A DNA stretch of 19,763 nucleotides from a virus (lineage: Duplodnaviria; Heunggongvirae; Uroviricota; Caudoviricetes): the IMG/VR virus record IMGVR_UViG_2671180268_000002; one strand, given 5' to 3'. The notes beneath the pieces are model-generated. The model searched no databases and was not told the DNA's origin. It saw only the letters and a program-made list of their open reading frames with translations. The translations under genes and the position numbers were made by a program. Positions 1-19,763 of this stretch are shown here, in pieces. How positions within the stretch are numbered: position 1 is the stretch's first letter; the number at the start of each line of letters is the position of its first letter.

Positions 1-257
1 GGTTATCGCTCGCCACGGGAATATCTGCGGCAGCGGGCTTGTAATGGGTTAAGTGATAACAGATGTCTGGAAATATAGGGGCAAATCCAATCGTCGCCGT
101 ATTCCCGTATTAACAGAGACCGTAGCCCGACGGGGAACTCCTTCTGCGCGAGTGTGCGGGAATAATCAAAAACGATGCACACCGGGGTTACCGGGTACAC
201 ATATTTCATCATGCCAGCGAGTCCGGTTCTGGCACGGAAGAAACCGGACGTTATGAT
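1..257. other. Non-coding spacer downstream of the minus-strand accessory gene; resembles the lambda region between bor and the right-end small ORFs; contains short GC-rich inverted repeats (e.g. CCGGTT..13 nt..AACCGG at about 222-246)
   Basis: No convincing ORF; the two track ORFs (3..212 minus, 53..256 plus) overlap each other and have no recognisable product. Inverted repeats read directly from the sequence. Confidence 0.5.
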
Positions 258-668
258 TTAGTGCGGAAATATTTGTGTAGTGTTCTGTATGTTCTCAGTA
301 AAGAGTAATGAATTATCAAAGGTATAGTAATACCTTTTGTTTTCGTGGATATTTGTAATCCATCTGAAAACCCCTGCTGTAGCAAGATTTTTCCTGTATT
401 CGTAAAATGATAACTCTCCTGATTTGAATCCTTTTAAGGTGGCTTCTATAAGGCATTTATTTTTTGAAAATCTTACATTTACAACCTTACCCTGTCCTTT
501 TATTAAAACCGTATTATCGTTTTCAAGAACAAGATGAATATTCTCTGTGGCTAAATAGTAAATGTAATGTGAGACATTGTGACGTTTTAGTTCAGAATAA
601 AACCAGTGATAGTTTAAATTATTTCGCACTTTATCGAATATTTGTTTAAAAATGGCAACCTGAGCCAT
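258..668 (-). CDS. YbcV-like small phage accessory protein (family catalogued as a DUF, I believe DUF1398, unverified); homolog of an ORF near the lambda right end
   Basis: Track ORF 258..683 minus strand, 141 aa. Preferred start is the second ATG (complement of 666-668, giving [11 protein letters not shown]...) because GGAAGG lies upstream as a Shine-Dalgarno; alternative start at 683. Strongly AT-rich compared with the structural genes. Protein recalled as closely similar to the lambda right-end ORF product. Confidence 0.75.
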
Positions 669-725
669 TGTAGTACCTTCCATGTGATATGAGGGGGCGT
701 AGTCTGCACGATTATCTAAATTGCT

Positions 726-959
726 TCAATCTGGTCTAACCTGTTTTCTGAGCAATTCAGTAATGTCACTCTTTTCTTTGTTTGCTTCAGGCGAAACTCT
801 TTTTTCTGAGCACAGTCTCCGGCGGCAGGCTTCAATGACCCAGGCTGAGAAATTCCCGGACCCTTTTTGAACAAGAGCGATGTTAATTTGTTCAATCATT
901 TGGTTAGGAAAGCGGATGTTGCGGGTTGTTGTTCTGCGGGTTCTGTTCTTCGTTGACAT
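726..959 (-). CDS. YlcI-like small basic protein (possibly DUF3950, unverified), with a pattern suggestive of a ribbon-helix-helix DNA-binding fold
   Basis: Track ORF 77 aa, MSTKNRTRRTTTRNIRFPNQMIEQINIALVQKGSGNFSAWVIEACRRRL...; N-terminal ~50 aa match a 64-aa ORF I recall just left of cos in lambda and ylcI of E. coli DLP12; C-terminus differs and is longer. Co-directional with the downstream 258..668 gene. Confidence 0.7.
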   Translation of the reverse strand: MSTKNRTRRTTTRNIRFPNQMIEQINIALVQKGSGNFSAWVIEACRRRLCSEKRVSPEANKEKSDITELLRKQVRPD

Positions 960-1099
960 GAGGTTGCCCTGTATTCAGTGTCGCTGATTTGTATTGTCTG
1001 AAGTTGTTTTTACGTTAAGTTGATGCAGATCAATTAATACGATACCTGCGTCATAATTGATTATTTGACGTGGTTTGATGGCGTAGATGCACGTTGTGA

Positions 1100-1158
1100 C
1101 ATGTAGATGATAATTATTATCATTTTGCGGGTCCTTTCCGGCGATCCGACAGGTTACG
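1100..1158 (+). promoter_or_regulatory. cosQ-containing region immediately upstream of the cosN nick
   Basis: Sequence ...GCGGGTCCTTTCCGGCGATCCGACAGGTTACG is nearly identical to the recalled right end of the lambda genome, which carries cosQ. Exact cosQ boundaries cannot be placed without alignment. Confidence 0.6.
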
Positions 1159-1170
1159 GGGCGGAAGGCG
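1159..1170 (+). other. cosN 12-nt cohesive-end segment, GGGCGGAAGGCG (lambda has GGGCGGCGACCT)
   Basis: Flanks match the lambda right end (..CAGGTTACG) and left end (CGCGGGTTTTCGCTATTTATGA..) on either side; the 12 nt between them differ from lambda at positions 7-10 and 12. Confidence 0.8.
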
Positions 1171-1210
1171 CGCGGGTTTTCGCTATTTATGACAATTTTC
1201 CGGTTTAAGG

Positions 1211-1324
1211 CGTTTCCGTTCTTCTTCGCCGTAACCTAATGTTTTTATTTAAAACACCCCCTGAAAAGAAAGGAAACGACAGGTGCTGAAAACGGGCTTT
1301 TTGGCCTCTGTCGTTTCCTTTCTC
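1211..1324 (+). promoter_or_regulatory. cosB: terminase small-subunit binding elements R3 (1211-1226), R2 (1268-1283), R1 (1308-1323), with an AT-rich IHF-type site (I1, about 1236-1262) between R3 and R2
   Basis: CGTTTCCGTTCTTCTT, AGAAAGGAAACGACAG and CTGTCGTTTCCTTTCT are seen directly; R2 and R1 are exact reverse complements. Arrangement and spacing match lambda cosB immediately upstream of Nu1. Confidence 0.85.
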
Positions 1325-1347
1325 TGTTTTTGTCCGTGGAATGAACA

Positions 1348-1867
1348 ATGGAAGTCAACAAAAAGCAGCTGGCTGACATTTTCGGTGCGAGTATCCGTAC
1401 CATTCAGAACTGGCAGGAACAGGGAATGCCCGTTCTGCGAGGCGGTGGCAAGGGTAATGAGGTGCTTTATGACTCTGCCGCCGTTATAAGATGGTATGCC
1501 GAAAGGGATGCTGAAATTGAGAACGAAAAGCTGCGCCGGGAAGTTGAAGAACTGCGGCAGGCCAGCGAGACAGATCTCCAGCCAGGGACTATTGAGTACG
1601 AACGCCATCGACTTACGCGTGCGCAGGCCGACGCACAGGAGCTGAAAAATGCCAGAGACTCCGCTGAAGTGGTGGAAACCGCATTCTGTACTTTCGTGCT
1701 GTCGCGGATCGCAGGTGAAATTGCCAGTATTCTCGACGGGATCCCCCTGTCGGTGCAGCGGCGTTTTCCGGAACTGGAAAACCGACATGTTGATTTCCTG
1801 AAACGGGATATCATCAAAGCCATGAACAAAGCAGCCGCGCTGGATGAACTGATACCGGGGTTGCTGA

Positions 1868-1893
<26 letters not shown>
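1348..1893 (+). CDS. nu1: Terminase small subunit (gpNu1)
   Basis: 181 aa; MEVNKKQLADIFGASIRTIQNWQEQGMPVLRGGGKG... is essentially identical to lambda Nu1 as recalled; sits directly after cosB; overlaps A by 26 nt as in lambda. Confidence 0.97.
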
Positions 1894-5574
<3,681 letters not shown>

Positions 5575-5594
<20 letters not shown>

Positions 5595-6894
5595 TCTCCC
5601 GCATATTGCCAGCATGGCTTTTAATGAGCCGCTGATGCTTGAACCCGCCTATGCGCGGGTTTTCTTTTGTGCGCTTGCAGGCCAGCTTGGGATCAGCTGC
5701 CTGACGGATGCAGTATCCGGCGACAGCCTGACTGCCGGAGAGGCACCCGCGGCGCTGGCGTTATCCGGTGATGATGACGGACCACGACAGGCCCGCAGTT
5801 ATCAGGTAATGAACGGCATCGCCGTGCTGCCGGTGTCCGGCACGCTGGTCAGCCGGACGCGGGCGCTGCAGCCGTACTCGGGGATGACCGGTTACAACGG
5901 CATTATCGCCCGTCTGCAACAGGCTGCCAGCGACCCGATGGTGGACGGCATTCTGCTCGATATGGACACACCGGGCGGAATGGTGGCGGGAGCATTTGAC
6001 TGCGCTGACATCATCGCCCGTGTGCGTGACATAAAGCCGGTATGGGCGCTGGCCAATGACATGAACTGCAGCGCAGGTCAGCTGCTTGCCAGTGCCGCCT
6101 CCCGGCGTCTGGTCACGCAGACCGCCCGGACAGGCTCCATCGGCGTCATGATGGCTCACAGTAATTACGGCGCTGCACTGGAGAAACAGGGCGTGGAAAT
6201 CACGCTGATTTACAGCGGCAGCCATAAGGTGGATGGCAACCCCTACAGCCATCTACCGGATGATGTCCGGGAAACATTGCAGTCCCGGATGGATGCAACC
6301 CGCCGGATGTTTGCACAGAAGGTGTCGGCATATACCGGCCTGTCCGTGCAGGCTGTGCTGGATACCGAGGCTGCAGTGTACAGCGGTCAGGAGGCCATTG
6401 ATGCCGGACTGGCTGATGAACTTGTTAACAGTACCGATGCGATCACCGTCATGCGTGATGCACTGGATGCACGTAAATCCCGTCTCTCAGGAGGGCGAAT
6501 GACCAAAGAGACTCAATCAACAACTGTTTCAGCCACTGCTTCGCAGGCTGACGTTACTGGCGTGGTGCAAGCGACGGAGGGCGAGAACGCCAGCGCGGCG
6601 CAGCCGGACGTGAACGCGCAGATCACCGCAGCGGTTGCGGCAGAAAACAGTCGCATTATGGGGATCCTCAACTGTGAGGAGGCTCACGGACGCGAAGAAC
6701 AGGCACGCGTGCTGGCCGAAACCCCCGGTATGACCGTGGAAACGGCCCGCCGTATTCTGGCCGCAGCACCACAGAGTGCACAGACGCGCAGTGACACTGC
6801 GCTGGATCGTCTGATGCAGGGGGCACCGGCACCGCTGGCTGCAGGTAACCCGGCATCTGATGCCGTTAACGATTTGCTGAACACACCAGTGTAA
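5575..6894 (+). CDS. C: Head maturation protease / minor capsid protein gpC (S49/ClpP-like peptidase family)
   Basis: GTG start at 5575 preceded by AGGAGG; gives 439 aa beginning (M)TAELRNLPHIASMAFNEPLMLEPAYARVFF as lambda gpC; overlaps the end of B by 20 nt as in lambda. The track ORF begins further upstream at 5440 but that extension lies inside B. Confidence 0.93.
6289..6894 (+). CDS. nu3: Scaffolding protein gpNu3, produced from an in-frame internal start within C
   Basis: In-frame ATG at 6289 (MDATRRMFAQKV...), 201 codons to the shared stop, the same arrangement as lambda C/Nu3. Assignment is by position and established lambda biology. Confidence 0.75.
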   Translation: MDATRRMFAQKVSAYTGLSVQAVLDTEAAVYSGQEAIDAGLADELVNSTDAITVMRDALDARKSRLSGGRMTKETQSTTVSATASQADVTGVVQATEGENASAAQPDVNAQITAAVAAENSRIMGILNCEEAHGREEQARVLAETPGMTVETARRILAAAPQSAQTRSDTALDRLMQGAPAPLAAGNPASDAVNDLLNTPV

Positions 6895-6903
6895 GGGATG
6901 TTT

Positions 6904-7236
6904 ATGACGAGCAAAGAAACCTTTACCCATTACCAGCCGCTGGGCAATAGTGACCCGGCTCATACCGCAACCGCGCCCGGCGGATTGAGTGCGAAAGCGC
7001 CTGCAATGACCCCGCTGATGCTGGACACCTCCACCCGTAAGCTGGTTGCGTGGGATGGCACCACCGACGGTGCTGCCGTTGGCATTCTTGCGGTTGCTGC
7101 TGACCAGACCAGCACCACACTGACGTTCTACAAGTCCGGCACGTTCCGTTATGAGGATGTGCTCTGGCCGGAGGCTGCCAGCGACGAGACGAAAAAACGG
7201 ACCGTGTTTGCCGGAACGGCAATCAGCATCGTTTAA
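6904..7236 (+). CDS. D: Head decoration protein gpD
   Basis: 110 aa from the ATG at 6904 ([27 protein letters not shown]...), preceded by AAGGGA; matches lambda gpD. The track start at 6898 adds two residues that lambda lacks. Confidence 0.95.
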
Positions 7237-7291
7237 CTTTACCCTTCATCACTAAAGGCCGCCTGTGTGGCTTTTTTTACGGGATTTTTTT

Positions 7292-8317
7292 ATGTCGATG
7301 TACACAACCGCCCAGCTGCTGGCGGCAAATGAGCAGAAATTTAAGTTTGATCCGCTGTTTCTGCGTCTCTTTTTCCGTGAGAGCTATCCCTTCACTACGG
7401 AGAAAGTCTATCTCTCACAAATTCCGGGACTGGTAAACATGGCGCTGTACGTTTCGCCGATTGTTTCCGGTGAGGTTATCCGTTCCCGTGGCGGCTCCAC
7501 CTCTGAATTTACGCCGGGATATGTCAAACCCAAGCATGAGGTGAATCCGCAGATGACCCTGCGTCGCCTGCCGGATGAAGATCCGCAGAATCTGGCGGAC
7601 CCGGCTTACCGCCGCCGTCGCATCATCATGCAGAACATGCGTGACGAAGAGCTGGCCATTGCTCAGGTCGAAGAGATGCAGGCAGTTTCTGCCGTGCTCA
7701 AGGGCAAATACACCATGACCGGTGAAGCCTTCGATCCGGTTGAGGTGGATATGGGCCGCAGTGCGGCGAACAACATCACACAGTCCGGCGTCACGGAGTG
7801 GAGCAAGCGTGACAAGTCCACGTATGACCCGACCGACGATATCGAAGCCTACGCGCTGAACGCCAGCGGTGTGGTGAATATCATCGTGTTTGACCCGAAA
7901 GGCTGGGCGCTGTTCCGTTCCTTCAAAGCCGTCAAGGAGAAGCTGGATACCCGTCGCGGCTCTCATTCCGAGCTGGAGACAGCGGTAAAAGACCTGGGCA
8001 AAGCGGTGTCCTATAAGGGAATGTATGGCGATGTGGCCATCGTCGTGTATTCCGGACAGTACGTGGAAAACGGCGTCAAAAAGAACTTCCTGCCGGACAA
8101 CACGATGGTGCTGGGGAACACTCAGGCTCGCGGTCTGCGCACCTATGGCTGCATTCAGGATGCGGACGCACAGCGCGAAGGCATTAACGCTTCTGCCCGT
8201 TACCCGAAAAACTGGGTGACCACCGGCGATCCGGCGCGTGAGTTCACCATGATTCAGTCAGCACCGCTGATGCTGCTGGCTGATCCTGATGAGTTCGTGT
8301 CCGTTCAACTGGCGTAA
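7292..8317 (+). CDS. E: Major capsid protein gpE
   Basis: 341 aa from the ATG at 7292 (MSMYTTAQLLAANEQKFKFDPLFLRLFF...); near-identical to lambda gpE. The track start at 7265 is an upstream GTG not used in lambda. Confidence 0.96.
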   Translation: MSMYTTAQLLAANEQKFKFDPLFLRLFFRESYPFTTEKVYLSQIPGLVNMALYVSPIVSGEVIRSRGGSTSEFTPGYVKPKHEVNPQMTLRRLPDEDPQNLADPAYRRRRIIMQNMRDEELAIAQVEEMQAVSAVLKGKYTMTGEAFDPVEVDMGRSAANNITQSGVTEWSKRDKSTYDPTDDIEAYALNASGVVNIIVFDPKGWALFRSFKAVKEKLDTRRGSHSELETAVKDLGKAVSYKGMYGDVAIVVYSGQYVENGVKKNFLPDNTMVLGNTQARGLRTYGCIQDADAQREGINASARYPKNWVTTGDPAREFTMIQSAPLMLLADPDEFVSVQLA

Positions 8318-8358
8318 TCATGGCCCTTCGGGGCCATTTTCTCTCTGTGGAGGAGTTC

Positions 8359-8757
8359 ATGACGAAAGATGAACTGATTGCCCGTCTTCAGGAGCTGGGT
8401 GAGCAATTGAACCGCGATGTCAGTTTGACGGGAACGAAAGAAGAACTGGCGCTTCGTGTGGCAGAGCTGGAAGAAGAGCTTGATGACACGGATGAAACTG
8501 CCGGTCAGGACACCCCTCTCAGCCGGGAAAATGTGCTGACCGGGCATGAAAATGAGGTGGTATCAGCGCAGCCGGATACCGTGATTCAGGATACGGCTGA
8601 ACTGGTCACGGTCGTGGCACTGGTGACGCTGCATACTGATGCACTTCACGCCACGCGGGATAAACCTGTGGCATTTGTGCTGCCGGGAACGGCGTTTCGT
8701 GTCTCTGCCGGTGTGGCAGCCGAAATGACAGAGCGCGGCCTGGCCAGAATGCAATAA
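8359..8757 (+). CDS. FI: DNA-packaging / head assembly protein gpFI
   Basis: 132 aa from the ATG at 8359 (MTKDELIARLQELGEQLNRDVSLTG...); matches lambda gpFI with a few substitutions. Confidence 0.93.
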   Translation: MTKDELIARLQELGEQLNRDVSLTGTKEELALRVAELEEELDDTDETAGQDTPLSRENVLTGHENEVVSAQPDTVIQDTAELVTVVALVTLHTDALHATRDKPVAFVLPGTAFRVSAGVAAEMTERGLARMQ

Positions 8758-8768
8758 CGGGAGGCGCT

Positions 8769-9122
8769 GTGGCTGATTTCGATAACCTGTTCGATGCTGC
8801 CATTGCCCGCGCCGATGAAACGATACGCGGGTACATGGGAACGTCAGCCACCATGACATCCGGTGAGCAGTCAGGTGCGGTGATACGTGGTGTTTTTGAT
8901 GACCCTGAAAATATCAGCTATGCCGGACAGGGCGTGCGCGTTGAAGGCTCCAGCCCGTCCCTGTTTGTCCGGACTGATGAGGTGCGGCAGCTGCGGCGTG
9001 GAGACACGCTGACCATCGGTGAGGAAAATTTCTGGGTAGATCGGGTTTCGCCGGATGATGGCGGAAGTTGTCATCTCTGGCTTGGACGGGGCGTACCGCC
9101 TGCCGTTAACCGTCGCCGCTGA
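8769..9122 (+). CDS. FII: Head-tail connector protein gpFII
   Basis: 117 aa with a GTG start (MADFDNLFDAAIARADETIRGYMG...); matches lambda gpFII. Confidence 0.94.
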   Translation: MADFDNLFDAAIARADETIRGYMGTSATMTSGEQSGAVIRGVFDDPENISYAGQGVRVEGSSPSLFVRTDEVRQLRRGDTLTIGEENFWVDRVSPDDGGSCHLWLGRGVPPAVNRRR

Positions 9123-9133
9123 AAGGGGGATGT

Positions 9134-9712
9134 ATGGCCATAAAAGGTCTTGAGCAGGCCGTTGAAAACCTCAGCCGTATCAGCAAAACGGCGGTGCCCG
9201 GTGCCGCCGCAATGGCCATTAACCGCGTTGCTTCATCCGCGATATCGCAGTCTGCGTCACAGGTTGCCCGTGAGACAAAGGTACGCCGGAAACTGGTAAA
9301 GGAAAGGGCCAGGCTGAAAAGGGCCACGGTCAAAAATCCGCAGGCCAGAATCAAAGTTAACCGGGGGGATTTGCCCGTAATCAAGCTGGGTAATGCGCGG
9401 GTTGTCCTGTCCCGCCGCAGGCGTCATAAAAAGGGGCAGCGTTCATCCCTGAAAGGTGGCGGCAGCGTGCTTGTGGTGGGTAACCGTCGTATTCCCGGCG
9501 CGTTTATTCAGCAACTGAAAAACGGCCGGTGGCATGTTATGCAGCGTGTGGCCGGGAAAAACCGTTACCCCATTGATGTGGTGAAAATCCCGATGGCGGT
9601 GCCGCTGACCACGGCGTTTAAACAGAATATTGAACGGATACGGCGTGAACGTCTTCCGAAAGAGCTGGGCTATGCGCTGCAGCATCAACTGAGAATGGTA
9701 ATAAAGCGATGA
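9134..9712 (+). CDS. Z: Tail completion protein gpZ
   Basis: 192 aa, MAIKGLEQAVENLSRISKTAVPGAAAMAINRV...; matches lambda gpZ. Confidence 0.95.
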   Translation: MAIKGLEQAVENLSRISKTAVPGAAAMAINRVASSAISQSASQVARETKVRRKLVKERARLKRATVKNPQARIKVNRGDLPVIKLGNARVVLSRRRRHKKGQRSSLKGGGSVLVVGNRRIPGAFIQQLKNGRWHVMQRVAGKNRYPIDVVKIPMAVPLTTAFKQNIERIRRERLPKELGYALQHQLRMVIKR

Positions 9713-10104
9713 AACATACTGAACTCCGTGCAGCCGTACTGGATGCACTGGAGAAGCATGACACCGGGGCGACGCTTTTTGATGGTCGCCCCGCTGTTTT
9801 TGATGAGGAAGATTTTCCGGCAATTGCCGTTTATCTCACCGGCGCTGAATACACGGGCGAAGAGCTGGACAGCGATACCTGGCAGGCGGAGCTGCATATT
9901 GAAGTTTTCCTGCCTGCTCAGGTGCCGGATTCAGAGCTGGATTCGTGGATGGAGTCCCGGATTTATCCTGTGATGAGCGATATCCCGGCACTGTCAGATT
10001 TGATCACCAGTATGGTGGCCAGCGGCTATGACTACCGGCGCGACGATGATGCGGGCCTGTGGAGTTCAGCCGATCTGACTTATGTCATTATCTATGAAAT
10101 GTGA
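9709..10104 (+). CDS. U: Tail terminator protein gpU
   Basis: 131 aa, [36 protein letters not shown]...; matches lambda gpU; ATGA overlap with the Z stop. Confidence 0.95.
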
Positions 10105-10111
10105 GGACGCT

Positions 10112-10852
10112 ATGCCTGTACCAAATCCTACAATGCCGGTGAAAGGTGCCGGGACCACCCTGTGGGTTTATAAGGGGAGCGGTGACCCTTATGCGAACCC
10201 GCTTTCAGACGTTGACTGGTCGCGTCTGGCAAAAGTTAAAGACCTGACGCCCGGCGAACTGACCGCTGAGTCCTATGACGACAGCTATCTCGATGATGAA
10301 GATGCAGACTGGACTGCGACCGGGCAGGGGCAGAAATCTGCCGGAGATACCAGCTTCACGCTGGCGTGGATGCCCGGAGAGCAGGGGCAGCAGGCGCTGC
10401 TGGCGTGGTTTAATGAAGGTGATACCCGTGCCTATAAAATCCGCTTCCCGAACGGCACGGTCGATGTGTTCCGTGGCTGGGTCAGCAGTATCGGTAAGGC
10501 GGTGACGGCGAAGGAGGTGATTACCCGCACGGTGAAGGTCACCAATGTGGGACGTCCGTCGATGGCAGAAGATCGCAGCACGGTGACGGCGACGACCGGC
10601 ATGACGGTGACACCCGCCAGTGCTTCCGTAGTGAAAGGGCAGAGCACCACGCTGACCGTGGCATTCCAGCCGGATGGCGCAACCGACAAGAGCTTCCGTG
10701 CGGTGTCTGCGGATAAAACAAAAGCCACCGTGTCGGTCAGTGGTATGACCATCACCGTGAAAGGTGTTGCTGCAGGCAAGGTCAACATTCCGGTCGTATC
10801 TGGTAATGGTGAGTTTGCTGCGGTTGCAGAAATCAACGTCACCGCCAGTTAA
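10112..10852 (+). CDS. V: Major tail tube protein gpV, with C-terminal Ig-like (Big_2-type) domain
   Basis: 246 aa from the ATG at 10112 ([31 protein letters not shown]...); matches lambda gpV. The track start at 10082 is an upstream extension not present in lambda. Confidence 0.96.
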
Positions 10853-10867
10853 TCCGGAGAGTCAGCG

Positions 10868-11290
10868 ATGTTCCTGAAAACCGAATCATTTGAACATAAC
10901 GGTGTGACCGTCACGCTTTCTGAACTGTCAGCCCTGCAGCGTATTGAGCATCTCGACCTGATGAAACGGCAGGCAGAACAGGCGGAGTCAGACAGCAACC
11001 GGAAGTTTACTGTGGAAGACGCCATCAGAACCGGCGCTTTTGTGGTTGCGATGTCCCTGTGGCATAACCATCCGAAGAAGACGCAGATGCCGTCCATGAA
11101 TGAAGCCGTTAAACAGATTGAGCAGGAAGTGCTTACCACCTGGCCCACAGAGGCAATTTCTCATGCTGAAAACGTGGTGTACCGGCTGTCCGGTATGTAT
11201 GAGTTTGTGGTGAATGATGCTCCTGAACAGGCAGAGGACGCCGGGCCTGCAGAGCCTGTTTCTGCGGGAAAGTGTTCGACGGTGAGCTGA
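10868..11290 (+). CDS. G: Tail assembly chaperone gpG
   Basis: 140 aa, MFLKTESFEHNGVTVTLSELSALQRIEHLDLMKRQ...; matches lambda gpG. Confidence 0.95.
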   Translation: MFLKTESFEHNGVTVTLSELSALQRIEHLDLMKRQAEQAESDSNRKFTVEDAIRTGAFVVAMSLWHNHPKKTQMPSMNEAVKQIEQEVLTTWPTEAISHAENVVYRLSGMYEFVVNDAPEQAEDAGPAEPVSAGKCSTVS

Positions 11291-11706
11291 GTTTTGCCCT
11301 GAAACTGGCGCGTGAGATGGGGCGACCCGACTGGCGCGCCATGCTTGCCGGGATGTCATCCACGGAGTATGCCGACTGGCACCGCTTTTACAGTACCCAT
11401 TATTTTCATGATGTTCTGCTGGATATGCACTTTTCCGGGCTGACGTACACCGTGCTCAGCCTGTTTTTCAGCGATCCGGAGATGCATCCGCTGGATTTCA
11501 GTCTGCTGAACCGGCGCGAGGCTGACGAAGAGCCTGAAGATGATGTGCTGATGCAGAAAGCGGCAGGGCTTGCCGGAGGTGTCCGCTTTGGCCCGGACGG
11601 GAATGAAGTTATCCCCGCTTCCCCGGATGTGGCGGACATGACGGAGGATGACGTAATGCTGATGACAGTATCAGAAGGGATCGCAGGAGGAGTCCGGTAT
11701 GGCTGA
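10868..11706 (+). CDS. T: Tail assembly chaperone gpG-T fusion made by programmed -1 ribosomal frameshift at the heptamer GGGAAAG (11266-11272)
   Basis: Slippery sequence G GGA AAG lies in the G frame near the end of G; the -1 frame continues VFDGELSFALKLAREMGRPDWRAML... to a stop at 11706, matching the lambda T region. The G-T frameshift is established lambda biology. Confidence 0.9.
11266..11272 (+). promoter_or_regulatory. Programmed -1 frameshift slippery heptamer GGGAAAG for G-T
   Basis: Exact heptamer in the correct register (zero-frame codons GGA AAG) 18 nt before the G stop. Confidence 0.9.
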
Positions 11707-14260
11707 ACCGGTAGGCGATCTGGTCGTTGATTTGAGTCTGGATGCGGCCAGATTTGACGAGCAGATGGCCAGAGTCAGGCGTCATTTTTCCGGTACGGAA
11801 AGTGATGCGAAAAAAACAGCGGCAGTCGTTGAACAGTCGCTGAGCCGACAGGCGCTGGCTGCACAGAAAGCGGGGATTTCCGTCGGGCAGTATAAAGCCG
11901 CCATGCGTATGCTGCCTGCACAGTTCACCGACGTGGCCACGCAGCTTGCAGGGGGGCAGAATCCCTGGCTGATCCTGCTGCAACAGGGTGGTCAGGTTAA
12001 GGACTCCTTCGGCGGGATGATCCCCATGTTCAGGGGGCTTGCCGGCGCGATCACCCTGCCGATGGTGGGGGCCACCTCGCTGGCGGTGGCGACCGGTGCG
12101 CTGGCGTATGCCTGGTATCAGGGCAACTCAACCCTGTCCGATTTCAACAAAACGCTGGTCCTTTCCGGTAATCAGGCGGGACTGACGGCAGATCGTATGC
12201 TGGTCCTGTCCAGAGCCGGGCAGGCGGCAGGGCTGACGTTTAACCAGACCAGCGAGTCACTCAGCGCACTGGTTAAGGCGGGGGTAAGCGGTGAGGCTCA
12301 GATTGCGTCCATCAGCCAGAGTGTGGCGCGTTTCTCCTATGCATCCGGCGTGGAGGTGGACAAGGTCGCTGAAGCCTTCGGGAAGCTGACCACAGACCCG
12401 ACGTCGGGGCTGACGGCGATGGCACGCCAGTTCCATAACGTGACGGCGGAGCAGATTGCGTATGTTGCTCAGTTGCAGCGTTCCGGCGATGAAGCCGGGG
12501 CATTGCAGGCGGCGAACGAGGCCGCAACGAAAGGGTTTGATGACCAGACCCGCCGCCTGAAAGAGAACATGGGCACGCTGGAGACCTGGGCAGACAGGAC
12601 TGCACGTGCATTCAAATCCATGTGGGATGCGGTGCTGGATATTGGTCGTCCTGATACCGCGCAGGAGATGCTGATTAAGGCAGAGGCTGCGTTTAAGAAA
12701 GCAGACGACATCTGGAATCTGCGCAAGGATGATTATTTCGTTAACGATGAAGCACGGGCGCGTTACTGGGATGATCGTGAAAAAAAACGCCTGGAGCGGG
12801 ATGCAGCCCAAAAGAGGGTAGATCAACAGCGTCAACAGGACAAAAATGCGCAGCAGCAGAGCGATACCGAAGCGTCACGGCTGAAATATACCGAAGAGGC
12901 GCAGAAGGCTTACGAACGGCTGCAGACGCCGCTGGAGAAATATACCGCCCGTCAGGAAGAACTGAACAAGGCACTGAAAGACGGAAAAATCCTGCAGGCA
13001 GATTACAACACGCTGATGGCGGCGGCGAAAAAGGATTATGAAGCGACGCTGAAAAAGCCGAAACAGTCCGGCGTGAAGGTGTATGCGGGCGATCGTCAGG
13101 AAGACAGTGCTCATGCGGCCCTGCTGACGCTTCAGGCAGAACTCCGGACGCTGGAGAAGCATGCCGGAGCGAATGAGAAAATCAGCCAGCAGCGCCGGGA
13201 TTTGTGGAAGGCAGAAAGTCAGTTCGCGGTACTGGAGGAGGCGGCACAACGTCGCCAGCTGTCCGCACAGGAGAAATCCCTGCTGGCGCATAAAGACGAG
13301 ACGCTGGAGTACAAACGCCAGCTGGCTGCACTTGGTGACAAGGTTACGTATCAGGAGCACCTGAATGCGCTGGCGCAGCAGGCGGATAAATTCGCACAGC
13401 AGCAACGGGCAAAACGGGCAGCCATTGATGCGAAAAACCGGGGGCTGACTGACCGGCAGGCAGCGCGGGAAGCCACGGAACAGCGCCTGAAGGAACAGTA
13501 TGGCGATAATCCTCTGGCGCTGAATAACGTCATGTCAGAGCAGAAAAAGACCTGGGCGGCTGAAGACCAGCTTCGCGGGAGCTGGATGGCAGGCCTGAAG
13601 TCCGGCTGGAGTGAGTGGGAAGAGAGCGCCACGGACAGTATGTCACAGGTTAAAAGTGCAGCCACGCAGACCTTTGATGGTATTGCACAGAATATGGCGG
13701 CGATGCTGACCGGCAGTGAACAGAACTGGCGCAGCTTCACCCGCTCCGTGCTGTCCATGATGACAGAAATTCTGCTTAAGCAGGCAATGGTGGGGATTGT
13801 CGGGAGTATCGGCAGCGCCATTGGCGGGGCTGTTGGTGGCGGCGCATCCGCGTCAGGTGGTACAGCCATTCAGGCCGCTGCGGTGAAATTCCATTTTGCA
13901 ACCGGGGGATTTACGGGAACCGGCGGCAAATATGAGCCAGCGGGGATTGTTCACCGTGGTGAATTTGTCTTCACGAAGGAGGCAACCAGCCGGATTGGCG
14001 TGGGGAATCTCTACCGGCTGATGCGCGGCTATGCGGAAGGTGGTTATGTGGGCGGTGCCGGAAGTCCGGCGCAGATGCGGCGGGCTGAAGGCATTAATTT
14101 TAATCAGAACAATCACGTGGTGATTCAGAACGACGGTACGAATGGTCTGCCAGGTCCACAGATGATGAAGGCCGTGTATGACATGGCCCGCAAGGGTGCC
14201 CGTGATGAAATTCAGACACAGATGCGTGATGGTGGCCTGTTCTCCGGAGGTGGACGATGA
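11699..14260 (+). CDS. H: Tail tape measure protein gpH
   Basis: 853 aa, MAEPVGDLVVDLSLDAARFDEQMARVRRHFSGTESDAKK...; same length as lambda gpH and very similar; long coiled-coil-like Q/A/K/E-rich middle section and Gly-rich C-terminal part. Confidence 0.96.
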   Translation: MAEPVGDLVVDLSLDAARFDEQMARVRRHFSGTESDAKKTAAVVEQSLSRQALAAQKAGISVGQYKAAMRMLPAQFTDVATQLAGGQNPWLILLQQGGQVKDSFGGMIPMFRGLAGAITLPMVGATSLAVATGALAYAWYQGNSTLSDFNKTLVLSGNQAGLTADRMLVLSRAGQAAGLTFNQTSESLSALVKAGVSGEAQIASISQSVARFSYASGVEVDKVAEAFGKLTTDPTSGLTAMARQFHNVTAEQIAYVAQLQRSGDEAGALQAANEAATKGFDDQTRRLKENMGTLETWADRTARAFKSMWDAVLDIGRPDTAQEMLIKAEAAFKKADDIWNLRKDDYFVNDEARARYWDDREKKRLERDAAQKRVDQQRQQDKNAQQQSDTEASRLKYTEEAQKAYERLQTPLEKYTARQEELNKALKDGKILQADYNTLMAAAKKDYEATLKKPKQSGVKVYAGDRQEDSAHAALLTLQAELRTLEKHAGANEKISQQRRDLWKAESQFAVLEEAAQRRQLSAQEKSLLAHKDETLEYKRQLAALGDKVTYQEHLNALAQQADKFAQQQRAKRAAIDAKNRGLTDRQAAREATEQRLKEQYGDNPLALNNVMSEQKKTWAAEDQLRGSWMAGLKSGWSEWEESATDSMSQVKSAATQTFDGIAQNMAAMLTGSEQNWRSFTRSVLSMMTEILLKQAMVGIVGSIGSAIGGAVGGGASASGGTAIQAAAVKFHFATGGFTGTGGKYEPAGIVHRGEFVFTKEATSRIGVGNLYRLMRGYAEGGYVGGAGSPAQMRRAEGINFNQNNHVVIQNDGTNGLPGPQMMKAVYDMARKGARDEIQTQMRDGGLFSGGGR

Positions 14261-14586
14261 AAACCTTCCGCTGGAAAGTGAAACCCGGTATGGATGTGGC
14301 TTCGGCCCCTTCTGTAAGAAAGGTGCGCTTTGGTGATGGCTATTCCCAGCGAGCGCCTGCCGGGCTGAATGCCAACCTGAAAACGTACAGCGTGACGCTT
14401 TCTGTCCCCCGTGAGGAGGCCATGGTACTGGAGTCGTTTCTGGAAGAGCACGGGGGCTGGAAAGCCTTTCTGTGGACGCCGCCTTATGAGTGGCGGCAGA
14501 TAAAGGTGACCTGCGCAAAATGGTCGTCGCGGGTCAGTATGCTGCGTGTTGAGTTCAGCGCAGAGTTTGAACAGGTGGTGAACTGA
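14257..14586 (+). CDS. M: Tail tip protein gpM
   Basis: 109 aa, MKTFRWKVKPGMDVASAPSVRKVRFGDGYSQRAPAG...; matches lambda gpM; ATGA overlap with the H stop. Confidence 0.95.
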   Translation: MKTFRWKVKPGMDVASAPSVRKVRFGDGYSQRAPAGLNANLKTYSVTLSVPREEAMVLESFLEEHGGWKAFLWTPPYEWRQIKVTCAKWSSRVSMLRVEFSAEFEQVVN

Positions 14587-15284
14587 TGCAGGATATCCGG
14601 CAGGAAACACTGAATGAATGCACCCGTGCGGAGCAGTCGGCCAGCGTGGTGCTCTGGGAAATCGATCTGACAGAGGTCGGTGGAGAACGTTATTTTTTCT
14701 GTAATGAGCAGAACGAAAAAGGTGAGCCGGTCACCTGGCAGGGGCGACAGTATCAGCCGTATCCCATTCAGGGGAGTGGTTTTGAACTGAATGGCAAAGG
14801 CACCAGTACGCGCCCCACGCTGATGGTTTCTAACCTGTACGGTATGGTCACCGGGATGGCGGAAGATCTACAGAGTCTGGTCGGCGGAACGGTGGTCCGG
14901 CGTAAGGTTTACGCCCGTTTTCTGGATGCGGTGAACTTCGTCAACGGAAACAGTGACGCCGATCCGGAGCAGGAGGTGATCAGCCGCTGGCGCATTGAGC
15001 AGTGCAGCGAACTGAGCGCGGTGAGTGCCTCTTTTGTACTGTCCACGCCGACGGAAACAGATGGCGCTGTTTTTCCGGGACGTATCATGCTGGCCAACAC
15101 CTGCACCTGGACCTATCGCGGCGATGAGTGCGGTTATCACGGTCCGGCGGTCGCGGATGAATATGACCAGCCAACGTCCGACATCACGAAGGATAAATGC
15201 AGCAAATGCCTGAGTGGCTGTAAGTTTCGCAATAACGTCGGCAACTTTGGCGGCTTCCTTTCCATTAACAAACTTTCGCAGTAA
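14586..15284 (+). CDS. L: Tail tip protein gpL
   Basis: 232 aa, MQDIRQETLNECTRAEQSASVVLWEIDLTEVGGERYFF...; matches lambda gpL, including the C-terminal Cys-rich segment; start overlaps the M stop by 1 nt (TGATG). Confidence 0.95.
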   Translation: MQDIRQETLNECTRAEQSASVVLWEIDLTEVGGERYFFCNEQNEKGEPVTWQGRQYQPYPIQGSGFELNGKGTSTRPTLMVSNLYGMVTGMAEDLQSLVGGTVVRRKVYARFLDAVNFVNGNSDADPEQEVISRWRIEQCSELSAVSASFVLSTPTETDGAVFPGRIMLANTCTWTYRGDECGYHGPAVADEYDQPTSDITKDKCSKCLSGCKFRNNVGNFGGFLSINKLSQ

Positions 15285-15289
15285 ATCCC

Positions 15290-16077
15290 ATGACAGAGAC
15301 AGAATCAGCGATTCTGGCGCACGCCCGGCGATGTGCTCCAGCGGAGTCGTGCGGCTTCGTGGTAAGAACGCCGGAGGGGGAAAGATATTTCCCCTGCGTG
15401 AATATCTCCGGTGAGCCGGAGGCGTATTTCCGNNNNNNNNNNNNNNNNNNNNNNNNNNNNNNNNNNNNNNNNNNNNNNNNNNNNNNNNNNNNNNNNNNNN
15501 NNNNNNNNNNNNNNNNNNNNNNNNNNNNNNNNNNNNNNNNNNNNNNNNNNNNNNNNNNNNNNNNNNNNNNNNNNNNNNNNNNNNNNNNNNNNNNNNNNNN
15601 NNNNNNNNNNNNNNNNNNNNNNNNNNNNNNNNNNNNNNNNNNNNNNNNNNNNNNNNNNNNNNNNNNNNNNNNNNNNNNNNNNNNNNNNNNNNNNNNNNNN
15701 NNNNNNNNNNNNNNNNNNNNNNNCTGGCGGGGATTGAGATGCCGGATTTTCATCGTGAGGATGACTGGTGGCGTCACGGTCAGAATCTCTATCTGGATAA
15801 TCTGGAGGCCACAGGGCTGTATCAGGTGCCGTTGTCAGCGGCGCAGCCGGGCGATGTGCTGCTGTGCTGTTTTGGTTCATCGGTGCCGAATCATGCCGCC
15901 ATTTACTGTGGTGACGGCGAGCTGCTGCACCATATTCCTGAACAACTGAGTAAACGAGAGAGGTACACCGACAAATGGCAGCGACGCACACACTCCCTCT
16001 GGCGTCACCGGGCATGGCACGCATCTGCCTTTACGGGGATTTGCAACGATTTGGCCGCCGCATCGACCTTCGTGTGA
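15290..16077 (+). CDS. K: Tail tip assembly protein gpK (JAB/MPN-like N-terminal part and NlpC/P60-like C-terminal part), interrupted by N-run 15433-15723
   Basis: Before the gap: MTETESAILAHARRCAPAESCGFVVRTPEGERYFPCVNISGEPEAYF. After the gap: LAGIEMPDFHREDDWWRHGQNLYLDNLEATGLYQVPLSAAQPGDVLLCCFGSSVPNHAAIYCGDGELLHH..., matching the lambda gpK C-terminal half. The two parts are in different frames relative to the N-run, so the gap length is not the true length. Confidence 0.85.
15433..15723. other. Run of 291 N (unresolved sequence) inside K
   Basis: Literal n characters; flanking K segments are out of frame relative to each other. Confidence 0.99.
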
Positions 16078-16646
16078 AAACGGGTGCCGAAGCCATCCGG
16101 GCGATGGCCACACAGCTCCCTGCGTTTCGTCAGAAGCTGAGCGACGGCTGGTATCAGGTGCGTATTGCCGGGCAGGATGTTAGCACGTCCGGATTAACGG
16201 CACAGTTACATGAGGCTCTGCCTGACGGCGCTGTGATTCATATTGTTCCCAGAGTCGCCGGGGCCAAGTCAGGTGGTGTATTCCAGATTGTCCTGGGAGC
16301 AGCCGCCATTGCCGGATCATTCTTTACCGCCGGAGCCACCCTTGCAGCATGGGGGGCTGCCATTGGTGCCGGTGGTATGACCGGCATTCTGTTTTCTCTC
16401 GGTGCCAGTATGGTGCTCGGCGGTGTGGCTCAGATGCTGGCACCGAAAGCCAGAACTCCCCGCACACAGACAACGGATAACGGTAAGCAGAACACCTATT
16501 TCTCCTCACTGGATAACATGGTTGCCCAGGGCAATGTTATGCCTGTTCTGTATGGTGAAATGCGCGTGGGGTCACGTGTGGTATCTCAGGAGATCAGCAC
16601 GGCAGACGAAGGGGACGGTGGTCAGGTTGTGGTGATTGGTCGCTGA
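15975..16646 (+). CDS. I: Tail tip assembly protein gpI
   Basis: 223 aa, MAATHTLPLASPGMARICLYGDLQRFGRRIDLRVKTGAEAIRAMATQLPAF...; matches lambda gpI; overlaps the 3' end of K by 103 nt in another frame, as in lambda. Confidence 0.95.
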   Translation: MAATHTLPLASPGMARICLYGDLQRFGRRIDLRVKTGAEAIRAMATQLPAFRQKLSDGWYQVRIAGQDVSTSGLTAQLHEALPDGAVIHIVPRVAGAKSGGVFQIVLGAAAIAGSFFTAGATLAAWGAAIGAGGMTGILFSLGASMVLGGVAQMLAPKARTPRTQTTDNGKQNTYFSSLDNMVAQGNVMPVLYGEMRVGSRVVSQEISTADEGDGGQVVVIGR

Positions 16647-19600
16647 TGCAAANNNNNNNNNNNNNNNNNNNNNNNNNNNNNNNNNNNNNNNNNNNNNNNN
16701 NNNNNNNNNNNNNNNNNNNNNNNNNNNNNNNNNNNNNNNNNNNNNNNNNNNNNNNNNNNNNNNNNNNNNNNNNNNNNNNNNNNNNNNNNNNNNNNNNNNN
16801 NNNNNNNNNNNNNNNNNNNNNNNNNNNNNNNNNNNNNNNNNNNNNNNNNNNNNNNNNNNNNNNNNNNNNNNNNNNNNNNNNNNNNNNNNNNNNNNNNNNN
16901 NNGGAAAAAGACATCACCATTAAGGGCAAAACCACCTCGCAGTATCTGGCCTCGGTGGTGGTGGATAACCTGCCGCCGCGCCCGTTTAATATCCGGATGC
17001 GCAGAATGACGCCGGACAGCACCACAGACCAGCTGCAGAACAAAACGCTCTGGTCGTCATACACCGAAATCATCGATGTGAAACAGTGCTACCCGAACAC
17101 GGCACTGGTCGGCGTACAGGTGGATTCGGAGCAGTTCGGCAGCCAGCAGGTGAGCCGTAATTATCATCTTCGCGGGCGCATTCTGCAGGTGCCGTCGAAC
17201 TATAATCCGCAGACGCGGCAATACAGCGGTATCTGGGACGGAACGTTAAAACCGGCATACAGCAACAACATGGCCTGGTGTCTGTGGGATATGCTGACCC
17301 ATCCGCGCTATGGCATGGGGAAACGTCTTGGTGCGGCAGATGTGGATAAATGGGCGCTGTATGTCATCGGCCAGTACTGTGACCAGTCNNNNNNNNNNNN
17401 NNNNNNNNNNNNNNNNNNNNNNNNNNNNNNNNNNNNNNNNNNNNNNNNNNNNNNNNNNNNNNNNNNNNNNNNNNNNNNNNNNNNNNNNNNNNNNNNNNNN
17501 NNNNNNNNNNNNNNNNNNNNNNNNNNNNNNNNNNNNNNNNNNNNNNNNNNNNNNNNNNNNNNNNNNNNNNNNNNNNNNNNNNNNNNNNNNNNNNNNNNNN
17601 NNNNNNNNNNNNNNNNNNNNNNNNNNNNNNNNNNNNNNNNNNNNNNNNNNNNNNNNNNNNNNNNNNNNNNNNNNNNNNNNNNNNNNNNNNNNNNNNNNNN
17701 NNNNNNNNNNNNNNNNNNNNNNNNNNNNNNNNNNNNNNNNNNNTTGACCCGGATAACGGCTGGGAGACGGCGACAGAGCTTGTGGAGGATACGCAGGCCA
17801 TTGTCCGTTACGGTCGTAACGTCACGAAGATGGATGCCTTTGGCTGTACCAGCCGGGGGCAGGCACACCGCGCCGGGCTGTGGCTGATTAAAACGGAACT
17901 GCTGGAGACGCAGACCGTGGATTTCAGCGTGGGTGCTGAAGGGCTTCGTCATGTACCGGGCGATGTCATTGAAATCTGCGATGATGACTATGCCGGTATC
18001 CGCACCGGCGGGCGCGTGCTGGCGGTGAACAGCCAGACCCGGACGCTGACGCTCGACCGTGAAATCACGCTGCCATCCTCCGGCACCACGCTGATAAGCC
18101 TGGTTGACGGGCAGGGGAATCCGGTCAGCGTGGAGGTCCAGTCCGTCACCGACGGCGTGAAGGTAAAAGTGAGCCGTGTTCCTGACGGTGTTGCTGAATA
18201 CAGCGTGTGGGGGCTGAAGCTGCCGACGCTGCACCAGCGATTGTTCCGCTGCGTGAGTATCCGTGAGAACGACGACGGCACGTATGCCATCACCGCCGTG
18301 CAGCATGTGCCGGAAAAAGAAGCCATCGTGGATAACGGGGCGCACTTTGACGGCGACCAGAGCGGCACGGTGAATGGTGTCACGCCGCCAGCGGTGCAGC
18401 ACCTGACTGCCGAAGTCACCGCAGACAGCGGGGAATATCAGGTGCTGGCGCGCTGGGACACGCCGAAGGTGGTGAAGGGCGTGAGCTTCCTGCTCCGTCT
18501 GACCGTAACAGCGGATGACGGCAGTGAGCGGCTGGTCAGCACGGCCCGGACGACGGAAACCACTTACCGCTTCACACAACTGGCGCTGGGGAACTACAGG
18601 CTGACAGTCCGGGCAGTAAATGCGTGGGGGCAGCAGGGCGATCCGGCGTCGGTATCGTTCCGGATTGCCGCACCGGCAGCGCTGTCGCGGATTGAGCTGA
18701 CGCCGGGCTATTTTCAGATAACCGCCACGCCGCATCTTGCGGTTTATGATCCGACGGTACAGTTTGAGTTCTGGTTCTCGGAAAAGCGGATTGCGGATAT
18801 CAGGCAGGTTGAAACCACAGCACGCTATCTTGGCACGGCGCTGTACTGGATAGCCGCCAGTATCAATATCAAACCGGGCCATGATTATTACTTTTATATC
18901 CGCAGTGTGAACACCGTTGGCAAATCGGCATTCGTGGAGGCTGTTGGTCAGCCGAGTGATGATGCATCCGGTTATCTGGATTTTTTCAAAGGCGAGATAG
19001 GGAAAACCCATCTGGCTCAGGAGCTGTGGACGCAGATTGATAACGGTCAGCTTGCGCCTGACCTGGCTGAAATCAGGACGTCCATTACGGATGTCAGCAA
19101 TGAAATCACGCAGACCGTCAATAAGAAACTGGAAGACCAGAGTGCGGCAATTCAGCAGATACAGAAGGTTCAGGTTGATACAAATAATAACCTGAACAGC
19201 ATGTGGGCTGTGAAGCTGCAGCAGATGCAGGACGGACGCCTTTATATCGCGGGTATTGGTGCCGGTATTGAGAACACCCCTGACGGCATGCAGAGTCAGG
19301 TGCTGCTGGCGGCGGACAGGATTGCGATGGTTAATCCTGCGAATGGCAACACAAAACCGATGTTTGTTGGTCAGGGCGATCAGATATTCATGAACGACGT
19401 GTTCCTGAAACGCCTGACGGCCCCCACCATTACCAGCGGTGGAAATCCATCGGCATTTTCCCTGACTCCGGACGGAAAGCTGACCGCTAAAAATGCGGAT
19501 ATCAGTGGCAGTGTGAATGCGAACGCCGGGACGCTCAACAATGTCACGGTAAATGAAAACTGTACGATTAAGGGCATGCTGGAGGCGACTCAGGTCAGAG

Positions 19601-19763
19601 GTGACTTCGTTAAAGCTGTATCCAAATCATTTCCGAAACAGGCTGGTACGTGGGGTAACACGGAAACACCAAACGGGACGGTTACAGTCACCATAAGCGA
19701 TGATCATAACTTTGACCGCCAGATTATTATTCCGCCCATTATTTTTAACGGTATAGCGTATGA
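16646..19763 (+). CDS. J: Central tail fiber / host specificity protein gpJ; partial (runs off the window end) and interrupted by N-runs 16653-16902 and 17389-17743
   Basis: Start overlaps the I stop (TGATG). Resolved segments ([19 protein letters not shown]..., [19 protein letters not shown]... through fibronectin-III-like repeats to ...[22 protein letters not shown]) match lambda gpJ closely except for a divergent patch at about 18990-19370. Frame changes across the second N-run. Confidence 0.9.
16653..16902. other. Run of 250 N (unresolved sequence) near the 5' end of J
   Basis: Literal n characters; by comparison with lambda J numbering, fewer codons than expected separate the start from the EKDITIKGK segment. 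Confidence 0.99.
17389..17743. other. Run of 355 N (unresolved sequence) inside J
   Basis: Literal n characters; the J reading frame before and after differs by one nucleotide relative to the N-run length. Confidence 0.99.

Follow-up and report, generated by a model that had tools for sequence, protein, structure and literature searches.

The window analysed here, a stretch of 19,763 nucleotides from a caudoviral IMG/VR record (IMGVR_UViG_2671180268_000002), covers the right-hand end of a lambda-like late region and then the genes nu1 through J. The features of its cos region and terminase genes, in window positions, are as follows.

1129..1135, + strand: cosQ, 7 bp, GGGTCCT, the packaging-termination signal; same sequence and offset as in lambda
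1157..1158, + strand: CG dinucleotide beside the top-strand nick position, from sequence
1159..1164, + strand: cosN left half, bp 1-6 (GGGCGG); same as lambda by sequence and alignment
1165..1170, + strand: cosN right half, bp 7-12 (AAGGCG versus CGACCT in lambda); the variant segment
1171..1172, + strand: CG dinucleotide, from sequence, beside the bottom-strand nick position, which lies between bp 12 and 13 (PMC9026076)
1208..1223, + strand: cosB R3, AGGCGTTTCCGTTCTT; equals lambda bp 50-65, at equal distance from cosN
1267..1282, - strand: cosB R2, a 16-mer, the inverted R sequence; equals lambda bp 109-124
1308..1323, + strand: cosB R1, a 16-mer; equals lambda bp 151-166
1348..1893, + strand: nu1, terminase small subunit (TerS), 181 aa; Pfam Phage_Nu1 (2.4e-101), full length
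1868..3793, + strand: A, terminase large subunit (TerL), 641 aa, with ATPase and endonuclease domains; Pfam GpA_ATPase and GpA_nuclease

All the sequence elements of a lambda-like cos are found here: the GGGCGG left half, both CG pairs, cosQ at its usual offset, R3, R2 and R1, and adjacent terminase genes. The window also shares with lambda the spacer, bp 11 of cosN and the spacing between cosN and R3. The 7-bp GGGTCCT is taken to be cosQ, corresponding to lambda 48473-48479. cosQ is a strongly conserved element of 7 bp (PMC4669245). R3 is delimited here as in an earlier description, in which TerS bound at this critical site anchors TerL to nick the bottom strand (PMC9026076). The interval between R2 and R1 (window 1282-1308) is one base shorter than in lambda. 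Outside the named subsites, window position 1193 carries an A-to-C difference from lambda at cos bp 35, which is also present in six loci with the variant 12-mer.

The cohesive-end 12-mer at 1159-1170 reads GGGCGGAAGGCG, and its lambda counterpart is GGGCGGCGACCT. It is flanked by CAGGTTACG at 1150-1158 and by CGCGGGTTTTCGC at 1171-1183. The lambda reference (NC_001416) starts with GGGCGGCGACCTCGCGGGTTTTCGC, and the DE3 record labels GGGCGGCGACCT as 'cos site'. When the window is aligned without gaps to lambda/DE3 and to three other phages, the 12-mers fall in register. Five of the 12 bases are changed relative to lambda (bp 7, 8, 9, 10 and 12), all of them in the right half, and in-register matches are confined to bp 1-6 and bp 11. 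An earlier note on this DNA had claimed that the window differs from the lambda 12-mer between conserved cosQ and cosB flanks. Alignment to NC_001416 and DE3 bears out this claim, and both the lambda 12-mer given in the note and its coordinates were correct. With 5 of 12 bases different, GGGCGGAAGGCG falls outside the cohesive-end identity group of lambda, 21 and others that carry GGGCGGCGACCT.

The flanks provide a measure of background divergence, with nine differences from lambda in the left 100 bases and six in the right 100. At this rate, the chance that six adjacent bases include at least five changes is ~7e-6 per position, or ~1e-3 over 200 positions. Since five right-half changes are improbable at the flank rate, they form a true cluster rather than scattered drift. 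An origin of AAGGCG by a small inversion was considered and rejected, because inverting CGACCT would give AGGTCG instead.

Natural variation of cosN

Differences at bp 7-12 are common across lambda-like phages (Feiss et al. 2015, PMC4669245). N15 and phiD326 differ from lambda at bp 9 and 12, Gifsy-1 differs at bp 8, 9 and 11 (PMC4669245), and the variant GGGCGGCGCGCT has been reported for LLS and mEp213 (PMC12315714). Selection has been reported on cosQ, the left half and the nick-flanking CG pairs, but not on bp 7-12, and many right-half cosN mutations have a minimal phenotype (PMC4669245). For example, G2C cuts the yield tenfold, whereas the symmetric C11G is without effect, an asymmetry attributed to the anchoring of TerL via TerS at the adjacent cosB (PMC4669245). 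A survey of natural cosN variation (Vahanian et al. 2017, Virology 509:140), as summarised in a paper that cites it (PMC9303873), showed high conservation of the first four bases and of the two bases to either side.

The closest comparison is with N15, whose record annotates a 12-base 5' extension, GGGCGGCGTCCG, as unlike that of lambda. N15 cosN has in common with the window the left half, a G at bp 12, the CG that follows the overhang, and variation restricted to the right half. It lies two positions from lambda (bp 9 and 12) and four from the window. As for the surroundings, N15 cosN is accompanied by a simple cosB and a divergent terminase, and the window site by the complex cosB of lambda and a near-identical lambda terminase. 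Gifsy-1, phiD326 and mEp213/LLS likewise combine a conserved left half with a variable right half, but they show two or three differences from lambda and the window allele shows five, more than any of these cited functional examples. The window site is a further natural allele of the documented right-half variation of cosN.

The same allele recurs widely. The exact 34-mer site is present in 14 IMG/VR contigs. When the 12 cohesive-end bases were left free in a scan, whose figures refer to the matches listed, the lambda 12-mer predominated among those matches and other alleles were present. An exhaustive scan for sites with a base other than T at position 12 gave GGGCGGAAGGCG in about 26 IMG/VR contigs, along with GGGCGTCAGGCG (6 loci), GGGCGTCAGACG and GGGCGGCGACCC. 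Additional alleles seen were GGGCGGCGACCG, GGGCGACGACCT and GGGCGGAGACCT, the last in phage PhiR70_1. Across this allele survey, bp 1-5 and bp 11 are constant and variation is found only at bp 6-10 and bp 12. From IMG/VR and other records, 30 loci with GGGCGGAAGGCG were collected, with at least eight upstream junction sequences and two downstream contexts.

Prevalence in E. coli was determined with a 48-nt query in which each 28-base seed must include AAGGCG+CG. In cos context, AAGGCG+CG occurs in 158 of 5,426 complete genomes (~3%; 153 chromosomal and 16 plasmid places), which are not phylogenetically independent; a cos of any kind of the lambda family occurs in 3,451 complete E. coli genomes. 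The identity bands of a 56-nt query were dropped for this purpose (its '>=99%' band comprised 4 full-length and 42 partial matches).

The identical 12-mer is also found in phage PhiR46_1 (listed host E. coli ECOR13), in Ravinvirus YDC107_1, and in phage-plasmids of ~46 kb such as pAH01-1. In these the left flank is slightly altered, reading GGCAGGCTACG. We infer from its record metadata that PhiR46_1 is viable. The PhiR phages presumably derive from Brenes & Laub 2025. In E. coli APEC E14033, the allele lies within a very lambda-like prophage adjoining ybhC.

The phage-plasmids merit separate description. YDC107_1 is assigned to Ravinvirus, the genus of N15. These ~46 kb elements (PhiR46_1, YDC107_1, pAH01-1 and others) combine the window 12-mer with a complex cosB of lambda type and with Nu1 and gpA that resemble those of lambda, and they have neither the simple cosB nor the cohesive end of N15. 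The presence of a lambda-type packaging module on phage-plasmids shows that the module is exchanged between integrating and plasmid prophages. A search for phage records that begin at GGGCGGAAGGCG found none and gave no partial end-of-record matches, and a full-text literature search for this and the related 12-mers found no match in a phage context.

Terminase, nicking and end annealing

Both terminase subunits are close to those of lambda. Nu1 of the window departs from lambda Nu1 by K48R, A75T and L132I (98.4% identity), and gpA from lambda gpA by T151S, D185E, L404R and T466I (99.4% identity). The remaining head and tail genes, W to I, are all full length and 94-100% identical to their lambda counterparts.

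Lambda-like packaging specificity resides in the R sites of cosB and the recognition helix of TerS (PMC4669245), the helix comprising residues 17-24 and the wing residues 31-39 (PMC9026076). All three Nu1 substitutions lie outside the helix and the wing, and by sequence the R sites, recognition helix and wing are the same as in lambda. Lambda TerL is, moreover, equally active on cosN-lambda and cosN-N15 (PMC4669245). The suggestion of the earlier note that the divergent 12-mer bears on packaging specificity therefore finds no support in the unchanged R3, R2 and R1, in the position of the Nu1 changes, or in the equal cutting of a cosN with right-half changes. As specificity is set by cosB and Nu1, it should stay that of lambda.

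A second suggestion, that the ends would not anneal with those of lambda, is reasonable. The predicted duplex free energies are -18.6 kcal/mol for variant with variant, -19.0 kcal/mol for lambda with lambda and -9.5 kcal/mol for variant with lambda, and in the best predicted variant-lambda duplex only the 6-bp left block (bp 1-6) is paired. For comparison, the predicted value for lambda with N15, a pair that is experimentally viable, is about -15. By these predictions, cross-annealing of variant with lambda ends should be poor.

We compared gpA and Nu1 between 13 loci with the variant allele and 36 with the lambda allele, all with clean gpA, and no residue of either protein is fixed with the allele. 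gpA is clean and full length in all 13 variant-allele loci in which it could be read, and the allele is accompanied by either of two Nu1 sequence types. T466I, which is also common with lambda cosN (9 of 36 loci), is over-represented among the variant loci (12 of 13), and L404R occurs in 3 of the 13 variant loci and in none of the 36. Both residues are within the endonuclease domain, although the pattern may merely reflect linkage. One terminase paper was searched for the catalytic residues of the gpA nuclease, relative to which L404R and T466I could be placed, and it gave none. With no gpA residue fixed in the 13 variant loci as against the 36 lambda-type loci, no dedicated nuclease change seems needed, and a required compensatory change in gpA or Nu1 was rejected. 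The enrichment of T466I leaves room for a permissive terminase background for the variant cosN.

The anatomy of the site, the repeated occurrence of the allele and undisrupted terminase genes point to a natural cosN allele that is probably functional, set in an otherwise lambda-type packaging module and cut at the usual positions; for the nick positions and for function, we draw on homology and on the genetics of lambda and N15. Nu1 would bind the unaltered R3, R2 and R1 of cosB. Bound at R3, it would place gpA so that the bottom strand is nicked between bp 12 and 13 and the top strand ahead of bp 1. Virion DNA would then have 12-base 5' overhangs, GGGCGGAAGGCG at the left end and the complement, 5'-CGCCTTCCGCCC, at the right end. 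Because both ends would come from one duplex site, they would always be complementary, and the genome would circularise normally. With lambda-type ends, they would pair over bp 1-6 only.

This mutual complementarity would leave cosN substitutions free of a cost in self-cyclisation, so alleles could drift stepwise. The weak constraint on the right half presumably arises because TerL is anchored by the neighbouring cosB, which would let this segment diverge alongside a constant cosQ, left half and nick-flanking CG pairs. The allele adds a well-populated natural case to the known freedom of the right half of cosN in the lambda family. It speaks for, and not against, the model in which anchoring through TerS and cosB frees bottom-strand nicking from dependence on sequence.

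Satellites and other readings of the right half

Lambda-family cos sites are also carried by satellites. In Gram-negative phage-inducible elements of the PICI family (Rpp-type), cosQ and cosN are of the lambda family and cosB is different (PMC9026076). For the experimentally packaged PICI EcCICFT073, cosN has been described as one that 'resembles' or is 'nearly identical' to that of lambda. Among the loci collected here, satellite-type cos sites carry GGGCGTCAGGCG in four cases and the window 12-mer in one. The window differs from these in having the lambda cosB followed by full-length nu1 and A, and it is accordingly a phage cos rather than a satellite cos.

In APEC E14033 (NZ_CP126948; locus L149, 26156-38457), the prophage major capsid gene E is split by an element of ~11 kb that encodes an integrase, a primase, an SSB and its own E-like and D-like genes. 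An element of the same kind at a further locus (L108, 3526-8545) carries the cos GGGCGTCAGGCG followed by a truncated Nu1-like (Rpp-like) open reading frame. Elements that split E in this way match the helper-embedded PICI type '11capE' (PMC10111431). A 47-kb IMG/VR contig, 3300029068_000041, possesses both a lambda-type phage cos with GGGCGGCGACCT and a satellite-type cos with GGGCGTCAGGCG (loci L092 and L163). The two alleles on this contig indicate that a helper and its embedded satellite can differ in their cohesive ends.

Another reading is that GGGCGGAAGGCG is selectively maintained as a second cohesive-end compatibility group, spread over lambda-like prophages, N15-like phage-plasmids and Rpp-type satellites. 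We consider this unlikely, as we do the corresponding proposal that such a group would prevent end annealing, or products of mixed-concatemer packaging, among co-resident prophages and satellites. The allele is discrete, its five changes occurring together with few intermediates in the survey; it persists in ~3% of complete genomes; and it has spread among lambda-like prophages, N15-like phage-plasmids and a satellite-type cos. The predicted stability of the hetero-duplex with lambda ends is halved, and even a 2-base end mismatch, with which chromosomes are viable, lowers the yield about fourfold (PMC4669245). However, the published interpretation is a plain lack of constraint on bp 7-12 (PMC4669245), and incompatibility could bring only an indirect benefit, since the cos sites of a rolling-circle concatemer, all from one genome, always match. 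Related alleles also exist (GGGCGTCAGGCG, GGGCGTCAGACG, GGGCGGAGACCT and GGGCGGCGACCG), and the lack of phylogenetic independence weakens the argument from the genome counts. Were the group real, it would be a barrier to, or a marker of, the exchange of DNA ends between co-resident lambda-family elements, and not the product of neutral drift.

The earlier note had raised another alternative, a degenerate cos in a defective prophage, in which the right-half changes would be damage that is irrelevant without packaging. This is highly improbable. K and J do look broken in the list of open reading frames, and E is interrupted in APEC E14033, which carries the allele. The breaks in K and J, though, are runs of N at 15433-15723 (291 bases), 16653-16902 (250 bases) and 17389-17743 (355 bases), and a truncation of the prophage in these genes was rejected. 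The runs mark the window as a gapped draft scaffold, and the gaps are uninformative on the integrity of the prophage. Their lengths do not match the corresponding lambda distances, which produces false frameshifts and a spurious antisense open reading frame of 567 aa at 17308-19011. Outside the gaps, Nu1, A and the remaining head and tail genes are complete and as close to lambda as noted above, and in APEC E14033 E is interrupted by an embedded satellite that belongs to a known, excisable type (PMC10111431).

Decay would also be expected to look different at the site itself. It would not leave cosQ, the left half, the CG pairs and R3, R2 and R1 untouched and yet alter five of six adjacent bases, nor would it yield one 12-mer in 158 complete genomes with many backgrounds. 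In place of the private, scattered mutations and disrupted packaging genes of a degenerate cos, we find a shared allele with changes at bp 7-12 only, beside intact nu1 and A.

The right-half changes might instead shift or abolish the bottom-strand nick, giving ends that differ in position or length from the 12-base overhang, but the chance of this is very slight. At bp 12, which adjoins the bottom-strand nick, T is replaced by G, and the right half has lost some of its rotational symmetry with the left half: pairs 2/11, -1/13 and -2/14 are kept, and pairs 3/10 and 6/7 are lost. N15 likewise has a G at bp 12, however, and an annotated 12-base 5' extension. Moreover, the bottom-strand nick is placed by anchoring of TerS at R3 and is insensitive to base changes (PMC4669245), and both the sequence and the spacing of R3 are unaltered, as is the CG after bp 12. 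The G at bp 12 of N15 and the unchanged R3 spacing thus make a shifted nick unlikely. Finally, the idea that errors of sequencing or assembly in the draft scaffold produced the 12-mer, prompted by the three N-run gaps in the window, can be given almost no credence, because the identical sequence is present in independently assembled complete genomes, phage records and metagenome contigs, and the same site in independent assemblies is not an assembly error.

If the site is, as we favour, a functional cosN allele, the virion DNA of such phages, and cosmid arms made with their ends, would not anneal or ligate with lambda-type ends, and a lambda-type terminase probably cuts both lambda and variant sites. 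Tools for finding prophage or phage termini that are keyed to the lambda 12-mer will miss variant sites. A separate group of matches came from assemblies of non-enterobacterial organisms, namely Raphidiopsis brookii D9, an Aeromicrobium sp. and plasmid unnamed3 of Alicyclobacillus fastidiosus, which contain only a lambda cos cassette of ~400 bp. The cassette consists of lambda 48299-48502 joined to 1-199, with ~99% identity, and from its sequence looks like leftover cosmid or fosmid vector.

Follow-up and report, generated by a model that had tools for sequence, protein, structure and literature searches.

The divergent patch in the C-terminal part of gene J in the window, which is the whole 19,763-nucleotide stretch of Caudoviricetes virus DNA analysed here (IMG/VR record IMGVR_UViG_2671180268_000002), is very probably the long-shaft allele of a self-contained J module, containing the trimeric alpha-helical shaft (AHS) and the upper beta-prism layers. 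Two anciently diverged alleles of this module occur naturally and recombine freely with at least three types of receptor-binding domain (RBD), and receptor choice would be set by a separate RBD module, from nt 19510. The patch is a common interchangeable shaft allele and belongs to ordinary phage mosaicism. The result refines, in a modest way, what is known of lambdoid mosaicism and reveals no new kind of system.

Gene J and the limits of the divergent patch

The window ORFs show a tail operon in lambda order, with genes encoding an 853-aa H, M, L, K, I (223 aa) and J, the last being the final gene of the H-M-L-K-I-J tail-tip cluster. The J residues matching lambda 150-311 and 405-820 show about 97% protein identity to lambda J (NC_001416). 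Three N-masked runs upstream of the patch break the J reading frame: the start codon is inside the run at 16653-16902, the run at 17389-17743 splits the readable part, and the window end cuts the 3' side of the gene. J was not taken as one ORF from 16646, since this 413-aa ORF is made by N-runs that keep neither length nor frame, and J was not considered a pseudogene. The alignment to lambda was made with the J frame of nt 17746, after the last N-run, and the J C-terminus was supplied from the J protein P0002, which is 100% identical to the window J in a 356-aa overlap. The entry with the 100% protein match to the window J is from Shigella sonnei, and among complete E. coli genomes none matches the last 2 kb of the window at >98%; the window thus probably comes from a Shigella prophage. 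P0002 shows the Pfam domains Ig_J, Ig_J_second, Phage_Tail_Tip and Ig_GpJ_C, which is the domain order of lambda-type J proteins. The features of this region are the following:

16904..19763, plus strand: readable part of J (central tail fibre or tip attachment protein), with about 97% protein identity to lambda J
18685..18987, plus strand: FNIII-2 (second Ig/FNIII-like domain), the conserved left flank of the patch (Pfam Ig_J_second, P0002 residues 53-153)
18958..19200, plus strand: long form of the AHS, 81 aa (HMMER against PDB gpJ 8iyk/8xck)
19031..19356, plus strand: highly divergent cassette core (shaft and upper beta-prism), from blastn breakpoints
19042..19128, plus strand: 29 extra codons replacing lambda L837 (HMMER gap between lambda 836 and 838)
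19201..19383, plus strand: upper beta-prism (central straight fibre, lambda 862-922), from lambda and PDB alignments and the Phage_Tail_Tip match
19384..19509, plus strand: conserved lower beta-prism block, ending in NADISG (lambda 923-964; DNA identity 0.90-0.98)
19510..19763, plus strand: start of the RBD, type R1, non-lambda, cut by the window end (Pfam Ig_GpJ_C, P0002 residues 364-499)

As the first-pass annotation had described, J tracks lambda gpJ at about 97% protein identity up to GYLDFFKG, whose last codon ends at nt 18993. The divergence after this motif is real, the lambda sequence that the annotation had given for comparison is correct (NC_001416), and the return to lambda-like sequence that it placed near 19380 is found at nt 19384. 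It had also located the extreme C-terminus of J outside the window, as the cut at the window end and the completion from P0002 confirm. GYLDFFKG ends the near-identical stretch in the alignment, and the patch, nt ~18990-19383, shows about 50% protein identity to lambda 821-922 with a net gain of 28 residues. The sequence is then lambda-like again for 42 residues (nt 19384-19509), after which a second divergence, absent from the first-pass annotation, extends to the window end. The sliding DNA identity to lambda is 0.88-1.00 up to ~18945, 0.02-0.68 through ~19365, with an 84-nt net insertion, 0.90-0.98 in 19366-19545, and below 0.70 from 19546. The divergence of the patch far exceeds chance or ordinary allelic drift, because its dS between window and lambda is 2.07, against 0.16 and 0.22 in the flanks; its dN/dS is about 0.2.

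The FNIII-2 flank shows DNA identities to lambda of 0.78-1.00, dropping from ~18920, and 88-97% amino acid identity between carriers of one patch allele and carriers of the other. The upper beta-prism, included in the Phage_Tail_Tip match (P0002 207-335), is the half of the patch that diverges without change of length (dS 2.23 and dN 0.28 against lambda). The lower beta-prism block shows a dS of 0.22 and a dN of 0.011 against lambda, and a median identity of 93% across carriers of both alleles. This block adjoins the 3' end of the patch and the 5' end of the RBD module, and is likely to be a recombination linker. In 21 natural J genes with the lambda-type patch and the RBD type of the window, blastn homology to the window ends at 19030 and restarts at 19357.

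It is practically excluded that the patch arose in the window through faulty assembly or masking. An artefact would be favoured by the N-masked runs, three in number, interrupting the J frame and by the odd internal duplications in some database J genes, but the patch itself is continuous, in frame and N-free, and it is 100% identical in phage phi458 (at the nucleotide level) and in many complete E. coli genomes. These identical sequences in independent complete genomes refute an artefact.

Patch alleles and receptor-binding domain types

Among 144 J genes from viral contigs and phages, the patch shows two length classes only, of 102 aa and 130 aa, with at least 92% identity inside a class and 46-53% between classes, and no intermediate or hybrid patch was found among these genes. 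Designating the lambda-type patch P0, the patch of the window P1, the RBD type of the window R1 and the RBD type of lambda itself R0, seven patch and RBD combinations are present in the 144 genes: P0 is found with R1 in 21 genes, with R2 in 11 and with R3 in 26, and P1 with R1 in 27, with R2 in 33 and with R3 in 13, whereas R0 is seen solely with the short allele (12 of 12), probably owing to clonal lambda copies. Since the viral-contig samples are the 80 nearest relatives per query and non-random, these counts show that the combinations exist and not how frequent they are. One example is P0016, which contains the long shaft and an A8-type RBD. The allele of the window is present in 3609 of 5426 complete E. 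coli genomes and that of lambda in 2650. The patch therefore shows the features of a mosaic module: a sharp drop in identity with near-identical flanks, an older divergence inside, and varied combinations with its neighbours. The first-pass annotation had named a patch within normal allelic variation of J as grounds for refuting its reading, and this is essentially the case: the patch is one of two standing alleles, and the commoner one.

The first-pass annotation placed part of the patch in the receptor-recognising region of J, so that a swap here would suggest a different or modified specificity. This is highly improbable, and the proposal is already largely refuted. It is favoured by the position of the patch in the C-terminal third of J, by LamB binding, which was reportedly shown with a large C-terminal fragment of J (~684-1132), and by the fact that the J of the window also has a non-lambda RBD, both differences coinciding in one gene. 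However, R1, R2 and R3 each occur with both patch alleles, and thus the patch is not co-inherited with the receptor type. The patch ends at P0002 residue 285 and Ig_GpJ_C starts at 364, about 80 residues later. In lambda numbering the patch covers 821-922 and lies outside the J specificity region, lambda 960-1132, where 97% of the substitutions in OmpF-gain mutants fall (PMC6646904). In the solved complex, the contacts with LamB come from loops L1-L4 of the terminal Ig-like RBD (PMC11101478), and by analogy with lambda the patch region would have no receptor contact. Lambda chimeras fused at residue 964, chosen by Brodel et al. as the 'last stretch of identity', switch from LamB to OmpC with the shaft of lambda retained (PMC11338833). 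The mosaic patch in the C-terminal third of J stands, then, and maps to the shaft and upper prism rather than to the receptor-recognising portion; the predicted change of specificity through this swap is not supported, as the alleles assort independently of the RBD and chimeras at residue 964 suffice for a switch.

The part of J that would bear on the receptor is the second divergent block, which is the RBD and begins at ~19510-19545. The RBDs in PDB 8xcj and 9wca are homologues of this block, which shares 44% identity with the RBD of lambda, 48% with 1A2-like RBDs and 52% with A8-like ones; 1A2 and A8 are types R2 and R3, and neither is R1. Because the RBD is only 44% identical to that of lambda, use of LamB cannot be assumed. 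Judging from its sequence, the J of the window probably uses a non-LamB receptor, because the RBD differs from 19510 onward and not because of the patch; the different receptor suggested earlier is thus retained, and its attribution to the patch is not. In the literature on Ayreon, phi458, cdtI and the Eligo gpJ chimeras, no published receptor was found for the R1-type RBD.

Structure and possible role of the long shaft

The AHS has 81 aa in the window versus 53 aa (809-861, limits from PMC11101478) in lambda, and occupies the homologous position between FNIII-2 and the beta-prism. HMMER places the D encoded at nt 18958 opposite lambda D809 and aligns query residues 1-28 with 809-836 (8iyk_J) and residues 58-81 with 838-861 (PDB gpJ chains). 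The net gain from the insertion is 28 aa, or four heptads. The spacing of its hydrophobic residues, 3-4-3-4-4-4, is amphipathic and favours a helix, but the heptads are not perfectly regular. Searched by itself against PDB, the insertion matched only SidK and Rad50, in coiled-coil segments and at non-significant E values (0.3-10), and no Pfam model covers the upper shaft in P0002. The insertion segment is also present in phage 21, YYZ-2008, PhiR12_1 and P0149. Single-sequence AF2, a mode that tends to over-predict helices, shows a helix at residues 3-28, a break at 29-33 and a helix at 34-98; the break falls at NGQLA, with confident helix after it (block-mean pLDDT 91-95 over residues 41-80, monomer only). 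When the C-terminal 500 aa were modelled as an AF2 monomer from an alignment of eight sequences, the mean pLDDT was 44, and ~25 over the shaft and prism, which makes this model unusable for the patch. The single-sequence model suggests that the extra residues form a Gly/Pro kink together with about four coiled-coil heptads; a fully helical insertion would lengthen the closed fibre by roughly 4 nm (28 x 0.15 nm).

Between the conserved anchors, the shaft has 50 aa in lambda, 78 in the lineages of the window, the Stx-phage and PhiR12_1, and 85-425 in distant homologues. The motif ELW..I..G..P is kept in the long-shaft lineages and in distant homologues and is lost in lambda. The shaft of lambda is the shortest form in the family sample examined, and from these alignments it looks like a derived deletion variant, because other lambdoid lineages and distant homologues have shafts at least as long.

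In lambda, receptor binding is relayed upward, and the shaft flips and partly refolds from helix into beta strands (Ge and Wang, 2024, PMC11101478); the FNIII domains are freed and the tube opens (PMC11101478). By analogy, the long shaft of the window may undergo the same fold switching, and the long allele would give more fold-switch material and reach while the same receptor is bound.

There is a real but lesser chance that the long and the short shaft are equivalent in function. The two forms would then only be left over from two ancient lineages of J in which recombination has evened out the flanking sequence, and the 28 residues would have no adaptive role. The dN/dS of the patch, at ~0.2, carries no signal of positive selection, both alleles are very common, often in the same host species, and both combine with the same RBD types and lie upstream of the same Stf collar type. 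Against equivalence, the length classes are fixed, with zero intermediates or hybrids among the 144 genes, the helix-kink motif is conserved in distant homologues, and the region is mechanical in lambda, while killing by the F7 pyocin is abolished by mutations that block the fold switch. The fixed lengths, the conserved motif and the mechanical role suggest that shaft length and sequence are under constraint.

It is scarcely to be expected that side fibres, or some accessory protein, dock at the acidic Gly/Pro kink (IDNGQLAPD) of the long shaft in the manner of F-type pyocins. The side fibres of the F2 and F7 pyocins bind a negatively charged, Gly-induced kink of the AHS, and in the long allele the helix is predicted to break at NGQLA, with Asp residues on either side, a feature absent in lambda and conserved in distant homologues. 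But the collar of the Ur-lambda Stf binds the gpV/gpM junction and not gpJ, and no extra candidate gene is seen. Of the 72 loci with the long allele, 67 encode a lambda-like Stf N-terminal collar domain downstream of J, as do 61 of the 71 with the short allele, and because it is downstream of both alleles, no distinct fibre-attachment system travels with the long shaft. Docking of side fibres is ruled out as the main reading by this distribution together with the gpV/gpM binding.

Within the shaft-allele reading, the cassette could go further and be a second determinant of host range or infection efficiency, independent of the receptor, which we consider rather unlikely. In that case the four-heptad difference in length and the kink, which lambda has lost, would adjust how far the fibre extends through O-antigen or capsule, or how much energy it takes to set off the helix-to-beta trigger. 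If this were true, lambda, the structural model, would be an atypical short-shaft deletion variant, its collapse geometry (29.7 to 13.2 nm) would fail for most natural J proteins, and the gap-entropy peaks upstream of the J specificity region, left unexplained by Maddamsetti et al. (2018), would be accounted for.

Annotation of J and comparison with known systems

For annotation, the flagged patch should not be taken as a sign of changed receptor use, and it is the RBD, starting at nt 19510, that informs predictions of the receptor. Downstream of FNIII-2, J contains at least two modules that can be exchanged independently, one being the shaft with the upper prism and the other the RBD. They are parted by the conserved 42-residue linker, and the same site serves phage engineers for chimeras. 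This is useful for the design of gpJ chimeras and for reading the structural mechanism of lambda.

The lambda gpJ (PDB 8IYK, 8XCG-8XCK) shows the same gene position and domain order as the J of the window, with ~97% identity over 405-820 and ~95% over 923-964, and its shaft, prism and Ig-like RBD are homologous. It differs in the shaft, of 53 aa versus 81, with the predicted Gly/Pro kink only in the window; identity over the shaft and upper prism is only ~50%, synonymous divergence there is saturated, and the RBD is 44% identical. The J proteins of phi458, cdtI, Ayreon and ev099 and of Shigella sonnei/E. coli prophages (P0002, P0004) show the same long-shaft allele and an R1-type RBD, and with few substitutions they are in effect the same protein as that of the window; for none of these phages, ev099 included, was a published receptor found. 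Phage 21, Lambda_4B5/1H12 and the Stx-phage YYZ-2008 share the long shaft, with 78 aa between anchors, and its conserved flanks, but their RBD is A8/R3-like, which gives OmpC use when grafted onto lambda; the shaft of YYZ-2008 is a further diverged long variant, with ~69% nucleotide identity. The pyocin fibre (PDB 25vf, E = 8e-4 to the patch) has a lower shaft and an upper prism homologous to those of the window, and like the window J it passes from FNIII domains to a helical shaft and a beta-prism, with shaft length varying among relatives; pyocin shafts differ in being much longer (~160 residues or more) and in bearing side fibres.

Divergence of the patch from lambda J

The window carries a late operon in lambda order (Nu1, A, head genes, tail genes, an 853-aa H, M, L, K, I and J), and J is open at its 3' end. 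Three masked runs cut into K and J:

15433-15723, N-masked run
16653-16902, N-masked run
17389-17743, N-masked run

Compared with lambda, these runs keep neither length nor frame: about 250 nt too few are left for J residues 1-149, and the third run (357 nt vs 279 nt in lambda) shifts the frame by 2. J is therefore readable only piecewise, and a 413-aa ORF at 16646-17887 was rejected as a masking artefact. A gene of unknown function sits at the prophage end beside the packaging genes: a 141-aa ORF upstream of Nu1 on the opposite strand (258-683, minus strand), with a hit to Pfam DUF1398 (E = 3e-43).

Window J was aligned to lambda J from NC_001416. Lambda residues 405-820 are nearly identical in the window, up to GYLDFFKG; across lambda 821-922 (the patch) about half of the aligned residues are shared and the window is longer by 28 residues. 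Near-identity is back at nt 19384 and lasts 42 residues; identity falls a second time at about 19545 and stays low for the rest of the window. DNA identity along J, in 60-nt windows, passes from 0.88-1.00 to 0.02-0.68, a stretch with an 84-nt net insertion, then to 0.90-0.98 and below 0.70. The dS values against lambda (Nei-Gojobori) are 0.16 for residues 405-808, 2.07 for the patch, 0.22 for 923-964 and 1.05 for the visible receptor-binding domain (RBD), with a patch dN/dS of about 0.2. By the identity profile and the dS contrast, the patch is real, has sharp limits and diverged anciently; it is not a product of rapid evolution in place. The first-pass annotation had described this divergence after GYLDFFKG and the lambda-like return, and both hold against NC_001416; the lambda sequence given there is accurate.

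Structural identity of the patch

Structures of lambda gpJ have been solved (PDB 8IYK, 8XCG-8XCK). LamB receives loops L1-L4 of the terminal RBD; on binding, the alpha-helical shaft (AHS, gpJ 809-861) flips by about 180 degrees, residues 841-861 switch from helix to beta strands, and the FNIII domains are freed, with the distance between FNIII and the distal end of the RBD falling from 29.7 to 13.2 nm (PMC11101478). HMMER alignment to the solved chains sets window residues 1-28 (counted from nt 18958) against lambda 809-836, and residue 58 onward against 838 onward, leaving one insertion:

19042-19128, + strand, 29 window residues opposite lambda L837

By this pairing the patch is the AHS plus the upper prism, with the length difference inside the AHS. 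The Pfam order agrees: Ig_J_second stops just ahead of the patch, Phage_Tail_Tip spans the lower shaft and prism, and Ig_GpJ_C starts about 80 residues past the patch end; the Pfam search gave no match in the upper shaft.

The extra residues show a hydrophobic spacing of 3-4, and single-sequence AF2 of nt 18958-19260 predicts a helix at residues 3-28, a break at NGQLA and a helix at 34-98, with block-mean pLDDT of 91-95 over residues 41-80. The AF2 monomer with a shallow alignment is unreliable (pLDDT 44), so a helical insertion is supported but not proven. The 28 extra residues would add about four heptads to the trimeric shaft, some 4 nm if helical, and bring in a kink. Docking of side fibres at such a kink, as in the F2 and F7 pyocins, is not supported: both alleles have a lambda-like Stf collar domain encoded downstream of them (long allele, 67 of 72 loci; short allele, 61 of 71), and in Ur-lambda the Stf collar attaches to gpV/gpM.

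Shaft alleles and receptor-binding domains

J 3' ends were taken from IMG/VR by one search anchored on the conserved second Ig/FNIII-like domain (FNIII-2) and another on lambda's patch, and each was divided into FNIII-2, patch, conserved block and RBD. The 144 complete sequences fall into exactly two patch classes, P0 (lambda-like, always 102 aa) and P1 (window-like, always 130 aa), with at least 92% identity inside a class and 46-53% across classes, and four RBD types: R0 (lambda), R1 (window), R2 and R3.

Patch and RBD combinations in 144 genes; the IMG/VR sets are nearest neighbours, not random, and show which combinations exist, not their frequencies
P0 patch: R0, 12; R1, 21; R2, 11; R3, 26
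P1 patch: R1, 27; R2, 33; R3, 13

The 21 P0R1 genes lose DNA homology to the window at 19030 and regain it at 19357, a clean cassette replacement joining a lambda-type shaft to the window's RBD type.

Natural C-termini joined to lambda gpJ at residue 964 give OmpC-dependent, LamB-independent particles (Brodel et al., 2024; PMC11338833). Their 1A2 and A8 sequences match types R2 and R3, respectively (also PDB 9wca), and the A8-type RBD is found naturally on a long shaft (protein P0016). Since both patch alleles occur with RBD types R1, R2 and R3 and the residue-964 chimeras switch the receptor, the earlier suggestion that the patch swap alters receptor specificity is not supported. The specificity region has been placed at residues 960-1132 as an independent recombination module, and indel peaks upstream of it were left unexplained (Maddamsetti et al., 2018; PMC6646904); the AHS length dimorphism probably explains them. 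Judged from these sequences, recombination exchanges the shaft module independently of the RBD. Domain identity, cassette structure and independence from the RBD are demonstrated for the patch; that the two shaft alleles are functionally equivalent, their length difference having no phenotype, is a serious possibility.

The RBD itself is the real difference in this J, as read after completing the C-terminus from P0002, a 100%-identical Shigella sonnei protein:

19510-19763, running past the window, R1-type Ig-like domain (non-lambda), clearly divergent from about 19545

Its identity is 44% to lambda's RBD (R0), which binds LamB, 48% to the 1A2-like R2 and 52% to the A8-like R3, the latter two OmpC-type. 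Phages phi458, cdtI, Ayreon and ev099 share the R1 type, for which no published receptor was found in the literature on Ayreon, phi458, cdtI and gpJ chimeras. GenBank phages named 'Lambda_...' (LR595863 Lambda_4B5, Lambda_ev*, 1H12) show a long shaft with a phage-21/A8-like RBD, not lambda J, and these names are misleading for tail-fibre comparisons; Lambda_4B5 has an IS4 transposase directly downstream of J. In some database J genes the FNIII-2/shaft/prism unit is duplicated internally, in tandem and in frame:

P0001, Shigella sonnei, 608 aa
L118, locus in IMG/VR 2671180849_000006
P0063, protein

Junctions read AFSLTP/PTVQFEFWF and NADISG/SETRITDIRQ, and one gene has a 26-aa repeat inside the prism; such duplications may have arisen by unequal recombination between the J genes of prophages sharing a host, or be artefacts of assembly.

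Distribution and shaft length

The patch was correctly observed but is ordinary, a very common and already sequenced allele of the J shaft module. Of 5426 complete E. coli genomes, 3609 contain its DNA, for the most part at no less than 95% identity, and 2650 contain the lambda patch. It is 100% identical in phi458 and 97-99% in cdtI, ev099, phage 21 and the Lambda_4B5/1H12 records, and the long form is also found in more diverged lambdoid J (Stx-phage YYZ-2008, PhiR12_1 and protein P0149). In a homologue search over 1.84 billion representative proteins, alignments to lambda-type relatives break into two segments with the insertion left out; those to the more divergent long-form lineages and to several distant homologues run through it uninterrupted.

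Measured between two conserved anchors, I-x-x-T-x-L and DG..Y.AGIG, the shaft has 50 aa in lambda, 78 aa in the window and in the other lineages of E. coli, and 85, 117, 164, 240 and 425 aa in distant J-like proteins. Helical shafts of 85-425 residues occur in the distant central fibre proteins P0204, P0205, P0239, P0219 and P0258, the last with long heptad-like tracts that are rich in Q/S/A and repetitive within themselves. Within this family shaft length is highly evolvable. An ELW..I..(G)..P motif at the shaft top is kept in long-form and distant proteins and missing in lambda. By anchor-to-anchor length and this conservation, lambda is the outlier with the shortest shaft, and the divergent patch is better called lambda's peculiarity. 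The model phage is atypical, with a shaft four heptads shorter, which could bear on how widely the structural mechanism described for it applies.
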